Source: a virus. Taken from it: 64,000 nucleotides of DNA. This document shows positions 1-64,000 of the stretch, one piece after another (position 1 is the first letter of the stretch; each line of letters begins with the position of its first letter). The position numbers were made by a program, and so were the translations under genes. The stretch is taken from positions 8,742 to 72,741 of IMG/VR virus record IMGVR_UViG_3300033429_000001, one strand, 5' to 3'. The notes under the pieces are model-generated. The model saw nothing but the letters and a program-made list of their open reading frames with translations. It did not search any database and was not told where the DNA came from.

Positions 1-541
1 GGTGACCTGCCACAGTTGGAGACATTCAAGGGAGCCATAAAGAAGGATTTTGGCCGCCGCCTCGAACTCTGGTGGTGGCGCAGGAAGCGGGATCTATCGG
101 TGCTGAAGGATCGGGCGGACCGGGTCAGGCATTTCCTGGCCACAGGCGATTGGCCGGTCACGGTATCGGAAGACGAGATCCCGTTTTAGAACATCAGGCC
201 CATAGGCGGCCACAACAGCCTATCCGCCCACCAGACGCCCCCAAGGGCACGGACGCCTCCCCCGGCGAGAAACCGGGGCCTGAATAGACAGGCACGAACC
301 CCCACCGGCAGGCAGGGCGGCACTACGCCGCCCTGCTCAACGGCAAGATTTTGGTGCTTGAGCCGGATAAGCTCAGAGAGGCCATGCCGGAATTGAAACA
401 GCGGTTCCGGGAGGTGCCGACGGCCAATAATCAGAATGAGGGTTACAGAACCTGGGGCTTGATCGTGCCGTTGCATGAGGCCGAAGAAATAGCCGCGCGG
501 GTGATCGAGGTCTGGGCGGTGGATGAAAGGGAGTTTGCCTG

Positions 542-1106
542 ATGGGGTCGACAGTTGACTTGATCTATTGCGCTGATGGCAATGCCCGGTTTGCCTCAAT
601 CGCTATTGGGGCCGAATTCACATACGGAGCGCAGCTTCCCAACACTGTCTACTTTCGGCCCGATTTCGTAGATCAGGATTGGAAAAATCCAAACTTGGAG
701 CGATACATGGTGGCATTAGCGCAACACCGTCCCCGTCTGGCCACCGTGCTGGATTTGGAGAGGTGGGAACAATTGGCGAGGGTGATTTGGTGGGCCGTGA
801 TTGCAGCGCAATATGTTACAGAAGCGATTATTATCATACCCAAAATCACTGGGGTTATTGAGCATCTGCCGACCGATATAAACAACATTCCAATACGGTT
901 AGGATTCAGTTGGCCGACTGGACATGGAATTGAAAATGACAAAGCGTGGATATTGGCCCACCCTGAATGAGAAAGACGGTCAGAAATGGGGAAATGGTGG
1001 TAAAAATGCAGACGCGCCATACGAAGCATTTCGGCGCAGTTGTAAGGCCATTGTAGATATGTGGCAGGGATCGCTAGGCAATGATTTGCAACAAAAGCTA
1101 TTCTAA
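542..1106 (+). pseudogene. DUF6610-like (tRNA-guanine transglycosylase-like fold) gene, apparently broken by internal deletion/frameshift
   Basis: 542-970 has LIYCADGN...YGAQLP...DFVDQDWKNP...ATVLD...IIIPK...IRLGFS then stops. The overlapping frame 924-1106 carries the YEAFRRSCKAIVDMW tail I recall from this family. The central HLLGG/SxDGN part is absent. Family recognition is from memory. Confidence 0.45.
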
Positions 1107-1235
1107 CCAGACCGTTCCAGGCGATAGATTGGAATTGATCTAATGGCCGGCTTATTATGGTTCGCCGGCATATGTTTCGTCCTTCTGGTGATCTATTTTT
1201 CTGGCCCTGGAACAATGTCTCAATCTCAATGGAAT

Positions 1236-1264
1236 TTGACATCTAAGTAGTTTTGATTTATAAT
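1236..1264 (+). promoter_or_regulatory. Consensus sigma70-type promoter of the replication operon
   Basis: TTGACA (1236-1241), 17 nt, TATAAT (1259-1264). Confidence 0.85.
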
Positions 1265-1281
1265 ATCTGTACTTAACAAAT

Positions 1282-1403
1282 CGAGTTTGGCGACTCGTAA
1301 CCCAGGACAGAAACCGCTTTTTTGGGGTTTCTATTTGTCAACCTGTTACCTGGACAGGTCGCCAACTAGAGACAAGTAGAAACCCCACAGGGGCGGTTTT
1401 TTG
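1282..1403 (+). promoter_or_regulatory. Structured leader / attenuator with interleaved inverted repeats
   Basis: TTGGCGAC (1287-1294) pairs with GTCGCCAA (1358-1365). 1311-1339 pairs with 1371-1399 and is followed by a T-run. Confidence 0.7.
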
Positions 1404-1520
1404 TTTCCATAAAAGTTAGAAAGGCTAAGATTTTGCCCACCTCAAAGCCTGGATTAAAGCAACGGGGACAGATTGTTATTATTGGCTAGAGAAGGCAGAG
1501 GTTAAGTCAAGGGATGAATC

Positions 1521-2333
1521 ATGAGCGGTAAAATAATGGGAATTGCCTGGGAGGGCAAACTTCCCCAAAATGAGAAATTTGTACTTTTAGCCTATGCCGA
1601 TCACGCAGATCATGAAGGCAATGGGATATTTCCCTCAATTGGGTTAATAGCCTGGAAAACTGGTTACAGTACCAGGAATGTGACTAGAATAAAGCAGGGT
1701 TTAATCAAAAAAGGCATTCTAGTTCAGACGGGCACAAAAGACAGCGGGACGCAGATATACAGAATAGACACAGAAAAGATTCCAAAGTTGCCTGATAGAA
1801 AACGCAATTTTTTAAGTAGTGACAATTTGTCACCCCATGACAATTTGTCACCCCCCCCTGACACCCGTGTCACCCCCCCCCTGACACCCGTGTCACCCCC
1901 CCATGACATAGCTATGTCACCCGAACCGTCATTAACCACCAAAGAAACGTCAGGGAACCAGCCCCCTAAAAATCCCTCAAAATACACCACCCAACAACTC
2001 CTTTTCGGCAAGCTGGCCCTAATTTGCAAAATCGACCTCGACCTGATGACCCCCAACCAAGAATCCGTCCTTACCAACACCTCCACCCGTCTCGACAAGG
2101 CCGGCGTTCAGCCTGACCAAATAGATTCATTTGCCACCTGGTGGGACGCCAATGACTGGCGCGGCCAAAAGGGGAGTCCGCCGACGCCGGGGCAAGTAAT
2201 TGAAACCTGGGGCCAGTTCAAGGCGAGCCAGGGGCCGGGAAAGAAAAGAGGTCAACGTTCGTTCAGTAAAGAGGAGTTGGCAACCATCGAGCGGTTACGG
2301 GCGATGGATGAGAAAACAGCGTTCAGGATGTGA
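1521..2333 (+). CDS. Phage replication initiator, N-terminal winged HTH (HTH_36-like)
   Basis: KFVLLAYADHAD...IFPSIGLIAWKTGYSTRNV motif, central iteron-coded low-complexity region, upstream of DnaB. Confidence 0.8.
   Translation: MSGKIMGIAWEGKLPQNEKFVLLAYADHADHEGNGIFPSIGLIAWKTGYSTRNVTRIKQGLIKKGILVQTGTKDSGTQIYRIDTEKIPKLPDRKRNFLSSDNLSPHDNLSPPPDTRVTPPLTPVSPPHDIAMSPEPSLTTKETSGNQPPKNPSKYTTQQLLFGKLALICKIDLDLMTPNQESVLTNTSTRLDKAGVQPDQIDSFATWWDANDWRGQKGSPPTPGQVIETWGQFKASQGPGKKRGQRSFSKEELATIERLRAMDEKTAFRM
1820..1919. repeat. Five palindromic iterons TGACA-N3-6-TGTCA, putative replication origin inside the initiator gene
   Basis: Copies at 1820-1832, 1838-1850, 1859-1872, 1882-1895 and 1904-1919, separated by C-runs; lambda O-like arrangement. 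Confidence 0.8.
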
Positions 2334-2355
2334 TTTTATCAGCGAGGAGTCAACT

Positions 2356-2601
2356 ATGGATACTCAAGAAATGGAACAACAATATTGTGAGGACAACCAC
2401 TGCAAAAAATGCGGACTGTTCCACGGATTGATCGGAATAATCAATGAGCAGCAGGAATTGATTAACCAGCTTATTGACGAACGTCCGAAAACGGAAAACA
2501 CTAAAGAGATTAAGGACGCGCTAAACCGAATTATCGGAAAAACGGAAACAGTACGCAACCAGGCAGGCTTTTTTGCGTTGGGGCCAGGGGAGCTTGATTG
2601 A
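2356..2601 (+). CDS. Hypothetical protein (CxxC, coiled coil)
   Basis: GAGGAG RBS before ATG 2356; stop overlaps the MTase start. Confidence 0.55.
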   Translation: MDTQEMEQQYCEDNHCKKCGLFHGLIGIINEQQELINQLIDERPKTENTKEIKDALNRIIGKTETVRNQAGFFALGPGELD

Positions 2602-3389
2602 TGAATGAACTCGCCCTCTTCGCCGGTGCAGGCGGCGGTCTGCTGGCCACTCACCACCTGCTTGGCTGGCGCTGCGTTGGCTACGTGGAAATGGCTGAAT
2701 ACACTTGTAAGGTGTTGGAGGCAAGAATCAATGACGGACTATTGTCCAAAGCACCAATCTTTCAGATGCACACCAAAGACTTTATCCGACTCGGACTCGC
2801 TGAAAAATATCGAGGCGTGGCTGACGTCATTACTGCGGGATTTCCCTGTCAGCCGTTCGCAATTGGAGGCAAACGGCGAGGCGCTAACGATGACCGCAAC
2901 GCCTGGCCCGATACCATTCGCATTATTAGAGAAGTCAAGCCGCAATGGGTTTTCCTGGAAAACTCTCCAAACCTCCTTTCAGTTCAGCATCAAGGGACAA
3001 CTCCCCCCTACATTCAGCAGATCATTGGAGAGTTGGCCTCAAGCGGGTATGTGGGACGATGGGGCTGCCTATCGGCTTCTACTTTGGGAGCCGACCACAA
3101 ACGGAAACGGGTTTGGATTGTTGCCCACGCCATTGGCCAGGGACGGAAAATCATTCTACGTGGTCACACGCAAAGCAGCCAAGCGACGAGTTATGCGCCA
3201 GAAGCCATTGAAACAACTCCATTGGATACACTATGGAGTCGTTTATCACGACTTGAGGAAAGGCTGGGCGAACCCTCGGTTCTCCGAGATGATGATGCTC
3301 TGGCCCATCGGGTGGACCGACTTGAAGCCGCTGGACAAGGCCAAGTTCCAGCAGTGGTTGCAGAAGCTTGGCGGTTGCTGATGGAGTAG
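2601..3389 (+). CDS. C5-cytosine DNA methyltransferase, large (alpha) polypeptide
   Basis: Motif I LFAGAGG, IV GFPCQ, VI ENSP, VIII RKRVWIVA, and C-terminal motif X-like RLEAAGQGQVP. No motif IX in this frame. Confidence 0.9.
   Translation: MNELALFAGAGGGLLATHHLLGWRCVGYVEMAEYTCKVLEARINDGLLSKAPIFQMHTKDFIRLGLAEKYRGVADVITAGFPCQPFAIGGKRRGANDDRNAWPDTIRIIREVKPQWVFLENSPNLLSVQHQGTTPPYIQQIIGELASSGYVGRWGCLSASTLGADHKRKRVWIVAHAIGQGRKIILRGHTQSSQATSYAPEAIETTPLDTLWSRLSRLEERLGEPSVLRDDDALAHRVDRLEAAGQGQVPAVVAEAWRLLME
2605..3381 (+). CDS. Alternative-frame nested polypeptide of the C5 MTase (beta subunit with TRD/motif IX); true start probably an internal ATG
   Basis: +1 frame is open across the whole MTase and contains SWKT, WPQAGM, LLPTP and NPRFSEMMMLWPIGWT (motif IX-like). 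Same arrangement as M.EcoHK31I. Confidence 0.7.
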   Translation: MNSPSSPVQAAVCWPLTTCLAGAALATWKWLNTLVRCWRQESMTDYCPKHQSFRCTPKTLSDSDSLKNIEAWLTSLLRDFPVSRSQLEANGEALTMTATPGPIPFALLEKSSRNGFSWKTLQTSFQFSIKGQLPPTFSRSLESWPQAGMWDDGAAYRLLLWEPTTNGNGFGLLPTPLARDGKSFYVVTRKAAKRRVMRQKPLKQLHWIHYGVVYHDLRKGWANPRFSEMMMLWPIGWTDLKPLDKAKFQQWLQKLGGC

Positions 3390-3534
3390 CAGCGCCCGCC
3401 CCTATTCTCGGGGTCGGGTCGCCTAGAGAGGGCCGAGCGCAGCAGGGCGGGAGGCGGGGTTTGACGGGGAATTTTTTCTAACACGATTGCTGAAACCACT
3501 AGAATACGCCATAGCGCAAAAGGAGATCAAAATA

Positions 3535-5004
3535 ATGACAACCAAAAACCAAAAACAATTACCCGCTGTAGTTCCTGACAAGCTACAGCCCCACAACGTG
3601 GAGGCTGAGGAGGCGGTGATCGGCTCGCTACTCATCGACCCGGACGCCATTATCCGGGTGGCTACGTTCCTGAACGGCCCGGATTTCTTCATTGAGCGAC
3701 ACGGCATGGTCTTTGACGCGATTCAGGCGTTGAGCGCCCGCAATCAGCCCGCTGACCTGGTTACTCTGGCCGATGAGTTAGAGCGCCGGGGGGAGCTGCG
3801 GGAGGTTGGAGGGGGGGCTTATTTGACGAGCCTTATCAATCAAACTCCAACCTCGATTCACGTGGAATATTACGGGCGTATTGTTGAGCGCTGCGCTGTC
3901 CTGCGGCGGCTGATAAATGCGGCAGGCCAGATTTCCAGATTGGCCTACCGGGATCAGGAGGCTGACGCTATGGAGGTGGTTAATCGGGCCGAGGAGATCA
4001 TTTTTAATGTGTCGCCTGGCGGGGACAAACATGGGTTACAGCATGTAAGTGTAGCGGTGCAGGAGCTACTAGATCAAGTAAATTATTTACAAAATCATAA
4101 GGGCCAGGTTGTGGGGCTACCCACCGGCCTTACTGACCTGGACAAGCTGATAGGCGGCTTGCAGCGTTCAGATATGGTCGTGGTGGCAGGTAGACCGGGG
4201 ATGGGAAAATCGAGTCTTTCCCTGAATGTAGCCCACCATGCGACCCGGAAATTAAACAAGCGAGTAGCTATTTTTAGCCTGGAAATGTCAAAAGTTCAGT
4301 TAGTGCAGCGGCTAGTCAGCGCAGAGACGGGTATTGATAGTTTTCGTATTCGCGTGGGTGACATCCGAGGGAATGAATGGCCGACATTTATAGCAGCGTC
4401 TAAGATAATCCACGACGCGCCTATTTTCATTGACGACACCCCGGCTATCTCGGCGATGGAGCTTAGGGCCAAAGCTCGCCGTTTGCATGCCGAGTATGGC
4501 CTTGATTTGCTCATTGTGGACTACCTACAACTGATGACTGGCGACCGCAAAAGCGAGAATCGGCAACAGGAGATTAGCTATATCTCACGCTCGATCAAGG
4601 CCCTGGCCAGAGAGTTGAATATCCCGATTCTTGCTTTGAGTCAATTGTCAAGGGAGTGTGAGAAGCGGCATGACAAGCGGCCACACTTGAGCGATTTGAG
4701 AGACTCCGGAAGCATCGAGCAGGATAGCGACGTGGTTATCTTTATCTATCGTGATGACGTTTACAATCCTGATACTGAATTTCCAGACCTGGCCGAGCTT
4801 ATAGTGGGGAAACATCGAGGCGGGCCGACAGGTATGTTCTCTGTGTATTTCCGTAAGCCGCTTTGCCAGTTTGTTGATCTGGAAATCCATCACCAACAAC
4901 TTGAACCCGCCCCCGGCACGCCGGCAGCCAACGGCAACGGGCGCGGGCCTGCGGGGCCTGCGGTGACTGGGAACGGGACGATTGTCAGGGAAAAGAGGTT
5001 GTAA
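3535..5004 (+). CDS. dnaB: Replicative DNA helicase
   Basis: PHNVEAEEAVIG, Walker A GRPGMGKS, FSLEMS, DYLQL, LSQLSR, DLRDSGSIEQDSD; AGGAG RBS before ATG 3535. Confidence 0.97.
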   Translation: MTTKNQKQLPAVVPDKLQPHNVEAEEAVIGSLLIDPDAIIRVATFLNGPDFFIERHGMVFDAIQALSARNQPADLVTLADELERRGELREVGGGAYLTSLINQTPTSIHVEYYGRIVERCAVLRRLINAAGQISRLAYRDQEADAMEVVNRAEEIIFNVSPGGDKHGLQHVSVAVQELLDQVNYLQNHKGQVVGLPTGLTDLDKLIGGLQRSDMVVVAGRPGMGKSSLSLNVAHHATRKLNKRVAIFSLEMSKVQLVQRLVSAETGIDSFRIRVGDIRGNEWPTFIAASKIIHDAPIFIDDTPAISAMELRAKARRLHAEYGLDLLIVDYLQLMTGDRKSENRQQEISYISRSIKALARELNIPILALSQLSRECEKRHDKRPHLSDLRDSGSIEQDSDVVIFIYRDDVYNPDTEFPDLAELIVGKHRGGPTGMFSVYFRKPLCQFVDLEIHHQQLEPAPGTPAANGNGRGPAGPAVTGNGTIVREKRL

Positions 5005-5400
5005 ATGGTGCGACCCAGGCAACTATCGTTTTTTGACAATGAACGTTTGGGAATTGATAGCTCAATTGAGTTGAGCTTGTCCAGTCTCAGAGAATACGGC
5101 CATGCCTCACCGCGGTGCGGAGAAAGTAGGCAAGACAAATGAAATATTATGATGTAACATACGAAATTGTTAATCTTAAAACACGCAAAACAGAAAAACG
5201 TATTTTTGTATCTGGAATTGATTACAAATCTGCATTAGCAATTAAACGCAATCACAAAAAGATTTGCGCGATGCGCGTCAAACGTTCCGCCCAGCAATAG
5301 CAATTAACCCGACCATCTTCCCGACTTAACCAGTATTCGCACAGACGAACGTTAAAAATAAATTCGTCCAGATAGCTATCGTATCCCGCAGCGAGGAACA

Positions 5401-5742
5401 ATGACCGTCAAATGGGACGCAGAAAACGAAAACGGGACAACTATTTACAGACTGCGACCTGAATTTTGCCACCAGGAGGTAGAGGTTACGATTCGTCCGG
5501 TGTTTACTCACTGGACGTTTGTCCTGAGAAATCGCCGCAACTGTCCAATGAGCAACGATGAGATTTCGCGCGAGGCCGGGGAGTATGAGCCGGGCACGTT
5601 GTACGGTGGGCGGCCTGACACCTGGAAAAATTTGCAGACGGCCAAGGCCAAAGCGCAGGGAGCGGCCGGGGATCGGTTGTATCTATCACGCTGTGGGATA
5701 ACGTTCAAAAATGGGAAGTGTGAAAATGGAAACGGCAGGTAG
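5401..5742 (+). CDS. Hypothetical protein
   Basis: GAGGA RBS directly upstream; 113 aa ORF in operon orientation. Confidence 0.55.
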   Translation: MTVKWDAENENGTTIYRLRPEFCHQEVEVTIRPVFTHWTFVLRNRRNCPMSNDEISREAGEYEPGTLYGGRPDTWKNLQTAKAKAQGAAGDRLYLSRCGITFKNGKCENGNGR

Positions 5743-5752
5743 GGAGAGCAAA

Positions 5753-6460
5753 ATGAACGAGTTTCAAATCATCGTCGCCGATCCTCCGTGGCGCTTTAAA
5801 AATTGGTCAATGTCTCAATTAACCCAACGCGGGGAGAAATGGGCCAGGCGCAATGGTCGCAGCCCTTACCCGGTGATGACGACAGAGGATATTTGTAAAA
5901 TTCCTGTTTGGGAAATTGCCGCAAAGGATTCATTGTTGTATCTGTGGGCTACGTGGCCTAAAATGATGGATGCTTTACAGGTGATGGACTCTTGGGGATT
6001 CGAGTACATCACCCAGGCATTCACCTGGATAAAACAGAATCCTTCCGGTTGCGGTTGGCATTTCGGCCTGGGTTATTACACGCACGGGAATAGCGAAGTG
6101 GTTTTAATTGGGAAAAGGGGAAAAGGGGTCAAAAGAGTCGACAAAGGGGTTTCAAGCCTAGTGATCTACCCCAGAGGGCAGCACTCAGCCAAGCCGCCGA
6201 CAGTCGCCAGTAGAATTGAGCGACTACACGGTGATGGTGTGCCGAGGGTTGAGTTATTCGCCCGCCGTCCTGTGACGGGGTGGTCAACTTGGGGGAATGA
6301 GGTAGAGCTATCCCCAGGAACGGAACCCCTTTGGGATTATGTTGCTCCCCCATACGAGGCCATTGTAGATGAAGATGAGTATAACGGCCTCCCTCCAGAA
6401 CAGGAAGCAAATATGCCAAATGGGGCATATGAGCCGGGGGAGCAAATGTTGTTGGTTTGA
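5753..6460 (+). CDS. MT-A70 family adenine methyltransferase
   Basis: ADPPW, YPVM, LYLWAT, FTWIK, GLGYYTHGNSE, HSAKP, ELFAR, WGNE motifs. Confidence 0.93.
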   Translation: MNEFQIIVADPPWRFKNWSMSQLTQRGEKWARRNGRSPYPVMTTEDICKIPVWEIAAKDSLLYLWATWPKMMDALQVMDSWGFEYITQAFTWIKQNPSGCGWHFGLGYYTHGNSEVVLIGKRGKGVKRVDKGVSSLVIYPRGQHSAKPPTVASRIERLHGDGVPRVELFARRPVTGWSTWGNEVELSPGTEPLWDYVAPPYEAIVDEDEYNGLPPEQEANMPNGAYEPGEQMLLV

Positions 6461-6842
6461 GAGATGTGTCACTAATGATAGTCAGAAAGCCTGATTGATG
6501 ATAACCTTTTATTGCGGTATCAATGAAACAGCTTGGAATCACCACCGGACAGCCCCAGAGGCAAATTTGCCTGTATAGCCCCCGTATATGGCTCGTCTGA
6601 GGTGACGAGGGCCGAGGTAAGGTGCAGATGAGCCGCGAGGTCGCCACCGAGTTTGTTGAGTTACTAAATTTATCGAGGCCAATGTTCGATCATTGGATTG
6701 AGAAAATATAGGAGGATTAAATGAGATGGCGAAGCAAGACGAAGGGCTGCCGAGACAGAAAGGTAAAATGGTGGCGTTTATGGCTGGAATTGTGGGTGAA
6801 ATAATTTCATATACCACCTATTCAATATCTGCACCTTCTCGC

Positions 6843-7034
6843 TCATCCCAAAACGATATTAATATTTATTGACAAAAACACCATCTGCAACAGTAACAAG
6901 CTCCACGTCTTGCGCTTACTGAAATAGACTATCAGCAATAGATTTGAGATTATGTAACACCCCGCACCTACTTGGGGGTTGTTAACTATTGTCGCGTTAC
7001 CTACTACGGCCAAGATTGCTGCTATCCAGTCCAT
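6843..7034 (-). CDS. Small membrane protein (PnuC-like phage fragment)
   Basis: MDWIAAILAVVG..., three hydrophobic segments, AGGAG RBS. Confidence 0.5.
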   Translation of the reverse strand: MDWIAAILAVVGNATIVNNPQVGAGCYIISNLLLIVYFSKRKTWSLLLLQMVFLSININIVLG

Positions 7035-7076
7035 TGCACACTCCTATTTTGAATTTAGGAGTGATTTAGTTGTGTC

Positions 7077-7280
7077 TTATTTGGTTCTTGGCCCCGGCTT
7101 GGGCCTGCCTGGTAAAGTCTTCAACTGGCCCACCTCAATGTGATGCGTGCCACCAAAATAGGTTGACTTTAGCCACCCCTTGTCAATCCATTGCTGGACG
7201 GTACGTCGCGTGACGATGAATTTTTTGGCCACCTCTGCTACAGTCATGTAATGGCCTTCTGTAAAAAATGTAGGCATCAT
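7077..7280 (-). CDS. Excisionase-like HTH DNA-binding protein (HTH_17)
   Basis: YMTVAEVAKKFIVTRRTVQQWIDKGWL pattern; GAGG RBS. Confidence 0.8.
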   Translation of the reverse strand: MMPTFFTEGHYMTVAEVAKKFIVTRRTVQQWIDKGWLKSTYFGGTHHIEVGQLKTLPGRPKPGPRTK

Positions 7281-7488
7281 AGCACCTCAATCAATGTCAT
7301 AATTTCAGTGAGTGCGGAGAAACTTGCAGCCATCTTTGACCAGGCCGTAAGCGATTCCGGTAAAAAACCGGTCTCCCTTAAAGGCCGGGTAAGCCTGGCC
7401 CCCGGTCAGGGTAATGCCCTTTTGGGCTAGTTGTCGGACGATTCGGCCTTCCCGGTTTGCCGGGTGACAAGTTAGGCTGAATGCCTGA

Positions 7489-7689
7489 TCATTGCTTGTT
7501 ATTAAGGCGTGGTTGAAATAAAGACACTCTTTTGGCATCCCTGTAATCAATCCAGCCACGTTGACCATTTTCCCAATCTACAAAGAAACCGTTTGATCCG
7601 ATTTCTAAAACCATACCAAGGTCGTCGGGATTATTATCCCACATCACCGCTGTCATCTTCAGTAATCGCTTCGCTTCGTTTGTTGACAT
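7489..7689 (-). CDS. Hypothetical protein (SH3-like beta pattern)
   Basis: AGGAG RBS; in a leftward cassette. Confidence 0.6.
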   Translation of the reverse strand: MSTNEAKRLLKMTAVMWDNNPDDLGMVLEIGSNGFFVDWENGQRGWIDYRDAKRVSLFQPRLNNKQ

Positions 7690-7717
7690 TTTATTCTCCT
7701 TACTTAAAATTTACGCC

Positions 7718-7800
7718 CTTCTCCTCGCCTGCAAGTTTCCGCCGACTTGCTTTGATTGTCGCGTGACTGGCCGAAAGTAACCAATCGAGGCGAGGAGGAG
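7718..7800 (-). ncRNA. Candidate three-stem structured RNA, copy 1
   Basis: Closing stem CTTCTCCTCGCCT/AGGCGAGGAGGAG with two internal hairpins; covaries with 63792-63880. Confidence 0.55.
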
Positions 7801-7920
7801 AGCGGGAAGCTCTCGTTACCCCCACAATGTGGGGAATTGATTGTTAGTTGACTTCATCATAGATGTTTTTGGCCAGATCATCGTTGTTGTCGCTGGTGAA
7901 CATTAAGTTGAGCGCATCTT
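7794..7920. repeat. 127-bp exact direct repeat of 63874-64000
   Basis: Base-by-base identity by eye from GGAGGAGAGCGGGAAG to GAGCGCATCTT; the second copy runs off the window end. Confidence 0.9.
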
Positions 7921-8017
7921 TGACTTGCTGTAATGTTTTTCCGGCAAATTCACTAACTACCTGTTGCCAATTCTCGGCTCCTACGCTGTCAATAATATAA
8001 TCTTGCTTATCTAACAT
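7844..8017 (-). CDS. 57-aa acidic hypothetical protein (MLDKQDYIIDSVG...IYDEVN)
   Basis: Hand-translated; AAGGAG RBS; downstream of promoter 8069-8097; its 3' end is duplicated at 63924-64000. Confidence 0.7.
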   Translation of the reverse strand: MLDKQDYIIDSVGAENWQQVVSEFAGKTLQQVKDALNLMFTSDNNDDLAKNIYDEVN

Positions 8018-8068
8018 TTTATTCTCCTTTTTGCTATTTCAGTGAGTTTATCTCTCTGAACTGTCTAT

Positions 8069-8153
8069 ATAATACCACATTTGGTACTAATTGTCCACCC
8101 AAAGTTTCGCTGAGTGAAACAAAAACAGACGAATTTCGATAACTTTAAGGTTA
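8069..8153 (-). promoter_or_regulatory. Leftward promoter module, copy A
   Basis: Minus strand TGGACA-17-TATTAT; GTTTC-N7-GAAAC inverted repeat at 8104-8120; TTTAAGGTT boundary motif. Confidence 0.7.
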
Positions 8154-8250
8154 GCCCCTAAACGCGCCTTAATGAAATAATTTTGACTTGCATAGTCGTT
8201 TGTGATAATATTATTATAACATCATAATTCCACAAATTTAGGAGGTAAAA

Positions 8251-8757
8251 ATGAAGTTAAGTTTGATTTTGGTGAGTATCTTTGTTCTCATGTTTATGGT
8301 CAACCCATTCTTTATGCCGGTGATGGCTCAGGAGCAACCGGTGAGCCAATTCGAGTCACCGGTTCCGCCCGTTGAAGAGCCAGAACCAGTTGCTCCTGGG
8401 ATTGACTGGAAACAAATTCTCGATGACCTATTTGCTGGTGAGTCTATGGTTGAAGCGGTAGAACTGGCAATTGCGGCCTTACTGGGGCTGTTCGGCCTGG
8501 GTAATCTAACTCAGGTTATTGTCAATGCCCTCAAAAAGATAAACTGGGGCCTTTTGACGCTTGGGCAAAAGGAGAAGCTGGGTGGCGAGGTGGCCGAAGT
8601 TGTCGCTTATTTGGTGGCCGTCCTGCTGACATATGTCTCTACCAATTTTTTGCTGCCATTGGCGGACAAGATAGACACGCTCGGCATCTTCGCAATTGGG
8701 GTGACAGTGTGGGCCTTTGCAAGGCAGATATACTTTAACAGAAAACGAAACGCCTAG
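8251..8757 (+). CDS. Membrane protein with signal peptide (holin-like)
   Basis: AGGAGG RBS, signal peptide, Pro-rich linker, three TM segments, basic tail. Confidence 0.7.
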   Translation: MKLSLILVSIFVLMFMVNPFFMPVMAQEQPVSQFESPVPPVEEPEPVAPGIDWKQILDDLFAGESMVEAVELAIAALLGLFGLGNLTQVIVNALKKINWGLLTLGQKEKLGGEVAEVVAYLVAVLLTYVSTNFLLPLADKIDTLGIFAIGVTVWAFARQIYFNRKRNA

Positions 8758-8789
8758 CCTCATATCCAGGAGGCGCAATAAACAATATT

Positions 8790-8828
8790 CTGCCTCTCTG
8801 TTAAATTCAGGGAGGCAGTTTGTTTTTT
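8790..8828 (+). terminator. Rho-independent terminator
   Basis: CTGCCTCTCTG/CAGGGAGGCAG hairpin followed by TTTGTTTTT. Confidence 0.7.
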
Positions 8829-8841
8829 AGGCCGAGAAATT

Positions 8842-9159
8842 ATGAACAGGTGGAAACGCAGAGCCAGGGCGCTGGCCCGACTTGCCGAAGATCAATGCGG
8901 CAAACCAGAGGGTGACGCTGCCAGAGCAAAACTGCTTGAGATGGTTAATAAATATCCTCAAGCCAGAGATTATGAGGCTGTTCAAGAATTGGCTCAACGT
9001 GACTTTTCAATGGCAGATTTTGGCAATATGAAACGACAGGGTATCTCAACAAGCGGCAGTTGGACGGGAACAAATTTGGCAAATGCACTCAAGATAATGG
9101 TAGAGGATTACCGGCAAAGGCGGGCAAACCACAAGCCACGACTACCGGAGGGCCGATGA
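8842..9159 (+). CDS. Hypothetical protein (DUF2786-like N-terminus)
   Basis: ALARLAED...PEGDAARAKL pattern; ATGA-coupled to the next gene. Confidence 0.55.
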   Translation: MNRWKRRARALARLAEDQCGKPEGDAARAKLLEMVNKYPQARDYEAVQELAQRDFSMADFGNMKRQGISTSGSWTGTNLANALKIMVEDYRQRRANHKPRLPEGR

Positions 9160-9380
9160 AAGCTCTTTTCGCTTTAGCCATAACCGCATCACTAATCGTA
9201 CCATTCCCCCCGCGTTTCTTCTATTATGTCGTTGAGCCGGGCGATACCCTTTGGGACATCTCCTCCCGTTACCTTGGGGCCGGCTGGCGTTACCCAGAGA
9301 TAGTAAAACTCAATAGTCGTCAGATTTTGGATCCAGATTTGATATATCCAGACCAGGTGTTTATCATACCAGACGAGTGA
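9156..9380 (+). CDS. Exported single-LysM protein
   Basis: Signal peptide then YVVEPGDTLWDIS..YLG.G.RYPEI...N...I.DPDLIYPDQVFIIP. Confidence 0.9.
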   Translation: MKALFALAITASLIVPFPPRFFYYVVEPGDTLWDISSRYLGAGWRYPEIVKLNSRQILDPDLIYPDQVFIIPDE

Positions 9381-9385
9381 GGGAA

Positions 9386-9703
9386 ATGAATATTTCAAAT
9401 CCTGAAATAATTATAGTGGCATTGATAACAGCTACAGCTTCAGCCATAACCGGCGCTTTGACTTGGCTATTTGGTCGTCGCAAAAGCGACGCAGAGATAG
9501 CAGAAATTTCCGCCAGAGTTTACAATACTCTGGTCGAAGACTTGGAAGGTCGAGTCGAGAAACAAGGCGAGACCATCAAAGACCAGGGCAAGATGTTGGA
9601 AAAAATGCGTATTTACGTTGAAAAATTGGAGCAACTGCTTTTGACGAACAACATAATCAAACGTCACGAACTGGAAGAAATTAAGGGAACCATAGGGTTA
9701 TGA
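9386..9703 (+). CDS. Holin-like protein (one TM plus coiled coil)
   Basis: N-terminal TM, GRRKS, then coiled coil. Confidence 0.6.
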   Translation: MNISNPEIIIVALITATASAITGALTWLFGRRKSDAEIAEISARVYNTLVEDLEGRVEKQGETIKDQGKMLEKMRIYVEKLEQLLLTNNIIKRHELEEIKGTIGL

Positions 9704-10041
9704 AGATAGTTCTTGTATGCCTGATACTCGCGGTCTTATCAGCATTACAGTATCGTGTGATTTTGCGCGGTCGATGGTATGTCGAGAAGCCCATAAAAAT
9801 ACCCAACCATTGGGCCGGCCATGCAGTGATTGGGATTGTTGTCGTGGTAAGCCTAAATCGTATGTTTCTTGATATGCCACTCGAGATCTACCGATCCCTA
9901 TTTGTTACGTTTTTATCTCCTTTTATGTTTATTTATATGGCAAGCCTTAAATCGTGGCGAATTTATACAGATATTGCCCCGGCGATTTTGGGAGTGCTGA
10001 CAAAGCTTAATGAGTTGAAACCTGGCAATCCTGGGGTGTAG
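9700..10041 (+). CDS. Membrane protein
   Basis: Three hydrophobic segments; ATGA overlap. Confidence 0.55.
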   Translation: MKIVLVCLILAVLSALQYRVILRGRWYVEKPIKIPNHWAGHAVIGIVVVVSLNRMFLDMPLEIYRSLFVTFLSPFMFIYMASLKSWRIYTDIAPAILGVLTKLNELKPGNPGV

Positions 10042-10049
10042 GTAAAAAA

Positions 10050-10700
10050 ATGACCAAGCCAAAAATCACAATCATCAAGATGGCGGATTTAAAGCCAGAC
10101 GGTGCCAATGCGAATGAGGGTACTGAACGCGGTCGGGAAGTGCTTAGAGATAGCGTCAGGGAATTTGGAGTAGCCGAGGCTGGAACACTGGACAAAAACG
10201 ATAGAATCGTCGGTGGAAATAAGAGATTTGAAGCCTACGGCGAGGCTGGCATGGATGATGAGGTTATTGTCATAGAGGTTGATGGCAAGCAGCCAGTCTA
10301 CATCAAGCGAAATAACATTGACCTGAAGACCCCGGAGGGCAGACGCCTGGCGCATATGCTGAACCGGTCACATGAGCTTAGTTATACTCTGGACGTAGAT
10401 CAATTATTTGTAGACATAGATGGCGTTGAGTTGAAAGATTTATGGGGCGAGGATGAGTTGGCGGGGCTGTTTGGGGCGATTTTGCAAGATGCTGAACCCT
10501 CTAAGGGCGGCAGATCGTTGGGTGATAAAAAAAAACAAATAAAGCCCGTCTTGTACGTGGACGAGGTAAAGATATTCGAGTTGGCAATCAGGGCTACCGG
10601 TGAAAAGAACCGGGGGCAGGCACTAATCAAAATATGCGAGGCATATCTTGGGACAGAGGGACAATTCGACATTGGCCTTGAAAATATCCTTGAGACGTAA
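10050..10700 (+). CDS. ParB/Srx-like N-terminal domain protein
   Basis: DLKPDGANAN...LRDSVREFG...IVGGNKRFEA pattern typical of ParB-like domains next to phage MTases. Confidence 0.7.
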   Translation: MTKPKITIIKMADLKPDGANANEGTERGREVLRDSVREFGVAEAGTLDKNDRIVGGNKRFEAYGEAGMDDEVIVIEVDGKQPVYIKRNNIDLKTPEGRRLAHMLNRSHELSYTLDVDQLFVDIDGVELKDLWGEDELAGLFGAILQDAEPSKGGRSLGDKKKQIKPVLYVDEVKIFELAIRATGEKNRGQALIKICEAYLGTEGQFDIGLENILET

Positions 10701-11244
10701 TTTACTCAAGGAAATAGAATCCCCTGTGGTCATGGAGACGCACGGCGGTAACGGTGTTTTGTGGCGTCGCTGTTATGATAGCGTACCCGATGGTGTTGTT
10801 TTTGAGAAGGACGCCAAAAAAGCGGATATACTAGGTAAGCAGCGTCCGTGCTGGGCAGTGTATGAGGCTGACTGTATAAGTGCAATTTCCGATGGAGTAG
10901 GAGGGCACCTGGACATCAACTTTGTGGATTTTGATCCATACGGCGAACCCTGGCCAGCGATTGACGCATTTTTTGAGAGTGAACGCCCACGGCCTGATAG
11001 GTTGGCGGTGGTGGTGAATGACGGGTTAAGAGGAACATTAAAAATCGGGGCATGGAGTGTAAAATCTATGACCGAAGCCGTTGAAAGATACGGCAATAGC
11101 ATCTACCATGACTATCTCAAAATCTGCCAAGAATTACTACAACAAAAAGCGGCCCAACGAGGCTACAAGTTAACTCGTTGGGCCGGGTACTATTGCGGCC
11201 ACGCCAAAGAAATAACTCATTATGGCGCGGTGTTTGTTCTTTAG
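10648..11244 (+). CDS. SAM-dependent methyltransferase-like protein (TcmP/DPY type)
   Basis: VMETHGGNG (motif I-like), VVFEKD, VDFDPYG. Confidence 0.65.
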   Translation: MGQRDNSTLALKISLRRNLLKEIESPVVMETHGGNGVLWRRCYDSVPDGVVFEKDAKKADILGKQRPCWAVYEADCISAISDGVGGHLDINFVDFDPYGEPWPAIDAFFESERPRPDRLAVVVNDGLRGTLKIGAWSVKSMTEAVERYGNSIYHDYLKICQELLQQKAAQRGYKLTRWAGYYCGHAKEITHYGAVFVL

Positions 11245-12092
11245 TTGTGTTGAGGGACGCGCCTGGGGTTGTGATAGCCTTCGGGCAAGTACTTCTGCAA
11301 GTCTCTTTTAACATAGTGTGTTGCATTGAGACTATTTAACAATTCAATAACCTCACCCGTGAAACGCTTCCAGTCTGTGGTTTTGGTTAACTTATGATAG
11401 TTGACCCGTCCGACTTTATAGAGACTTACAAAACCGTGAGTTTGCCTGATTATTTCCAGGGTGGTTTCGGTGTCGATGACCGGTTCAAGGGAGACCCAGG
11501 TAAAGATACCGGCGTCGTGAAATTCCTTTAGGGTATCGATTCTGTCTTGAGGTAGGGCAGCGGCTGGCTCCCACTCTTTGGATACATCTGGGTCAAGACT
11601 GGTCAGGGTGCTGGCGAAGGCATCGCGGTTTGGACGGAAAAGGTCAAGATCGCGGAGGGCACGAGAGCCACCTTTTGTCAATGTGCATACTGCAAGCCCG
11701 AAGGCTTGTAGGTTTATGATTGTGGTGCGGGTCAGGCTGTTTGTGATGGGGTTGTAGGGGTCTGTGGTAAAGCTGAGTAAGACCTGCTCAGTGATCCCGG
11801 CGGCCTCGTACTTGGCAGCATCCTTTTGAAGCTTTTGGATGAAGCCTGACCTGGGGGCGGCCGTGGAGTCGAATTCCTGGCGAGACATTCGGAGGACGGC
11901 GGGAACGTAGCAATACACGCACTTGTGACCGCATCCCCGGTAAGGGTTGCAGGCCAGCTTGGCATACTCGCCGGCCTGCCCTGCCGGGGCGTAGATGTGT
12001 GAGCAGCCCTTAATAGAGTGACCGTCGGGGTTGAGTGTAAATTTTGGTTTGATTACCTGGGTTGGTTCAGATAGTAAAGATAGCTGAGTCAT
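11241..12092 (-). CDS. Radical SAM protein (spore photoproduct lyase-like)
   Basis: NPYRGCGHKCVYCY (CxxxCxxC), FTTDPY, TLTK, WVSLEP. Confidence 0.9.
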   Translation of the reverse strand: MTQLSLLSEPTQVIKPKFTLNPDGHSIKGCSHIYAPAGQAGEYAKLACNPYRGCGHKCVYCYVPAVLRMSRQEFDSTAAPRSGFIQKLQKDAAKYEAAGITEQVLLSFTTDPYNPITNSLTRTTIINLQAFGLAVCTLTKGGSRALRDLDLFRPNRDAFASTLTSLDPDVSKEWEPAAALPQDRIDTLKEFHDAGIFTWVSLEPVIDTETTLEIIRQTHGFVSLYKVGRVNYHKLTKTTDWKRFTGEVIELLNSLNATHYVKRDLQKYLPEGYHNPRRVPQHN

Positions 12093-12277
12093 TATGATTT
12101 CTCCTTGTTTGGTTCGGTAAGTTTGATTTTTCCGTCTGCAATGGCTCGAACAAGTTGACTAATTGAGCCAACCTTACCAGCACCGGTACCGCGAGTTTGC
12201 AAAAATCCAAGCTCGCGGGCCTTTGCCTCAAGGCTATTGGATTGCTCGTCTGAAAAATATACTGACGATCTTTTCAT
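12092..12277 (-). CDS. Ribbon-helix-helix-like DNA-binding protein
   Basis: MKRSSVYFSDEQ...SISQLVRAIADG; AAGGAG RBS. Confidence 0.6.
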   Translation of the reverse strand: MKRSSVYFSDEQSNSLEAKARELGFLQTRGTGAGKVGSISQLVRAIADGKIKLTEPNKEKS

Positions 12278-12450
12278 TTTCTGATACTCCTTTCGGCCTC
12301 TTCTTTTGTAGAGTGGGGGCCTGATATTATTTCGTAAAATTTGGCGATAATGCCAGGGATAGGTTGGCGACTTACCCATTCGTAAGTGTACCAGCCTGGG
12401 CAGTTTTTACTCTGCCGGGTTTAACCACCCACCCGGCGAAGGATTAAGAA

Positions 12451-12849
12451 TTATGATCTACATTGTTTACTGACGATGTGGTCGGCCAGGTAATCTCTGG
12501 CGGTGTCAATCAACTTGAAGAGGTCAGAGTTTGGCACATCGCCTTCTGAGCATTGGTACATCCATTCTTTGATCTCTTGGTAAGTTTTGATCTGCACAGG
12601 AGGCATAACAAATTGGTAATGAAAGTTCAGCGGACGAAATTCTTCGGCTGCCCCTTTACCGTATCGCTCGTTAACTGCCATTACGTTCAGTTGGAACATG
12701 TCATTTGCTAATCTGGAACAATCTTCATTACGATTCAGATTATATCCTGCGTCCTCTATTTCTCTGACAATGTGGGTCAGGTGTTTGGTAGCCTTGAAAA
12801 AACTTACAATTCTGTTAATAGTATCGTCATTTACTACATATGAACTCAT
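12451..12849 (-). CDS. Hypothetical phage protein
   Basis: AAGGAG RBS; downstream of promoter module B; NVMAVNERY and YQCSE motifs. Confidence 0.75.
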   Translation of the reverse strand: MSSYVVNDDTINRIVSFFKATKHLTHIVREIEDAGYNLNRNEDCSRLANDMFQLNVMAVNERYGKGAAEEFRPLNFHYQFVMPPVQIKTYQEIKEWMYQCSEGDVPNSDLFKLIDTARDYLADHIVSKQCRS

Positions 12850-12888
12850 CTTTTGTTTCTCCTTAAAAAGTAATATCTAACTGTAAAT

Positions 12889-12972
12889 ATTATAACATAC
12901 TTATGCCGTAAACACAAGTGGAAGTTTCGCTGAATGAAACAAAAACAAACAAAATTTGATAATTTTAAGGTT
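12889..12972 (-). promoter_or_regulatory. Leftward promoter module, copy B
   Basis: Minus strand TTGTGT-17-TATAAT; near-identical to 14080-14162. Confidence 0.75.
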
Positions 12973-13846
12973 AAACGATGTAGGCAAGAGCAGACTTGAG
13001 GGCCAGGGCTGCGGCGGTACACTGGTCGCGCTTGAAGTTCTTTCCCAGTGCATTCCAGGCTTCGGCGGCCTGTTGCCAAAAATTGATTTGATTATTAAGT
13101 ACTTCGTGAGGCTTATTACCGCTTGTTGGCGGGATAGTTGTTGATGGTAGAGGCGGGTCTGCTGGAACTTCTGTTGGTTGGTCGTTGACGCTAATTTGAC
13201 CGCCAAACAACGGGGCGTCAAACAAGGTGGCCTGGGCCTGCTGCTGGAACAATTCGCCGCAGACTCTACGGAACCATGCCGGGGTAGGGCTGGTGTTGTC
13301 TCGAAGCTTGCGGATGGCTAACATTTGGAAGTTGGAGTCAAGGTCGGCTTGGGAAATGATTTGAGCGTAGCCTAGACCAATGTCGCCGGTTCTAACTAAG
13401 TCTTGAAGGTCATCACGAAGCTTCAGAAGCTTGAGACGAAATTCAACTCTTACGGAACTGACACCGGCTTGCTTGGAACACTTTTTAGCGTCCCACCCGT
13501 AAAGGCTAATCCGGCTGGCGTAAGCGTTGGCCTCGTCGATGGGGTCGAGGTCGTCGCGGCTGACATTTTCGGTGAGCATAACGGCGCTGGCTTCTTCATC
13601 GTTGAGGCTAACGACGATACACGGAACCTCTGACCAGTTCAGGAGTTCAATGGCTCGTGTACGACGCTCGCCGGCAACTATCTGGTACATTTCCGTGCTG
13701 TCTATATGGCGCACGGTAATCGGCTGAATTAGGCCATTCTCGCTGATACTGTTAGCCAGTTCTTGCAGGGCCTTTGGGTCAAAGCGAGTGCGGTCATTGT
13801 TGCCGGGTACTATGAGGGTTGTGTCAATCATTTTGATGTTGGACAT
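12971..13846 (-). CDS. parB: ParB/Spo0J family protein
   Basis: LQELANSISENGLIQPITVR, YQIVAGERRTRA, ENVSRDDLDPIDEA, HTH. Confidence 0.92.
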   Translation of the reverse strand: MSNIKMIDTTLIVPGNNDRTRFDPKALQELANSISENGLIQPITVRHIDSTEMYQIVAGERRTRAIELLNWSEVPCIVVSLNDEEASAVMLTENVSRDDLDPIDEANAYASRISLYGWDAKKCSKQAGVSSVRVEFRLKLLKLRDDLQDLVRTGDIGLGYAQIISQADLDSNFQMLAIRKLRDNTSPTPAWFRRVCGELFQQQAQATLFDAPLFGGQISVNDQPTEVPADPPLPSTTIPPTSGNKPHEVLNNQINFWQQAAEAWNALGKNFKRDQCTAAALALKSALAYIV

Positions 13847-14040
13847 TATAATTGCTCACTTTTGCCGTTTGACCAGATGGCTTCTTCTCTCTGAAAAACA
13901 TCGACTGCAAACCAGAAGTTATCTTCTTCTGCTACGTGGTATTCTATGTGACCTTCTTTGTCGTCACTATAAACGATGAAGTTATCATCTGATTTTAATG
14001 ATTTTTCTTTTGCTAATTTACTTGCTTTTCCGTAGGTCAT
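13846..14040 (-). CDS. Hypothetical protein
   Basis: AAGGAG RBS; TAATG coupling to parB. Confidence 0.7.
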   Translation of the reverse strand: MTYGKASKLAKEKSLKSDDNFIVYSDDKEGHIEYHVAEEDNFWFAVDVFQREEAIWSNGKSEQL

Positions 14041-14079
14041 AATTTTTGTCTCCTTAAAAAGTAATATCTAACTATGAAT

Positions 14080-14162
14080 AGTATAGCATACTTATGCTGT
14101 AAACACAAGTGGAAGTTTCAGTAGGTGAAACAAAAACAAACAAAAATTGATAATTTTAAGGT
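14080..14162 (-). promoter_or_regulatory. Leftward promoter module, copy C
   Basis: Minus strand TTGTGT-17-TATACT; palindrome AGCATA-CT-TATGCT in the spacer; GTTTC-N7-GAAAC upstream. Confidence 0.75.
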
Positions 14163-14187
14163 AAAATACTAAACACAGGAACTGAAC

Positions 14188-14697
14188 ATGGCCAGTAAAG
14201 AGGCTCTAATGGAACTGAGGCGGTCTCTGATCGCTGCCCTTCTATCTGCTGACCCGAGAATTACGCAACGGCAGATATTGACCGCATTGGAGAGAAAGGG
14301 ACTATTTAACCCAGATTCGGGGAATCCCTATTCTGTGGGCACCATCAACACGGACATCAAGGTCATAAAAGTGCAATGGCGCGAGCGGGCAGGGATAGAT
14401 GCAGAGGGCTGGTTGAGCGAGGTTTTGGCCAAACTTGACGAATTGGAAAAAAAGGGCTGGACTACGGGAAAGCCTGATTTGGTACTGAAGTGTATTCAGG
14501 AGCGCAATAAATTACTGGGATTGTACTCCCCCTCCAGGCAAGAAATCACCGGTGCCGGTGGCGGCCCGATAAAGACAGAGGATGCAACCCTTACCGACGA
14601 AGAGCGAATTAATAGAATTGCAGCCATATTTGACCGGGCAAGAGCTAAACGAGACAGGCAAGCTGACACACAACAAGAAAAGTTGCCAGGCGAATAA
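14188..14697 (+). CDS. terS: Terminase small subunit (putative)
   Basis: N-terminal HTH, ERNKLLGL, and C-terminal EITGAGGGPI motif typical of TerS; lies upstream of TerL. Confidence 0.75.
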   Translation: MASKEALMELRRSLIAALLSADPRITQRQILTALERKGLFNPDSGNPYSVGTINTDIKVIKVQWRERAGIDAEGWLSEVLAKLDELEKKGWTTGKPDLVLKCIQERNKLLGLYSPSRQEITGAGGGPIKTEDATLTDEERINRIAAIFDRARAKRDRQADTQQEKLPGE

Positions 14698-14711
14698 TTG
14701 CATGGTATACT
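14683..14711 (+). promoter_or_regulatory. Promoter of the TIGR-like cassette
   Basis: TTGCCA (14683-14688), 17 nt, extended -10 TGgTATACT (14703-14711). Confidence 0.7.
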
Positions 14712-14716
14712 CTCAA

Positions 14717-14797
14717 TGTTCGTGAGTGGTATCAAAATTGTAAAAAACCGTTTTGGGGAGTGCAGGCCACTCGCGAACACCCAAGGCGGTTTTTTTT
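14717..14797 (+). promoter_or_regulatory. Attenuator-like leader (A-B-A'-B'-polyT)
   Basis: TGTTCGTGAGTGG/CCACTCGCGAACA interleaved with AAAAAACCGTTTTGGG/CCCAAGGCGGTTTTTT. Confidence 0.7.
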
Positions 14798-14826
14798 ATT
14801 GCGTTGTAGGCGAGGCAGGCGAAGAT

Positions 14827-15450
14827 ATGGAAACAAAAGAAGATATGGCAAAGCAGAGCAAAATGACGAAGGGAAAAATTACCATTGACGTGCGTGACTG
14901 GCAAAAAGAATTTGCCGAGATAGAGCCGGATTTAACCGGCGATGACCCGATAATTGACCTTGCCCTGACAGGATTAAAACCACAGCAAGCGGGCAGGATG
15001 ATAACCATCGCCGGAGAGCGTGGTGATTTAAAAGACTTTCCGGGTTCAAAGCTTTTGCTGATGGTCGGGGGAGCTAATTTCTTTAGTAGTCACGTGGCGC
15101 GGGCCAAGCGAGAAATTACGCTGAAGAACGGCAAGACCTTTAGCGGTCGGGCCTACATCGCCCCGGCTCGTGAGGTGGCGGGAGAGGATGAGGAGGATCA
15201 GTCTGATAATGATACCCATCTACAACATGCTGCCTCATCCCTTCCTGCCTCAAATTGGCTTGATGAGAAAGTAGTCAGCACAATCGACCCGGCTACTTTT
15301 GACCGGGCCGTCAGGTATCTTTTCAACCAAGTGACGGGTAATATCTGGAAGCGTTTTTTACACATTGCCGAACACAAGCCGGGTGAAGTGGAACGGATAG
15401 CCGGCGAGTTGAAAGATAGGATAGATGAGATGGTAGAGCGGTTGAGTTAG
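14827..15450 (+). CDS. Hypothetical protein co-transcribed with the TIGR-like array; contains one guide unit in its acidic linker
   Basis: 207-aa ORF between the leader and the array; no family recognised. Confidence 0.7.
   Translation: METKEDMAKQSKMTKGKITIDVRDWQKEFAEIEPDLTGDDPIIDLALTGLKPQQAGRMITIAGERGDLKDFPGSKLLLMVGGANFFSSHVARAKREITLKNGKTFSGRAYIAPAREVAGEDEEDQSDNDTHLQHAASSLPASNWLDEKVVSTIDPATFDRAVRYLFNQVTGNIWKRFLHIAEHKPGEVERIAGELKDRIDEMVERLS
15186..15240 (+). ncRNA. Orphan tigRNA-like unit inside the upstream ORF
   Basis: Stem GGATGAGG/CCTCATCC enclosing TCA-gtctgataa-TGATACCCA-tctacaaca-TG. Confidence 0.75.
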
Positions 15451-15960
15451 CCAGCCGGCGCGTAATACCCAAGCATCTTGTGCTACCAATCGCAACCGGT
15501 GGGGCGGCCACATGCCGCGTGATACCCAAACTTCATGTGCCGCCCCACCTTAAAAGCTTACTGAGGGCCAAATCCTAAGTGATGCCCAGTCCAACGGTGC
15601 CCTTGACAAAATCCGAGGTTGAGCCAGGTTGAACGTGATACCCACGATAATTGTGTTCAACCCCGGCTTTTGGAGAGAAGCCAGTAGCATAGTGATACCC
15701 ATGAAACGTGTGCTTCTCTCCCAAATCAAGGCAATTGGTCTTGACCAGATTAGCGGTGATACCCACCTAGACAGTGAAAGGACAAAAATAATGAACCAAA
15801 GTGAATGTGATACCCAGAATCAATGTGTTCAAATTGAAGGCAACAACGGAGAGGGCCAGGAATCCTGTGATACCCAGTTAATGGACGTCCCCTCCGACGA
15901 TAACGGGACGGGCGTCCATAAAAGTCATGATACCCACTCCCCATGTGACACCCGTCCCGA
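15440..15960 (+). ncRNA. Stem-loop TIGR-like array, nine tandem dual-spacer guide units
   Basis: CCA-N9-TGATACCCA-N9-TG with CCA at 15451, 15508, 15568, 15624, 15681, 15745, 15796, 15856 and 15916; each unit is flanked by a unit-specific inverted repeat. Confidence 0.88.
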
Positions 15961-16720
15961 CCCAAAGCCCCGCAAGCATCCCCACCTATGGCAAGCCTAT
16001 CTATGGTGGTACGAGTTGATGGAAATGCGCAAGCGTCACAACTCGCGTATTTCCTCAATCGAAAATGGCAAGAGCAATCTTGACGCGGGATTTGAACGGG
16101 AAATGATAGCGATGCTTCAGCTTGACATCCTGGTTGACCCGAAGAATAAGACCCAGCGAGCTATGTCTGCCAAGCAGATAATGGTGAATTATGGCGAGGC
16201 TGTTGGGCCAATATGGGACTGGTGTTTGGCCCATAAGGGAATGGGGGAAAGCCTGACTGCCCAACTATTGGCCCAGATAGACGACATCAACAATTCCCCA
16301 TCGGTGTCCAGTCTGTGGAGGTTTGCCGGGTTCAGTATTGACGGGGGGAAGGCAGAGAAAAATCATAAAGGGGTCAAGTCGCCCTTTAACCACAAACTCA
16401 AGGGTATCTGTTTCAATATTGCCGATCAATTCATCCGGCAGCAAACGCCGTACTATGTCGATATTTATTATGCCGAGAAACAACGCCAGCGAGAATTATA
16501 TCCCGAACCAGTTTGTCGGGGCTGTGGAGAGTTGGCAGTACAGAAACGGAAAAAGGTTAGAGGCAAAATGGTGATGACCTGGGGCTGTCCCGAGAATGGC
16601 AAGCACGTTGTAAATTATACCGATGCCCACCTGCATATTAGAGGGTGGCGTAAGATGATAAAGGAATTTCTTAAGGACTTGTGGGTAGCGTGGCGCAGGA
16701 TTGAGGGTCAGATAGAATGA
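15791..16720 (+). CDS. tasA: Nop-domain (IS110 C-terminal-like) RNA-binding protein without nuclease domain, TasA-like
   Basis: GAAAGGA RBS before ATG 15791; coiled coil, then KGMGESLTAQLLAQIDDI...SSLWRFAGF, FNHKLK...IADQFIR, YYAEK, HLHIRGWRKMIKEFLKDLWVAW. No DEDD RuvC and no IS110 catalytic SG loop. Confidence 0.8.
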   Translation: MNQSECDTQNQCVQIEGNNGEGQESCDTQLMDVPSDDNGTGVHKSHDTHSPCDTRPDPKPRKHPHLWQAYLWWYELMEMRKRHNSRISSIENGKSNLDAGFEREMIAMLQLDILVDPKNKTQRAMSAKQIMVNYGEAVGPIWDWCLAHKGMGESLTAQLLAQIDDINNSPSVSSLWRFAGFSIDGGKAEKNHKGVKSPFNHKLKGICFNIADQFIRQQTPYYVDIYYAEKQRQRELYPEPVCRGCGELAVQKRKKVRGKMVMTWGCPENGKHVVNYTDAHLHIRGWRKMIKEFLKDLWVAWRRIEGQIE

Positions 16721-16744
16721 GATAAACACAGCAACGCAAACCCA

Positions 16745-16778
16745 AGAGGGCCAGAGTTATCTGACCCTCTTTTATTTT
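16745..16778 (+). terminator. Terminator closing the TIGR-like cassette
   Basis: AGAGGGCCAGA/TCTGACCCTCT hairpin followed by TTTATTTT. Confidence 0.65.
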
Positions 16779-16805
16779 GACGCCAGCCAATCAATATGAT
16801 AAAGT
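16777..16805 (+). promoter_or_regulatory. Putative promoter for terL
   Basis: TTGACG-17-TAAAGT with TGn extension, just before ATG 16815. Confidence 0.5.
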
Positions 16806-16814
16806 ATCATTAGC

Positions 16815-18362
16815 ATGCAAATACCGACGAAGAGCGAATTGATAGAGTTGCAGCCGTATCTGACGAAATCGCAACTGGAAGAAATAGACAAACTGGCGAA
16901 TGAGATCGAGATACCGCTTTGGTATCCCAATCCTGACCACGAAGACGGCTCCCCGAATCCTCAGCGATTGGCCTATGAGAGCGAGGCTGACATCTTGGGG
17001 TATGGCGGTTCGGCGGGATCGGGCAAAACGGACCTACTCCTCGGCGTCGCTGCCACCCAGCAAACCAACTCCGTAATCTTCCGCCGCGTCTTTCCCAATC
17101 ATCGAGGAAACATTGAGCGCAGCCGAGAGATATTTAACCCCACCGGTGTCCCTCATGGCAAAAACAGCTTCAATGAACAGTTTCACCGTTGGAAATTAGC
17201 AAGCGGTAAACAAGTAGAATTCGAAGCCTGCCAACACGAAAAGGACAAAAACAACCAACGCGGACGCCCCCGAGATTTCTATGGCTTTGATGAGGCCACC
17301 GAATTCACCCGCTCTCAATTTGATTTTATCATCGGCTGGAATCGCTCGACAGACCCCAACCAACGATGTCGAATCATTCTTACTTTTAATCCCCCCACCG
17401 ACGAGGTCGGCTCCTGGGTGGTGGATTTCTTTTTACCCTGGATTTCCTACCTTTTCCCCAAAGACTTTGAGCATCCCCGCCCGGCCAGGCCGGGGGAGTT
17501 GCGATGGTATGCCACCGTCGAGGGACAAGAGACCGAATGCACAGACGGAACCCCATTTGAGCGTGATGGGCTTCTCGTCAAGCCCCTTAGCCGGACTTTC
17601 ATCCCAGGCAAACTCAAAGACAATCCACATTTGATAAATACCAATTATGAGGCTATCCTTCAGTCACTGCCCGAGCCGCTACGTAGCCAGGTGCTACACG
17701 GCGATTTTGCGGCAGCCAAAGAGCGCGACCCCTGGCAGGTGATTCCCGTCGAATGGGTCAAGCTGGCTCAAAAGCGGTGGCTGGAAATGGAGAGGCCGGC
17801 GGTGCCTATTTCCGGTACGGGGGTTGATGTGGCCCGAGGAGGCCAGGACAAGACAACAAAATGCGATAGGTACGACAATTATTTTGATGAGGTCAAGGTA
17901 TGGCCTGGGGTGGCCACCCCAGACGGTCCGACGGTGGCCGCGTTGGTCGAGGGCGAATTGGAGGGCGAACCTGCCTACATCAACATTGATGTAATCGGCG
18001 TTGGGTCGTCTGCCTATGACAGCTTGAAGCCAATGTATAAGCGGGTCAACCCGATCAATGCCGGGGAGAGGTCAGACTACCGGGACCGCTCTGGCAAATA
18101 CAAAATGAGGAATGTTCGGGCGGAATATTACTGGCGGATGCGGGAGGCGTTGGACCCGGATCACGGGGAAGACCCGGCGCTGCCACCGGGTAACGAGGTG
18201 GTAGCAGATTTGTGTTCGGCTCGGTATAAGGTGACGACAGCGGGGATACAGATTGAGAGCAAGGAGGAGATTAAGGAGCGGATAGGCCGGAGTCCTGATG
18301 TTGGGGAGGCTATTTTGCTGGCGAATTATCCGGGGGAGCCGCAGGGGATATTCTTTGGATAA
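16815..18362 (+). CDS. terL: Terminase large subunit
   Basis: YGGSAGSGKT Walker A, FDEATEF Walker B, TFNPP, GVDVARGGQD nuclease motif, IGRSPDVGEA. Confidence 0.95.
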   Translation: MQIPTKSELIELQPYLTKSQLEEIDKLANEIEIPLWYPNPDHEDGSPNPQRLAYESEADILGYGGSAGSGKTDLLLGVAATQQTNSVIFRRVFPNHRGNIERSREIFNPTGVPHGKNSFNEQFHRWKLASGKQVEFEACQHEKDKNNQRGRPRDFYGFDEATEFTRSQFDFIIGWNRSTDPNQRCRIILTFNPPTDEVGSWVVDFFLPWISYLFPKDFEHPRPARPGELRWYATVEGQETECTDGTPFERDGLLVKPLSRTFIPGKLKDNPHLINTNYEAILQSLPEPLRSQVLHGDFAAAKERDPWQVIPVEWVKLAQKRWLEMERPAVPISGTGVDVARGGQDKTTKCDRYDNYFDEVKVWPGVATPDGPTVAALVEGELEGEPAYINIDVIGVGSSAYDSLKPMYKRVNPINAGERSDYRDRSGKYKMRNVRAEYYWRMREALDPDHGEDPALPPGNEVVADLCSARYKVTTAGIQIESKEEIKERIGRSPDVGEAILLANYPGEPQGIFFG

Positions 18363-18473
18363 TTAGAGATTTGGTAAATTTAACAAAATAGCGACCAGAA
18401 TCAAAAAGATTGCTTTTTCACTTGGCGTTCCATCTGGGGTCATTGTAATGTTTGATAACTGCAAGAAACATTT

Positions 18474-18947
18474 TTACCTTCTTTCTGGTAGGCTATTTAG
18501 AAGCCAAAGGACATACTCAGGCTTATCTTTCTTCCTATAAATTAAGCCCTTCTTTTCCAATTCCAGGCAGCCAGAGTGTATAATTTTGTTGTTTTCATCA
18601 CCATTGGGATAGGTATAGATGCCGGGGCCAAGATAGGGAATTGTTTCACCGCTTATGAATTTATATAATTTCGCCAAGTCTTCCTCAATGGGAGTTGGCC
18701 ATACAAGGCGACCCGTTTCATCAACTATTTTCAGTAGGTCAATTCGCCTGGTGGTATCGTCTTTTGGTCGATTACAAGGCAATTCTTTGTCTTCGTCATC
18801 CCATAAGACTAAAGACCGGTTGCAATCACATGCATATTTACCCTCAAGCCATTGGAATCTTATATGCTCATCGGAGTAATTATGGGGTTGGGTATATTCT
18901 TTTTGGTCGCCTGTAACTCGGTCTCTTAGTGTTACTGTGTATTTCAT
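18474..18947 (-). CDS. Hypothetical phage protein (WLEGKYACDCNR motif)
   Basis: GAGGAG RBS; ATGA overlap in a leftward island. Confidence 0.65.
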   Translation of the reverse strand: MKYTVTLRDRVTGDQKEYTQPHNYSDEHIRFQWLEGKYACDCNRSLVLWDDEDKELPCNRPKDDTTRRIDLLKIVDETGRLVWPTPIEEDLAKLYKFISGETIPYLGPGIYTYPNGDENNKIIHSGCLELEKKGLIYRKKDKPEYVLWLLNSLPERR

Positions 18948-19126
18948 CTAAGCTCCTCAACAATCTCCCATTGTGGCCCGCACTCATTGCACGCAGGCCG
19001 AAGTGGTACTGATGAATCAATTTGTAGATCATCATCAAGCCTGGCCTCTCCGGTCGTTTCTTTACCGCAATTAAAGCACTGCTTAATACTGGTTAGTCTG
19101 GCGATTTCGTTGTCTTTATTTGACAT
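18944..19126 (-). CDS. Small zinc-finger protein
   Basis: CFNC...CNEC; GAGGAG RBS. Confidence 0.6.
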   Translation of the reverse strand: MSNKDNEIARLTSIKQCFNCGKETTGEARLDDDLQIDSSVPLRPACNECGPQWEIVEELR

Positions 19127-19389
19127 AGGTTACTCCTCTGGTTTTTCTGAACACCAACTTCCCACAAACCGGACACCTGACCGCTTGATTGCGAGCCACT
19201 TTTTTGACAGAATGGCCGAAGATTAGGCAGAATAGTTTTAGCATTTTATTTGTTTCCAAACATCGGAGCCACAAATGTATCCAACAGTCCATCCTATCAT
19301 AAAATTCCAAGTTGGCAGCGTGCCATAATAATAAAGTACAATCAAACAAGCTATTATCCAGACCAACAATGTGACGAATATTTTTAGCA

Positions 19390-19677
19390 TTATTCTCCCC
19401 TATCCTTGAGACTAATTTGTTCAAAGGCTTCTGAGAAGTCTGGCATTCTTGGCGGCGTGATTATGCTTGTAACAGTATCATAGGGCCATCCCAGCCCAGC
19501 CAATTCAAATTTTCTGCACACTTCCAAGATTTCATTATGGGTATCAACTGTAATGTTGAGGCGTTGGCATTCCGTTTGTTGCCATAACTCAAACCTATTG
19601 AGAAGGGCTTCGGCGGACTGGCTGATACGAGCAAAGTCTGGCGTAAACTCAATTAACCGATCTTTGAGGTTTTTCAT
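19390..19677 (-). CDS. Hypothetical protein
   Basis: Directly follows 19680-19856 in the same leftward island. Confidence 0.5.
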   Translation of the reverse strand: MKNLKDRLIEFTPDFARISQSAEALLNRFELWQQTECQRLNITVDTHNEILEVCRKFELAGLGWPYDTVTSIITPPRMPDFSEAFEQISLKDRGE

Positions 19678-19679
19678 AT

Positions 19680-19856
19680 TTATACCACGCCAAAGAATCG
19701 CAAGAGCATAATTACGATCCAGATAACAAAACCGACCAAGCCTAGGCCGATAACCAAGCTACCGAAGATAAGGGCGCTGATTGTCCTTTTTGTACGTGCG
19801 AAATCACGATCAAATTCTTTGCTCTGCTTCTTAAATCGTTTGTCAAAGTCATTCAT
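19680..19856 (-). CDS. Small single-TM protein
   Basis: GGAG RBS; charged N-terminus and C-terminal TM. Confidence 0.6.
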   Translation of the reverse strand: MNDFDKRFKKQSKEFDRDFARTKRTISALIFGSLVIGLGLVGFVIWIVIMLLRFFGVV

Positions 19857-20270
19857 AGTTGGTTTCTCCCTTGATAGTCTCTGCGTCTGGCCAAACCTCA
19901 CGTCTGTACATGGTTAACTCCTCAATTTAATTTTAATCCTTAATCCTTATCCCCCGCCGCTTTGCTTCCTCTACTACCAAGCGGTGGAGCAACGCAACGA
20001 TGGACTCGTCAAGACGCGCTGACAGTATCTTGGCAAAGCGGCGGGTGGAAGCCCAGATTTTAATGGTCTTGAATTGGTTTGTATCTTGTGCCATCTGTAT
20101 GAAATCCCAGTATCATCGTTATATTTCTGAAACTCATCTTCGGTTTTTCTCTATACTAAATCCCTAAGAAAATTTAGATGTTGTAATTTTACTACATCTC
20201 CCCCAAATCAGCAAATATCCCCCAGTTTTTCCTTTTGACTTGCCGGGGTAAACGTGATAAAATATAGTGA

Positions 20271-20477
20271 ATGAAGTCAGCGAAGGATGCCCGAAGGCAG
20301 CAAATAGCCCATCAACTTAGCCGTCAGCTATGTTCAATGAGTTACCTGATTGCCGAGATCAAGCTAGGATACAAGCCCAATGAGTGCGGCGTTTTTGCCC
20401 GCGCCAAAGATGGCGCATGGGTCAACCTGGCTAATGAAAAAGAGGTTGGGATAGATGAAGAAAATAAACAGGCGTGA
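20271..20477 (+). CDS. Hypothetical protein
   Basis: Follows the TTGACT...GATAAAAT promoter-like sequence at ~20235-20263. Confidence 0.4.
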   Translation: MKSAKDARRQQIAHQLSRQLCSMSYLIAEIKLGYKPNECGVFARAKDGAWVNLANEKEVGIDEENKQA

Positions 20478-20837
20478 TTTTTTTGGGTTACTTGGTAAGG
20501 GAGCCGCTGCTGCTATTGGTGCTACAGTTTGCCTGTACACTAGGCTAACAAGTTCGACTCCTGTATCAGGGGTAAGTGGAACTGATAAAGTTGCAGGTTG
20601 TTTCAAGGGAGAGTTTACCCCCTGGGCGACTATCTGCTACCCCATCACATCGCGGAAACAATGAAAGAAATGGCAACAGAAGAGGACGAAAAATACTGTA
20701 GAGGGGTAAGCCCTCTTAGTTGATTAGTGTTCCGGTTGATGGATGCCTTGTATTAAGTCAATGAGGCATCAACATCTTTTTCTCCTGTTAGGGGGTTGGT
20801 GCTGACGACACCAACCCCCAACGGAGGTCTTTATAAC

Positions 20838-20910
20838 CAAATAACCCGGCCCCCAGGTCAATCGACCCAACAGCCAGTCAGTGCTTAACAGCACGGCTGG
20901 CTTTTTTTAT
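20838..20910 (+). promoter_or_regulatory. Conserved late-gene leader motif with terminator-like hairpin, copy 1
   Basis: Matches 43623-43697 with compensatory stem changes; lies just before the portal gene. Confidence 0.75.
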
Positions 20911-20922
20911 TTAGGGAACTGG

Positions 20923-23130
20923 ATGACACAGAAACCAAGCACACTACAACGAGCCAAAATAGCATACGAAGTCTTCAGGAACGGATTTCCAAGAACGGCA
21001 ATTCAGTCCAATCAGCAACAAAAGCAGGCCCCGTTTATGTGGCCCGCCTACCGGGAAGGTCAGCCGGTCTGGAAAATAGTTGACATTGAATCCTATATCA
21101 ATGAGGGATTCAATCTCAACACCTTGATCTATTCGGCGGTGATGTACAAGGCTCGAGCCTCGGCCACGGCCCCCCTCAAGGCGTTTCGGGGGACACCAGA
21201 GCGGTCAATCCCTCTTGAACCCGAACACCCCCTGTCCCAATTGGTAGCCCGACCAAATTTGCATCAGAGTTGGGTAGAATTCCAGATGCAAAATATCGTT
21301 TATGAGAACATTGCAGGGAATGTCTTCATCTTTCTTGACCGGCCCAAGGGTGGCGGGCTACCCGAAGCAATGTACAGCCTGAGACCTGATCGGGTATTTG
21401 TCATTCCTGGTCGAACTAACGGGCAGACCGGCATCAAGGGCTACGCCTACTTTCCAGAAGGCGTGAGCCATGCCGGTGCCAACCGGGACGCAGTGGGAAT
21501 CTTGCCGGAAGATATGATACACATCAAGCTGCCAAACCCGGGCGACCCCATGGAGGGAATGGGAGAGGGTCTTTCGCCTCTCTCGCCCGTTGCCAGAAGT
21601 GCCGATGTAGACAATTCGATTACAAAGTTCCTGAAAATGTTTTTTGATACCGGGGCGATGGTAACAGGAGCTTTATCGTTTGATGTTCCCATTGATGACG
21701 AAATCCTGGCCAGGGTAAAAGAACGCTGGCGCGAAATATATGGCGGATTTGAAAACTGGGATATTGGAGTATTTGACCGAGGGGCTACCTACCAGCGAGT
21801 TGGCCTCACCTTCGAGGAGATGGGATTCGAAGGCCAGGACGAACGAAACGAAACCAGAATCCTGGGGCCGTTTGGGGTTCCGCCCATTTTGATTGGTTCG
21901 CGCATTGGTCTGATGCGCTCGACTTATGCGAATTATAAAGAGGCCAGGACAGCATTCTGGGAAGATACCTTTGTTCCTGAAATGTCGCTATTTGAAGTTG
22001 ACTTTCAATATTTCTTGCAGACCCCAGACGGGGGCTTTGTAAAATTCGATTATAAGAACGTCCCCGCTCTACAGCAAGACATCCCGGCCATCGTAACGGC
22101 CTGGGGAGAATTGGTTGACCGGGGAATTTCCAGAGAGGACGCGGCGACGACGGTAGGTTTATCCTTACAAAAAGCCGCACCGCTGGAGATGGAAGAGCCA
22201 GAACTTATTGAGACTGAGCCGGAGCCAGATGCCAACGTTGGGGCAATAGAGGCCGAGACGGATGAGCGCAGAGAAAGTGACACTGATAAACAACTAAAAT
22301 TACTCACAGAAGAAAAGCAACGTCTGGCCAAGCAGGTTGATGACACTGCCGTTGAGTTTGAACCGCAATATGAGAAAGTAACAGAGCAGGCGTTTGAAAA
22401 TGACCGGCGTGAGATTTTGGCCATTGTCAATGAAGCCAAAAAGAAATCGTTGGCCCGGAAAGCAACGCCTGACTGGGATGCGGCAATGGTGGCAATTAAC
22501 GCCTACCTTGCTGACTCAGAAAACTGGCAGATAGAATTTACGCCAGTAACAGAGGCCGTCTTTGTGGCTCAGGCCGAGATGTGGCAGGCTATTATTGAAC
22601 CGCCCGGTGTTGACCTGACCCCGGAATATTTCAATAATCAATTCAGCCAGGAATGGTTTGACGAGTACAAACTTGTTTTTGCTCAACCCATCAACGATAC
22701 GACGAGCAAAGAAATTAGCCAAGTGCTGGCCCAAGCCCAGGCTGAGGGGTGGTCAGTTGATAAGGCAGAAAATAGACTCGGCCAATTATTTGACCAGTGG
22801 ATTGACGGGGACTTGACAGCGGAGGACTTCGAATGGCTTGACGCCCGGACGCCTCCATACCGTCGAGAGATGATTGTCAGGACTGAATCTATTCGGGCGG
22901 CGAACGCCTCGTCTGATAAGCTCTTTAATGACTGGGGTGTCGAGAAAAAAGAATGGCTGACCGCCAGGGATGAGCGGGTCAGAGATGCCCACAAACGGGC
23001 TGACGGCCAGGTGGTGGCGGCTGACGAATCATTCAGGGTTGGTGGAGAAGCGTTAAGATTTCCGGGTGATCCAAGAGGAGCGCCAGAGAATACAATCAAT
23101 TGTCGATGCGTGGCATTGCCGGTGGTGTGA
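20923..23130 (+). CDS. Portal protein fused to MuF/SPP1 gp7-like head morphogenesis domain
   Basis: HK97-type portal motifs (LRPDRV, IHIKLPNP, GLSPL, FGVPPILIG, STYANY) then KKEWLTARDERVRDAH...FPGDP...INCRC. Confidence 0.92.
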   Translation: MTQKPSTLQRAKIAYEVFRNGFPRTAIQSNQQQKQAPFMWPAYREGQPVWKIVDIESYINEGFNLNTLIYSAVMYKARASATAPLKAFRGTPERSIPLEPEHPLSQLVARPNLHQSWVEFQMQNIVYENIAGNVFIFLDRPKGGGLPEAMYSLRPDRVFVIPGRTNGQTGIKGYAYFPEGVSHAGANRDAVGILPEDMIHIKLPNPGDPMEGMGEGLSPLSPVARSADVDNSITKFLKMFFDTGAMVTGALSFDVPIDDEILARVKERWREIYGGFENWDIGVFDRGATYQRVGLTFEEMGFEGQDERNETRILGPFGVPPILIGSRIGLMRSTYANYKEARTAFWEDTFVPEMSLFEVDFQYFLQTPDGGFVKFDYKNVPALQQDIPAIVTAWGELVDRGISREDAATTVGLSLQKAAPLEMEEPELIETEPEPDANVGAIEAETDERRESDTDKQLKLLTEEKQRLAKQVDDTAVEFEPQYEKVTEQAFENDRREILAIVNEAKKKSLARKATPDWDAAMVAINAYLADSENWQIEFTPVTEAVFVAQAEMWQAIIEPPGVDLTPEYFNNQFSQEWFDEYKLVFAQPINDTTSKEISQVLAQAQAEGWSVDKAENRLGQLFDQWIDGDLTAEDFEWLDARTPPYRREMIVRTESIRAANASSDKLFNDWGVEKKEWLTARDERVRDAHKRADGQVVAADESFRVGGEALRFPGDPRGAPENTINCRCVALPVV

Positions 23131-23137
23131 AAAAATT

Positions 23138-23509
23138 ATGTCAATGATAGATGAGTTGCTAGAAATCAAAAATCAGATTGATGCGTCAAAACCAAAAGAT
23201 TATGTTGATATAATTTTAAGTACCAGATGCCCCATTAAAAATAATGACGGCGTCATGGTCAAGTGTGAAGGCAAAATGTATTTAATTTTGCCTTGGGTGA
23301 TTATAGAAAAGATAAAATTACAATGCCCGCTAATTAGCTATATAGCACCATCCGTGTACGGTATTCCAGTCGTGGAAAACGAAAAGTTAGTAAAAGACCT
23401 GCTTTCTCATATCCATCTTGAACCAGACAATGATTTTGAATTATCTGAGGAGGCTTTCGAGTGGGTTTTTAGGGTTAGTCTTGGTCAAATCCTTACACTT
23501 AGGCGTTAG
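23138..23509 (+). CDS. Hypothetical protein (AT-rich insert)
   Basis: ORF between portal and protease genes. Confidence 0.45.
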   Translation: MSMIDELLEIKNQIDASKPKDYVDIILSTRCPIKNNDGVMVKCEGKMYLILPWVIIEKIKLQCPLISYIAPSVYGIPVVENEKLVKDLLSHIHLEPDNDFELSEEAFEWVFRVSLGQILTLRR

Positions 23510-23683
23510 TAAAAATGGCCAAAGATAATCGACTTGACTATAAACTTTCTGATCTGCAAACGCAGGTCAATAGCATAAACGAAAGACTTTACCAAATTGA
23601 AAGACGTTTGGACGCTCTTGAAGTCAGGCAGTCGGTGAGCGTACCGTGGAGCGAGCAGAAGGCTGCCCAAGAGGAGGTCAATC

Positions 23684-25138
23684 ATGGAAAGAAAGTCTAT
23701 CCCGTTTGTAGCGACTAAGATCGATGAGGAACAGGGTATTGTTGAGCATATCGTGGCCGTTATGGGCAATGTGGATTTGGGGAAAGATGTCATCCACCCC
23801 GGCGCATTTACGAAGACCATTAGCGAGCGCGGGCTACAAGTGCGCGTTCTTGACCAACACCAGGCCGATTCGGTCATGCGTGCCCTGGGTAAACCCATAG
23901 AATTACGGGAAATTAGCCGAGAAGAATTACCTCAAAAACTTCTCGCAGAATGCCCAGAGGCAACAGGGGCATTATTGGCCAAGACCCAATTTTTGATGGA
24001 CACCCCAGAAGGAGAGGGGGCGTTTAAGCGGTTAAAACAGGGAGCAATCGGCGAATGGTCATTTGGCTACGATGTGATTCAGAGCGACTTCAGCAAAAAA
24101 AAGGATGGTGATAAAGCCATCACCGTGAGAAACTTGAGGGAACTCAAGCTTTATGAGTATTCCCCGGTTTTATTTGGAATGAATCCAGCTACGACAACAC
24201 TTGACGCCAAGGCCAAAGCTGTCAGTGGCAAAACAAGCCTCGGTATTGCCCCCCGTGACCGCGAATGGGATGCCGCTGCTGCTGACCGCCGGGTTCGTGA
24301 ATGGGCTGGCGCCGAAGATGAGCCAAACGCTAAATACCGTCAAGCCTTTTTCTACTACGACGAGGAAGCCCCCGAGAATTTCGGGTCATACAAGTTGGGC
24401 TTTGCTGATGTCGTTGACGGAGAACTGCAAGCCGTACCACGCGGCATCTTTGCGGTGGCCGGCGGGCGCGGTGTTGATGCCGCTGACATCCCAGAGGATG
24501 ACAAGGAGGCCATCAAGACCAAAGTCAATCACTACTATGAGCGGATGAGCGACGAGTTTGGCGATGACAGTCTGGTATCGCCATTCGAGAAATCAGACAA
24601 TGGGACAGCCGAGCAAAAGGACATGTTTAAGCCATTGGGCAGCAGCTTGCAGGGGGCCGTTTATAATGCGGCGGCCAACAAGCTTGGTTATTGGCTGGCT
24701 TGTGGCCAGATTGACGTTAGTGAGTTGGCAGCACTAACTACAAATATCAATAACGCCGTTATCGCTTTGACGGCTGGATTGCCTGAAGACCTAGTTATGC
24801 GTGAGACGGAAGGCTATGGCTACTATGGATATATGAGTGCCGACCTGGAAGCCGATGTCAAAGCGGGCCGCACTATTTCAAAGCGAAACGAGGGCAGACT
24901 CCGGTCTGCCCTAACTGAGTTGATGAGCATCTTTAGCGAGGCCGGAATCGTCCTGGATGAACCAGAACCATTAGAGGACGCAAGCTCTCACCTTGTTGAT
25001 GATGAAGAAGAGCAACACCCAAAACCAAAAAATGCACCTGACAAACAGGCCGCTACTGAGGCCGGGCCGGACGTTGTACCACCCACCTTCAACCTAATTG
25101 AGGAGCATGAATTATTCAAACTGCAAATGGAGGTATAA
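23684..25138 (+). CDS. HK97-family prohead protease with additional C-terminal domains
   Basis: DLGKDVIHPGAF, LDQH, WSFGY, LYEYSPVLFGMNP; GGAGG RBS. Confidence 0.9.
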   Translation: MERKSIPFVATKIDEEQGIVEHIVAVMGNVDLGKDVIHPGAFTKTISERGLQVRVLDQHQADSVMRALGKPIELREISREELPQKLLAECPEATGALLAKTQFLMDTPEGEGAFKRLKQGAIGEWSFGYDVIQSDFSKKKDGDKAITVRNLRELKLYEYSPVLFGMNPATTTLDAKAKAVSGKTSLGIAPRDREWDAAAADRRVREWAGAEDEPNAKYRQAFFYYDEEAPENFGSYKLGFADVVDGELQAVPRGIFAVAGGRGVDAADIPEDDKEAIKTKVNHYYERMSDEFGDDSLVSPFEKSDNGTAEQKDMFKPLGSSLQGAVYNAAANKLGYWLACGQIDVSELAALTTNINNAVIALTAGLPEDLVMRETEGYGYYGYMSADLEADVKAGRTISKRNEGRLRSALTELMSIFSEAGIVLDEPEPLEDASSHLVDDEEEQHPKPKNAPDKQAATEAGPDVVPPTFNLIEEHELFKLQMEV

Positions 25139-25142
25139 CAAA

Positions 25143-26459
25143 ATGAAATGGCAAGAAAAACTGGCTGAGGCAAATACTCTCTTCGAGAAGATTAAGAAAA
25201 TCGAAACCGAAGGGTCTGACGAGGAGAAGGCTAACCTGGCAGAAATGGTAGAAGCGTATCAGGAGTTGAAGGCCGAGGCTCTTGATATGAAGGGGCTGGA
25301 AGAAGTAAAGGAAAGACGAAAAGCCGAAATCAAGGCCGAAGCTGCTGAACTGGCTTCTCTTGATCGTGAGGCCAAAGCCCGCGAAATGGGCGCCCAGGAT
25401 CAGGAAGAGGACAAGTTGCCCGAGTTCAAGACCTGGGGTGAATACTTGCAGGCGGTTCATTATATGAGCCACAACCGACAGTTTGACCCCCGTCTTGCAC
25501 GGTTCGACGATCAGGCCGTAAAAGGGGAGAAGCAAATGGTAGAGGGCGTAGGTGCCTCTGGTGGCTTCCTGGTTCCCGCTGAGTTTCTGGCCCAGATGAA
25601 GGCCGTTATGCAAGAGCAGGCAATGGTACGGCCCCGGGCCACCATTATCCCGATGCGCCGGCGCGAGTTGCAAATTCCGGTGCTTGACCAAACCGGGACC
25701 ACCGCCGGCATCCCTCATTGGTTCGGGGGCATGCAATTCTATTGGGAGGAGGAGGCTGCTGAGAAGACCTTAACAGAAGCCTCTTTTCGCCAGATCAAGT
25801 TAGTGGCTCACAAATTGATTGGCTACACTCGCGCGTCTGATGAGTTGCTTGATGATAGTGCTATCAGCCTGGAGGCATTCCTGGCCGGCCCGATGGGCAT
25901 GGGCGGTGGTATTTCCTGGATGGAGGATTATGCCTTTATCAACGGTACCGGCGCAGGTCAACCGTTAGGCGTCATCACTGCTGGGGCAACCATCACTGTG
26001 GCACGGGCCGCGACCGGTGCGATTGGGTATCCTGACCTGGCGAACATGCTTGAGAATTTCCTGCCTTCGGGGCGGGGCGTTTGGTTCATCACCCAAAGCG
26101 CAATGGCCGATTTGGTTCAGCTTAATGGGCCGGCGGGCAATCCGTCCTATATCTGGGGTGACGCGGTACAGGGTGTGCCTGGAACCCTGCTTGGTTATCC
26201 TGTAGTCTGGACTGAGAAAGTCCCCCGAATCGGCACGGCTGGTGATGTTGTCTTGGCCGACTGGAACTACTACCTGGTTGGAGACCGGCAGGCAACGACC
26301 GTCGAGAGTACCAAGTTTGACTACTGGCGGTATGACCAGACTAGCTGGCGGGCGGTGCATCGAGGGGACGGGCAGCCTTGGCTGAGTGCGCCACTGACGT
26401 ATCAAGACGGCACAACTCAAACAAGCCCCTTTGTCATATTAGGTGACAAGGATACCTAA
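25143..26459 (+). CDS. Major capsid protein, HK97 fold
   Basis: Delta-domain coiled coil, GGFLVP, LVAHKL, FINGTGAGQPLG, LLGYPV; GGAGG RBS. Confidence 0.95.
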   Translation: MKWQEKLAEANTLFEKIKKIETEGSDEEKANLAEMVEAYQELKAEALDMKGLEEVKERRKAEIKAEAAELASLDREAKAREMGAQDQEEDKLPEFKTWGEYLQAVHYMSHNRQFDPRLARFDDQAVKGEKQMVEGVGASGGFLVPAEFLAQMKAVMQEQAMVRPRATIIPMRRRELQIPVLDQTGTTAGIPHWFGGMQFYWEEEAAEKTLTEASFRQIKLVAHKLIGYTRASDELLDDSAISLEAFLAGPMGMGGGISWMEDYAFINGTGAGQPLGVITAGATITVARAATGAIGYPDLANMLENFLPSGRGVWFITQSAMADLVQLNGPAGNPSYIWGDAVQGVPGTLLGYPVVWTEKVPRIGTAGDVVLADWNYYLVGDRQATTVESTKFDYWRYDQTSWRAVHRGDGQPWLSAPLTYQDGTTQTSPFVILGDKDT

Positions 26460-26524
26460 ACCGTTCTTGTGGTTTAACGGAAACTACGATTAAAATTTAG
26501 TCAAAGTCCATAGGAGGTAAACAA

Positions 26525-26971
26525 ATGGCAAATTATACGGAACGTTTCAGCGAGGGGCACTATCCCCTTGTATCCTACAACGCCGACAGCCAGGCCATCG
26601 CAACCGTCAATAGTGCCTGGGTCTCTCTGGCGACTTACCACCGAGCCGTGCTGATACTTAACGTTGGTGACATGGCCCAGGGCGCGACTCTTGACCTGTC
26701 TATCCGGCAAGCGTCGGACGGCACCGGCACCGGCACCAAAGCAATTACCGGCAAAGCCATCACCCAGCTGACTCAGGCTGGCGCAGACGGCAATCAGATG
26801 CTTGTAATTGAGTTGCAAGCCGAAGAACTTGATGTTGATGGCAACTTTGAAAATATCGGCATCAGGCACATCGTGGCAGGTGGAGCGGTGGAGATGGCCT
26901 GGACTCTGTTCGGCATCCAGCCTCGTTTTGCTCCAACCCCGACTACTAATTGGGCCGAAATCGTTGGTTAA
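26525..26971 (+). CDS. Capsid-associated/decoration protein
   Basis: AGGAGG RBS; directly after MCP; beta-rich virion-type composition. Confidence 0.65.
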   Translation: MANYTERFSEGHYPLVSYNADSQAIATVNSAWVSLATYHRAVLILNVGDMAQGATLDLSIRQASDGTGTGTKAITGKAITQLTQAGADGNQMLVIELQAEELDVDGNFENIGIRHIVAGGAVEMAWTLFGIQPRFAPTPTTNWAEIVG

Positions 26972-27001
26972 TTTCTCTACCCGGAGATTTAGTTTTAGTA
27001 T

Positions 27002-27035
27002 GCGGGGAGGCGATTTCCGCGCCTCCCCGCTTTTT
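27002..27035 (+). terminator. Rho-independent terminator
   Basis: GCGGGGAGGCG/CGCCTCCCCGC followed by TTTTT. Confidence 0.85.
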
Positions 27036-27048
27036 GAAAGTCATCAAC

Positions 27049-27678
27049 ATGTGGGTACAATTAGCTTGTATACAGTACATCGAGAGATACGGACGCCAGA
27101 TCACCTACTTCCCTGGCGACTGGGTTGATGTAGGCAAGCAACAGGCCCTACGCTGGATTGCCAACGGGGATGCACATGCCCTTGACCCGTCCGTCAAAAA
27201 TGAGGCAATAGATTACAGCGCCGGAATTGTGGCTACGACGACTCCGCCAGACGATGCGATAGCCAAGCTAAAGGAGATTCCGCAACTACAGTTACAAGTC
27301 GGGACGCCAGAGTTGGCTTTTAGTGAGACAATGCTCTGGAACCCATCAGTGCCGCTTAAATTCGAGATGATGCCAGTCGGTTTTAAGCTATTGGAGAAAT
27401 GGCAGATGGCCGTCCCGCTTTTGAACTATGAGACACTGGCCTGTCACATTGGTAGCGAGGCCGACAGAGAGCGGGCTAAGGGTATCATCAGGGACTTACG
27501 CATACCAGTGAGGGACACCCGCCTAATTTTTCTCAGGCGCTGCGAGGCCACCAGGAATCTGATTACGTTCTGGCAAAAGGAGGTGGCCGGGGGGACAAAT
27601 GATTATCTAGCTTTTTTGATGGCTATCTACAAGGTAAAGCCGGTGGTATGTGACCTGCCAACGACATGGACGGTGTAG
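27049..27678 (+). CDS. Degenerate GT-A/GT8-like protein with connector-like N-terminus
   Basis: YFPGDWVDV...WIANG N-terminus; C-terminal half parallels the next GT genes (IFLRR...FWQKE...DYLAFLMAIY). Confidence 0.55.
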   Translation: MWVQLACIQYIERYGRQITYFPGDWVDVGKQQALRWIANGDAHALDPSVKNEAIDYSAGIVATTTPPDDAIAKLKEIPQLQLQVGTPELAFSETMLWNPSVPLKFEMMPVGFKLLEKWQMAVPLLNYETLACHIGSEADRERAKGIIRDLRIPVRDTRLIFLRRCEATRNLITFWQKEVAGGTNDYLAFLMAIYKVKPVVCDLPTTWTV

Positions 27679-28271
27679 CATTCGTAGCCTACGGCGACAA
27701 GGCAAAAAGCGAATTAGAGCAGAGCATCAAGGAATTAAGAAAACATTGCAATCATCCTTTTATCGTTATTTCTGATAGAAAGATCAAGCCTTATCGTACC
27801 GTCGTTTTTGATGCTCTTTACAAGCCGATCCGTTGGCCAAAGCTGTGTATCAATCTGTTGACACCGTTCAAAAGGACGCTTTACCTTGATGTTGATACCC
27901 GAGTACGCCAACCCATAGAGGCAGGCTTTCAGATGCTGACTGATGGGTGGGACATCGTTATTGCCCCCAGCGGCCAGCAGGATGAAGAATCAATGTGGCA
28001 CGTAGAGAAAGACGAGAGAGAATTGACACTCAATGCTCTGGGATTTAATCAAGTTCTACAGCTACAGGCCGGGGTGTTTTGGTTCAAGAAGTCCGAACGG
28101 GTAGATGAGTTTTTTTTCAACTGGCGGATGGAATGGACTAAGAAGTTTAAGGGTCAGGATCAGGCCGCGATGTTGAGAGCGTTGTATCAGACGCCGGTGA
28201 AGGTTTGGTTATTGGGCCGGTGCTGGAATGGCGGAGCGGTTATCAATCATTTATTTGGCAGATTACGATGA
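27666..28271 (+). CDS. Glycosyltransferase, GT8-like
   Basis: TLYLDVD (DxD), LQAGVFWF, QDQAAMLRAL, WN...H. Confidence 0.8.
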   Translation: MDGVAFVAYGDKAKSELEQSIKELRKHCNHPFIVISDRKIKPYRTVVFDALYKPIRWPKLCINLLTPFKRTLYLDVDTRVRQPIEAGFQMLTDGWDIVIAPSGQQDEESMWHVEKDERELTLNALGFNQVLQLQAGVFWFKKSERVDEFFFNWRMEWTKKFKGQDQAAMLRALYQTPVKVWLLGRCWNGGAVINHLFGRLR

Positions 28272-28441
28272 TTTACACCATTGGCCATGAGCAGAATTAT
28301 CTCAAAGCAATAAGGGCGTCTATCTTGCCCCGACTGGCAGCCATGAAACGAATCCATTTGACGAAAAGGGAAAAGAAATGAGCAAGCTAGACAAAATCGA
28401 AAAACAAGGTGGTAGTACAACAGTTTTCATAGAGTAAATAA

Positions 28442-30070
28442 ATGCACATACACATAATCAGCCGTGACTACAAATCAGATAGAATCCTCTCCCGACTGGC
28501 TCAAATCCTGGCAGCCCAGCGCGGCTTTACTATTGCCGATGTACCCAACGCCGAAGCCGACATCAATTACTTTTTTCCCTATCTCGAATATGACAAAAGT
28601 CGTGATTTCAATGCCACCAAGACCGCCGGTTGGTTCACGCACAAGGATACCAACCGCAAAGAGAAAGTGCCGATGTGGGAAATGGCGGCCAAGGCTGTTG
28701 ACTTACGGTTGACCAGTGCGGCGATGTACCAAGAACAATTGGAGAAGTTTGGCCCGACCTCGTTGGTGACAGTACCCCTGGATCGGGAAAAGTTTAGCCC
28801 GACTAAAAAGGAGCCGCGCAAGAGGCTTGTCGTCGGCACCAGCGGTTACGTCTATCCCGAAGGCCGCAAGGGTGAGCAATTGATTACGCGACTCTTCCAT
28901 GACCATGACCTTGACCTTGACCTGGTGGCCTCTGGTCGAGGCTGGCCAATCCCAACCAATGAGTTTACCTGGGACAATATCCAAGAATTTTACCAGGGCC
29001 TTGACATCTATCTGTGTACGTCTTTAGTCGAGGGTATCGGGTATGGCCCAATTGAAGCTATGGCCTGCGGGGTCCCGGTGGTGATTCCAACAGGGGTAGG
29101 CATCTTCGATGAGTTGCCAAACCTGGAAAATTTACACAGGTATGAGGCCGGCAACTATCAAGATATGAAGCGGGCCATCAAAGAGGCGTGGGACAGACTG
29201 AAGCAAGGGGCCTATAACCCCGAAAGCTTGCGCGGTGGTACCCTGAAATTTACAAATGAAGCCTGGATAAGCATACACCTGATGGCTTTTGAGGAAATGC
29301 TCTATGGAATACCGGAGGCAGGTGAATGTCCGAAGTGGAAGAAATCAGCGGGGGTCTACTACGTGGCCTATGGTGATCCCTCGCGTGATTGTGCCCGACG
29401 AGCTATAAAAAGTTTCAAACAGCACATGCCTGACATCCCGGTGGCCCTGGCCAGTGACAATCCGCTCAATGTTGGTGAGGACATTTTCATTGACAACATA
29501 GATGAGGATATTGGAGGCCGGTCAGTCAAAACCAAGATTTACGACCTGACCCCAAAAGATTGGAATTATGTTTTGTACCTGGATGCCGACACTGAGATTA
29601 CCGCAGACATCAGCTTTTTATTTCAGGCCCTTGAAGACGGTTGGGAGGCGGTATGGTGTACCAACCCAGGCAAATATTCCATTCTCAGTTATGCCAAGCG
29701 TCCTGACTGCGAAGAAGAATTTAAGCTAACGCTTGATAAGGTTTCAGCGGCCAATGGCTCTGAAATTTTACAACTCAATGGCGGCGTCTTTGCTTTCCGG
29801 CGCAGCGAACGAACAGCCGCATTTTTCAGAGCATGGCATAATGAGTGGCAGCGGTATGGGGCCAGGGATCAAATGGCCCTTCATCGGGTACTGTACGACA
29901 ACCCCATCAGACTGCTTGTGCTGGGGGTCGAGTGGAACACCTCGACCCGGTATATCGAGGCTGAAAGAACAGCGGGTATTTTGCATTACCAGATGTCAGC
30001 CAGGCGGTGGCGGGGGCCGATCAATGGGCGGCTAGATAGTCAGGAAGCTTGGTCTAAGGTAGAGGTGTAA
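28442..30070 (+). CDS. Bifunctional glycosyltransferase (GT4 plus GT8-like)
   Basis: TSLVEGIGYGPIEAMACGVPV then VLYLDAD, LNGGVF, RDQMALHR. Confidence 0.88.
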   Translation: MHIHIISRDYKSDRILSRLAQILAAQRGFTIADVPNAEADINYFFPYLEYDKSRDFNATKTAGWFTHKDTNRKEKVPMWEMAAKAVDLRLTSAAMYQEQLEKFGPTSLVTVPLDREKFSPTKKEPRKRLVVGTSGYVYPEGRKGEQLITRLFHDHDLDLDLVASGRGWPIPTNEFTWDNIQEFYQGLDIYLCTSLVEGIGYGPIEAMACGVPVVIPTGVGIFDELPNLENLHRYEAGNYQDMKRAIKEAWDRLKQGAYNPESLRGGTLKFTNEAWISIHLMAFEEMLYGIPEAGECPKWKKSAGVYYVAYGDPSRDCARRAIKSFKQHMPDIPVALASDNPLNVGEDIFIDNIDEDIGGRSVKTKIYDLTPKDWNYVLYLDADTEITADISFLFQALEDGWEAVWCTNPGKYSILSYAKRPDCEEEFKLTLDKVSAANGSEILQLNGGVFAFRRSERTAAFFRAWHNEWQRYGARDQMALHRVLYDNPIRLLVLGVEWNTSTRYIEAERTAGILHYQMSARRWRGPINGRLDSQEAWSKVEV

Positions 30071-30176
30071 TGGTCGCTATTCCAGAATGCTCAGCACATG
30101 GTAACCAATGTGTACCACATGCATTAGAGTGGATTGCAGAGCAAGCAAAAGTTAGCGAGAAAGAGATGGCCAGACC

Positions 30177-31013
30177 GTGAAAATTGCCATAGTAGTCCCC
30201 ATCGGCCCGCTTGACAGATTTGGCTATCAGCACATCTATAGAGAGTGCATTGAGAGCATGGCCAATTTTGCTGATCAAGTATTTTTAGTTTCTACGACCA
30301 GAGAAGTTAAGCGAGCCGATAACTTTAATTGGCCTCAAGATAAAGGCATTGATTTAGAGAACCTTAATATAATCTCAGACTCCCGCACCTGGTTTGCTCG
30401 CACCCCCGAAGGCGACGAATGGTTCGACGCCTACAAAGTTCTTGAAAATGTCAATGTCGGAGTTTACGCAGCCAGAAGCGAAGGCGTTGACGTAGTTATG
30501 TGCCTTTTCTGTAATAACTACATCCCGGAAATGGCCTATGAGGGCCTGCGGGCGCGGTGTGAAAAAGTGGCGACCGGTGAACAAGCAACGGCATCGTACT
30601 ATCGCAAGGATCAGTTGTACAACCAAATGTTTTCAGCCAGCGTGTCAATGCCGTTCATCATCAACTCAAGAGACACTTACCGTTTTGCAGCCGACGCAAT
30701 CACCAACGAACGAGAGGTGGCCTGGATGCAACGGGGAGACTTTTCAGAGTTTGATGGGGAGGCCGTGGTTGACGTTCAACTCGAAGTGACGACTAGAGAC
30801 TTGCGCGAAAAAATGAATTTTATGAGATGCTACTCTGATTTGGTTCCGAAGCGCAAGCCAGAATTTGATGAAGGGTACTGGCTTGATTATTACGTCAAAA
30901 AGTTTCAGCAAAAAAAGATGTTGCTAGATAGCAATCTGGACAAAACCGGGCAGGCGATTGCCAGATTGAGTCAACCGGACTTTGCGAGCCGGTATGTGTT
31001 GGAGCAGATATGA
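30177..31013 (+). CDS. GT2-like protein
   Basis: MKIAIVVP...YRECIESM..FADQVFLV N-terminus; GTGA overlap. Confidence 0.5.
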   Translation: MKIAIVVPIGPLDRFGYQHIYRECIESMANFADQVFLVSTTREVKRADNFNWPQDKGIDLENLNIISDSRTWFARTPEGDEWFDAYKVLENVNVGVYAARSEGVDVVMCLFCNNYIPEMAYEGLRARCEKVATGEQATASYYRKDQLYNQMFSASVSMPFIINSRDTYRFAADAITNEREVAWMQRGDFSEFDGEAVVDVQLEVTTRDLREKMNFMRCYSDLVPKRKPEFDEGYWLDYYVKKFQQKKMLLDSNLDKTGQAIARLSQPDFASRYVLEQI

Positions 31014-31267
31014 GTCCCATCAGCCTGGATGACGTAAACAAAAAAGTTTACCCTGATTATTTCCAGCCCCGGCAATGGGATGCCTTGCAACTAAAATTAT
31101 TGGGCTACACAATTGATGGAATGGCAATCGAATTGGGAGTAGCGTATCATACCGCCTCTGACCTGTGGGCAGAGGTCAGGGAAATACTGGGCATAAGTGG
31201 TAGCAATGGCCAGAGGAAGTTAATGAGATGGGCATTAAAGAATGGTTTAATAAGCAAAAATTTCTAA
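31010..31267 (+). CDS. LuxR-type HTH protein
   Basis: PRQWDALQL...GYTIDGMAIELGV....LMRWALKNGLI. Confidence 0.7.
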   Translation: MSPISLDDVNKKVYPDYFQPRQWDALQLKLLGYTIDGMAIELGVAYHTASDLWAEVREILGISGSNGQRKLMRWALKNGLISKNF

Positions 31268-31854
31268 TTCTGGTAATACTAATCATTGTTTTTATTATTA
31301 TGATCGGAGTAGGATTCTTTGAGTCTGCAATTATTCCTCAAGCCTCATCGCTAAAGAGTCAAGTTGTTAATGAAGAGTTTGACAATCTGGACGGTGAGGG
31401 AGAAATAAAATGGTATGATGGTTTTTTTACCTGGAACCCTACCGCGCAGGTCACAGGCTATCCGTTCATTACCGGGTCAGTTACCATTCGTTGGGATGAC
31501 TTTGACACCGGCTTAATGGCAGTATCCGTACCATACACGACCACCAAACTGGTAGTAGAATTAGAGTTGCGAGGCACTAAAACATACACTCAAATATTGA
31601 CTAGCGATTTGCCTGGTGCATCTCAACCGCAAACAGGAATTTTCGATAAGTTGATTTGGGTATGGATAGATGTTGAGCCAGGTGACTACGATGAGCACAT
31701 TAAAGGATATTGGTCAGTCAAGGAAGAGAGAATACCTTTACAATTTGTCAGAAACGGCGAGATTGTACAGCCAGTGACAAACTTCGTTCTTTATCGAGGT
31801 GGCCTGACCATTCCTCAATTGCTGTACTTGCCGGTAGTGATGAAGGCTAATTGA
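31228..31854 (+). CDS. Exported/membrane protein with Chloroflexota-type C-terminal LYLPVVMK motif
   Basis: N-terminal TM; ends LLYLPVVMKAN. Confidence 0.7.
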   Translation: MGIKEWFNKQKFLILVILIIVFIIMIGVGFFESAIIPQASSLKSQVVNEEFDNLDGEGEIKWYDGFFTWNPTAQVTGYPFITGSVTIRWDDFDTGLMAVSVPYTTTKLVVELELRGTKTYTQILTSDLPGASQPQTGIFDKLIWVWIDVEPGDYDEHIKGYWSVKEERIPLQFVRNGEIVQPVTNFVLYRGGLTIPQLLYLPVVMKAN

Positions 31855-31878
31855 TTTGACAGAGCAAGATGAACTATT

Positions 31879-31909
31879 AATGAAACCCTTAAAAATCGCC
31901 CTCTTCCAT
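31879..31909 (+). repeat. 31-bp direct repeat (second copy 33743-33773)
   Basis: AATGAAACCCTTAAAAATCGCCCTCTTCCAT is identical to the start of the GT gene at 33744. Confidence 0.9.
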
Positions 31910-31947
31910 TTAGACGGCGGTCTAGGCTGCCGCATTTTCTACAAGGT

Positions 31948-32373
31948 TTAGTCATGATGTTTACCAGAAATCTTTTCTCTAATTGCTTCAACAATGAAAC
32001 CGTTACGGTTGGTGGTATTTTCTGCTAACCACTTGATAAGGTCAGGAGGCAACTTGAGCGGAACTTGTTGGTACTTTTCAGTTTTAGGTTTTGGTGGGCG
32101 ACCCCCGGGTGGGTTGCGAAGGCCGCCGCGTTTGGATCTAGCTTTCATATATTCCCTACCTTCATCTACGCTCACTCGGTTGCCACAAATTGAGCAAAAA
32201 TATGAGCTAAATACAATGCCCTCTGTTACACTTGGGTGGTCTGGATGAATCTGGTAAACGGTTTCTGGATGTGCAATCTTAGAAAATCCTTCAACTCTAT
32301 AATCGTGAGAACAAGCCGAGGCCTTTTTATCCATTGCCTCAGCTTGTTCCCTTAGTTCATTGTAGGTTATCAT
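31948..32373 (-). CDS. Zn-ribbon plus ribbon-helix-helix (BrnA/CopG-like) protein
   Basis: CSH...CSICG; RGGLR...GGRP...LKLPPDLIKWL...NRNGFIVEAIREK. Confidence 0.65.
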   Translation of the reverse strand: MITYNELREQAEAMDKKASACSHDYRVEGFSKIAHPETVYQIHPDHPSVTEGIVFSSYFCSICGNRVSVDEGREYMKARSKRGGLRNPPGGRPPKPKTEKYQQVPLKLPPDLIKWLAENTTNRNGFIVEAIREKISGKHHD

Positions 32374-32558
32374 TAGATTACACTATCTGTAATCATATCG
32401 TAAGCAACACTATTTAGGGCTTTTTCTTCTGCCTGATGTCGGCTGGTTCGTTGATAATTTGCGGCTTCATAGAGATACATTTGGATATAATCTACAAATA
32501 CTGACATCCAAAAATTGTCATTTTTTAGAATTTGTTGGGCCTTTTGTCCGTTAGTCAT
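32373..32558 (-). CDS. Hypothetical protein
   Basis: AGGAG RBS; TAATG coupling. Confidence 0.65.
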   Translation of the reverse strand: MTNGQKAQQILKNDNFWMSVFVDYIQMYLYEAANYQRTSRHQAEEKALNSVAYDMITDSVI

Positions 32559-32599
32559 TTTTGTTATCTCCTGTTGATTAGTGTTTACTCTATGGTTAC

Positions 32600-32674
32600 A
32601 GTATATACTAAAATCAAAGAAATGTCAATAGGTTTCTTTACATAATTACAATGAGTTTTACTAATTTTAAGGTT
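32600..32674 (-). promoter_or_regulatory. Leftward promoter module, copy D
   Basis: Minus strand TTGACA-17-TATACT; TAATTTTAAGGTT boundary shared with copies A-C. Confidence 0.75.
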
Positions 32675-32717
32675 AGAAAATGAAACCCGCGAAATGAAAT
32701 GAAAAACGAGGACCAAA

Positions 32718-33032
32718 ATGGATTTTTCAGACTTCAAGGTTTATCGGTGGTGGATAGGTGGGAAATGGTATTTCTATAAATTAGGTATAGATACACCAAA
32801 TATCTGTCTATTCACAGCTTGGTTGCAAGTTCCGCCAAACCGTATAGACGAAAATTTTTGTACGTTATTAGACACTGAAGATTATTGCCTAAAAAGCGGA
32901 TCGTATGAAACGCCGTCTATGCTGGGGAGACAGCCGGTTGCCGAAGGAAAAGAGCGTAAGGGCGGCCTAAATCAACCGCCCAATTTTCCGAAACCAAACA
33001 TAAAGCCTCCGGCGCAACATCGAGAAATATGA
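32718..33032 (+). CDS. Hypothetical protein
   Basis: GAGG RBS. Confidence 0.5.
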   Translation: MDFSDFKVYRWWIGGKWYFYKLGIDTPNICLFTAWLQVPPNRIDENFCTLLDTEDYCLKSGSYETPSMLGRQPVAEGKERKGGLNQPPNFPKPNIKPPAQHREI

Positions 33033-33048
33033 TAGCAGAGGTAAAAAA

Positions 33049-33747
33049 ATGCACGATCCAAAAACAGTAGCACATGAAATTAAAATAAAAAATTGGTGTC
33101 TTCTTACTATTTGGCACGTTGACCCAGAAAGCGACGGGACAGATGACAGTTGCGGGTGGGGACGCCCAAGACTGACAGAGAAGGAAAACAAAATTATCAA
33201 TGATGTGATAGAGTGGGAAAAATCATTCCCGTATTACTCTTCTCCCTCTCTCCCTGTGGTGCAAGTTAACCCGGAATACGATTTTAATCAAATGTTGGCC
33301 GGCGATTGCTTGGCGCATGTTGCTGGCGCTTGGCAGCATATTGCTTTGACACGTGATCGACGAAAAAAAATGACGAATGCCGAGTGGTGGGAAATAGTTG
33401 GGTTGGCAACGAATCCTGATGATAATTTACGGGCTACTCTGGCAGACATGGAGGAAAAGCCAAGGGAAAGAATTTGGCGCTTCTTCTCTTGTGTGATGCG
33501 GGCATATTTACGTTTCCATCGTCATTGGTGGCGCCATCCACGTTGGCATATTCATCATTGGGAATTCCAAGTGCATCCAATTCAGCGATTAAAGCGTTGG
33601 TTATTTAGCAGATGTGCTTACTGTGGAGAGCATTTTAAGTATGGTTATGCGCCAACGTCAACGTATGGAGGCGGGGGGCCTCGTTGGTTTAAAAGCGAGA
33701 AGCAGGTCTATCATCATAATTGCTATTCTATAGCAAGGAGAAAATGA
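33049..33747 (+). CDS. Hypothetical Trp/His-rich phage protein
   Basis: GAGGT RBS; IWHVDPE..DDSCGW, RHPRWHIHHW, CAYC...HHNC. Confidence 0.7.
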   Translation: MHDPKTVAHEIKIKNWCLLTIWHVDPESDGTDDSCGWGRPRLTEKENKIINDVIEWEKSFPYYSSPSLPVVQVNPEYDFNQMLAGDCLAHVAGAWQHIALTRDRRKKMTNAEWWEIVGLATNPDDNLRATLADMEEKPRERIWRFFSCVMRAYLRFHRHWWRHPRWHIHHWEFQVHPIQRLKRWLFSRCAYCGEHFKYGYAPTSTYGGGGPRWFKSEKQVYHHNCYSIARRK

Positions 33748-34703
33748 AACCCTTAAAAATCGCCCTCTTCCATCGAGATAACTGGTACCGCCACAAGCGC
33801 ATTGACGGACAATTTGCCTACGCTGTACCAGAGTTTACTTTTGAACACTACATTGTTCCGAAAGCGTTTCAATTTGACTTAGACATATTGCCAAGTGATG
33901 TAGATATCGCCTGGCTTGATGAGGGCAAATACCGGGGCAACCGGCTCTTTCTCCCGTTGCGAGACTCACGCAGCATTCCGGTAGTCTGCCATTTTATCTA
34001 CACGACTTTACAACAGCACATCTACTGGAGCCGGGTGGAGCGGGCCAAGAAAAATGCTGACATGGTATTATTGGACTATGACCAGTTAGATAGATTCCAA
34101 TCGTACCTTGAGATGCCGGTCAGACGCCTGGCCTATGCGGTCAATGAGAAGTACTATTTTGATCGGGGTTACAGGCGAATTTATGACGTAGGCTTTTTTA
34201 GCATCTGGAAGTACAACCCGGAACGTCCAAAACTTGACATGTGGCTGGAATGGTTTTGCAAACGAAAAGGTTACGCCTACTGCACAAACCGGGGCCGTGA
34301 TATGAGAGAAAAGTACGCTGACTTTTTGGCCCAATGCAAGGTAGTGATTCATCTCAATCGAAATGAGGCCACCAGACCGGCGCGTATCTTTGATGTGGCA
34401 GCCAGCCGAACGGCAATGTTAAGCAATCCCATGCCAGAGGTGAGCGGAGAGGAATTCGTACCATACCAGCATTACGTTCCGTTTCGCTATCCTACCTCAG
34501 ATTACACCGAGGAAAAGAGGCGGGTAGCAACATACACGGATAATGATTGTCGGGAGATTGCCAATGGCCTTGAGTACTTGCTGGACGATGGCCATTGGGA
34601 AGATATAGCTCAACAGTCATATGATTACGTGCTGACCAATCATACTTGGGCAACCAGAGCAACGCAATTGAGACAGACATTTGATGAGGCGTTGGGACTA
34701 TGA
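33744..34703 (+). CDS. Glycosyltransferase, CgeB/GT-B-like
   Basis: YADFLAQCKVVIHLN...RIFDVAAS...NHTWATRA; AAGGAG RBS. Confidence 0.8.
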   Translation: MKPLKIALFHRDNWYRHKRIDGQFAYAVPEFTFEHYIVPKAFQFDLDILPSDVDIAWLDEGKYRGNRLFLPLRDSRSIPVVCHFIYTTLQQHIYWSRVERAKKNADMVLLDYDQLDRFQSYLEMPVRRLAYAVNEKYYFDRGYRRIYDVGFFSIWKYNPERPKLDMWLEWFCKRKGYAYCTNRGRDMREKYADFLAQCKVVIHLNRNEATRPARIFDVAASRTAMLSNPMPEVSGEEFVPYQHYVPFRYPTSDYTEEKRRVATYTDNDCREIANGLEYLLDDGHWEDIAQQSYDYVLTNHTWATRATQLRQTFDEALGL

Positions 34704-34848
34704 CTCAAATAGATTCAGATAAAGCCATGCCGGTTGATATGAACAATGCCTATATTTGGGCAGGTGGTTGATAATGACGCCATCAGAATTAGGTCATGAA
34801 ACTGGTGGAAGCAATTGAAATCTTTCTAAAAGAGATAACAGATTAACT

Positions 34849-35991
34849 ATGACCATTCAAGTATTCAAACCTAACTTTGATAAGGTAGAAGTCGAAGCGG
34901 TAAGAGAAGTACTGCTTTCCGGTTGGGTCGGTCTGGGTCCAAAAACCGATTTATTCGAGCGAGAGTTTGCCAACTATGTGGGCGCATCGTATGCGATAGG
35001 GGTCAATAGCGGCACATCTGCCCTCCACCTATCTCTAGCCGCGCTAGGCATTGGCCCCGGCGATGAGGTTTTAGTACCAACCATCACCTTTGCATCGACA
35101 GCGCATGCGGTGAGCTATTGCGGAGCCACGCCGGTTTTTGTGGACATTGAGGCCGATACGCTCAATGTAGATGTTGATAAGCTTAAGCAATACGTCACAC
35201 AAAATACCAAAGCGATTATTCCGGTTCATTTTGGTGGCCATTGCTGCAACATGGAATCCATCTGGAGATTCGCCACGGCACATGATCTATTTGTAATTGA
35301 GGATGCGGCACATGCCTGTGGCAGCAAGCACGATACAAGGATGGTCGGCTCTCTGCCCAGCGAAACCACCTGCTTTAGTTTTCACGCCGTCAAGAATCTG
35401 GCCTGTGGCGACGGTGGGATGATTACCACCAGTCGGCTAGACATCGCTCAGGCGTTGCGAAAACTTAGATGGTGCGGCATTGACAAATCGACCTGGGACC
35501 GGGTTGGTGAGTACCGGGCAGCGATCAATACACAGTATGCAAAATATAGCTGGTATTATGAAATCCATCAGCTTGGCTTCAAGGCTCACATGAATGACAT
35601 CACCGCTGCCATCGGGTTGGTGCAACTTGGCAAGCTAGACGGGGCCAACGAGCGGCGGCGGAAAATTGCCAGGCGTTACACAGATGAGTTGTCTAGCCTG
35701 GATTGGCTGACCTGTCCCGGTGTGTTAGATGTAGATTACGGCAAAAGCGCATGGCACAATTATGTAATCAAAACCGACAGGCGCGATGAGTTAAACACTT
35801 ATCTCAAGGAATTCGACATTATGACCGGCGTTCATTACATGCCGTTGCACTTGCAGCCGTACTATCGGACAACCTCCGCTTTGCCGGTTGCCGAGAGAGT
35901 ATGGCCCAAACTATTGACCTTGCCTCTTTATCCGTCACTGACTGATGATGAGGTAGGGCAGGTTATTCGTAGGATTAAGGCGTTTCAATGA
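34849..35991 (+). CDS. DegT/DnrJ/EryC1/StrS sugar aminotransferase
   Basis: NSGTSALH, GPGDEVLVP, IEDAAHA, FSFHAVKNL..GDGG, LTLPLYP. Confidence 0.96.
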   Translation: MTIQVFKPNFDKVEVEAVREVLLSGWVGLGPKTDLFEREFANYVGASYAIGVNSGTSALHLSLAALGIGPGDEVLVPTITFASTAHAVSYCGATPVFVDIEADTLNVDVDKLKQYVTQNTKAIIPVHFGGHCCNMESIWRFATAHDLFVIEDAAHACGSKHDTRMVGSLPSETTCFSFHAVKNLACGDGGMITTSRLDIAQALRKLRWCGIDKSTWDRVGEYRAAINTQYAKYSWYYEIHQLGFKAHMNDITAAIGLVQLGKLDGANERRRKIARRYTDELSSLDWLTCPGVLDVDYGKSAWHNYVIKTDRRDELNTYLKEFDIMTGVHYMPLHLQPYYRTTSALPVAERVWPKLLTLPLYPSLTDDEVGQVIRRIKAFQ

Positions 35992-36752
35992 CACGAGTGC
36001 TTTTTTTAGGTGGCAAGTCAATCGGGTGTTTATGTTTTGATTACTTGCTATCAATTGAGGATATAGAAATAGTTGGAGCATTCGTCAATCCAGGTGATGA
36101 CGACCCGGATAGGCGTTATCCCTCTTTGGGAGAGTTGGCCCGGGGGGCGGGTGTACCGGTGTATACCACCAATATCAACCAGGAGGTAGCCGCACTTATC
36201 GGAGATATACAACCGGCCTTGATTGTGGCCGTGTACTATGACCGCATCCTCAAACGGGAAGTTATTGACATCCCGCCAATGGGCTGTGTCAATCTACACT
36301 TTGCTTTGGCTGAAGAGTATCGGGGTTGTTACCCGACGACTTGGGCAATTACAGACGGCAAAGATCATGCCGGGGTGACCATCCATTACATTGACGAGGG
36401 TGTCGATAGCGGGGACATTATCAGTGAGAAGCGCATAGATATTATGCCGACAGATACGGGCCGGAGTCTGTATGAAAAATGTACCGTTGAGGGAGCCGCA
36501 TTGTTTAGAGAGACGTTACCGAAAATTTTGGACGGCACAGCGGTTCGGCGACCGCAGGAATACACCCACCACACCCGCAGTCATTCCAGAAAATTCCCAT
36601 CTCAACGGGTTTTGATTTCGCAGCAAACAGCAAATAAAATAAGGGCGCTCTATTTCCCGCCATTCCCACTCCCATATGTACTGATTGGCGGCAAAAAATT
36701 TGTCGTTGTGGAGGAAGAGTATGTCTCAATTCCAGAGACAACGAGTTTTTAG
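35988..36752 (+). CDS. Sugar N-formyltransferase (Fmt/ArnA/WbkC-like)
   Basis: NLHFAL..EYRG, GVTIHYIDEGVDSGDI, IRAL..P.P. Confidence 0.9.
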   Translation: MTRVLFLGGKSIGCLCFDYLLSIEDIEIVGAFVNPGDDDPDRRYPSLGELARGAGVPVYTTNINQEVAALIGDIQPALIVAVYYDRILKREVIDIPPMGCVNLHFALAEEYRGCYPTTWAITDGKDHAGVTIHYIDEGVDSGDIISEKRIDIMPTDTGRSLYEKCTVEGAALFRETLPKILDGTAVRRPQEYTHHTRSHSRKFPSQRVLISQQTANKIRALYFPPFPLPYVLIGGKKFVVVEEEYVSIPETTSF

Positions 36753-37836
36753 GAATATCGAAACCGAAGAAACGTCAACTAAACTTATCAACATCTTGCC
36801 AAAGTCGCTGACAGTTGATGCTGATTATCTCATCCAGACGCATGAGTCCAAGTTTACGTCTCTGTTCAAGGAGGTCGAGATCGTCAGGCCGCTTGATACT
36901 TTGGGTGATGCACAAAAGAAATTGATTAAGATGTCACCAGGTACGAGTAAGATGGGTCAGCCAAAGGAAACGGCTGGAATAATAAAAGCCATTGAGAAGT
37001 ACATCGAGTCCAGTTGGCATCCTGACAAGTTTCATCTCATCTATCATTCGTCCGGACTCGATAGCCGGATTATGTCGGGCCTCATCAAGCAAATTTTTAA
37101 GCGCAATGGGCATGAGTGGCTGGGCAATATTCTCTTTGTATGCTTTGGGCCGGAAAGCTTACAATTTGAACACATTATGGAGTACCAGGGATGGGGAAAA
37201 AATCAATACTGCACTGCCAAAAACTTGGTCGAATACCTTCGGCTGAATGTCGGAGATTTCAAGACGGCGGCTCGATGGCTGAATGGGCCAACGCGGGGTT
37301 GCCATAATCTCAATTATACCCTGACTGAATTATTGCAAGAGCAAGGGTTGATACCGGATAACGATAACGAAATTCAAATTTTCAACGGCTATGGTTCAGA
37401 TTATGAATTCAGGGGGGCCAATGACCCCAATGGTAACCGATTAGAACTCGAATTTGAGAAGGGCTACAAAGCCATTACCTCAACATCGTTCTTCAAAGTT
37501 GATGACGTGGTTTACCCATTCCTGGCTTACAGCGTTTTGGGGAGATTGATTAAGGCCCGTTTTCGGTATGGGTACGGTATCAGGGGAATGTTACTTGAAA
37601 AAATAGATCCGACTTTGGCGGTATTTGGTAGAGTTTCCAGGCAGATAGTCAAGCCGTTGCCGGGTGCGCTATTCAATAATTTGGTACTGAATTATAAGCG
37701 GTCATGGTACGGCCAAGTTGTCAGGCCCAACGCCATCCCGGTCAATAAATTTGAGGCGTCAGACTGGTGGGCTAACTGGACGGCGGCGGCTTACTGTGAG
37801 TATTTGATTGATAGGGGGTATATGGTGGATGTCTAA
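36721..37836 (+). CDS. Asparagine-synthase-like ATP pyrophosphatase domain protein
   Basis: HSSGLDSRI PP-loop, NGYGSD, YPFL. Confidence 0.6.
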   Translation: MSQFQRQRVFRNIETEETSTKLINILPKSLTVDADYLIQTHESKFTSLFKEVEIVRPLDTLGDAQKKLIKMSPGTSKMGQPKETAGIIKAIEKYIESSWHPDKFHLIYHSSGLDSRIMSGLIKQIFKRNGHEWLGNILFVCFGPESLQFEHIMEYQGWGKNQYCTAKNLVEYLRLNVGDFKTAARWLNGPTRGCHNLNYTLTELLQEQGLIPDNDNEIQIFNGYGSDYEFRGANDPNGNRLELEFEKGYKAITSTSFFKVDDVVYPFLAYSVLGRLIKARFRYGYGIRGMLLEKIDPTLAVFGRVSRQIVKPLPGALFNNLVLNYKRSWYGQVVRPNAIPVNKFEASDWWANWTAAAYCEYLIDRGYMVDV

Positions 37837-38054
37837 ACTAGAGGAAATTATGAAAATATTTGAGTGGACCCGCCACAATCTTAATGGAGAACTTAATCAT
37901 AGAACCGGCTATGGCGTTGGCTATGAAATAGATTTCTTTAGCTGCGTTTTTGGCATTTCTTGGTCAAGTTTCTTAATGAGATTTACAGTTCATATATTGT
38001 TTTTGATAATATGGGCAAACTTTCCGAGGAATTTACCACAAGCTGGAGATAAAC

Positions 38055-38723
38055 ATGCCTGACATAAAGGCCACACGTAAAGCTGGCTGGCAAAAAATAT
38101 GGACAGCCGATCACATCAAGTCCGTATGGGATGAGAAGATAGCGCAAGCAGCTTGGCTCAGTACGCCGGCTTACAAAATGATTACGGACGCCTGCGAAGA
38201 TTACGAATCCGTTCTTGATGTGGGCTGTGGCGGTGGTATTCAATATGCTGCGTTTCGGGAGTATGCACCAGAGATCAAGTACACCGGCATCGACATTCAT
38301 CCGGGCATGGTGAAGTATGCCCGGCAAGCCTTCCCAGAAGTGACCTTTGATGAGGGGGACGCCACCGAATTGCCTTATGCAGACAATGAGTTTGACGCGG
38401 CAATGCTGCGGCTGGTGATCGTTCACTACAAACCTGATTTTGTTGAGCAGATTTTGGCCGAAGCAATCAGGGTGTCTAGTAAGGCCCTCATTATTTTATT
38501 CGGGGCACCGCCGGTCGACATGGTTGACGCGGTTCGTTTGGGGAGGGAAGGCAATGCAGATTTTAACATCTACGGGCGGGAGTGGTTGAAGTCGAAAATT
38601 GGGCGGTATTCATCTCAGTGGAAGTTTACAAAATTCACGTTAGAAGAGACGTACATCTACAAAAAAGCCGTCTCAACCGCTGAGGGCAATCAAGAATTAT
38701 GGGTAGTGAGGTACGATGTCTGA
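38055..38723 (+). CDS. Class I SAM methyltransferase
   Basis: VLDVGCGGG, YTGID, GDATELPYADNEFD. Confidence 0.9.
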   Translation: MPDIKATRKAGWQKIWTADHIKSVWDEKIAQAAWLSTPAYKMITDACEDYESVLDVGCGGGIQYAAFREYAPEIKYTGIDIHPGMVKYARQAFPEVTFDEGDATELPYADNEFDAAMLRLVIVHYKPDFVEQILAEAIRVSSKALIILFGAPPVDMVDAVRLGREGNADFNIYGREWLKSKIGRYSSQWKFTKFTLEETYIYKKAVSTAEGNQELWVVRYDV

Positions 38724-39273
38724 TTGGAAAACAATGCTAAAAGACAGGTCGCGCTTCTCAAGGGAATGGTACGAGGAGCATCCCGTCACTAAGGAGCTAT
38801 TGGCTCAGGAAAAGGTATTCGCCGGCGGCCGAGTGCTAGACATTGGTTGCGGAATTGGTACCAGAGCATGCATCGCTGCTGATTTTTATGACGGTGTACA
38901 AATCACCGGTATTGACAAGTCTGCCTATGCCATCAGCCAGGCTCGCGGTCTCTTTCAGCCAAATTTGAACTTCGAGGTCGGTGACATTATGACCGACCTG
39001 GATTATGACAACGAACATTTTGACGGGGCTTACATGCTGGCAGTTATTGAGCATATCAAAGATACCGCCCGGCTACTGGCCAAGATTAAGAGACTATTGA
39101 AAACAAATGGTTACCTGTTCATTTCCGTAACCGAAAACAACTACCACGGTGACCCAGATCACGTCCATAGTTTCAGCCAGGAAAGTCTTGCCCAGGCCCT
39201 GACCGGCTTTTTTGCCGTCAGAGACATCTATGTAAAAGAGCATATTATTTTCGCTTTGGTGAAAAACGTATGA
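38716..39273 (+). CDS. Class I SAM methyltransferase
   Basis: VLDIGCGIG, VIEHI, LLKTNG. Confidence 0.9.
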   Translation: MSDWKTMLKDRSRFSREWYEEHPVTKELLAQEKVFAGGRVLDIGCGIGTRACIAADFYDGVQITGIDKSAYAISQARGLFQPNLNFEVGDIMTDLDYDNEHFDGAYMLAVIEHIKDTARLLAKIKRLLKTNGYLFISVTENNYHGDPDHVHSFSQESLAQALTGFFAVRDIYVKEHIIFALVKNV

Positions 39274-39860
39274 CCGTCACAATAGTAATGCCTACCCTGG
39301 ATTTTGAATCGGCGGCCAAAATGCTGACACAGGCAGAAAAGACCGCTGGCATGCCGTGTGCTACCGTTCTGGTGAAGGATTATGACAGGCGCGGTTCTAC
39401 AATCTGCGGTAACGCTGCGCTCAAGGGGGGCATTGAGCTACGGACTCCGTTTGTGGCATATATCAACGACGATACTTTGATCACTCAAGAAAATTGGCTA
39501 AAGAGAATGATTGAAGCTCTGGGAACAAATCCAACTTATGGGGTGGCGGTACCCGGCGGCGGTTGCCGCACATCGCCTCAGAATACTGGTGAGCCAGGAA
39601 TGCCAAGAGGCATAGAGGAAATAGAGGAAGCGGCCTTTATTTGTGCCGTGTTCCGACGCGATGTGCTGACCAGTATCGGGATTTTCGATTACAACTTTAC
39701 GCATTACGGCAACGACAGCGATTTATTCCGCCGGATGCGGCGGGCAGGGTGGCGCGGCATCTGGGTCAAGGATGTTTTTGTTGAGCATACGACAAGGCAG
39801 ATAGCCAAGAGATGGCAAGCGAAAGACAAGAAAGTATTCAAAGAAAAATGGTCAAACTAA
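39270..39860 (+). CDS. Glycosyltransferase family 2
   Basis: VTIVMPT, YINDD, IGIFD..F.HYGNDSDL..R, VFVEH. Confidence 0.85.
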   Translation: MTVTIVMPTLDFESAAKMLTQAEKTAGMPCATVLVKDYDRRGSTICGNAALKGGIELRTPFVAYINDDTLITQENWLKRMIEALGTNPTYGVAVPGGGCRTSPQNTGEPGMPRGIEEIEEAAFICAVFRRDVLTSIGIFDYNFTHYGNDSDLFRRMRRAGWRGIWVKDVFVEHTTRQIAKRWQAKDKKVFKEKWSN

Positions 39861-40354
39861 ACATAGGTTGCGGTAAGCAGCGCTTAGATGGGTATACCAA
39901 CATTGACAAATATCCCACTGATGCGGCTGATATTATCAGCCCGGCTCATGAGTTGAAGTATGCTGATGATTCAGTGGATGAAATTCTATCATCGCATATG
40001 ATTGAGCATCTCATCCAGACGGAGCTTGATCTTGCTTTGGCCGAATGGTTCAGAGTATTAAAAAGCGGTGGCAAACTGGTTATTCGTTGCCCCAACTTTG
40101 AGCTTTACGTCAAGGAATACCTTGAGGGTAACGAGGAGTACAAAGCCGGGTGGGGGCTTATCAACATCTTTGGCTGGCAAGATCGTGGTGAGGGGATGCT
40201 GCACAGGACTGGGTTTACTGTCAGTAGACTGGCGAAGTTAGTCGGTCATTATGGCTTTACCGTCCAACGATGTGAGACGACCCAAACCCGTCAAAAACGC
40301 GGCCCAGAATTCAGAGAAAATGGAGATATAATCTGTGAAGCCATTAAGCCCTGA
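39848..40354 (+). CDS. Methyltransferase type 11
   Basis: KLNIGCG...GYTNID...SHMIEH...WFRVLKSGG..CPN. Confidence 0.88.
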   Translation: MVKLNIGCGKQRLDGYTNIDKYPTDAADIISPAHELKYADDSVDEILSSHMIEHLIQTELDLALAEWFRVLKSGGKLVIRCPNFELYVKEYLEGNEEYKAGWGLINIFGWQDRGEGMLHRTGFTVSRLAKLVGHYGFTVQRCETTQTRQKRGPEFRENGDIICEAIKP

Positions 40355-41324
40355 AAAAATCCTATACACAGACGCCCTCAGCGATACCCAGGCCCAGGCC
40401 AATATTAGGGGGATTCGCAAGGCTTATGAGAAAATAGGCGAGGTCATCGCGTTTGATTACCGGATGGCCACCAGGTCGGTTGGTATGATTGATGCCAATG
40501 ACCAACTGGTAAGGCTTGCCGTAGAAAACGGGATAGACTTTATTCATTTGGGTAAGGGCGAAAGCATCTTGGGAGAAACTATCAAGAGAATCAAGACGGT
40601 GTTTCCGGCGATAAAAATAATCCATTTCTATGGCGACTATCGGCCAAGCCCCCCGGCCTGGGTCACTGATTTGGGACGATATGTTGATGTGACTTTCATT
40701 CAGGGCAGAGACGAGGGCCTGCGAGAAAAATATCAACAAGCCGGCTGTCGTCGGGTAGAGTTTCTTAATTGCGGCACCGACCCAGATATTTTTTATCCGC
40801 AATCGGTAGACAAAGAATACGACATCGTTTTTATGGCCAACTACTCAAAGCCTGACAAGTTCGAGTGGATGAAAGGTCGGTTGGAATTAGTCAAGGCAAT
40901 AGCGTCCAATGGATTCGGTATTCATATTTTCGGTACCGGGTGGGGGAAATTGGGGGAGACTAAAAATATAACCCTTCATCCGTTTGTAGCCGGCGAGGCT
41001 TTCGCCCGAGAATGCTCGAAGGCAAAGCTGGCCTTGGCCTACGGCACAAACAAGGTACGAGGTTATACCTCTTGGCCCAGATTGCTCAACTCTATGTCGA
41101 GCGGGACAATGGTACTGACCAAATATTTCCCAGGCCTCGAGGACGTTTTTGAAAACGCCTACGACTTGCAATGGTTCACCAGAGAGAAAGATTTAATCAA
41201 CCTAGTCCGCTACTATTTGGACAATGACGAGGAGCGAAAAAAAATAGCCGAATCTGGGCGGAACCAAGTACTAGAAAATCATACCTGGAATCACCGCATA
41301 GAAACGATTTTATCTTATGTCTAA
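40335..41324 (+). CDS. Glycosyltransferase, CgeB-like
   Basis: YDIVFMAN, IFGTGW, YYLDNDEERKKIA..GR..V..NHTW..R. Confidence 0.85.
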   Translation: MKPLSPEKILYTDALSDTQAQANIRGIRKAYEKIGEVIAFDYRMATRSVGMIDANDQLVRLAVENGIDFIHLGKGESILGETIKRIKTVFPAIKIIHFYGDYRPSPPAWVTDLGRYVDVTFIQGRDEGLREKYQQAGCRRVEFLNCGTDPDIFYPQSVDKEYDIVFMANYSKPDKFEWMKGRLELVKAIASNGFGIHIFGTGWGKLGETKNITLHPFVAGEAFARECSKAKLALAYGTNKVRGYTSWPRLLNSMSSGTMVLTKYFPGLEDVFENAYDLQWFTREKDLINLVRYYLDNDEERKKIAESGRNQVLENHTWNHRIETILSYV

Positions 41325-41982
41325 CATAATTGTCTACACAGCAATCATGGGGAATTATGACACTCTGCGCGAACCGAAAGAAAAAGGATCGGCCAAATTC
41401 GTTGCATTTTTAACCCATCAGTTCAAGAGTCGCGGATGGGAAACTCATTTAATTGTCCCGATGCAGGACTTGGTGAGAACGGCGAGAAATTACAAGATTA
41501 TGTCTCACATCCATTTCCCTGAAGCCGAGTACACAATTTGGGTAGATGGAAATATAATTCCCAGGATTGCCCCTGATGTTTTGGTGGAGGAGTGCCTAAG
41601 TGACGGTATCGACATTGCCGCTTTCCGGCATCCTTCACGGGATTGCGCCTATCAGGAGGCAGCCAGGTGCATTGTCAAAGGTAAGGACAAGTCGGAAAAA
41701 TTAACAGGCCAGGCGAACATCTATAGTACAGAAGGATTTCCAAGAAATTATGGTTTGGTAGAGACTGGATTTGTCATTCGACGCAATACACCACAGGTGA
41801 CTTTGCTCAACGAAAAGTGGTGGGAGCAAGCAGAAAAACACTCAAACCGGGATCAGGTTGGTTTACCATATGCCCTATGGAAAACTGGTACAGAAATCAA
41901 CCGACTAGAGGGGTCGCTTATCAAACATAATTGGTTTGAGCATAAAGCGCATAGCAGTAAGGAGGTCTTGCATGGTAGCTAA
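41317..41982 (+). CDS. DUF616 family glycosyltransferase-like protein
   Basis: VYTAIMGNYD, YKIMSH, IWVDG, HP.RDC.YQEA, NRDQ..LPY. Confidence 0.88.
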   Translation: MSNIIVYTAIMGNYDTLREPKEKGSAKFVAFLTHQFKSRGWETHLIVPMQDLVRTARNYKIMSHIHFPEAEYTIWVDGNIIPRIAPDVLVEECLSDGIDIAAFRHPSRDCAYQEAARCIVKGKDKSEKLTGQANIYSTEGFPRNYGLVETGFVIRRNTPQVTLLNEKWWEQAEKHSNRDQVGLPYALWKTGTEINRLEGSLIKHNWFEHKAHSSKEVLHGS

Positions 41983-42319
41983 TTTGTACGCCTTGAAAAA
42001 ATATAAGCACAGTACCACCAGTACATTTGTCCTGGTAGTTGAGCCGGGGAACGATGCCAGGCTCATTAGCGTAACGGCAAAATTTGATGTAGCCCCAACC
42101 ACCAGCGAAGATTTTACAATTGTACAGCGATTTGCCGATGGTGGAGAGTACAATACTCAGCTTTTAGTCACTGACCCGTCGGCAGCCAGTACAACGGACA
42201 TTTTCTGGCAACCAGATTCAGAGTACCTCATCGAGAAGGACGATTCGATTCGAATCGCGTATACCAATACCGATGCCCGGAAATTGTCAGTTATGGTAAC
42301 AATGGAGGTCGAGCAATGA
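41972..42319 (+). CDS. Hypothetical beta-rich (virion?) protein
   Basis: AAGGAGG RBS. Confidence 0.65.
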   Translation: MVANLYALKKYKHSTTSTFVLVVEPGNDARLISVTAKFDVAPTTSEDFTIVQRFADGGEYNTQLLVTDPSAASTTDIFWQPDSEYLIEKDDSIRIAYTNTDARKLSVMVTMEVEQ

Positions 42320-42876
42320 CACTGATTTTGAATGGAGCAAGCACTGTTGCCCAACAGTCAACCCTTGAGGAGATAGAAGAAGAGGTCGAAGAAATCGACC
42401 AGCACAGCCACAACGTAGAAAGGTGGTGGGGGGCGGTAGCTGTCCCGGATGAAACAAACGCAATTGACGCCACCGTAACTGTACCATTTGTGGCAGCCAG
42501 TGGCAATGATGACTGGGGTACAGCTATTCCGATTTGCGGTACGGCAGATGTGCCCGTATTGGCCAATCAAACTACATTTGATCCTCATCGGGTTTTGGTA
42601 ACTGCCCTGGACGATCAGACGGATCCCTGGCGTCTACGAATCATTTGGGGCACCGGTACCTCAGCGGATGCAATCAGTGCCGGGCAATGGTCAGAGGTGA
42701 TGGCAATAGCCAATGCAGTACCGGGCAACAGGGCGGGCGGAGCGCCGGTAGATATTAGAATGCCACCGATAGCAGTAGGCACAAAAATGTGGGCGCAAGT
42801 CTGGAATGATACCAACCTGGAAGAATTAGAGTTTTTCTGGGGTGCCCACGGCTATCCCTACCCACCACCAGCATAG
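42316..42876 (+). CDS. Hypothetical (virion?) protein
   Basis: GGAGG RBS; ATGA overlap; just before the head-tail adaptor. Confidence 0.7.
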   Translation: MTLILNGASTVAQQSTLEEIEEEVEEIDQHSHNVERWWGAVAVPDETNAIDATVTVPFVAASGNDDWGTAIPICGTADVPVLANQTTFDPHRVLVTALDDQTDPWRLRIIWGTGTSADAISAGQWSEVMAIANAVPGNRAGGAPVDIRMPPIAVGTKMWAQVWNDTNLEELEFFWGAHGYPYPPPA

Positions 42877-42884
42877 GAGGAATC

Positions 42885-43553
42885 ATGGCTTATTGCACAG
42901 CCGCCGAAGTGAGAGCGCAGATAGATAAAGATAGCAACGCAGATGACGCGACGATTACAGCCATGATTGCTGCGGCTGAGGAAGCCATCAACAATTTTTG
43001 TAATCGGCCCGATGGGTTCGAGGCTGGGGTGGCTGCCGCTCGTACCTTTGGAGGTAGCGGCAAGGCGTGGCAGTGGATAGATGAGACCGAATCCATTACA
43101 ACGGTAGAGGTTAAGGACAGTCCGACGGATACGGGCTATACCACGTGGGCGGCAGATGACTGGGTAGCCTTTAGCGGATCGGCCAAGCATCCGAATTATA
43201 ATTTGACACCCTATCAGGCGTTGATGGTTACGGCAAGTGGAGACTACGCCACCTTTACGAGTGGTAAATTCTCAGGGCGGCGTGGATTCAGGCCAGACCG
43301 GGAACAGCCGTTTGTCGTCGAAACGGTGCGGGTAACGGCTCGGTGGGGGTATTCAGTGACGGTGCCGGATGCGATTAAGCAGGCTTGCATTACGCAAACG
43401 GCGATTTGGTATAAAAGAGGTCAAGGTGGCTGGAGTAAAATTTTGGCATCAAATGAGTTTGGCGCGCTTGAATTTGATGAGGAGCTTGATCCAGCAGTCA
43501 GGTTACTACTTTGGTCAGGTAGATTCATCAAGCCAGCAACCGGCAACAGGTAA
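42885..43553 (+). CDS. Head-tail connector/adaptor protein
   Basis: MAYCTAAEVR, INNFCNR, VRVTARWGY..VPDAIKQAC. Confidence 0.85.
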   Translation: MAYCTAAEVRAQIDKDSNADDATITAMIAAAEEAINNFCNRPDGFEAGVAAARTFGGSGKAWQWIDETESITTVEVKDSPTDTGYTTWAADDWVAFSGSAKHPNYNLTPYQALMVTASGDYATFTSGKFSGRRGFRPDREQPFVVETVRVTARWGYSVTVPDAIKQACITQTAIWYKRGQGGWSKILASNEFGALEFDEELDPAVRLLLWSGRFIKPATGNR

Positions 43554-43586
43554 TTAGAATTAAAAACATGTACACCGTGTGCATAT

Positions 43587-43697
43587 GTGACAAAGACACT
43601 GCGTCACGGTATAATAAATAATCAAATAACCCGGCCCCCAGGTCAAACAGACCCAACAGCCAACCAGTGCTTAACCGCACGGTTGGCTTTTTTTTAT
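43587..43697 (+). promoter_or_regulatory. Promoter plus conserved late-gene leader motif, copy 2
   Basis: GTGACA-17-TATAAT (43587-43615), then the 43623-43697 match to 20838-20910. Confidence 0.75.
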
Positions 43698-43723
43698 GGC
43701 ATTGAGAAATCAAGAGGGAAGCA

Positions 43724-44200
43724 ATGGCAGTCGAAGTTGTAGGAGCTAAAGAGCTTGTAGCCAAGCTTTGTCAAATTAGCGAAGACCTGACAGGCCCTCC
43801 AATGATAGACGCAATGAGGAAGTCTACATTACTGGTCACGCGCACCGCTCGCCAACGGGCACCCATTGACCGGGGTGGCCTGCGGGCAAGCATCATGCCA
43901 GAGGTAGTGATAGAAACGAAAAAAGTTATCGGCATCGTTGGTAGTAATAAAATTCATGCCCCGGCTCAGGAACTTGGCACCAAGCCATATTGGGCACCCC
44001 TTCAGCCGCTTATTAACTGGGTACGCCGAAAAGGGATGGCAACCGGTAACGCTATTTACGCGGTGGCCAAGGGGGTCCAACGAGCCATTGCCCGGCGAGG
44101 CATAATACCAAAGGAATTCCTCAAAAAAGGACTTGAGGAGAATACAGAGAGAATTATCAACATTTTAGATCAAGCAGTAACCAGGATTATAAAAAAATGA
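43724..44200 (+). CDS. HK97 gp10-like tail completion protein
   Basis: APIDRGGLRASI, APAQELGT, PKEFL. Confidence 0.85.
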   Translation: MAVEVVGAKELVAKLCQISEDLTGPPMIDAMRKSTLLVTRTARQRAPIDRGGLRASIMPEVVIETKKVIGIVGSNKIHAPAQELGTKPYWAPLQPLINWVRRKGMATGNAIYAVAKGVQRAIARRGIIPKEFLKKGLEENTERIINILDQAVTRIIKK

Positions 44201-44445
44201 CCGAGGTCAGGGCGAGAGATTTACCAAGTGGCATCGTGGATCATACAAAGATCATGTATGGTGACATTGATATATCAAGTATCTGCGTTGCTGCCGATCA
44301 ACGGGCAGGATGGGCGGACGTGATAATCCATACCCAAGAAAATGAAGTACTCAGGGATTTCAGGGAGAATAGCCTACAACCACTCATAGTAAGAGTAACT
44401 GGCCCAATACGGGTAATCTATTATGGCAACAATAACCACCGCTGA
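44197..44445 (+). CDS. Hypothetical protein
   Basis: ATGA-coupled within the tail operon. Confidence 0.5.
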   Translation: MTEVRARDLPSGIVDHTKIMYGDIDISSICVAADQRAGWADVIIHTQENEVLRDFRENSLQPLIVRVTGPIRVIYYGNNNHR

Positions 44446-44872
44446 AATAAATACCGCCATTGCCACCACCCTGGGGGCAGCGGCTTCACTGGTCAGAACT
44501 CAGGACTACGACGAATTGACCGAAGGAATGGCCGATACTCCTACCCTGCAAGTGTATTGGGAGGAGGAATTAAGCGACCCCAGCGGCACGGCTGACCGGA
44601 CGGCCTTTAGGGGTGGCATACGCCAAACAGATATAACATTTCATGCGGATATTTACGTCAATCAACGGGCCAACATCGGCGAAGACATGGGTAGGTTGTA
44701 CACCGCAAAAGATGAGATTGACGACATATTGCAGGCCCAAGATACCAAGCCATACTTTGGCCTGACCGGGATAAAAGCCTTAATGCAGTGGAGCGCAACC
44801 AGAGTAATCTTCTCGTATGGCGGGGCTGATTACATCGGAATAAGGTACTTTATTCCCATAAAAATATTTTAA
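44423..44872 (+). CDS. Tail terminator-like protein
   Basis: Position, size and acidic beta-rich pattern (PTLQVY, ITFHADIYV). Confidence 0.65.
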   Translation: MATITTAEINTAIATTLGAAASLVRTQDYDELTEGMADTPTLQVYWEEELSDPSGTADRTAFRGGIRQTDITFHADIYVNQRANIGEDMGRLYTAKDEIDDILQAQDTKPYFGLTGIKALMQWSATRVIFSYGGADYIGIRYFIPIKIF

Positions 44873-44884
44873 GGAGGTGATGCT

Positions 44885-45217
44885 ATGGCTTTGTACAGAA
44901 TTCATAAGCCGATGGACAAGCCAGGGCTGGCAGTAGGTGGTATAGATTCATTGGCCTGGCTCAGGCCGGAGCAGATAGCCATCTTGGTGGATCGAGAGAT
45001 TATATCAAGGGTGGCCGCATTGCCTTTGTCAGAAATTCCGGGCTGGAAGACCAGGGCTAACAAGTTGGCGACCGCCAATATTGACAATGCCGAACAATTT
45101 ATTGAGGCCGATATTGGCCTGATTAAAAAGGTGTTACGGGCCAAACCTGAAACGATTCAGAAATGGAAAAGAGAGCTACTCAATCAGTGGATTGTCATCA
45201 GTAAAAAACGCAAATGA
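44885..45217 (+). CDS. Small HhH (DUF4332-like) protein
   Basis: LSEIPGW..RA.KL..A.I; AAGGAGG RBS. Confidence 0.55.
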   Translation: MALYRIHKPMDKPGLAVGGIDSLAWLRPEQIAILVDREIISRVAALPLSEIPGWKTRANKLATANIDNAEQFIEADIGLIKKVLRAKPETIQKWKRELLNQWIVISKKRK

Positions 45218-45256
45218 TGTACAAAAATAGTTTAGTTAAACGAAAGGAGTTTTATC

Positions 45257-45703
45257 ATGGCACAAACCACGACAGCCATTAACGCATGTGACGCAGTTGT
45301 ACAACTTACCAATAGCGCCGGCCTGTGGATTGATATTTCCGGCAGTTCCAACGAGGTATCAATCGACATCGCCAACGATGTTGGAGATGTGACGGTTTTT
45401 GGGGGGCAGTGGAAGAATACGCTGAGCTGTAAGTCAGCGGCCACCTTTGCCCTTAACGCCGTTTACACCACGGCAGCATCAGAAGCCAAGGACTTGCTGA
45501 TTGATTGGCAATTCACCAACACCGGAATCCGCATTTTGCAAGTCAACATTCCGGATAACTCAATTGGCAGCGACCGGTATCAGAGCAATGTGGTTCTGGA
45601 GAGTCTTGGCATTCCAGCAACGTCCGGTGATGCGGCCCCAATCATTATTGCGGCCTCGATGCGTAATGATGGCGAAGTGACAGCAGCTACTGTGGCAACC
45701 TAA
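45257..45703 (+). CDS. Major tail (tube) protein
   Basis: AAGGAG RBS; DVTVFGG.WK motif; followed by hairpin 45712-45739 and chaperone/TMP genes. Confidence 0.8.
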   Translation: MAQTTTAINACDAVVQLTNSAGLWIDISGSSNEVSIDIANDVGDVTVFGGQWKNTLSCKSAATFALNAVYTTAASEAKDLLIDWQFTNTGIRILQVNIPDNSIGSDRYQSNVVLESLGIPATSGDAAPIIIAASMRNDGEVTAATVAT

Positions 45704-45756
45704 ATTTCAATTGTGCCTGGGGCAATAGCCCCAGGCACATATACTATGAGGACGAA

Positions 45757-46277
45757 ATGGCAAAACGTAAAACATCAATGCGGGAATACAAAACGCCGGC
45801 CTTGCAAGGGGCGGGTTCGTATGTAATATTTAAGGCTTTGACAGTTGGCGAGATCAAAGAAATCAGAGAAACCAGAACCGAGGTAGATGACGGCGATGCG
45901 TTCGAGGTTGGCCTTGACACTATCGCCAAGCATCTGATTGGATGGAACTGGGTAGATGATGACGGGGACGCTCTCCCGCTTCCCTCAGAGGACCCGGAAG
46001 TCATTAACCTTCTGACTGATGACGAATGTACATTTCTTGCCGAGAAACTAATCGGCAAGGCTGACTCAAAAAACTAGCCGAGCGCCTCAGAATTCACTTA
46101 ATGATGCCTAATCACGCGAAATTTGAAGCGCCTTGGGAGTATGTCGAACTCTTGCTATGTCGAGATGTTTATCATTGCCTGCCGTCCCAGTTGCAGGATG
46201 AGGACTGGGTAGACATCCAGAACACCATAACAATGATAAACACCGAGGCAGAGGTCAGGAAACTTAAAGGAAAATAA
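45757..46277 (+). CDS. Tail assembly chaperones gpG (45757-46077) and gpGT via -1 frameshift
   Basis: A AAA AAC slippery site at 46068-46074 immediately before TAG; the -1 frame (LAERL...YHCLPSQL...KGK) is open to TAA 46277, which overlaps the TMP ATG. Confidence 0.85.
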
Positions 46278-49111
46278 TGCCAACAACTTCCAGAACCATA
46301 GAGGTCAGAATAACCGGTGAAGATGCCGGGGCGTCCAAGACTCTTGATAAAGTCGGGGGCGCGGTCACTTCTTTGGGAAACGTGGCTCTGGGGGTGGCTG
46401 CCGGAGGATTGGCCGCATTGGGGGCTGGACTGCTTGGGATAGGGGCAATTGCCTTTGATGCTGCCCTTGACTTTGATAATGCCTCAAAAAAGATTCAGGC
46501 TTCAATGGGGCTATTGCCAGAGGAGGCCGAAAAATTCGACAAGATTATCACACAGGTTTATCGTGATAACTTTGGTGACTCTATGGCCGATGTCGGGCAG
46601 GCGGTTACGGATGTCGGACTGAAGCTCAAAACGCTTGGCATTGAATCTGAGGGGGCAATCACAAGTGCCACCGAGGATGCCTTATCTTTGCGCGACGCCT
46701 TCGACGTAGATGTAAATGAAAGCATCGAGGCGGCGGCTGAATTAGTAAGAACTGGACTGGCCCCTAATTTTGATTCTGCCTTTGACCTCATTACCACTGG
46801 CTTCCAGCGAGGCTTGAATTCAAGCGGAGATTTCTTAGATTCTATCTCAGAATACTCAACCCAATTCGCTGAACTTGATGCAACCGGCGGCGAGTTTTTC
46901 TCAGCACTTGAAACCGGGCTGGCAGGCGGGGTACTTGGAACTGATAAAATTGGTGATGCCTTTAAGGAATTCAGATTGAGAATTTTAGACGGTTCTGACG
47001 CAACATCGGAGGCAGTCACGGCCCTGGAGGGTATTCTTGGGGTTCCAGCAGAGGACTTCCTGGATGGCATCGCAAGCGGCCAAATACGCGGAGTGGATGC
47101 TGCACAGCAATTAGTTGACGCTTTATCCAAGGTAGAGGACAAAGAGGAAGGGCTGGCAATTGGGGCGGCTCTATTCGGCACTCAATTCGAGGATTTGGGA
47201 GACACAACCCTGGCGGCAGTCAATATAATGGAAACCGGTATGGACGACTTGGCCGGGGCCACTGACAGTTTAGGTGTACAGTATGACACCCTGGGGTCGG
47301 CAATGGAGGGCCTGAAGCGGATAGGGATATTGGCCTTAAAGCCTATTGGGGATATTTTGCTTGATTTGGCAAAAAAGGCACTACCTGCTTTGGAAAGCGG
47401 AATGGAGGCTCTTGAACCAATCATAGCAAACGCGGTCAGCGCCTTTGAGAGTATCATACTTACAATTGAGGCCTTCATTGGTGGTGCCTCTGGCGATTTT
47501 CCATGGGAGGATATTTTTCCTCCCTGGTTGGCAGACTTGATGTATGAAGTTAGTCTTGCTTTTGAGCCAATTAGAGATGCAATAAAAGAACTGACAAAGA
47601 CAATTTTTGGAGACTTATCAAAAGGCACATCTTCGGCGAAAGATTCGTTAAAAAATATTCTGGGCGGGGCACTTAAATTTTTGGCAGATACGGTATTTCC
47701 TGCCTTGACTAAAGTCATAGGCTTCGTCAACGACCACTGGGACGAATTCAAGGGGGCCATCCTTGGCGTCGGTGCGGCACTGACCGGAGCCGGAATCGTG
47801 GCTATCATTGCTACTATCGGCAGCGTAATCGCCTCTCTTGCTTCTCCAATCTTGGCGATTATTGCTCTGGCGGCCCTCTTGGGGGCGGCATGGGCTGGTG
47901 ACTGGGGCGGAATTCGCACCATAATCACCGAAGCCTGGGAGGGCACTATCAAGCCGGTTCTGATGGAGCTATGGGAATGGTTATCAATCAATGTCCCCGC
48001 AGCCATCGCAACATTAACGGCATTTTTCAATGATACTTTACTTCCTATTTTCAATTCAGTATTTGGCTCAATTCAGGAGACCGGAACCGGTGCCCTGAGT
48101 GCCCTGACCGAGTTCTGGGCAGAGCATGGCGAAAGTGTGATGCTGATTGTAGCAACTTTCCTGAATTTCATATGGGGCAACATCCAGAGCGTTTTAACCA
48201 GCATCCAGAATTTCTGGGACAAATGGGGTGATGAAATCATCGCTATTGTCCTAATTATGTGGAGGGTCATGCAAGCTCAATTCAAGACGGCCCTAAAAAT
48301 CATCGGCGGAATAATTGAAGCTTTCGCCGCACTGATAAAAGGAGACTGGAGCGCGTTCGGCGAGGCCCTAAAAAGCATCTGGACAGCATTATGGGAATTT
48401 CACCAGACAATCATGCAGGCAGCTTTCGACATAATTTTGGTGCTTATTGATGAGGTGATTGTATCTATAAATGAATCGTGGGCCGCATTCATACAAAATA
48501 TACAGGATTTATGGGAGGCCGGCTGGCATGCTGTGGCTCAAGCTGTCACAGATGCCAAGCAAGCTATCATTGACGCGGTGAATAAAATTATCGATGCGAT
48601 CAAGGCCCTATTCACCACCGATAAATTCAAGGAAATGGGCGAAAAGATCATAGACGGCATAAAGGACGGGATCGAGGATGCAAAATCCGAGGTAACGTCG
48701 AAAATAAACAGTATTATTTCGGACATCAAGGCCCTATTCTCGGCAAGTGCTTTCAAAGCGTTGGGAACTAATATTGCCGATGGATTACAGCAGGGCCTCG
48801 CGGACAGCAAGCAAGCCCTGATAGATTTCATCAAAGGAATCGCGGGGGATATGATTCAGGCCGTAAAAGACATGTTCGGAATCGAGTCTCCATCGAAGGT
48901 GTTTGTCGGTATCGGAGAAAATATCAACCAGGGGTTGGCAATGGGCATTGCGTCCAGTGCCGACTTGCCGGCCCAGGCCATCCAGAACAGCGCATCAAGC
49001 GTAGTAAATAATACCACAAACATTTTTAATCAAACCATTAACGGCGGCGTACCGTCTGCCGGTAGAGAATTTGAGATGATGAGATCGGAGGCGGCAGCCT
49101 TTGGGAGCTAA
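46277..49111 (+). CDS. Tape measure protein
   Basis: 944 aa, helical, with EYSTQF/DKIGDAFKEF core, Trp-periodic repeats and IESPSKVF. Confidence 0.95.
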   Translation: MPTTSRTIEVRITGEDAGASKTLDKVGGAVTSLGNVALGVAAGGLAALGAGLLGIGAIAFDAALDFDNASKKIQASMGLLPEEAEKFDKIITQVYRDNFGDSMADVGQAVTDVGLKLKTLGIESEGAITSATEDALSLRDAFDVDVNESIEAAAELVRTGLAPNFDSAFDLITTGFQRGLNSSGDFLDSISEYSTQFAELDATGGEFFSALETGLAGGVLGTDKIGDAFKEFRLRILDGSDATSEAVTALEGILGVPAEDFLDGIASGQIRGVDAAQQLVDALSKVEDKEEGLAIGAALFGTQFEDLGDTTLAAVNIMETGMDDLAGATDSLGVQYDTLGSAMEGLKRIGILALKPIGDILLDLAKKALPALESGMEALEPIIANAVSAFESIILTIEAFIGGASGDFPWEDIFPPWLADLMYEVSLAFEPIRDAIKELTKTIFGDLSKGTSSAKDSLKNILGGALKFLADTVFPALTKVIGFVNDHWDEFKGAILGVGAALTGAGIVAIIATIGSVIASLASPILAIIALAALLGAAWAGDWGGIRTIITEAWEGTIKPVLMELWEWLSINVPAAIATLTAFFNDTLLPIFNSVFGSIQETGTGALSALTEFWAEHGESVMLIVATFLNFIWGNIQSVLTSIQNFWDKWGDEIIAIVLIMWRVMQAQFKTALKIIGGIIEAFAALIKGDWSAFGEALKSIWTALWEFHQTIMQAAFDIILVLIDEVIVSINESWAAFIQNIQDLWEAGWHAVAQAVTDAKQAIIDAVNKIIDAIKALFTTDKFKEMGEKIIDGIKDGIEDAKSEVTSKINSIISDIKALFSASAFKALGTNIADGLQQGLADSKQALIDFIKGIAGDMIQAVKDMFGIESPSKVFVGIGENINQGLAMGIASSADLPAQAIQNSASSVVNNTTNIFNQTINGGVPSAGREFEMMRSEAAAFGS

Positions 49112-49275
49112 GAATGAAACGACTATTTTGGATACTATGTATCCTGACAATAATTTTTTATCTGGGAGTGATACCGGCAGAGGCCCAGGAGCCAACGGGC
49201 CAACGATGCGGAAAACCATCACAGACGTTACCGGGCAAAATCCATCTACCAGTAATCGTAAAAGAGGTAAATACT

Positions 49276-52200
49276 ATGGCAGTTAACACAGATTTATGGT
49301 GGGTGGTTATTCCAGAATCAACGACAAATTTGGTATTAAACCCATCAGCAGAAAAAGATTTAACTGGCTACGCCATCATTGACACTCTGGGAGGCGGGAG
49401 TATCGCCCGCTCAACAGTTCACCAACGCAGGGGGGTATATTCAATTAAGGTATCTCCATCGGCAGGTGTAACTGACGGGATAAAATATTCAATCAGTCTA
49501 TCCACTGTCACGTGGTACACGTTCAGCGTAGATGTGCGGGGAGAGGACGGCGAGGGTTATGTTGTTGATATTTATGACAGCGCGACATCCACCGTTTTGG
49601 AATCAATTTCGTTTATAGCTGACGGGGCTTGGGCCAGATATGCAGTCAGGGCCAAGACCGGGACAAATACGACGATTGATGTCAGGGTCTACAAAAATAA
49701 CGATGCCAACACATTTGGCTATTATGTTGATGGCTTCCAGGTAGAGCAGAAATTGTATGCTACCGACTACTGTGACGGTGATCAGGACGGATGTCGGTGG
49801 GCAGCCGGGGCACATCAATCGACCAGTAGCAGACAGGAGCAATTTAGTGGAGCCGGCAGGCCGGTCAGTTTGTTTGATTATGATTTCAATGTGGGGGGGC
49901 CAACTATTGGGGCAGGAATGACATCTGTGCAAATTACGGCGGATCGTCCAGCCCTGGGAGAGGGAACGGTATTCAGACGGCAATCGCTTTTAGAGAGGAT
50001 AACGAGCATCCCAGGTTTTCTTAAAGAGGATGATTTACAAGCCCTCCATGCTACCCGGAGTCAGTTGCTACAGATTTTTAATCCGAATAGATTCGCAACT
50101 CTGCAACCGATTCACTTGCGCTACATCGGCAGCGGCAAGACGCTTGACTGCGCGTTTTATTATCAAGATGGTCTGGGTGGAAAAATAGACGGTTGCGAAA
50201 GTGAGTTTATTGAAAGTTTGAGACTTTACGCAGCTGACCCGTTTTGGCTTGAGAGTGATCGCATTTTTAACGCGGTAGATATTTCCGAGGGTATCGGTAC
50301 CGGGGACAGTGCCAGCACGGGAGCCGCGAGCAATAATGGTGGTGGAGGAAATGATGTGGCATTCGCGGCGACAACTCAGGAAGACATTGTTAACGTGAAT
50401 TACATTATCCAGAAGGATAGCCTGGGGGATTATAGTAGAATGGGAACGGGGTTGGCGTTGGCGGCTCCAGGAATTCTTAGTAGTGCTGTAAATTCAATAG
50501 CCATTGCCCCAGATGGCACATTATATGTAGGTGGGGTATTTACAACAGTAGGGGGAGCTACGGTCAATCGTATCGCCAGATGGGACGGCGCAAACTGGAC
50601 GGCTCTGAATAACGGAATGAATGGTATCGTCTATTCAGTAGCCGTAGCCCCGGATGGTACATTATACGCGGGTGGATTGTTTACATTAGCTGACGGCGTT
50701 GCTAACACAGCATATATAGCCAAATGGGACGGCGCAAACTGGACGGCCCTCGGTACTGGAATGAACAATTGGGTAAAGACCGTAGCCGTAGCCCCGGATG
50801 GTACAGTTTACGCGGGGGGCGCGTTTACACTGGCAGGCGGTGTTGCTAACACGGCATATATAGCCAAATGGGACGGCGCAGTCTGGACACCTCTTACCAC
50901 CGGGATGAATGCCGCCGTAAATTCAATAGATATTGCCTCGGATGGGACAACATTGTATGTAGGTGGCACTTTCACAACATCTGGCGGAGTAACCACCAAT
51001 CGTATCGCCAAGTGGGACGGTGTAGCTTGGACGGCTCTTGGTACTGGAATGAATAATATTGTTTGGGGTGTAGCCGTTGCCTCAGATGGTACAGTATATG
51101 CGGGCGGAACTTTCACAACATCTGGCGGAGTAACCACCAATCGTATCGCCAAGTGGGACGGTGTAGCTTGGACGGCTCTTGGTACTGGAATGAATGTTTA
51201 CGTGAATGCAATTGCCGTAGCCCCAGATGGTACATTTTACGCGGGGGGAAATTTCACAACATCCGGTGGGGTAACTACAAACTATATAGCCAAGTGGGAG
51301 GGCGCAGCCTGGACGGCTCTTGGTACTGGAATGAATAATGAAGTCAGGGCAATAGTCATTTCCCCAGATGAAACATTATTTGTAGGTGGGCTTTTTACAG
51401 TATCCGGTGGGGTAACTACAAACTATATAGCCAAGTGGAGTGGTGTATCATGGCGCACAATAGCCGAAGCCGCAAAACAAATTTTACAAGCAATGGACGG
51501 TAAAATTTATGTGGGGGGCGGATACACTAACGCGGGCGGGGTAGCAAATGCAGATTATATAGCGTACTGGGATACAATCGGGGGGGACTGGAACGCTCTA
51601 TCTACCGGCACAAATGGTATTGTACAAGCCATTGCCGAAGCCCCAAACGGAGACATCTATATCGGCGGTTCGTTCCCTCTGGCCGGCGGCGTAGGTAATA
51701 CCGTAAACATTGCCTACTGGGATATAAGCGCGTCCGTTTGGCTTCCATTGTCCACTGGGGTTAATGGTACTGTTTCATCTCTGGCGATTGCGCCCAACGG
51801 AGACTTATACATAGGAGGGCTATTCCTTGATGCTGGCGGCGTAGCCGATACTAAAAATCTGGCAATGTGGGACGGGGCTGCATTCAACGCACTATCAGCA
51901 GAACCAAATAGCGCAGTTAATGACCTAAGATTCAATTCTGCCGGACAACTCTACATCGGCGGCGCATTCACCGACATAGGCGGTACGACCTATGATTACG
52001 TGGCCCTCTACACTCCTTCAACCGATACCTTCTCAGCCCTTGAGAATGGCTCAAACGGTTTTGTCAATTCCATCGACATTGGCCCAGACGGGTCGGTTTA
52101 TCTCGGCGGAACTTTCACGCAGGCCGGCTCAGTGGCAGCCAACTATGTGGTTTGCTGGAATGGCACGGCATTTTCACCGCTTGGGGATGGCCTCAATAAT

Positions 52201-52437
52201 GTGGCCTATGTTGTCAGGACTGACCCGACCGGATTGGTACATGTCGGGGGAGCGTTTACAGAGGCCGGCGGCATCTCTCTGCCCGACAAAATAGCCGTTT
52301 GGAATGGCAGCAACTGGGTACCGCTTGATGTTGATCTGCCCGGCACCGCCGCCGTGGAAGCTATCCTATTCGCCCAGACAATCACCGTCTTTGGATTTGA
52401 TACCAGCGGCACAGCCGTCGCAGCAAAGGTAAACTAG
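49276..52437 (+). CDS. Distal-tail (Dit)-like protein with CBM-like domain and large beta-propeller insertion
   Basis: GAGGT RBS at 49264; TNLVLNPS.E CBM-like start; LYAADPFW; many LYxGGxFT...IAKWDG..W..LG.GMN blades. The ORF also extends upstream in frame to 49114. Confidence 0.8.
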   Translation: MAVNTDLWWVVIPESTTNLVLNPSAEKDLTGYAIIDTLGGGSIARSTVHQRRGVYSIKVSPSAGVTDGIKYSISLSTVTWYTFSVDVRGEDGEGYVVDIYDSATSTVLESISFIADGAWARYAVRAKTGTNTTIDVRVYKNNDANTFGYYVDGFQVEQKLYATDYCDGDQDGCRWAAGAHQSTSSRQEQFSGAGRPVSLFDYDFNVGGPTIGAGMTSVQITADRPALGEGTVFRRQSLLERITSIPGFLKEDDLQALHATRSQLLQIFNPNRFATLQPIHLRYIGSGKTLDCAFYYQDGLGGKIDGCESEFIESLRLYAADPFWLESDRIFNAVDISEGIGTGDSASTGAASNNGGGGNDVAFAATTQEDIVNVNYIIQKDSLGDYSRMGTGLALAAPGILSSAVNSIAIAPDGTLYVGGVFTTVGGATVNRIARWDGANWTALNNGMNGIVYSVAVAPDGTLYAGGLFTLADGVANTAYIAKWDGANWTALGTGMNNWVKTVAVAPDGTVYAGGAFTLAGGVANTAYIAKWDGAVWTPLTTGMNAAVNSIDIASDGTTLYVGGTFTTSGGVTTNRIAKWDGVAWTALGTGMNNIVWGVAVASDGTVYAGGTFTTSGGVTTNRIAKWDGVAWTALGTGMNVYVNAIAVAPDGTFYAGGNFTTSGGVTTNYIAKWEGAAWTALGTGMNNEVRAIVISPDETLFVGGLFTVSGGVTTNYIAKWSGVSWRTIAEAAKQILQAMDGKIYVGGGYTNAGGVANADYIAYWDTIGGDWNALSTGTNGIVQAIAEAPNGDIYIGGSFPLAGGVGNTVNIAYWDISASVWLPLSTGVNGTVSSLAIAPNGDLYIGGLFLDAGGVADTKNLAMWDGAAFNALSAEPNSAVNDLRFNSAGQLYIGGAFTDIGGTTYDYVALYTPSTDTFSALENGSNGFVNSIDIGPDGSVYLGGTFTQAGSVAANYVVCWNGTAFSPLGDGLNNVAYVVRTDPTGLVHVGGAFTEAGGISLPDKIAVWNGSNWVPLDVDLPGTAAVEAILFAQTITVFGFDTSGTAVAAKVN
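50490..51445 (+). repeat. Tandem ~141-150 bp propeller-blade repeats
   Basis: 87 bp identical between 50968-51054 and 51109-51195; neighbouring blades are near-identical. Confidence 0.85.
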
Positions 52438-52791
52438 ATGACCGTCACAAACAATGGCACCGCTGAAGCTTATCCGATAGTTGTGTTTACCTGTACCGGT
52501 AGCGACGGCGTTTTGTATCATCTAAAAAACACCTCGACCGATGATGAGATATATTTCAACTACACCATGCAAAACGGGGAGACGGCTACACTAGATTTGA
52601 GGAGAGGTAAGAAGACTTTTACCTCGACATTCTTGGGTAATCTATTGAGCCAGGGGGCAATCATCGAGGGTAGCGACGTAACAACGCTGCGGTTGCTATC
52701 TGGCTCATTAAATAATATTAGCATTTTTACCGGGGCAGATGTGTCTGCCTCGTTGAAGTGGGATACGACATATTTGAGCTTTGACGGGTAG
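52438..52791 (+). CDS. Dit C-terminal domain as a separate in-frame ORF
   Basis: TVTNNGTAEAYP...LKN...GETATLDL pattern; starts immediately after TAG in the same frame. Confidence 0.7.
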   Translation: MTVTNNGTAEAYPIVVFTCTGSDGVLYHLKNTSTDDEIYFNYTMQNGETATLDLRRGKKTFTSTFLGNLLSQGAIIEGSDVTTLRLLSGSLNNISIFTGADVSASLKWDTTYLSFDG

Positions 52792-52845
52792 GGATTTGTA
52801 GCCTTATCCTTAGTTGCTCAACACAAATGGAGTTTACGTAAAACG

Positions 52846-54072
52846 ATGAAAAAAGTTGCAATCTTCACAGATTTTATCAATTTCGATGAGGCATACTCCC
52901 TATGTCGAGTGGTAAAGAATCAAGTAAAGATGCTCGTCGAGAATGGATACAAGCCAATGTTGCTTGTCAGGAAAGGCTTTAATCATAGTCAATTTTTCCC
53001 AGGTGCTGACATAAAAATCCTGGACCACGGAGAGACCGGCAGCAACACTGTCAAAATTACTGGCCAATCTGAGGGTGACATACAGGGGTTGGTTGAGCAA
53101 ATAGAGAAGTGTCTATCTGATGTAGACGTGATCTTGACGCATGACTTAATCTACCAGGCTAACATGTGGAAGGCCCAAGTAGCAGCGCGTAGATTCGCAA
53201 GTAAAAATCCTGACAAAAAGTGGTTGCATTGGGTACATTCTGCTACTGGTCATAACGTGGCCAGGCAGGTTGGGAAATTCAGAAACGAATTAAAGGGTAA
53301 GTTTCCTAACTCATTGCTTGTGGCAATGCACCCCGAGGAGATCAATCGCAAGGGAGGAATGTACGGCTATGAACAGGATGAGATTGTCATCATTCCCAAC
53401 TCGCTTGATTTGACAGAATATTACCACCCTATGGCGGCAAAGATAATCGAAAAGGCCGACCTGGTCAACCAGGATATTATTGCCGTCTACCCGGCCCGAC
53501 TGGATCGTGGCAAGCAGCCCCACATCATCTGCGAGATATTCAAAGAATTGGCTGGAATGGGTTATCGGGCCAAGGTGATTATTGTAGACTTCCATTCTGT
53601 AAGCGGTGATAAGGAAAAATATCGCAAAGAGATCAAAAAAGAATTTGGCGATGTTGTTTTCTTTTCCTCAGACATCGAGAAATATTGCATTCCCCACCAG
53701 GCAGTGATGAATCTATTTGAGTATGCTGACATCCTGATACACCCTTCCAGAAGCGAAAGCGATCCCCTCATTTTACCTGAAGCGGCGTGGCAGCGGTGCG
53801 GGCTGGTATTGAACTTCGACTTGCCATTATTTCGACAATATGACGGTCAGGCCCTACTCTATAAATTTTCCTCGAATATTGACACCGTGACCGGGCAGTC
53901 AGGCGAGACGAACACAGAGTACGCTGATAGGGCAGACTACATGCGGCACGTGGCCGCAGGGGTGGCCTATCAGATGGAAAACAACGCCCAACTAAAAAAC
54001 CATGCCAGGATGAGACACGAGCGAAGCCTTGAGGCGGTGTGGAAAAAATTATGGGGAGCGATTGAGCGATGA
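52846..54072 (+). CDS. Glycosyltransferase family 4
   Basis: YPARLDRGK, HPSRSESDPLILPEAA. Confidence 0.85.
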   Translation: MKKVAIFTDFINFDEAYSLCRVVKNQVKMLVENGYKPMLLVRKGFNHSQFFPGADIKILDHGETGSNTVKITGQSEGDIQGLVEQIEKCLSDVDVILTHDLIYQANMWKAQVAARRFASKNPDKKWLHWVHSATGHNVARQVGKFRNELKGKFPNSLLVAMHPEEINRKGGMYGYEQDEIVIIPNSLDLTEYYHPMAAKIIEKADLVNQDIIAVYPARLDRGKQPHIICEIFKELAGMGYRAKVIIVDFHSVSGDKEKYRKEIKKEFGDVVFFSSDIEKYCIPHQAVMNLFEYADILIHPSRSESDPLILPEAAWQRCGLVLNFDLPLFRQYDGQALLYKFSSNIDTVTGQSGETNTEYADRADYMRHVAAGVAYQMENNAQLKNHARMRHERSLEAVWKKLWGAIER

Positions 54073-54620
54073 CTATTCCAGTTTACCCGTGGCAGGAACT
54101 TGGGGTGTGGGCTGAACCAGACCCCTGCACCATACATCTGCACTGGGTTTTTTACAGTCTCCTAAAATTTAGGAACGCTCGGCACCCTCAACAGACCGTA
54201 GAAATCGGTATAGGGCGCGGGTACGGAACATATCTTTTTGGAATGTTTGCCAAGGAGGAAGGCGGTCACCACGCGGCCATTGACGTAGCCTCTGCCCCTA
54301 TACAGAGAGCGGTGAAAATAAGAGACAAATTTGACTTGCCGGTCGAGGTAATCCAGGCCGATAGTAAAGAGGTGGATTGGACAGGCAAGCCCATTGACTT
54401 AATTTTTATTGACGGCAATCATACCTATGACGGCGTCATCGGCGACATTGATAATTTTGTTCATCTGGTACGGCGAAATGGATTAGTATTTTTTCACGAT
54501 TACCACAATCAGAGGTGGGAGGTAAAAAGGGCGGTAGATGAACGGTTCGACCAACAAAAACACGAAATGCTTGAATTGCCGTATACCTCGATTGGATGTG
54601 CCGTATGGCGTGTGAAGTAA
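54069..54620 (+). CDS. Class I SAM methyltransferase (Methyltransf_24-like)
   Basis: VEIGIGRG, IDLIFIDGNHTY..V..D, FFHDY. Confidence 0.9.
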   Translation: MTIPVYPWQELGVWAEPDPCTIHLHWVFYSLLKFRNARHPQQTVEIGIGRGYGTYLFGMFAKEEGGHHAAIDVASAPIQRAVKIRDKFDLPVEVIQADSKEVDWTGKPIDLIFIDGNHTYDGVIGDIDNFVHLVRRNGLVFFHDYHNQRWEVKRAVDERFDQQKHEMLELPYTSIGCAVWRVK

Positions 54621-55492
54621 GTATCATAATCCCAAGCAGAAACGAATTCAAAAATCTCATTTGGACCTTGCAGGGGTTGCAACTTGAATTACAAGACGTA
54701 GACTATGAAATAATTGTGGTCTTGAACCAATGCGAAGAAAAAGAGCAGGAGAGGCTGTTAAAGTACTGGCCGGTGAGTACGGGCCGATTGAAGGTGCTGG
54801 CATATGACGAAAAGCCCTCCTGCTGGCAGGCGCGAAACTTTGGCGCAAGTCAGGCTCGGGGTGATTATCTGCTGTTTTGCGATAGTCACGTTTTGCTTAC
54901 GCCTGGCAGTTTAAGAGGTGCCCTGAAGTACCATCGAGAGTTCAAGGGTATTTTACACTTTGGTATCAACTATTGGCTAGACCATCCTGAAAGAACACTC
55001 TTCCAGTACAAGTGGCAACCTCAAAAATTCTGGGGGGCCTGGACAAGAATAAAACCAGAGCCACCAGATTACCGAATTTTAATGAGCGGCCTGGCCGGGA
55101 CGATGATTGACCGGTCAATTTTTCAAGAGCTTGGTGGCTTTCACCCGGCTCTCGGTATTTACGGTGGAGGCGAGCCGTATCTTGACTTAAAAACTCAGAT
55201 GCATGGTTACCAGGTGCGCTGTCATCCTGACTATCAATTGTACCATCTGGCTGAGAGGCGGGGATACTGCTGGAACAATGACGATCTTTGGCGAAATTTT
55301 ATGATTGCATCCTATGCTCTGGGCGGTAACGAATATCTAAAACCGGTCTATGACCACTACCATGATGTGTGTAATGGGCATCAGAAATATATTGATAGGT
55401 TGAACGAATTACAAGATGAAGCTATTGAACTCGTCGGCCATCCAATTGAGGCAAAACTAACATTAGATGAGGTGTTGCATGATTACTTTTGA
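54605..55492 (+). CDS. Glycosyltransferase family 2 (GalNAc-T-like)
   Basis: SIIIPSRNE, ARNFGA..ARGDYLLFCDSH, LGGF...YGGGE. Confidence 0.9.
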   Translation: MACEVSIIIPSRNEFKNLIWTLQGLQLELQDVDYEIIVVLNQCEEKEQERLLKYWPVSTGRLKVLAYDEKPSCWQARNFGASQARGDYLLFCDSHVLLTPGSLRGALKYHREFKGILHFGINYWLDHPERTLFQYKWQPQKFWGAWTRIKPEPPDYRILMSGLAGTMIDRSIFQELGGFHPALGIYGGGEPYLDLKTQMHGYQVRCHPDYQLYHLAERRGYCWNNDDLWRNFMIASYALGGNEYLKPVYDHYHDVCNGHQKYIDRLNELQDEAIELVGHPIEAKLTLDEVLHDYF

Positions 55493-55808
55493 CGAATTCC
55501 TTGAAACAATCACAGGCGAGCGAGAGCCAGAGTTTGGATTTAGCCGTGTTCAGGGCAGTGCCCACACATTTGCGGCCTTGATGTGGGAGTGGTCGCAGGA
55601 CAATGTAACAAATGCACAAGCTATAGAGATTGCTAACTTTGATTCATCTGATACAGAGTTGGTAACTGTAAAGATATATTTGAATGGCTTGAGTAAAGCA
55701 GATATTTTGTCCCTGGAAGATGCAATGATCTTGGCCAGCGAAGAAATATCAGCCACAGGCATTACTTATGATAAAGCTCTATTGAGAGCAAGATTTGGAC
55801 TGTCTTAA
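55479..55808 (+). CDS. Hypothetical protein
   Basis: GAGGT RBS; tail region. Confidence 0.6.
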   Translation: MITFDEFLETITGEREPEFGFSRVQGSAHTFAALMWEWSQDNVTNAQAIEIANFDSSDTELVTVKIYLNGLSKADILSLEDAMILASEEISATGITYDKALLRARFGLS

Positions 55809-58505
55809 ATGGGAATTGTTGTTGATGTTGTCAGGGTAGCACTGGAAACCGATGCTCCCCCCAATACCCAAGATATTACAGGCGCGCTAGGCGGACTGAC
55901 AGCCAAAGCTGCTATTTTTATTGTCACCCAGGCAACAGCAGACGATACGGCAACCGCGCATGCTCAATTGAGCTATGGCGCTGCCACCGGCGCATCGAAT
56001 CAGTGGTGCGTTTCATTTAGCAATGAAGATGGACAAGCTAACACAGACACATACGGATCAACCGACAGCGACAAGGTGTTTCGGATAAATACACCAGGGA
56101 CCGGTACAGTAGACGGCGAGGGCGAATTCGATTCCTTTATCGCCAATGGTGTTAGAATTGATATAACAAATGCTCCGGCTGCTGCATATTTATTGACAGT
56201 CGTCCTATTTGCTGGCTCAGATTTGTCTGCGCATGCCAACAATGAGGCGTTGGGCAACGCACTGAATAATGCGGTGAATATCACCGATCCTGGCTTCGAG
56301 CCAGATGACGTTTTTACCGCCATTATCGCTCCCCTAGGGGTAGACGCAGCAGGGACAAGCCCATTTCCGTCATATGGTTTGGTTCACAATGGCGGATCCG
56401 TTATCCAGCGTTGTATTGCACATTTATTTGGTAACGGTGCAGCTGAAGGTGGACCTGACGGACGATGCACCGAAACGTATGGGATTATGCAAATTGCCTC
56501 TTCTGCTGCACTTGACTGGGGCGGGGAATTTAGTGATTTTGATGCCGATGGGTTCACAATAACAACGAGAAATGCGGGGGGAAACAACACGTCGTTGTTT
56601 TATTTGGCCCTGAATTTTGGTGGTGCTGTATCATCTACAGTTGCAACAAATGATACCCCGGTTGCAACTGGCAATGACGCCCAAACGTGGTCAGGGTTTG
56701 TGCCACAATTTGTATTCAACATAATGACCCATTTTGAGGCTATTGATACCGCTTATAATAGCTCTCCACTGGCAGGCGCTCAAGGATTTAGTGCATTCAC
56801 GGCATCAAACGAGTATTCAAATTCCGTGGCCGACGAAGATGGGGCAGCAACCACCGACACCCAATCATTAGTAGATGATACCGCCGTTAATATCCCAGAG
56901 GATGACGGGAGTGCCGGCCCGACTGCATCATTTGTGTCGATGGACGCAAACGGCTATACGCTGAATTATTCAGTAGTAGAAGCTAATGCAAAAAAATTCT
57001 TTGGATTGGCAATTGAGGAAGAGGGAGCAACCACGACTACTACCACAACTACAACTACAACTACCACGACCACTACAACGAGTAGTAGTACAACATCCTC
57101 AACTACCTCAACCACCTCAACTACCTCAACTACCTCGACTACAAGCACAACTACTACAACGAGCAGCACAACGACAACCAGCACGTCTACTACGTCTACT
57201 ACTACAACGAGCAGCACAACGACAACCAGCACGTCTACTACGTCTACTACTACAACCACGACCACAACCACCACAACGACGACGACCACCACCTCCAGTA
57301 CAATCTCAACGACGACAGTATCGACGACAACACTCCCGCCCATTGCACCATCTGCTGTAACCACATATTTCGATCCCAATGCCCAGGCCACCTATAGCCT
57401 GTGGCTCAAAAGTCCATCCGGTCAGTTGCTGCAAATAATTGACAACTTTTTCTTTCTGGAGCTAGTCAGGGCAACTAATGCCATAGGGTCGCTAAAAATT
57501 ATTGTCGAAAAGGCTAACATCCTGGATGATTTTTTACAGCCAGACGGCATCATTGAGGTTTGGCGTAAATTGACTGGTACCAGACGGGCCTACCTGGAGG
57601 GCGAGACTCAATGGCGGATTAAAAAGACCAGGGAAACGTCAACGCAGAGCGGAACTCAATTAGAGATTATTGGCCTGGACAATCAAGAGCTTCTCAACCG
57701 GGCGGTAGTGGCATATTATAGTGGCTCAGCCTCTGCCAGTAAATCAGGTGCGGCTGGTTCCGTGATGCGTGATATGGTTTATGAAAATATGGACGAGACC
57801 GGGGCCATAGATGTTGATAGATGGTTAGCGGGCGGATACGATAGCGCATTCTTCCAAGTAGAGGTAGACCGGGGGCTTGGTGAGACGGTGGCTATTAGTG
57901 ATACCGTCGGCAGAAAGTTGCTCAATCAGTTACAAAAAGTTGCAGCACAAAGCAAGAAATTGGGCACGTATATGTTTTTTGATATGCCGACAATAAGCGG
58001 AAACTTGGTTGAGTTCAGAACATACAAGCAGCAACGCGGTAATGACCACGGCAGCGGAAGCGGCCAAGAGGTGACGCTAGATGAGAAAAATGGTACCTTG
58101 CAAAACGCTGTTCGAACAATAAACTATACCAATACGTTCAGTGTGGCCTATGCCCTGGGCGGTGGGGAAGAGGACCAACGAAAAATAGGCACTGCCACCA
58201 ATGATACCTTGATAAACCTGTCGCCATTTGGCAGAATCGAGGCATCGCGCGATAGCCGGCAGATTACCGCACAGGCCACCCTGGACGATGTGGCTGAGGA
58301 ATTCTTGAGACTGGGTGATGAGGTAACGATTATCAACGGGCAATTGGTTGACGGGGCGCTGCGGTACGGCGTAGACTATTATTTTGGCGACCGCCTGCTG
58401 ATTGGGTTTGGTAATCAAACCTATACCGGTCGGATCAATGGCATTAAAATCACAGTGCAAGACGGGAAAGAGGAAATCAGGTCAGCGTTAGAGGTAGAGA
58501 CATGA
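55809..58505 (+). CDS. Minor tail protein: beta-rich N-domain, ~100-aa Thr/Ser linker, siphovirus Gp37-like tail domain
   Basis: C-terminal LELVR..N.IG.L, ALGGGE...R, PFGRIE..RD, RYGVDY.FGD. Confidence 0.8.
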   Translation: MGIVVDVVRVALETDAPPNTQDITGALGGLTAKAAIFIVTQATADDTATAHAQLSYGAATGASNQWCVSFSNEDGQANTDTYGSTDSDKVFRINTPGTGTVDGEGEFDSFIANGVRIDITNAPAAAYLLTVVLFAGSDLSAHANNEALGNALNNAVNITDPGFEPDDVFTAIIAPLGVDAAGTSPFPSYGLVHNGGSVIQRCIAHLFGNGAAEGGPDGRCTETYGIMQIASSAALDWGGEFSDFDADGFTITTRNAGGNNTSLFYLALNFGGAVSSTVATNDTPVATGNDAQTWSGFVPQFVFNIMTHFEAIDTAYNSSPLAGAQGFSAFTASNEYSNSVADEDGAATTDTQSLVDDTAVNIPEDDGSAGPTASFVSMDANGYTLNYSVVEANAKKFFGLAIEEEGATTTTTTTTTTTTTTTTTSSSTTSSTTSTTSTTSTTSTTSTTTTTSSTTTTSTSTTSTTTTSSTTTTSTSTTSTTTTTTTTTTTTTTTTSSTISTTTVSTTTLPPIAPSAVTTYFDPNAQATYSLWLKSPSGQLLQIIDNFFFLELVRATNAIGSLKIIVEKANILDDFLQPDGIIEVWRKLTGTRRAYLEGETQWRIKKTRETSTQSGTQLEIIGLDNQELLNRAVVAYYSGSASASKSGAAGSVMRDMVYENMDETGAIDVDRWLAGGYDSAFFQVEVDRGLGETVAISDTVGRKLLNQLQKVAAQSKKLGTYMFFDMPTISGNLVEFRTYKQQRGNDHGSGSGQEVTLDEKNGTLQNAVRTINYTNTFSVAYALGGGEEDQRKIGTATNDTLINLSPFGRIEASRDSRQITAQATLDDVAEEFLRLGDEVTIINGQLVDGALRYGVDYYFGDRLLIGFGNQTYTGRINGIKITVQDGKEEIRSALEVET
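57028..57332 (+). repeat. Thr/Ser codon-rich low-complexity tract with an internal 48-bp duplication
   Basis: Encodes TTTT...SSTT using mixed ACN codons. Confidence 0.9.
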
Positions 58506-59599
58506 GTGATCTTGATCTGACGAGAAGGGTGCTGGAAATAGAGGACCAGATCGTTACACCCCAGACTGTCGAGGTTCCTGCCGGGGTGGACCCGATAGGT
58601 CATACTCATTCTAATTTTAATGCCATCATTAACGGCGATGCAAATATCTGGGAGCGAGGGACAAGCTTTGCAGCCGTTGCTAATGGCGATTATACGGCAG
58701 ATAGATTTCACTATGGAAAAACATCAGCAGCCGTTCATAGAATTTCTAGAAGTACTGATGTTCCGACACAAGCCGAAAGCGGCCATCTATCGAATTATTC
58801 TATAAAGATCGACTGTACCACTGCGGACGCGACAGTTGCGGCGGGTGACCTGGCGTGGTTCTCCCAGAGAGTCGAGGGATTTAATTTTGCTCCACTTGTT
58901 GGTGACACGGCGTATTTGTCGTTTTGGGTCAAGGCCACAAAAACGGGTATTTATTGCGTGGCTTTAGGCAATTCGGGGTCTGATAGAAGTTTTGTGAGCG
59001 AATTTACTGTAAATTCGTCTGAGACCTGGGAGAGAAAATCAATCACGATTCCGTTTGATTTTACCGGGGGAACCTGGGATTATGTCAATGGTATAGGATT
59101 ACGGACAATATGGACACTGATGTCTGGTAGTACTTTTCTAACAACAGCCGATGCATGGCAAAACGGTAACTTCTTTGCTACAGCCAACCAGGTTAATGCC
59201 TGCGATTCTACAGCCAACGATTTCTACCTGTCCAAGCTTCAATTAAGGAAAGATAACCCAGATTTTTATGTACCAACCAGATTGATCGATGATGAATTGG
59301 TTGGCTGTCAGAGATACTGGGAGATATTAGGCGGAGATAATGCTCTCAATGCGATACAACTACAGCAATATGTAGCCGGGGTTACGTTCCTGATCAACAC
59401 TGTTTTTTACCAAAAGAAGCGCACGGTCCCGACGGTGACAAAAAATGGCACTTGGGCAGTCACGAATTGCGGACAACCTATAGTAGATCAACCGGCACGT
59501 AGCACGTGCCGAATTTATGCTACTTCTTCCGGGGCCGGGAATACAAGTTTCACTACAAATAGCACAGACGACACAATTACAGTGGATGCGGAATTATGA
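58502..59599 (+). CDS. Tail fibre / receptor-binding protein
   Basis: NAIINGD..IWERGTSF, YTADRF, LSFWVK, EL..CQRYW motifs common in phage fibres. Confidence 0.8.
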   Translation: MSDLDLTRRVLEIEDQIVTPQTVEVPAGVDPIGHTHSNFNAIINGDANIWERGTSFAAVANGDYTADRFHYGKTSAAVHRISRSTDVPTQAESGHLSNYSIKIDCTTADATVAAGDLAWFSQRVEGFNFAPLVGDTAYLSFWVKATKTGIYCVALGNSGSDRSFVSEFTVNSSETWERKSITIPFDFTGGTWDYVNGIGLRTIWTLMSGSTFLTTADAWQNGNFFATANQVNACDSTANDFYLSKLQLRKDNPDFYVPTRLIDDELVGCQRYWEILGGDNALNAIQLQQYVAGVTFLINTVFYQKKRTVPTVTKNGTWAVTNCGQPIVDQPARSTCRIYATSSGAGNTSFTTNSTDDTITVDAEL

Positions 59600-59862
59600 T
59601 CAAAACTGTACAGAGGCAAGAGAACAAATCAGGGGAATTGATTGGGTATTTCGTAAATAGTAAGACGACTGTACCGTTGAACCCAGAACATAGACTTTAC
59701 CTTGAAGTTTTGAAATGGATAGAGGCGGGGAATGTACCGGAACCGGTGGACGTTATCATTCCGCCGGACACCACCGAACATGACGCGGCCCTGGCCAGAC
59801 TAAAAGAGATGGCCAAAACAGATAGCGGGATAGCTGATATTTTAATTTTGTTAGGGAAATAA
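59596..59862 (+). CDS. Tail fibre chaperone-like protein
   Basis: VPLNPEHRLY...KWIEAGN.PEP. Confidence 0.7.
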   Translation: MIKTVQRQENKSGELIGYFVNSKTTVPLNPEHRLYLEVLKWIEAGNVPEPVDVIIPPDTTEHDAALARLKEMAKTDSGIADILILLGK

Positions 59863-59890
59863 AAAAAGGCCCCATGCGAAGGGCCTTTTT
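59862..59890. terminator. Bidirectional terminator
   Basis: AAAAAAGGCCC-loop-GGGCCTTTTT between convergent genes. Confidence 0.85.
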
Positions 59891-59912
59891 ACTTTAGCCG
59901 TTAGGGTGATAT

Positions 59913-60572
59913 TTATAGCTCATTTATCCCGACGGCCCCGCTCAGATTGGCCCCGCTCAGATCGGCCCTTCTCAGATCGGCCTCGCTCAGATTGGCCCCG
60001 CTCAGGTTGGCCCCGCTCAGGTTGGCCCAGCTCAGGTTGGCCCAGCTCAGGTTGGCCCACCTCAAGTCAGCCTCGCTCAGATTGGCCCCGCTCAGGTTGG
60101 CCCCGCTCAGGTTGGCCCACCTCAAGTCAGCCTCGCTCAGATTGGCCCCGCTAAGATTGGCCCCGATCAGGTTGGCCCACCTCAAGTTGGCCCCGCTCAG
60201 GTTGGCCCAGCTCAGGTTGGCCCACCTCAAGTCAGCCTCGCTCAGATTGGCCCCGCTAAGATTGGCCCCGATCAGGTTGGCCCACCTCAAGTTGGCCCCG
60301 CTCAGGTTGGCCCAGCTCAGATTGGCCCCGCTCAAGTCGGCCTTGAACAAGTTGGCCCCGATCAGGTCGGCCCCTTTCATTGACCATGCTGGAAAAAGAC
60401 CAGCACTTACGCCATACCCCCAATATTTCTTTAACGGTGAATATTTCAAGAGCTTCAATTGAAATTCTTTTGTGAGATCAATCTCTAATTCAGTTCCGTA
60501 TGCCGCCGTAAAATCGGCAATTGCTATCGGGCAGGCATTGATTCTTTCCAAGTCTTTTACTGTTAGTTTCAT
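59913..60572 (-). CDS. Pentapeptide-repeat protein
   Basis: About 29 A(N/D)L(S/R)x repeats after a ...INAC... N-terminal domain. Confidence 0.93.
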
Positions 60573-61303
60573 TTAATTAGCTCCACTTGACCATTTTTCC
60601 TACAATGCGCTTTGTGTCCGTTAAGCTGCATGGACCTCTCGAACGCTTGACCACACTCACATACAAAATTCTTGCTCACACCCCGCTTGGCCTGCGCCTC
60701 GGCCTTGCTCAGGTCTGCCTTGTATTGCGCTCGAAGCCGACGCTTACCTAGCTCATTGAGTACTATGGCTTGCTCAACCTTAAGTTCGATTTCGCTGACT
60801 TCCATATCGAGCATGGCCTTCTTTTTGCTCACCTCTAGCTGGAAGTCTATCTGCTTTTGCTCCCTCTCTAGCTCATTGACATCTGCCAGGCCAACACCGA
60901 TAACCACGAGCATCGGCACCCCGGCGACGACAAAATTCCAACAATTTTGTAGCCAAACTGAGCTAAAAAGGGCGTTTACAGAGGAGAATCCAGCCTGCAT
61001 GAAGTACAGATACGGTATTGCTACTAATGGCAAGCTGAGAGCAAGCAAGCAGATAACAGCCAGCAAACTGTACCACCCTAGCGAGCAAACCCTCAGCAAA
61101 CGCCATTTGTTGAGGATAAAGGCCAGAGCAAAACCCTCTAGCACGGCCATACTAACGCCAGCTACGATTTCAGCTACCCCCAAGCCAGTATGTAAACTAC
61201 CCTCAGCTACAAATCCAGCGCTTAGGGCGAAAGCGCCAGCAAAGCGAGGTATGGCGATAGTGACAGCAGCCACCTTGAGCAAATTCGCTTGATTCATTTT
61301 CAA
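60569..61303 (-). CDS. Four-TM protein with coiled coil and C-terminal C2H2-like zinc finger
   Basis: Hydrophobic N-terminal half; FVCECGQAF....LNGHKAHC; GGAGG RBS. Confidence 0.75.
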
Positions 61304-61414
61304 CCTCCGTAAACTTCATTTAACTTACGCCAACCTCCCCCAACTTACGCCAACCTCCACTAGCTGTAGAATTTTCTGAAATCCAGGGGAGGTTGACGTA
61401 ATGGGGGGCAAAAT

Positions 61415-61609
61415 TTATTTGGGCCACAATCGCCCATTTTTGTCAGAGTAGACTTTCCCCTGACACTTCAATTCCCAGACCGTTTTGTGTACCTCTTGCC
61501 GATGGCCCTCTGCCACATAATCCCATGCGTCCCGCCATCGCCAGGGTGGGATGCCGCGCCAGAGGGCGATCACGGTAAACCAAAACAGGTTGTTGATGCT
61601 AACTCTCAT
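61415..61609 (-). CDS. Hypothetical protein
   Basis: AAGGAG RBS. Confidence 0.55.
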   Translation of the reverse strand: MRVSINNLFWFTVIALWRGIPPWRWRDAWDYVAEGHRQEVHKTVWELKCQGKVYSDKNGRLWPK

Positions 61610-62018
61610 TTTTTGTACTCCTTTTCAGTTTCGCCAGGCCGTTCAATGCCGTCGTCCTGCTTACCGCCGCCTGCAGGCGGTCGGCCAAGGTCTGCAACTC
61701 CTGCCCGATTTCTTGGACAAAAAATTTGTCGCATTCAACCGGGGGCTGATCTGCTTTGTACAGTTCGGCCAGGCGGCGCAGTTGCTCGATGAGTAGCGTG
61801 TCATATGGCTCGTCGGGCGTGAGGCCGATGTATAGCTGTCCGGAGTCGAGCATGCCCAGGCCGAGGCCTGGGCTGCCGTGGTCGCTGGTCTTGTGGTAGG
61901 CCGAGATGATATTCATCTCGGCCAAGATTTCGGCGAAGCCGGCGCGGATGGCGTTGGCTTCCTCTTTGGTGATTTGGGGGAAATAAATTCCGAGTGTTGT
62001 CATCCTATCTCCTGTCAC
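61599..62018 (-). CDS. Hypothetical protein
   Basis: AGGAG RBS before the internal ATG (MTTLG); leftward operon. Confidence 0.65.
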   Translation of the reverse strand: MTGDRMTTLGIYFPQITKEEANAIRAGFAEILAEMNIISAYHKTSDHGSPGLGLGMLDSGQLYIGLTPDEPYDTLLIEQLRRLAELYKADQPPVECDKFFVQEIGQELQTLADRLQAAVSRTTALNGLAKLKRSTKNES

Positions 62019-62475
62019 TAATCAACTGTCGTATTTCTAGCGCGACTGGCCAGTAGTCGCCAGTTGCGCGGTCGTATTGTAAAATAACCGGTGGCGTAAC
62101 CGTAATCTGGATAACGGCGGCTGAAATCATTTGAGTGATAACTGGGAAACCAGACGGTACTATATAGACAGTCCGATAATGACTAGATTTGAGTTTTGCC
62201 GCTACACGTCTGACGATTGATTCCAGATCGGTAGTCAGGTCGTCAGCGTTAAATGGCGACCCTCCGATGTTTCCATCGCTGGCGTAGAATATCTCGCCAG
62301 CTGGGAAACGACTTTCATCAAAACTGTGGACACCACGATTAGCGACGATAACCAATGAGGACGAGTCGTTGTTTTTGTTATTATTGATGGCGGCTATGAT
62401 GCCAGTGGCAATGTGGTCGAGCGAATTATCGCTAATAGCGTAGTTTTTTAGGACGGACATAATTTGCTGTTTCAT
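62005..62475 (-). CDS. Hypothetical protein with a SAVED/CARF-like C-terminal pattern
   Basis: VYIVPSG.P......ILQYD....Y resembles the SAVED C-terminal half; not verified. Confidence 0.5.
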   Translation of the reverse strand: MKQQIMSVLKNYAISDNSLDHIATGIIAAINNNKNNDSSSLVIVANRGVHSFDESRFPAGEIFYASDGNIGGSPFNADDLTTDLESIVRRVAAKLKSSHYRTVYIVPSGFPVITQMISAAVIQITVTPPVILQYDRATGDYWPVALEIRQLISDRR

Positions 62476-62550
62476 TTCGATTTCCTTGGCGTGGCGTGGC
62501 TAACGAAAGATGCCCGTCCCGGCGCAACGCCGAGACGGGTCTGGGTTAAT

Positions 62551-63228
62551 TTAGCTGTGCTTGATAATGTCGGCTTTGTGAGCGACGTCGTCGAGGTACG
62601 CGGCCAGGCTGCGGGCCGCGGTCTCGTTGCTGAATACCGGGCCGTCTGCGTCTTCGTGACCGTCTGCACCGAGGCCGATAAAATCGTCGTCGAGCGCGAG
62701 GTCGTCTCGCCAGTCGCCGGTTGGCTGCGCGTGGCATTCGCGGCGCAGGTACTCATCAAACGCTCGTTGTACCGCGCTGTTTGCGCGGTTGCTGCCATCT
62801 GTTTCAAAATAAACTTCGTATACCATTTTTACAACCACCACGAGAGGAATATGGTTGGTGGTGCAAGCATCGACAATCGATGGATAAAAATATTCTGAAT
62901 CATCATCTGTGATAATGATCTGATTGAGTTCGATTTCATCTTGTTGTTCGCGGCTAAATTCGAAACGGACGTAATGCTTGCTGCTAGTATTCCATATGAT
63001 ATGTCCAGATGCCCACCATTCTGGACATTCAAAACCCCATGTCCAGACACATTCTGCCTGGACGGAAAGGGAAGCCCGAAGGCCAGGTGAGTTAGAATGT
63101 TCTAATTCAAACTCACATTTGCCGTCATAGGCATTTTCAAGTCCAGATGCTAACACGTCAAAAGCCAAATCAAGACGGTTTAATTGATCAGCGAATATAT
63201 CCGAGAATTTTTCTTTTGTTATTTTCAT
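62551..63228 (-). CDS. Acidic hypothetical protein
   Basis: AAGGAG RBS. Confidence 0.65.
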   Translation of the reverse strand: MKITKEKFSDIFADQLNRLDLAFDVLASGLENAYDGKCEFELEHSNSPGLRASLSVQAECVWTWGFECPEWWASGHIIWNTSSKHYVRFEFSREQQDEIELNQIIITDDDSEYFYPSIVDACTTNHIPLVVVVKMVYEVYFETDGSNRANSAVQRAFDEYLRRECHAQPTGDWRDDLALDDDFIGLGADGHEDADGPVFSNETAARSLAAYLDDVAHKADIIKHS

Positions 63229-63306
63229 TTTAATCTCCTTAATCTTGATAATCCGTCACACTTGATGTGTGACCAGTACCCTCCATCGGGTCGAATTGTG
63301 ATTATT

Positions 63307-63651
63307 CTATCTTGCATCCTCAAATTCAATTCCGAGGCTTTCGCAAAGTGCCGCTCCACCATCGCTGCAAACTTCGGCGGCCACTGTAACCCCGGCAAAA
63401 TTATTCAGCATTTTGGCGTAACCGTTGCCGGTATGACCGGTTTTGGTTTCAACGTGCCAGCCTTCGCAACCGTCAGCGATCAGGTAAGCGACCGCTTCGC
63501 CGTCAACTTCACCGACCAGGACTTGGATTTCGTCATCTTCGTCGGCGTCGTCCAAATCAGCTAGTGGCCCAAACGTCCATACTTGCAACGTTCGCCACTT
63601 TTCGGTCAGTTTGTCAAATTCGTTTGTGGTTTGAATTTTGCGAATTTCCAT
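63307..63651 (-). CDS. GNAT-like acetyltransferase
   Basis: VGEVDGEAVAY...HVET...HTGNGYAKML (motif A-like)...LCESLG. Confidence 0.65.
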   Translation of the reverse strand: MEIRKIQTTNEFDKLTEKWRTLQVWTFGPLADLDDADEDDEIQVLVGEVDGEAVAYLIADGCEGWHVETKTGHTGNGYAKMLNNFAGVTVAAEVCSDGGAALCESLGIEFEDAR

Positions 63652-63679
63652 TTGTTTGCTCCGTGACTTTCTAGCTATT

Positions 63680-63756
63680 ATTATACCACATTATAGCTAT
63701 AATGTCAACCCCTTTTTCTCTACAATCTCACCAATTTTTCTCTACAATTTGTAGAG
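63680..63756 (-). promoter_or_regulatory. Consensus leftward promoter with operator-like repeats, copy E
   Basis: Minus strand TTGACA-17-TATAAT; perfect palindrome ACATTATAGCTATAATGT (63688-63705); TTTTTCTCTACAAT twice at a 22-bp period. Confidence 0.85.
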
Positions 63757-63791
63757 TTTTGACACATCCTGCTAATTTTAATTTTCCTGCG

Positions 63792-63880
63792 CTTCTCCCT
63801 GTCTGCAATCTTCGCGCTAGGATTGCTTTTAATTATCGCGCTGACTGGCCCAGGAGGTCACCAGTCGAGACAGGGAGGAG
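63792..63880 (-). ncRNA. Candidate three-stem structured RNA, copy 2
   Basis: Closing stem CTTCTCCCTGTCT/AGACAGGGAGGAG; compensatory changes relative to 7718-7800. Confidence 0.55.
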
Positions 63881-64000
63881 AGCGGGAAGCTCTCGTTACC
63901 CCCACAATGTGGGGAATTGATTGTTAGTTGACTTCATCATAGATGTTTTTGGCCAGATCATCGTTGTTGTCGCTGGTGAACATTAAGTTGAGCGCATCTT

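Follow-up and report, generated by a model that had tools for sequence, protein, structure and literature searches.

Stem-loop arrays associated with TasA have been described previously (Faure et al., 2025, PMC12045711), and a recent preprint reports both guides that lie inside a tas reading frame and stem-loop systems that have no Tyr/His (Y/H) loop (Xu et al., 2026, 10.64898/2026.09.09.750476). That preprint reports that TasA binds DNA in EMSA and represses reversibly under RNA guidance, and dual-strand targeting is a published mechanism for TIGR-Tas. Described stem-loop TIGR-TasA systems include PlTasA (from a Peromyscus leucopus gut contig), BlTasA (Bifidobacterium longum) and MbTasA (Minisyncoccota) (Faure et al., 2025; Xu et al., 2026 preprint; Guan et al., 2026 preprint). 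The locus analysed here is one more well-resolved TIGR-TasA locus beside several thousand catalogued. Its architecture, its in-frame guides and RNA-guided repression by TasA are already in print; what it adds is a conserved partner gene with a guide in its linker, fast spacer turnover in relatives, a protein tail that tracks array type within the clade, and a position within a duplicated junction ahead of the terminase gene.

The window, a 64,000-nt stretch of a 72,741-nt virus record, carries at ~14.7-16.8 kb a + strand cassette consisting of orfU, ten guide units and tasA (Table 1). We conclude that this is very probably a stem-loop TIGR-TasA system of an uncultured tailed phage, the phage origin being indicated by the virus record and by the TerL gene that adjoins the cassette. 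Set beside PlTasA, BlTasA and MbTasA by their descriptions, the window system has in common with them a nuclease-free Nop-domain protein in a phage setting, tandem hairpins with two ~9-nt spacers between box C and box D, palindromic variable flanks that replace edge repeats, a 9-nt loop, units in the 5' end of tas, and a C-terminal tail that is short and has no Tyr/His dyad. It differs from the published stem-loop TIGR-TasA systems in having an additional guide inside the partner gene.

Table 1. Features of the cassette and its surroundings (window coordinates).
Feature	Position	Core	Strand	Basis or remark
Upstream ORF, 169 aa, small-terminase-subunit position	14188..14697		+	ORF list; weak family matches; context, outside the system
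Left junction copy	14582..14665	14592-14634	+	direct-repeat family, alignment
Promoter-like site	14683..14711		+	TTGCCA, 17 nt, TATACT; TG before -10 hexamer
Hairpin between A-run and U-run, two-way-terminator shape	14742..14803		+	between upstream ORF and orfU
orfU, partner gene, 207 aa, no assigned family	14827..15450		+	directly upstream of tasA, conserved in relatives
Guide unit 0 with stem	15184..15243	15198-15229	+	motif match with 1 mismatch; in orfU linker
Guide unit 1	15451..15482		+	loop variant TAATACCCA; weak stem
Guide unit 2	15498..15549	15508-15539	+	10-bp stem
Guide unit 3	15562..15605	15568-15599	+	loop variant TGATGCCCA; 6-bp stem
Guide unit 4	15609..15670	15624-15655	+	long interrupted stem
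Guide unit 5 with stem	15668..15725	15681-15712	+	motif match; arms found as inverted-repeat pair
Guide unit 6	15745..15776		+	5-bp stem beyond two unpaired positions
tasA, nuclease-free Tas (Nop-domain) protein, 309 aa	15791..16720		+	profile, phmmer, fold
Guide unit 7	15796..15827		+	within tasA frame; weak 4-bp stem
Guide unit 8	15847..15896	15856-15887	+	CG end; within tasA frame
Guide unit 9	15904..15959	15916-15947	+	13-nt stem; within tasA frame; inverted-repeat pair
Terminator-like hairpin then U-run	16703..16778		+	overlaps tasA end; 12-nt arms, 100% complementary
Right junction copy	16815..16895	16822-16864	+	start of large terminase gene
Large terminase subunit (TerL)	16815..18362		+	phrog_979, E 1.2e-42; context

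Scanning the window for CCA-N9-TGATACCCA-N9-TG with up to two mismatches gave ten matches, all on the + strand, against a mean of 0.56 and a maximum of 3 in 100 shuffles, none of which reached 10; in the whole record the forward search likewise gave 10 matches, and the reverse and control searches gave 0. The first-pass annotation had listed nine tandem units spaced by 51-64 nt, and all nine were found where it had put them (six with no mismatch, three with one), with successive starts 57, 60, 56, 57, 64, 51, 60 and 60 nt apart, the same 18 spacer strings, two loop variants in units 1 and 3, and a CG ending in unit 8. The tenth match, beyond that list, is unit 0 inside orfU. One unit therefore lies in the disordered linker of orfU, six are intergenic and three are in the 5' end of tasA. 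Each reads, in order, stem, CCA (box C), a 9-nt spacer A, UG (box D), AUAC, CCA, a 9-nt spacer B, UG and stem, so that ten CCA-N9-TG-ATAC-CCA-N9-TG units stand against the 0.56 expected by chance. The same CCA and UG boxes have been quoted for ParTasR, whereas box C is CUU in the PateTasR structure of the Xu et al. (2026) preprint.

The units were also said to be closed each by its own stem, with structure conserved and stem sequence not. When the ten flanking pairs directly outside CCA and TG were taken for each unit (100 cells), 72.0% could pair, compared with 46.9 +/- 4.2% in shuffles, 0 of 500 of which were as high, and with 43-54% in slid registers; all ten pairs change on both sides. The claim of a private stem thus stands for the array as a whole, although in the units starting at 15451 and 15796 the stem is weak, with 3-4 contiguous pairs. 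Flanks that are variable yet consistently palindromic, the feature that replaces edge repeats in stem-loop arrays, are accordingly present throughout, weakly in two of the ten units. Unit 0 has an offset stem and folds at -28.7 kcal/mol. CTT occurs at varying positions in four of eight linkers (chance ~0.26 per linker); CUU at the stem base is given as a frequent, non-defining processing site in the Xu et al. (2026) preprint. The locus, whose units combine a pair of 9-nt spacers with a 9-nt loop repeat and closing stems that vary, bears out the reading of the array as TIGR, as in the stem-loop arrays of Faure et al. (PMC12045711). Conservation of the loop repeat is shared with dual-repeat arrays and corresponds to what Faure et al. 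term an intermediate form. In unit 2 the first four bases of spacer A are complementary to the last four of spacer B, and to judge from the bases this pairing might hold the unit shut. Separately, spacer A of unit 4 is complementary also to that unit's own 3' stem arm.

The tasA frame, whose ATG at 15791 is preceded by GAAAGGA, is open to 16720. Profile or structure searches of its product had been suggested, and both place it among Tas proteins: residues 72-302 of 309 match NCBIfam NF052498.1, "TIGR-Tas system RNA-guided endonuclease" (E 1.8e-44; 152.3 bits, cut-off 100), and the AlphaFold model (pLDDT 95.1, pTM 0.88) is most similar in Foldseek to TasR (E 1.7e-10, TMq 0.65), then to TasH (8.6e-8), then to the IS621 recombinase. 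TasR and TasH chains take the first ten Foldseek places (E 1.7e-10 to 8.4e-6, TMq 0.55-0.68). In phmmer against solved structures the protein matches TasR (9mty_A, E 3.5e-23) and TasH (1.6e-4), and it also matches phrog_4285 at 6.9e-35. Of the columns in the family alignment, it retains each of the 22 that are invariant and most of those that are nearly so, and it carries a Cys-x2-Cys ... Cys ... His beta-hairpin insertion. The fold agrees with the coiled coil plus Nop/IS110-C-like domain that had been read from the sequence, and searches of Pfam, PHROGs and NCBIfam found no RuvC or HNH domain, as had been predicted. TaTasR (PDB 9MTY) and SpTasH (PDB 9W04, 21KL) have the same coiled-coil and Nop C-terminal fold; unlike the window TasA, they have RuvC or HNH domains, cut DNA and use 36-nt dual-repeat tigRNAs. 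Box C/D snoRNPs (Nop5/Nop56/58; discussed by Faure et al., PMC12045711) also combine a Nop domain with box C/D RNA and two guide segments, whereas the window system has no fibrillarin or L7Ae partner and would, by analogy with other Tas systems, have DNA rather than RNA targets. No snoRNP Nop structure was among the 11 Foldseek matches with E <= 0.001.

IS110/IS621 elements share a related RNA-binding fold (8wt9, E 7.6e-3, TMq 0.55) and two-segment guides, and differ in having DEDD and serine catalytic domains, IS ends and one bridge RNA rather than many guides. An identity of TasA as an IS110 family transposase was considered and rejected: the N-terminal domain is absent, and the sole Pfam match, to PF02371 over 34 residues (E 0.09), is below the cut-off.

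TasA ends in a short tail, with seven residues beyond the last helix and no C-terminal Tyr/His processing loop. It can be compared with a set of viral dual-repeat TIGR-TasA loci (L010-L022, L024, L075) that fall in the same protein clade (TasA 38-52% identical), share the CCA / UG frame and 9-nt spacers, and have orfU upstream in eight cases. These loci have an 18-nt period and a TGCGAGCCA-like edge repeat where the window array has private stems, and their TasA keeps a Pro-Tyr ... Gly-His tail that the window TasA does not have. Of the 17 clade rows with an edge repeat, 15 carry this motif, and none of the ten rows without one, which include the window TasA, carries it; within the TasA clade, the C-terminal tail follows array type. 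Since one clade holds both array types, it may help to show how stem-loop guides arose from dual-repeat ones: loss of the Tyr/His tail tracks the array switch, and the window array still keeps the loop repeat.

Homologues of TasA account for 276 of 390 candidate proteins, and the related viral and metagenome loci examined have arrays that keep the CCA...UG frame with other spacers. An alignment of five homologous arrays gives identities of 39.6% for spacer columns (285/720 comparisons), 90.4% for box and loop columns (506/560) and 81.7% for stems and linkers (961/1176); these nucleotide columns come from relatives, the window array being compared at the protein level only. In close relatives both spacers of one unit are replaced while the stem is unchanged, and in the closest protein relative of TasA (71% identical) stem-coded residues are kept and spacer-coded residues differ. 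The relatives thus show fast spacer turnover inside conserved stems, which may help to explain how spacers are renewed. Identical N9 segments in homologous loci would have pointed to coding repeats; the opposite is seen, the N9 segments changing while their flanks stay. The N-terminus of TasA is encoded by three of the units, and a further unit is read as part of orfU, as would be expected if the repeats were merely repetitive coding or regulatory sequence rather than guide RNAs. We give this explanation hardly any weight, because six units are intergenic, N9 segments vary between constant flanks, and the translated stretches are either predicted to be disordered or lie beyond the conserved core of TasA, which starts near 15971 and is preceded by only ~60 residues, coded by guide units.

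At 13 of 90 related loci, dual-repeat and stem-loop arrays included, orfU immediately precedes tasA and is read from the same strand; judged by eye, one genome-collection locus has it too. Its family has at least 328 representatives. The model of orfU has a pLDDT of 87.9 with residues 125-139 disordered, and this low-pLDDT stretch coincides with guide unit 0; at locus L009 a guide unit with different spacers occupies the matching place in orfU, and its stem shows a compensatory change. Faure et al. (2025, PMC12045711) describe a tasParB-tasA operon in which the partner gene, by HHpred, is homologous to ParB. For orfU, none of 50 family members has a ParB Pfam match, hhalign against the window's own ParB-like protein gives a probability of 0.1, and no ParB chain is among the fold matches listed; family and fold searches found no recognisable catalytic family and no fold match. 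Excising unit 0 would destroy the orfU message, so that production of guide and of partner protein would be traded off, and the same trade-off would apply to the three guides inside tasA. We tentatively suggest that one large TasA clade has in orfU a dedicated partner that had gone unrecognised, with this trade-off as a built-in switch. It is doubtful that orfU is an effector or needed cofactor brought to DNA by the guide complex, as Nop5 brings fibrillarin, in which case TasA would not act alone and the output would be something other than a plain steric block. The conserved position beside both array types, the size of the family and the two loci that retain a guide unit in the orfU linker would suit such a role; several clade members have other genes at the orfU position, no catalytic family or fold is recognisable, and TasA with tigRNA alone repressed a reporter (Xu et al., 2026 preprint, 10.64898/2026.09.09.750476). 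With at least 328 representative partners preceding many such arrays, the gene may help to establish whether TasA works alone.

The cassette sits between diverged direct junction copies in front of terL. The left core (43 nt) is 91% identical to the right; the left copy lies in the 3' end of the upstream ORF and in another frame reads as a relic of the TerL N-terminus (the first residues of an ORF at 14582-14725 parallel the start of TerL), and the right copy, likewise out of frame, can be read as a relic of the C-terminus of the upstream ORF. In three TerL relatives (75%, 68% and 64% identity) that have no cassette, terL and the gene upstream of it share an overlap of 26-98 nt, and the cassette of locus L021 is flanked by 33-nt direct repeats. 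These arrangements, together with the kinship of the Tas fold to IS110 recombinases, are what a mobile element inserting by its own guides in the manner of an IS110 bridge RNA might leave. We nevertheless consider such an element very improbable: a DEDD/RuvC or serine recombinase part is missing from TasA, matches of the guides to the junction and to the rest of the record do not exceed chance, seven of nine related loci examined have no flanking repeat, and selection would keep a duplicated overlap region after any insertion there. The promoter-like site is a consensus match only, at 10 of 12 positions, in a region with six such sites against 3.4 in shuffles, and lies upstream, not downstream, of the terminator-like hairpin before orfU. 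That hairpin has 16-nt arms, 88% complementary (14712-14830 folds at -36.9 kcal/mol, z -2.0); the one at the end of tasA folds at -22.5 kcal/mol (z -3.1), with 0 of 200 shuffles as stable.

By analogy with described systems, the transcript of this stem-loop TIGR-TasA system would be cut between hairpins into unit-length tigRNAs, probably by a host RNase, because the window TasA has no Tyr/His processing tail. One tigRNA would be held by a TasA dimer, its two spacers pairing with opposite strands of one 18-bp DNA site, and since the complex has no nuclease, binding would simply block transcription or replication. Alternatively, array and gene might be a decaying relic, present and no longer working. 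Two units have weak stems, one has a variant box D, and among sequencing runs the only one holding the cassette is a DNA run, probably its source, with no RNA run doing so. That the tasA frame is intact, that the invariant columns are kept, that the TasA model is confident and that the stems covary makes decay quite improbable.

Target searches identified no natural target for the guides, and the phage's own assembled 72.7 kb, junction included, holds no match above chance. The targets therefore most likely lie outside it, in a host or in competing mobile elements. A tentative lead is that viral contigs contain the 18-mer of one guide more often than expected; guide 2 might be directed at a short site that recurs in unrelated phages, within the peptide Asn-Phe-Met-Arg-Gly-Met.

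In this phage, the cassette is a bona fide stem-loop TIGR-TasA system: the array search, the stem pairing, the profile matches to an NCBIfam family and to solved TasR, and the predicted fold all agree with the first-pass annotation, which had seen a stem-loop, TIGR-like array of paired spacers beside a TasA-type protein. Published work already covers the family, the stem-loop architecture, guides placed within genes and TasA acting as a repressor, and an NCBI naming model for the protein already exists. By analogy with its relatives, the hairpin guide RNA (tigRNA) would be processed and then held by a TasA dimer, and the TasA-tigRNA complex would bind an 18-bp site through both strands and block that site.

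Features of the cassette and its surroundings (window coordinates)
Feature	Position	Strand	Remarks
ParB-like gene	12971-13846	-	about 1 kb upstream of the cassette
Left junction copy	14582-14665
Promoter-like site	14683-14711		upstream of the left hairpin
Left bounding hairpin	14742-14803		with A- and U-runs
orfU, partner gene	14827-15450		207 aa; ends one base before unit 1
Guide unit 0	15198-15229	+	within orfU
Guide units 1-9	15451-15947	+	units 7-9 inside tasA
Guide unit 2	15508-15539	+
Guide unit 4	15624-15655	+
tasA	15791-16720		309 residues from the ATG at 15791
Conserved core of TasA	15971-16720
Cys/His insertion of TasA	16520-16610
Terminator-like hairpin	16703-16778		right bound
terL, large terminase gene	starts 16815
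Right junction copy	16815-16895

A search of the 64-kb window for CCA-N9-TGATACCCA-N9-TG, allowing up to two mismatches, returned ten matches, all on the + strand, whereas shuffled sequences gave a mean of 0.56 and a maximum of three. Nine of the ten are the units that had been listed from the sequence alone, with the same 18 spacer strings, both loop variants and the single CG ending; the tenth, unit 0, lies in the gene upstream of the array. Internally each unit is symmetric (CCA-N9-TG, ATAC, CCA-N9-TG), and units 7-9 are spaced exactly 60 nt apart and remain in frame. Each unit had also been said to be closed by its own stem. When the ten units were aligned with 14 nt of flank per side and ten pairs were drawn directly outside CCA and TG, standard pairs filled 72.0% of the 100 cells, as against 46.9 +/- 4.2% in shuffles (none of 500 as high) and 43-54% in slid registers. 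The claim of a private stem is borne out by this pairing. The stems differ in quality, with 9-13 pairs in units 2, 4, 5 and 9, 5-8 pairs in units 3, 6 and 8, a weak stem of just 3-4 pairs in units 1 and 7, and an offset stem in unit 0. All ten stem pairs vary on both sides across the ten units; these paralogous units have stems of unrelated sequence, so it is structure that is conserved, without sequence. Rfam has no family at E <= 1 in window positions 14000-17000, and no RNA run is listed among the sequencing runs that hold the stretch. In unit 4, spacer A is complementary to the unit's own 3' stem arm at 17 of 18 positions and resembles the 5' stem arm, as if spacer and arm were duplicates.

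Profile searches and structure prediction, which had been proposed as a check on the adjacent gene, place its product in the Tas family both by sequence and by fold. The tasA frame, with GAAAGGA 8 nt upstream of its ATG, passes the NCBIfam model NF052498.1, 'TIGR-Tas system RNA-guided endonuclease' (E 1.8e-44; 152.3 bits, cut-off 100), matches solved TasR (9mty) at E 3.5e-23 and TasH at E 1.6e-4, and matches phrog_4285 at E 6.9e-35; its sole Pfam match is a sub-threshold one to the IS110 C-terminal domain. A model of the conserved core built with 37 homologues (pLDDT 95.1) has TasR as its best Foldseek match (E 1.7e-10, TMq 0.65), followed by TasH and then the IS621 recombinase. The only residues ahead of this core, some 60 of them, are encoded by guide units 7-9, and the protein is therefore a TasA. 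Guides inside the 5' end of tas genes, in disordered regions, are described in a recent preprint (Xu et al., 10.64898/2026.09.09.750476). The core also contains a Cys-x2-Cys ... Cys ... His beta-hairpin insertion, with strands at model residues 190-205, that is present in many members of the clade and absent from others, and that is possibly a zinc-binding module, located in what is described as insertion 2 (10.64898/2026.09.09.750476).

A word-indexed search yielded 276 homologues among 390 candidates. Scans of viral contigs matched 255 stretches, of which 94 were confirmed relatives, and gave 79 loci; scans of metagenomes gave 11 loci (from 49 matched stretches), and those of a genome collection two loci of the TasA clade (from 89 matched stretches), both in metagenome-assembled genomes. 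At the nearest loci with DNA, TasA identity in the best tblastn segment is 49-57%, and the arrays consist of hairpin-framed units that combine private stems with a TGTTACCCA-like loop. Where TasA identity is slightly lower, at 38-52%, the arrays are of the classical dual-repeat kind, with a period of 18 nt in which a TGCGAGCCA-like edge repeat alternates with a TGAAACCCA-like loop repeat. One protein clade thus covers both array types, and in the window's array the loop repeat was kept and the edge repeat lost; Faure et al. (2025; PMC12045711) describe such array forms as possibly intermediate. Of the 17 clade rows with the edge-repeat word, 15 have a Pro-Tyr ... Gly-His tail, as do none of the 10 rows without it, one of those 10 being an ORF cut by a contig end and the rows including two duplicate pairs (L012/L013 and L017/L018); in the window's TasA the C-terminal tail is seven residues long. 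Judged by these sequences, the TasA C-terminal tail tracks array type within the clade. This pattern agrees with the preprint's passages on processing, in which the Tyr/His dyad is absent from stem-loop systems (10.64898/2026.09.09.750476), and that absence implies that a different enzyme cuts these guides. One related locus with a dual-repeat array (L015:3724-3850) has the same spacer pair three times running, which suggests that arrays may grow partly by local duplication.

The N9 segments had been read as spacers rather than as coding repeats, and homologous loci indeed do not keep them identical. In pairwise comparisons of five aligned homologous arrays of relatives, spacer columns are 39.6% identical (285 of 720 comparisons), stem and linker columns 81.7% (961 of 1176), and box and loop columns 90.4% (506 of 560). 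The closely related loci L089 and L090 (near L089:122 and L090:713) have two neighbouring guide units in common with hardly a letter changed; in another unit both spacers have been replaced and the stem is nearly unchanged, which hints that spacers may be replaced as a cassette. The window's own array could be compared at the protein level, where the N-terminus of a 71% identical protein agrees at the residues encoded by stems and diverges at those encoded by spacers.

For targets, the first-pass annotation had proposed 18-bp sites made of spacer A next to the reverse complement of spacer B, in both orders. The text of the published papers did not settle the order of the half-sites (deriving it from the reported '8-nt 3' overhangs' yields a polarity that fits one order and a length that fits the other), and we therefore tried both orders where possible. 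Scanning the window in two real and two control orders with up to four mismatches, we found that the best non-self matches have three mismatches in real and control orders alike. In the whole 72,741-nt virus record, of which the window is bases 8742-72741 and which is rated 85% complete, a half-site search (gap -3 to 30, up to two mismatches) gave two matches, where 90 mismatched spacer pairs would lead one to expect 1.7. Within the phage's own record, no guide does better than chance. Viral contigs were scanned for six exact 18-mers. Spacer A joined to the reverse complement of spacer B gave no contigs for units 5, 9, 4 and 8, and the other order for unit 2 gave two, so that five of the six composites occur in 0-2 contigs; unit 2 in the first order occurs exactly in 23 (L117-L139). 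These 23 contigs form about five groups unrelated to each other: 15 belong to one primase/helicase family, four to one small-ORF family, two to another, and two are singletons. In three groups the 18-mer codes for Asn-Phe-Met-Arg-Gly-Met, in different proteins, one of them the primase/helicase. As a count the unit 2 excess is genuine, but it cannot be distinguished from a coincidental match amplified by redundancy in the database; short spacers are described as giving many false matches (10.64898/2026.09.09.750476). No second guide hits the 130 retrieved loci (903,934 bases), which contain a single two-mismatch match, or five whole records of phages matched by unit 2, where three-mismatch matches number two in real and two in control orders. 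Five whole records of kin phages (169,725 bases) gave no matches at up to two mismatches and, at three mismatches, six in real orders versus two in control orders. Two of these six come from a single exact run of 15 nt (15/18, the three mismatches all at one edge), repeated in a propeller-repeat, tail-fibre-like gene of one kin phage (TerL 64-67% identical); they correspond to unit 7, reverse complement of spacer B then spacer A, at 31712 and 32000 of G008, the record of L101.

In 13 of the 90 related loci, both array types among them, a profile of the partner gene orfU detects an ORF immediately before tasA and on its strand; by eye, a genome-collection locus also has an orfU-like ORF. An exhaustive search with this profile recovered 328 cluster representatives at E <= 0.001, and a word-based homologue search with orfU returned orfU itself alone. 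Pfam has no match to 50 members of the family save one chance-level hit, and orfU has none by sequence or profile in PHROGs, NCBIfam or the PDB. In the predicted structure (pLDDT 87.9), an N-terminal alpha/beta domain is joined by a disordered linker (residues 125-139) to a helical hairpin at the C-terminus. Foldseek found nothing significant for it in the PDB or in a viral library; the best wide VIA-align hit (Z 4.9) covers the C-terminal helical hairpin only, VIA-align on Foldseek's list reached Z 2.9 with weak winged-helix-like rows, and the best ESM Atlas score, 0.88, comes from unnamed clusters. Unit 0 falls exactly within this linker. In L009, the closest viral relative, a unit with different spacers occupies the corresponding position, and its stem differs from that of unit 0 by a compensatory change from A:U to G:C. 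Complex prediction for the TasA core with orfU scored 0.00 (mark 0.32), which speaks neither for nor against binding. In the passages of Faure et al. (PMC12045711) on protein associations, TasA has no clear ones apart from an occasional ParB-like partner; comparisons of orfU with ParB in Pfam (50 members) and with the window's own ParB-like protein gave no match. The gene for the latter (TIGR00180, E 2.8e-34; phrog_3264, 2e-35) lies outside the tasA operon; ParB-like partners have been published for some tasA genes.

Downstream of the cassette lies the large terminase gene (phrog_979, E 1.2e-42), whose product is at most 46% identical to those of cultured phages, which have several hosts; a search for tRNA genes as a clue to the host found none. 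The cassette sits between two diverged direct copies of the upstream ORF/terL junction, which have a common 43-nt core (91% identical) and weaker similarity over some 40 nt more. Read in a second frame, the left copy resembles the start of TerL and the right copy resembles the end of the upstream ORF. In three relatives identified by TerL (75%, 68% and 64% identity), the gene upstream runs into terL, with overlaps of 26, 59 and 98 nt, respectively, and in two of the three it encodes a Pfam Terminase_2 small subunit; tasA and orfU are absent from all 15 TerL-related loci. The simplest reading of these sequences is that the cassette was probably inserted long ago into the overlap region, and persisted since both genes stayed intact thanks to the duplication. 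Related locus L021 has 33-nt promoter-like direct repeats (2928-2960 and 4935-4967, 79% identical) around its own orfU-array-tasA cassette; flanking repeats are absent in seven of the nine related loci examined. In the window, the region just upstream of terL (16777-16817) has no Shine-Dalgarno-like sequence, and a promoter-like -10 hexamer ends 10 nt before the ATG, so the terL message may be nearly leaderless.

Follow-up and report, generated by a model that had tools for sequence, protein, structure and literature searches.

The DNA analysed here, hereafter called the window, is a stretch of 64,000 nucleotides that forms part of a 72.7-kb viral metagenome record, estimated by CheckV to be 85% complete. 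A small partner gene, an array of tandem units and tasA follow one another on its + strand (Table 1). The TasA protein matched the NCBIfam model NF052498 (TIGR_Tas_endo) with 152.3 bits (cut-off 100; E 1.8e-44), and its matches in the PDB included 9mty_A (E 1.9e-23) and TasH (21kl_A, E 1e-4). Each unit of the array has the form CA-N9-(T[GA]AT[AG]CCCA)-N9-TG, flanked by stems of 3-10 bp, and the cores begin at 15463, 15520, 15580, 15636, 15693, 15757, 15808, 15868 and 15928; two units have a one-base change in the core and one has CG in place of TG. The flanks of these elements are semi-conserved, with CCA before spacer A, G before the core and GTG after spacer B. The first ~55 codons of tasA overlap the last three array units, and AAAGGA is located before its ATG at 15791. 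The presence of a Nop-type Tas protein together with tandem two-spacer units indicates that the locus is a TIGR-Tas system.

Table 1. Features of the partner gene-array-tasA region and its flanks (positions within the window)
Feature	Position	Strand	Remarks
ParB-like gene	12971-13846	-	ParB_N, E 1.5e-23
Putative small-terminase gene (terS)	14188-14697		
43-nt direct repeat, left copy	14592-14634	+	3' end of putative small-terminase gene
Sigma-70-like promoter match	14683-14711	+	TTGCCA-17-TATACT, TG-extended; 10/12, consensus match only
Terminator-like hairpin between terS and partner gene	14742-14795	+	16-bp outer stem, U8 tail, A-run before
Partner gene (ORF-X)	14827-15450	+	207 aa; disordered acidic linker between N-terminal domain and C-terminal helical hairpin
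Embedded tenth TIGR stem-loop unit	15177-15249	+	Inside ORF 14827-15450; encodes partner residues about 117-141
Embedded unit, outer helix	15177-15184/15242-15249	+	Two G-U pairs within; RNA fold
Embedded unit, inner helix	15186-15193/15233-15240	+	Arms GGATGAGG and CCTCATCC
Embedded unit, CA	15199-15200	+	
Embedded unit, spacer A	15201-15209	+	GTCTGATAA
Embedded unit, core	15210-15218	+	TGATACCCA
Embedded unit, spacer B	15219-15227	+	TCTACAACA
Embedded unit, TG	15228-15229	+	
Stem-loop TIGR array	15451-15960	+	Nine units; starts one base past partner stop codon
tasA	15791-16720	+	309 aa; Nop-type Tas without nuclease domain; NF052498
Terminator-like hairpin after tasA	16744-16780	+	Followed by UUUUAUUUU; RNA fold
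Large-terminase gene (terL)	16815-18362		PHROG 979, E 1.2e-42
43-nt direct repeat, right copy	16822-16864	+	Start of large-terminase gene

The cassette is bracketed by two copies of a 43-nt direct repeat, which are 91% identical and duplicate the overlap between the end of terS and the start of terL. The region of the left copy also has a duplicated terL start, with an ORF (14582-14725) that repeats the TerL N-terminus. This arrangement is consistent with all three parts of the module having been inserted together, as one block. The hairpin before the partner gene folded with -26.1 kcal/mol (z -4.24) and the one after tasA with -19.4 kcal/mol (z -4.50), and in both cases 0 of 200 shuffled sequences were equally stable. 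It had been claimed in the initial annotation that the partner gene shares its promoter and terminator with the array and tasA. A common terminator is plausible, as both hairpins have U-tracts and no terminator-like site was detected in the window from the partner gene to the end of tasA. A shared promoter is not established in the window because the only good promoter match sits upstream of the first hairpin. At another locus, L013, the partner gene is preceded by an 11/12 promoter-like site, and tasA is followed by a 12-bp terminator.

An exhaustive phmmer search with the partner protein yielded 200 cluster representatives at E<=1e-3, including 86 at <=1e-10 and 5 at <=1e-30, and the best 150 of these 200 were 156-232 aa in length. 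A word-index homolog search matched the partner protein alone, and the family emerged in the exhaustive search. No family in Pfam, PHROG, PADLOC or NCBIfam matched the protein. The ORF is a real gene and represents a conserved, so far unnamed family of ~200 clusters, whose members are phage proteins of roughly 190 aa.

The AlphaFold2 (AF2) model of the partner protein, built from a 117-sequence alignment, had a mean pLDDT of 89.1 and a pTM of 0.74. In this model, a disordered stretch connects an N-terminal alpha/beta domain to two long helices at the C-terminus; pLDDT fell below 50 at residues 126-134, and block means were 49-50 across residues 121-140. Linkers of the family range from 8 to 51 residues and are acidic (median 30% D+E), and the partner protein as a whole is acidic as well (pI 5.3). 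Neither the whole model nor the N-domain had a PDB fold match by Foldseek and VIA, and known folds, including those of nucleases, L7Ae and fibrillarin, were absent from the PDB matches listed by these programs. In the ESM Atlas, all look-alikes scored <0.9. The best PDB sequence-profile match, RNase III, covered a short stretch and was not significant (E 0.032). Many small helix-turn-helix (HTH) DNA-binding domains occurred among the matches of the N-domain; these were given no weight because their scores were at noise level and because the protein is acidic. Complex prediction for TasA (residues 55-309) with the partner protein gave a score of 0.00 against a mark of 0.32, a result that is uninformative in either direction.

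To place the gene in its genomic context, 17 partner-gene loci, collected without regard to TIGR, were assembled: the window, a locus reached via TasA (L001), 9 metagenome contigs and 2 viral contigs identified solely through a peptide pattern of the partner protein, and 4 further loci that came from a set of 51 viral Tas loci. Alignment-based scans detected no loci in viral contigs (scan A2) or in genome_contigs (scan A3). Wherever sequence downstream of the partner gene was available (15/15 loci), a TIGR array was found within a few bases of its stop codon, and tasA was the next gene after the array in all 12 loci with enough sequence; the other three contigs stop inside the array, and two stop at the partner gene. 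The flanks of the module vary. Terminase genes were found in the window, recombination and primase genes at L001, a glycosyltransferase at L013, and an integrase and a methylase at L014.

The neighbourhood was also examined starting from TasA. Of the 51 viral Tas loci, 9 testable ones belong to the close TasA clade, and the partner gene was located upstream in 7 of these (L016 and L024 are without it, and L019 has no upstream sequence); it was seen in none of the 41 loci of more distant Tas proteins. Of the 15 arrays, 4 were of the stem-loop type and 11 of the dual-repeat type (10-nt repeats, 8-nt spacers), and close TasA relatives (~50% identity) carry true dual-repeat arrays. Since this neighbourhood analysis covered 17 partner and 51 Tas loci and placed an array after every testable partner gene, the homologs do not occur mostly without TIGR/Tas, and the proposal in the initial annotation that the gene is a conserved partner of the TIGR/TasA cassette gains clear support. 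The partner gene is a clade-specific, strictly syntenic partner of the array and tasA.

A ParB-like gene, tasParB, that is operonic with some tasA genes has been described by Faure et al. (2025), whose Methods (section 44) mention a conserved operon, diverse flanks and C-terminal dimerization, and according to whom arrays with 10-nt dual repeats are sometimes located between the two genes. If the partner gene were tasParB, the association would already be known and the embedded unit alone would be new. The published account of operon, flanks, arrays and dimerization, as far as the text available to us goes, does fit the loci examined here, and ParB-likeness was tested in several ways because of this resemblance. 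However, Pfam analysis of 117 family members gave 0 matches to ParB_N or HTH_ParB at E<=1, and hhalign comparison of the family profile with a 26-sequence ParB profile and with one ParB sequence gave probabilities of 0.08% and 0.1%, respectively. ParB was also absent among the PDB matches listed by Foldseek and VIA for the whole model and the N-domain, and the match to PF02195 in the phage record was limited to the separate ParB-like gene on the opposite strand (Table 1). In addition, a plain ParB_N + HTH_ParB protein (E 1.8e-18) is encoded next to a distant Tas locus, L054, on its downstream side, which fits the published account better. The identity with tasParB is thus unlikely, and the partner is probably not TasParB, judged against the description of the latter.

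The DNA that encodes the linker contains a further element. The initial annotation had placed a tenth guide unit at 15186-15240 within the ORF, and each component it listed was indeed found at its position (Table 1). The frame CA-N9-TGATACCCA-N9-TG is common to this element and the array units, with the same spacer lengths and end dinucleotides. Its claimed 9/9 geometry and DTH reading frame both match those of the array: the core is read as xxT GAT ACC CAx (N-D-T-H), and its codon phase is that of GDTH, CDTQ, CDTQ and HDTH in the tasA frame. The stem had further been said to extend with G-U pairs, and RNA folding recovered this extension as the outer helix. The residues encoded by the element coincide with the disordered linker of the AF2 model. 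The distance from the end of the element to the start of the array is ~210 nt, and that between its core and the first array core is 253 nt.

When both strands of the window were searched, 9 copies of the exact core were found, of which 8 were on the + strand at 15210-15936 and the ninth, at 19538 on the - strand, was unframed. The framed 31-nt pattern had 8 copies in 64 kb, every one on the + strand within 15199-15947. Among 20,000 positions drawn at random from the window, 1.7% had a correctly placed 8-bp Watson-Crick stem. The RNA of 15176-15250 folded with -32.4 kcal/mol (z -3.98; 0 of 200 shuffles equally stable), and z was -5.50 and -3.95 for the two array-unit hairpins that were folded for comparison. 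The embedded motif is far beyond chance.

The bases that flank the elements of the embedded unit differ in part from the array consensus: TCA is found in place of CCA, A in place of G before the core (also seen in array unit 9), and ATG in place of GTG. The embedded units of L001 and L003 have CCA, and that of L001 has GTG. [quoted passage not shown] A search of the ten spacer pairs against the 72.7-kb phage record (<=2 mismatches, either strand order, gaps of 0-6 nt) revealed no self-target, and the low-mismatch spacer matches in the record were those of the array itself.

The partner genes of L001 and L003 bear a stem-loop unit at the identical linker position. The unit is thus kept across partner proteins of only 35-38% identity (35% between L001 and the window, E 4e-30). 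In both loci, the linker frame is CCA-N9-TGATACCC(T/A)-N9-TG, with stems of 17-25 bp and hairpin z values of -5.67 and -5.44. In a three-sequence alignment of the window, L001 and L003, one register paired 92.2% of the cells, and 9 of 17 stem pairs were altered on both sides, which was matched by 0 of 500 column shuffles (for three sequences whose arms are also coding). Slid controls, in which the partner was moved by 1-3 columns, gave 51-67% pairing and <=3 double-changed pairs. Some of the stem changes are synonymous, e.g., GAG/GCC in the window versus GAA/GCT in L001. Both 9-nt spacers are entirely different among the three sequences. Five linkers of homologs that lack the core showed unremarkable folding (z +1.65, +0.11, -1.84, +0.98 and +1.95).

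A unit of the other type was detected at L004, which has a dual-repeat array. Its linker holds GTGAAAACCA-N8-ATGCGAGCCA-N8-GTGAAACCCA, i.e., a loop, an edge and a second loop repeat spaced 18 nt apart, with both the repeats and the spacing as in its own array. Altogether, an embedded unit was found in 4 of the 16 loci with linker DNA, including 3/3 of the stem-loop type, and was absent from the other 12; its occurrence in only 4 of 16 loci makes it dispensable for the family. The embedded repeats agreed with the array repeats of the same locus in 3 of these 4 loci, the exception being L001, where the embedded core (TGATACCCT) and the array core (TGTTACCCA) differ by two bases. Upstream of the partner gene, L006 and L021 have single repeat-like matches, which lack a partner repeat at 18 nt. 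We also searched the linkers for a peptide footprint of the unit, [HQ]xxx[DEG][TYN][HQLRP], with the expectation derived from shuffled linkers. It was present in 19 of 117 aligned family members versus 1.5 expected, and a strict DT form was present in 11 versus 0.3 expected. The comparative data argue that the element at 15177-15249 is a conserved tenth unit and that such units follow the local array type.

Several other explanations of the embedded unit were considered. It might be a cis-regulatory site that is bound by TasA in the partner mRNA, leading to translational repression or mRNA cleavage, and never serve as a guide. The deviation of its flanking bases from the array consensus in the window, the unlike core at L001 and its location within coding sequence, so that excision would sever the mRNA, are all consistent with such a site. 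However, both spacers vary freely among the window, L001 and L003, as guides do, the 9/9 geometry and the stems are fully kept, and intragenic units in tas become processed tigRNAs according to section 11 of Xu et al. (2026, bioRxiv); we therefore regard a purely regulatory site as improbable.

It is very unlikely that the unit is a neutral passenger, that is, an array unit copied into a tolerant linker with no function as RNA or protein. Its scarcity among the loci with linker DNA, the variation of linker length (8-51 residues) and the location of intragenic units in disordered regions, as reported in the available text of Xu et al. (2026), would all be expected of a passenger. Such a copy would not be expected to persist between proteins of 35-38% identity with 9 of 17 pairs double-changed and partly synonymous, to match its own array in 3 of 4 loci including the dual-repeat type, or to leave an enriched peptide footprint (19 versus 1.5). 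Finally, a chance match, for which the unframed core copy at 19538 could be cited, is rejected as practically impossible, because the framed pattern is confined to 15199-15947, the hairpin has z -3.98 and the stem changes are compensatory.

We consider it probable that the partner gene, the array and tasA form a fixed module, that the linker DNA is a tenth tigRNA unit and that the partner protein has a non-catalytic, accessory or regulatory role. The position of the module varies among phage genomes; its place in the window is between terS and terL. The partner protein is one compact fold broken by the disordered acidic linker, and is perhaps dimeric through its C-terminal helical hairpin. The embedded unit would be transcribed within the mRNA of the partner gene and bound by a TasA dimer in the same manner as the other units. 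It may then be excised as a tenth guide, which would destroy the partner mRNA; alternatively, it may block translation. Under both alternatives, the amount of partner protein made would depend on the level of TasA.

With regard to the protein itself, the most likely role is that of a non-catalytic partner, accessory or regulatory, of the TasA-tigRNA complex, and the protein does not resemble a nuclease effector. The initial annotation had also considered an effector that supplies the function missing from the Nop-only protein. This possibility is not favoured over an accessory or regulatory partner because the protein is acidic and compact, lacks catalytic signatures and showed no nuclease or other known fold in the searches.

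A bolder version of this scheme is possible, if doubtful, in which the partner is the missing functional component of the TasA clade and the tigRNA in its linker constitutes a feedback loop. As an adaptor, the partner might convert guide-directed DNA binding into a biological effect; alternatively, it might be a factor for making or maintaining the array. TasA, while maturing the linker guide, would cut the partner mRNA and thereby set the ratio of the two proteins. If true, this would be the first RNA-guided system with a guide inside an accessory protein's coding sequence, and the partner would be the first dedicated non-ParB accessory protein of TIGR-Tas.

A strictly syntenic family of ~200 clusters offers a concrete handle on the biological role of nuclease-less TasA. 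A guide unit in the coding sequence of the partner would extend the phenomenon of guides inside tas to a second gene. The embedded unit is also a clean case of dual coding, in which covariation of the RNA stem is achieved partly through synonymous codon changes. Moreover, stem-loop and dual-repeat arrays interchange among close relatives within one module.

In box C/D snoRNPs, Nop5, a Nop-domain scaffold, works with the small partners L7Ae and fibrillarin on box C/D-like RNA. The idea of a Nop-domain scaffold with a small partner protein is common to the module described here, whereas its partner is acidic, and neither L7Ae nor fibrillarin was among the PDB matches listed by Foldseek and VIA. 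The similarity of TIGR-Tas to snoRNPs is stated in the abstract of Faure et al. (2025). The closest known systems include the stem-loop TIGR-TasA loci (PlTasA, BlTasA and MbTasA), whose architecture is described in section 9 of the same paper (Science). These share with the window a phage-borne, nuclease-less Tas of the Nop type and tandem units with two 9-nt spacers around a loop repeat and with variable palindromic arms; the strict loop repeat and variable arms seen here correspond to an "intermediate" form mentioned there. Differences from these loci, as described in that text, are a conserved third component, the partner gene, and the true dual-repeat arrays of very close TasA relatives. 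The tasParB-tasA operons are alike in having a second protein gene operonic with tasA and an array, and in their variable flanks. They differ in that neither Pfam nor profile-profile comparison revealed ParB/Srx or ParB-HTH similarity in the partner, with ParB also missing from its listed fold matches, and in that the array is located between the two genes in all 15 loci analysed here.

Xu et al. (2026) reported expression and processing of tigRNAs that lie where tas coding sequences specify disordered segments (sections 5 and 11), and also that TasA with a tigRNA binds DNA and represses transcription (section 12). The tenth unit resembles these intragenic tigRNAs in being an in-frame unit within a disordered protein segment, and the published form also occurs in the window, as units 15808, 15868 and 15928 in the 5' end of tasA. 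In contrast to the units described in the available sections of that study, which are in tas only, the host gene of the tenth unit has no Tas similarity (tas profile matches were limited to 15791-16720 and its equivalents in other loci), and the unit is parted from the array by the ~210 nt that encode a conserved folded domain. Faure et al. (2025), in the text available, noted no clear protein associations of TasA save occasional ParB-like neighbours. In the available text of the TIGR-Tas papers, we found no description of a non-ParB partner family, although their supplementary tables might list these loci, nor of a tigRNA carried by any gene besides tas. The conserved partner gene and the unit embedded in it appear to be new; the TIGR-Tas system as such, its stem-loop arrays and the units in tas are known.

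Stem-loop and dual-repeat arrays appear to interconvert within a single TasA clade. Stem-loop arrays, in which palindromic arms surround a loop repeat, were found in the window cassette and, among the other contigs' loci with relatives of the partner gene, in L001, L003 and L011, whereas classical dual-repeat arrays (edge and loop repeats) occurred in L004-L006, L009, L010, L013, L014, L018 and L021-L023. TasA proteins from loci of the two types are ~40-55% identical to one another, and the loop repeat, GTGA[TA]ACCCA, is near-identical across both. The partner gene is absent from two further viral loci of the close TasA clade, L016 and L024. In L024, tasA is flanked on both sides by dual-repeat arrays, and in L016 such an array is located downstream of tasA only. 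These loci may represent a sister subclade that either lost the partner gene or never acquired it.

In the window, the partner gene, array and tasA together look like one insertion at the junction of the small and large terminase genes. The cassette lies between two copies of a 43-nt direct repeat (91% identical), and the duplicated sequence corresponds to the overlap of the small-terminase gene end with the large-terminase gene start. A promoter-like site ahead of terL could have restored expression of this gene after the insertion. The TerL N-terminus is also repeated in a remnant ORF.

Features of the window and of two other Tas loci
Feature	Locus	Position	Strand	Remark
283-aa ORF	window	11241-12092	-	upstream of ParB gene; CxxxCxxC-like motif (CGHKCVYCY)
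ParB gene (genuine ParB_N + HTH_ParB)	window	12971-13846	-	~1 kb upstream of cassette, opposite strand
TerL remnant ORF	window	14582-14725		
43-nt repeat, copies	window	14592-14634; 16822-16864		
First ~55 tasA codons	window	15791-15960		
Last three array units, cores	window	15808; 15868; 15928		tasA-frame peptides CDTQ; CDTQ; HDTH
Promoter-like site	window	16777-16805		TTGACG-17-TAAAGT, TG-extended; directly past cassette terminator
Lone exact edge repeat GTGCGAGCCA	L021	1535-1544		~170 nt upstream of partner gene
Distant Tas gene	L054	3-434		
581-codon open frame (stop to stop)	L054	791-2533	same as Tas gene	ParB_N (E 1.8e-18) + HTH_ParB

The window ParB gene belongs to a large family (2318 matches at E<=1e-5) and is not operonic with tasA. 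In L054, the ParB frame comes after the Tas gene, and the pair is probably an instance of the published tasParB arrangement (Faure et al. 2025). The motif of the 283-aa ORF is suggestive of a radical-SAM enzyme. In L021, the stray edge repeat lies within another ORF, and no loop repeat was detected at 18 nt from it.

The first codons of the window tasA contain the last three array units in frame, and L001 and L003 likewise carry in-frame units within the tasA 5' end. The three units of the window match the published arrangement of a tigRNA inside tas.

What the first reader, a model, noticed from the sequence alone, without database searches (positions are those of the whole stretch)
15791..15960. 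Last three guide units double as the N-terminal coding sequence of the Tas-like protein
Seen: the best RBS (GAAAGGA) and ATG 15791 lie inside the array, and units 7-9 are read in frame without stops, giving CDTQ/CDTQ/HDTH repeats because TGATACCCA is read as D-T-Q/H. Inference: these are dual-use mRNA/guide sequences. Processing of these guides would cut the Tas mRNA, giving a built-in negative feedback loop, and spacer change would be constrained by the reading frame.
Basis: partly seen in the sequence, partly recalled or inferred. Interest (0 to 1): 0.75.

Follow-up and report, generated by a model that had tools for sequence, protein, structure and literature searches.

The report
Guide-RNA units inside the tasA gene

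Summary
The window carries a stem-loop TIGR array of 10 units, each reading stem, CCA, 9 nt, UG, AUAC, CCA, 9 nt, UG, stem (10 matches against 0.03 expected). It is followed by a nuclease-less TasA; the best structural matches are TasR 9mty and TasH.

The tas start is most likely ATG 15791:
- It is the only ATG with a Shine-Dalgarno site.
- Nine of the 120 aligned homologs, as their sources called them, begin with a similar M-[NS]-x4-D-[TA]-[QH].
- No ATG, GTG or TTG lies in frame between 15881 and 15953, so unit 9 is coding under any start.

Units 7-9 encode residues 1-55, which AlphaFold2 predicts to be disordered. The stem of unit 9 co-varies with synonymous Arg codons across loci.

About a third of the 120 close homologs carry such tails. 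Xu et al. (bioRxiv 2026.09.09.750476) already report stem-loop tigRNAs inside tas coding sequences.

The proposed feedback through Tas-made cuts is unsupported, because this Tas lacks the C-terminal Tyr/His processing loop. Verdict: a new member of a known kind, of modest interest.

The parts
14592..14634 (+). Left copy of a 43-nt direct repeat, in the 3' end of the putative small-terminase gene
   Evidence: family D3: 91% identical to 16822-16864. Alignment.
14683..14711 (+). Sigma-70-like promoter match ahead of the cassette
   Evidence: 10 of 12 hexamer positions, with TG before the -10. Consensus match only; 5 sites found against 2.6 expected in the region.
14827..15450 (+). ORF250-family gene (207 aa counted from the ATG at 14827), a conserved partner gene just upstream of array and tasA
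   Evidence: tblastn found it upstream of tas in 21 fetched locus records, some of them duplicate records of one contig. Alignment A3. No Pfam, PHROG or PDB match.
15180..15245 (+). Unit 0: an isolated tigRNA-like stem-loop unit (core 15198-15229), in frame within the disordered linker of ORF250
   Evidence: -24.8 kcal/mol, z -2.0; linker residues 116-145 have pLDDT below 50. Units at the same position in L001 and L016.
15451..15776 (+). Intergenic part of the array: unit cores 1-6 at 15451-15482, 15508-15539, 15568-15599, 15624-15655, 15681-15712 and 15745-15776, with flanking stems
   Evidence: Fold z-scores: unit 2 -5.7, unit 4 -3.9, unit 5 -5.25; units 1, 3 and 6 about 0.
15776..15782 (+). 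Shine-Dalgarno site of tas, in the place where the 3' stem of unit 6 would lie
   Evidence: -5.3 kcal/mol against the anti-SD, 8 nt before the ATG. The same layout is seen in L001, L010, L011 and L014.
15791..16720 (+). tasA coding sequence (309 aa): disordered tail at residues 1-55, then coiled coil and Nop-like domain
15791..15832 (+). Unit 7 (core 15796-15827). The start codon lies in its weak 5' stem, 2 nt before box C
   Evidence: Fold -7.0 kcal/mol, z -0.39. 78% identical to unit 4 over 41 nt.
15847..15896 (+). Unit 8 (core 15856-15887). Its second box D reads CG instead of UG; the in-frame ATG 15881 lies in its spacer B
   Evidence: Fold -18.3 kcal/mol, z -1.34. ATG 15881 has no SD (+0.6).
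15904..15959 (+). Unit 9 (core 15916-15947). A 12-bp stem whose 3' arm encodes the D-T-R-P start of the conserved Tas core
   Evidence: Fold -25.2 kcal/mol, z -4.67. Orthologous last units and a compensatory base pair in L001 and L010-L016.
16744..16778 (+). Terminator-like hairpin followed by a T-run, after the tas stop
   Evidence: Read directly. The scan did not flag it; its loop is longer than that scan allows.
16822..16864 (+). Right copy of the direct repeat, in the 5' end of the large-terminase gene (16815-18362)
   Evidence: terminase large subunit, E 1.2e-42.

Best explanation
The locus is a self-contained phage cassette inserted between the small- and large-terminase genes. It runs: promoter-like site, ORF250-family gene, array, tasA, terminator-like hairpin.

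The array is a stem-loop TIGR array of the intermediate kind. The 9-nt loop (UG-AUAC-CCA) is conserved, as in dual-repeat arrays, but variable palindromic stems take the place of edge repeats. Each unit carries two 9-nt spacers, each between a box C (CCA) and a box D (UG). The protein is a TasA: a Nop-domain, nuclease-less, RNA-guided DNA binder.

tasA translation starts at ATG 15791, which lies 2 nt before box C of unit 7. Its Shine-Dalgarno site replaces the 3' stem of unit 6. Units 7, 8 and 9 are therefore translated as a disordered 55-residue N-terminal tail. The 3' stem of unit 9 doubles as the first codons of the conserved core.

Shown here: the unit grammar, the protein family, the position of the start relative to the conserved core, the disorder prediction, the RNA stems, and the recurrence of this layout in relatives.

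Inferred: ORF250, array and tasA are made as one transcript. An RNase other than Tas trims out the units. A transcript molecule therefore yields either Tas protein or the guides of units 7-9. Guide output and Tas output are coupled, but no Tas-catalysed feedback is required.
For: Grammar:
- 10 matches against 0.03 expected.
- The same CCA-N9-UG-N4-CCA-N9-UG units occur in related loci.
- It matches box C = CCA, box D = UG and 9-nt spacers (Faure 2025, passages seen).

Protein:
- phmmer against PDB: 9mty E 1.9e-23, TasH E 1e-4.
- AF2 mean pLDDT 85.5, pTM 0.76.
- Foldseek top ten are all TasR or TasH chains, E 4e-10 to 3e-6, followed by IS110-family recombinases.
- No nuclease family in Pfam.

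Start codon:
- The conserved core (R-P-D-P-K-P-R-K ... L-W-Q) begins at residue 55, position 15953. It is present in 118 of 120 aligned homologs.
- No in-frame ATG, GTG or TTG lies between 15881 and 15953.
- SD energy is -5.3 kcal/mol for ATG 15791 and +0.6 for ATG 15881.
- Nine homologs, as called by their sources, start M-[NS]-x4-D-[TA]-[QH] like the window (eight with M-N, one with M-S).

Relatives:
- In 7 of 8 loci with embedded units (window, L001, L010, L011, L014, L015, L016; not L012), the SD-preceded ATG lies 1-2 nt before box C of a unit.
- 43 of the 120 best homologs have at least 35 residues before L-W-Q, most with periodic loop-derived motifs.

Disorder: residues 1-55 have block pLDDT of 38-55 and no secondary structure.

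RNA selection on unit 9: the central stem pair is G-C in L001, L010, L011, L014 and L016, C-G in L012, and A-U in the window. The 5'-arm codon GCG, CCG or ACG is matched by the synonymous Arg codon CGC, CGG or CGT.

Literature: Xu et al. report stem-loop arrays inside tas at the 5' end, 3' end or internally, without breaking the frame and mostly in disordered regions, with small-RNA-seq for BlTasA (sections read).
Against:
- The tas frame is open back to 15620, and the source's gene caller started the protein at GTG 15635 (361 aa). A longer form that also covers units 4-6 is not excluded.
- My SD script scored TTG 15629 and GTG 15635 slightly better (-6.6 and -6.3) than ATG 15791, but through a GAGG about 18 nt away.
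- Open frames through units occur without any start codon in L040 and L090, for 55 and 68 codons beyond the SD-ATG. Openness is therefore weak evidence.
- In the relatives with V-L-P motifs, an in-frame GTG lies 15 codons before L-W-Q. It is the box D of the last unit, and two homologs were called from there. In those loci the tail may not be translated.
- Unit 7 has only a 4-5 bp stem (z -0.39), and the second box D of unit 8 is CG. These two may be decaying units rather than working guides.
- All conserved residues of the tail are explained by conserved RNA positions. There is no sign of selection on the tail as protein beyond keeping the frame open.
Confidence: 0.78

Rival explanations
1. 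Relic reading. Units 7-9 are array units that the tas reading frame absorbed when its start codon moved upstream. They are translated but no longer yield guides. The stem of unit 9 persists as an mRNA structural or stability element.
For: - Unit 7 has a weak stem (z -0.39) and is a 78%-identical copy of unit 4.
- Unit 8 has CG in place of the second box D.
- In L001, L011, L012 and L014 the orthologous last unit has degenerate boxes, AG and CCT.
- None of units 7-9 has a CUU next to its 3' stem, whereas units 0, 2, 3 and 4 do (read). Xu et al. place processing at a CUU at the stem base.
Against: - Units 7 and 9 meet the complete box grammar, and unit 8 misses it only at its second box D; all three have 9-nt spacers.
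- The stem of unit 9 is as strong as the best intergenic units and co-varies.
- BlTasA intragenic units do give small RNAs (Xu et al.).
- A CUU count over ten units is far too small to carry weight.
Confidence: 0.3
2. Operator reading. Tas dimers bind the box C/D elements of units 6-9 on the tas mRNA itself. Because the SD and the ATG lie in the flanks of units 6 and 7, this binding blocks initiation. That is translational negative feedback without any cleavage. Unit 0 in ORF250 would extend the same control to the partner gene.
For: - The SD lies where the 3' stem of unit 6 would be, and the ATG lies 2 nt from box C of unit 7. The same geometry recurs in 7 of 8 loci with embedded units.
- A conserved unit lies in the ORF250 linker in the window, L001 and L016.
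- Nop-family proteins bind box C/D elements (Faure 2025, passages seen).
- Autoregulation of L7Ae through a K-turn in its own mRNA is a precedent that I recall, not one I looked up.
Against: No binding or expression data exist. The geometry could equally result from how start codons arise: the 5' edge of units in relatives reads GTGAC-CA, one change from ATGAC-CA.
Confidence: 0.2
3. Tas itself processes the array, so more Tas means more cutting of its own mRNA within units 7-9, giving a built-in negative feedback loop.
For: - SpTasH processes its own pre-tigRNA (NAR paper PMC13421893, passages seen).
- The units lie inside the mRNA (this report).
Against: - The catalytic Tyr289 and His296 of SpTasH lie in a C-terminal loop beyond the last helix. 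The window's Tas ends 5 residues after that helix.
- Within this family, 13 of 14 loci with dual-repeat arrays and a readable C-terminal tail carry the P-Y-x6-G-H tail. The 14th, L005, has F in place of Y.
- Ten of 11 loci with arrays that are not 18-spaced lack that tail, the window among them.
- Among the 120 homologs, long N-terminal tails and the Tyr/His tail almost never coincide (41 against 1).
- Xu et al. state the same rule and leave the nuclease open.
Confidence: 0.1
4. Different start. Translation begins at ATG 15881, so only unit 9 and the tail of unit 8 are coding; or it begins upstream at 15629-15701, so units 4-9 are coding.
For: - ATG 15881 is the in-frame start nearest the core.
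- The frame is open from 15623, and the source's gene caller chose GTG 15635.
Against: - ATG 15881 has no SD (+0.6). ATG 15701 scores -0.2.
- The GTG codons at 15635 and 15692 are the loop repeats themselves.
- Homologs start at the equivalent of 15791.
Confidence: 0.15

Closest known systems
Intragenic stem-loop tigRNAs in tas genes (Xu et al., bioRxiv 10.64898/2026.09.09.750476; Bifidobacterium longum TasA as the tested case)
   Same: Stem-loop units lie inside the tas coding sequence without breaking the frame, in disordered protein segments, and the effector is a nuclease-less TasA. The authors also raise a link between tigRNA maturation and Tas translation (sections 5, 11 and 13, read).
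   Different: The tested BlTasA units map to the internal wedge loop; here the units form the N-terminal tail and span the start codon. The figures, the supplementary table and the TIGRSafari catalogue could not be seen, so I cannot tell whether this locus or its subfamily is listed there. Three details found here appear in none of the sections I read: the start codon 1-2 nt before box C, the SD in place of a 3' stem, and stem covariation through synonymous Arg codons.
Stem-loop TIGR array of Peromyscus leucopus gut TasA (Faure et al. 2025, PMC12045711; structures in bioRxiv 10.64898/2026.08.11.744272)
   Same: Nuclease-less TasA; tandem hairpin units with two spacers between box C and box D; sub-arrays separated by other sequence (section 9, read).
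   Different: The window's loop is a conserved 9-nt repeat, as in dual-repeat arrays. Faure et al. call such arrays a possible intermediate stage. No sequence comparison with PlTasA was made here.
Dual-repeat TasA loci of the same protein subfamily (for example L004, L019, L024; 50-53% identical)
   Same: The same conserved core from R-P-D-P-K-P-R-K onward, the same ORF250-family gene upstream, and the same box C / box D / 9-nt spacer grammar.
   Different: These loci have 18-nt alternating repeats. The start ATG lies 15-20 codons before L-W-Q, right after the array, with no embedded units. They carry the C-terminal P-Y-x6-G-H tail that the window lacks.
tasParB-tasA operons (Faure et al. 2025, methods section 44)
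   Same: A conserved gene directly upstream of tasA with the array between the two genes, and a long C-terminal helical hairpin.
   Different: ParB likeness could not be shown for ORF250. There was no Pfam, PHROG or PDB sequence match, the best Foldseek E was 0.76, and hhalign against the window's own ParB-like protein gave probability 0.15%. A separate true ParB-like gene lies at 12971-13846 on the other strand.

Membership tests
TIGR-Tas system (Tas protein) | Nop / IS110-RNA-binding-domain fold with a coiled-coil dimerisation helix | tested here: met
   phmmer against PDB: 9mty E 1.9e-23, TasH E 1e-4. Foldseek top hits are TasR and TasH, E 4e-10 to 3e-6, TM 0.49-0.56. The model has a long helix at 64-91.
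TasA subclass | No HNH or RuvC nuclease domain N-terminal to the Nop domain | tested here: met
   Residues 1-55 are predicted disordered and the fold starts at about 56. Pfam gives only a weak IS110-family match. Total length is 309 aa.
TIGR array | Units with two short spacers (8-12 nt), each between box C (CCA) and box D (UG), separated by a loop of about 9 nt | tested here: met
   Ten units fit CCA-N9-UG-AUAC-CCA-N9-UG; box C is UCA in unit 0, and the second box D is CG in unit 8. Definitions come from Faure 2025.
Stem-loop type array | Variable palindromic flanks forming a closing stem instead of a conserved edge repeat | tested here: met
   Closing stems have z of -2 or lower in units 0, 2, 4, 5 and 9. 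A stem is present but not significant in units 7 and 8, and weak in units 1, 3 and 6. The flanks differ between units.
Stem-loop type Tas | Absence of the C-terminal Tyr/His processing loop | tested here: met
   The protein ends 5 residues after the last helix. Dual-repeat relatives carry P-Y-x6-G-H. The rule is stated by Xu et al..
Stem-loop type array | CUU motif at the stem base marking processing sites | tested here: inconclusive
   A CUU lies at or next to the 3' stem base in units 0, 2, 3 and 4 but not in units 7-9 (read). A 3-mer over ten units has no statistical weight.
Intragenic tigRNA (Xu et al.) | Units inside the tas coding sequence, frame preserved, in a disordered protein segment | tested here: met
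Intragenic tigRNA (Xu et al.) | The embedded units are expressed and recovered as Tas-bound small RNAs | not testable with these tools
No RNA data were available.
Dual-repeat TIGR array | Two alternating conserved repeats (edge and loop) with an 18-nt period | tested here: not met
   Only the loop repeat is conserved and the unit spacing is 51-64 nt. Compare L004 and L019.
tasParB | ParB-like N-terminal domain in the gene upstream of tasA | tested here: inconclusive
   No significant match by Pfam, PHROGs, PDB profile search, Foldseek or hhalign. The only trace is an 8-residue I-[VT]-I-A-G-E-R stretch aligned to the ParB G-E-R-R region at probability 0.15%. HHpred, which the authors used, is not available here.

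The most novel reading that the evidence does not exclude
The embedded units would form a conserved RNA operator system rather than a by-product. Tas would bind the box C/D units that bracket its own Shine-Dalgarno site and start codon, and also the single conserved unit inside the disordered linker of the upstream ORF250-family gene. Guide loading would then set the translation of both cassette proteins. A unit in a gene other than tas, kept at the same linker position in loci whose proteins are only about 35% identical, is described in none of the TIGR paper sections I read.
Probability: 0.15. Interest if true: 0.6.

Novelty: new member of a known kind. Interest (0 to 1): 0.33.

Why it matters
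It shows how compactly a phage packs an RNA-guided system: the same 170 bases encode three guide-like hairpins and the dispensable-looking head of the effector. This subfamily holds dual-repeat loci (start codon after the array, Tyr/His processing tail present) beside stem-loop loci (start codon inside the array, tail lost). That makes it a natural series for studying how the two array types convert and how guide maturation is tied to effector synthesis. For annotation, it warns that Tas N-termini with periodic D-T-Q or V-L-P motifs are array units read in frame. The general phenomenon is already in print, so the gain is detail and a well-resolved example, not a new principle.

Tried and rejected
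- Downstream start (ATG 16019 or 16025): rejected. The conserved core starts 22 codons earlier.
- Open-frame statistics as proof of translation: dropped. Twelve of 30 unit-frames are stop-free, and L040 and L090 have 55-68 open codons through units with no start codon.
- Spacer targets: I scanned the whole 72,741-nt contig for spacer A joined to the reverse complement of spacer B, in both orders, allowing up to 4 mismatches. It gave 15 hits, against about 11 expected by my arithmetic. No hit other than two self-sites had fewer than 3 mismatches. The self-sites are unit 4 against its own DNA (1 mismatch) and unit 7 against its own DNA (4 mismatches). No self-target of the phage was found; host targets were not searched.
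- Rfam: no family matched in 14500-17000 at E up to 1.
- ParB identity of ORF250: not shown.
- fold_alignment of the last units: MAFFT placed the window's 5' arm about 5 columns out of register. Its A-U count for the window row is therefore an artefact. The C-G change in L012 is valid there. The window's A-U pair is read from the per-sequence folds.
- Cultured relatives: tblastn of the Tas against 50,697 phage records gave only distant hits of 34% identity or less, mostly mycobacteriophages.
- Genome contigs gave a single locus, a Nitrospirales MAG. No host could be assigned.
- Not used: complex prediction, the search of protein representatives, the protein-atlas search, read laying, the listing of cluster members.
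- DNA of the closest D-T-Q-type homologs (P0002, P0003, P0024 and others) could not be fetched, because the look-up of encoding contigs is described as closed and was not called. Their start codons rest on their sources' gene calls.
- Supplements and figures of the papers were not seen.
Full report
OBSERVATION. GAAAGGA lies at 15776-15782 and the ATG at 15791. The frame is open to the stop at 16718-16720. Three loop repeats start at 15807, 15867 and 15927, exactly 60 nt apart. They are translated as C-D-T-Q, C-D-T-Q and H-D-T-H.

WHAT THE UNITS ARE. Each unit reads: variable 5' stem, CCA, 9 nt, UG, AUAC, CCA, 9 nt, UG, variable 3' stem. This is the published tigRNA grammar. Box C is CCA, box D is UG, spacers are 9 nt, and the loop is about 9 nt (Faure et al. 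2025, PMC12045711, sections 4 and 9 read, passages of section 8 seen). Only the loop is a conserved repeat; palindromic flanks replace the edge repeat.
- The pattern matches 10 times in the 64-kb window, all on the + strand between 15198 and 15947. The shuffle mean was 0.03.
- Nine units form the array at 15451-15947. A tenth, unit 0, lies 250 nt upstream.
- Closing stems are strong in unit 2 (z -5.7), unit 4 (-3.9), unit 5 (-5.25) and unit 9 (-4.67). They are moderate in unit 0 (-2.0) and unit 8 (-1.3). They are weak in units 7, 1, 3 and 6.
- Rfam has nothing for this region.

THE PROTEIN.
- The 309-aa product matches the solved TasR 9mty (E 1.9e-23) and TasH (E 1e-4) by sequence.
- The AlphaFold2 model has mean pLDDT 85.5 and pTM 0.76.
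- Its ten best Foldseek matches in the PDB are all TasR or TasH chains, followed by IS110-family recombinases.
- There is no nuclease domain, so it is a TasA.
- PHROGs files the family as 'transposase', which is a mis-annotation trap.

WHERE TRANSLATION STARTS. 320 homologs were found and the best 120 were aligned.
- Conservation begins at R-P-D-P-K-P-R-K-x-P-x-L-W-Q, which is residues 55-68, from position 15953. The long coiled-coil helix starts at residue 64.
- This lies upstream of ATG 16019. Only 2 of the 120 lack it: P0079, from a 948-nt contig, starts at the equivalent of that later Met, and P0066 has 8 residues before L-W-Q.
- Between 15881 and 15953 there is no in-frame ATG, GTG or TTG, and by my reading no CTG, ATT, ATC or ATA. 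Unit 9 is therefore coding under any start.
- Against the anti-SD, ATG 15791 scores -5.3 kcal/mol at 8-nt spacing. ATG 15881 scores +0.6 and ATG 15701 scores -0.2.
- Nine homologs, as called by their sources, begin M-[NS]-x4-D-[TA]-[QH] like the window (eight with M-N, one with M-S).
- Against this: the frame is open back to the TGA at 15620. The source's gene caller chose GTG 15635 (361 aa). My script scored TTG 15629 and GTG 15635 at -6.6 and -6.3, through a GAGG about 18 nt upstream. I put about 0.8 on 15791.

RELATIVES. 89 locus records were fetched (L001 duplicates L002). 44 non-redundant loci, the window included, contain the core start.
- In nearly all of them, one ATG carries a strong SD.
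- Loci with 18-nt alternating repeats (dual-repeat arrays such as L004 and L019) start 15-20 codons before L-W-Q, right after the array, and have no embedded unit.
- Eight loci have units inside the coding sequence from the SD-ATG: the window, L001, L010, L011, L012, L014 and L015 by script, and L016 by eye.
- In 7 of these 8 the ATG lies 1-2 nt before box C of a unit. In the window, L001, L010, L011 and L014 the SD follows directly on box D of the preceding unit, where its 3' stem would be.
- In the V-L-P-type loci an in-frame GTG lies 15 codons before L-W-Q. It is the box D of the last unit and has a weak SD in 4 of 6 loci. There the short form cannot be excluded.
- Among the 120 homologs as called, 43 have at least 35 residues before L-W-Q. 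Of the 104 I could parse, long tails and a Tyr/His C-terminal tail almost never coincide: 41 without against 1 with. Among short N-termini, 25 have the tail and 37 do not.

RNA SELECTION INSIDE THE CODING SEQUENCE. The last unit is orthologous across these loci. Its 5' arm encodes N-G-x-G and its 3' arm encodes D-x-R-P of the conserved core. The central pair is G-C in five loci, C-G in L012 and A-U in the window. The changes lie in the codons GCG, CCG and ACG on one arm and the synonymous Arg codons CGC, CGG and CGT on the other. This is one pair with three types in seven sequences. It is real but thin. The automatic alignment mis-registers the window row.

THE TAIL AS PROTEIN. Residues 1-55 have block pLDDT of 38-55 and no secondary structure. 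Every conserved tail residue in alignment A1 corresponds to a conserved RNA position. I see selection to keep the frame open, but none for a folded function.

HOW IT LIKELY WORKS.
- A promoter-like site at 14683-14711 and a hairpin with a T-run at 16744-16778 bracket ORF250, the array and tasA. No promoter-like site lies within the array. Co-transcription is therefore my inference.
- The window's Tas ends 5 residues after its last helix. The Tyr289/His296 loop that processes pre-tigRNA in SpTasH lies beyond that helix (PMC13421893, passages seen; alignment).
- In this family, 13 of 14 dual-repeat loci with a readable C-terminal tail carry P-Y-x6-G-H. The 14th, L005, has F for Y.
- Ten of 11 loci with arrays that are not 18-spaced lack that tail.
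- This agrees with Xu et al., who say that stem-loop clades lack the loop and that the nuclease is unknown.
- Hence cutting within units 7-9 would destroy the mRNA, but it would not depend on Tas.
- A cleavage-free feedback, in which Tas binds the units around its own SD and ATG, fits the geometry but is untested.

WHAT IS KNOWN. Xu et al. (bioRxiv 10.64898/2026.09.09.750476, dated 2026-09-11; sections 5, 7, 10, 11, 13 and the extended-data legends were read) state the following. [quoted passage not shown] They usually lie in disordered regions. [quoted passage not shown] Small-RNA-seq evidence is given for BlTasA. A search for 'tigRNA' together with 'intragenic' found only that paper. The finding is thus a further, well-resolved example of a described arrangement. 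I could not see their figures, their supplementary table or TIGRSafari.

SIDE OBSERVATIONS.
- ORF250 (14827-15450) is a conserved gene upstream of the array in 21 fetched locus records, some of them duplicate records of one contig. It has no detectable family.
- Unit 0 lies in frame in its disordered linker.
- L001 and L016 carry a unit at the same place, with 16-17-bp stems (z -5.8 and -6.1). Their stem sequences differ, and the loop is of the window's type rather than their own array's type.
- A 43-nt direct repeat, 91% identical, flanks the cassette at the terS/terL junction. In the Bordetella BPP-1 records hit by TerL, both terminase subunit features lie under the TerL match, which suggests they are adjacent there. 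This fits an insertion at that junction.

LIMITS. There are no expression data. The start codons of the closest homologs rest on their sources' gene calls. The covariation is thin.

Noticed in passing
window 15180-15245 (core 15198-15229); L001:3418-3495; L016:103-180: A single tigRNA-like unit lies in frame inside the disordered linker of the ORF250-family gene upstream of the array. It is kept at the same position in the window, L001 and L016, with different stem sequences (z -2.0, -5.8, -6.1). L014 is cut by its contig end but shows the 3' arm. The strict pattern found such a unit in 2 of the 14 family genes scanned; L016 was found with a relaxed pattern. The TIGR paper sections I read mention units inside tas only.
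   Followed up: partly
window 14827-15450: The ORF250 family is a conserved gene directly upstream of array and tasA in 21 fetched locus records, some of them duplicates of one contig, of both dual-repeat and stem-loop type. It has no Pfam, PHROG, PDB or Foldseek match. It may be the tasParB of Faure et al., but ParB likeness was not shown here.
   Followed up: partly
window 14592-14634 and 16822-16864: A 43-nt direct repeat (91% identical) joins the 3' end of the putative small-terminase gene to the 5' end of the large-terminase gene. It flanks the 2.2-kb ORF250-array-tasA cassette, which has its own promoter-like site and terminator-like hairpin. It looks like an insertion that duplicated the overlapping terS/terL junction.
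   Followed up: partly
window 15624-15662: Spacer A of unit 4 is complementary (8 of 9) to the box D and 3' stem of its own unit. The unit can therefore fold in two registers, and its own DNA forms a 17-of-18 match to the two-spacer target rule. Unit 7 is a decayed copy of unit 4 (78% over 41 nt).
   Followed up: partly
window 16704-16778: The last codons of tas (E-G-Q-I-E-stop) are complementary to the 3' arm of the downstream terminator-like hairpin, which gives two alternative hairpins. Dual-repeat relatives continue at this point with the E-G-L-P-V...P-Y-x6-G-H processing tail. The window's gene looks truncated exactly there.
   Followed up: no
proteins P0002, P0024, P0028 (C-termini): Some homologs end with D-T-Q or V-T-H motifs after the last helix. 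This suggests units read in frame at the 3' end of tas as well.
   Followed up: no
window 12971-13846 (- strand): A true ParB-like gene (PHROG E 2e-35) lies 1 kb upstream on the opposite strand. It is not in an operon with tasA.
   Followed up: no
loci L040 and L090: The arrays upstream of tas stay open in the tas frame for 55 and 68 codons without any ATG, GTG or TTG. Unit sequences can therefore be stop-free by composition alone.
   Followed up: no
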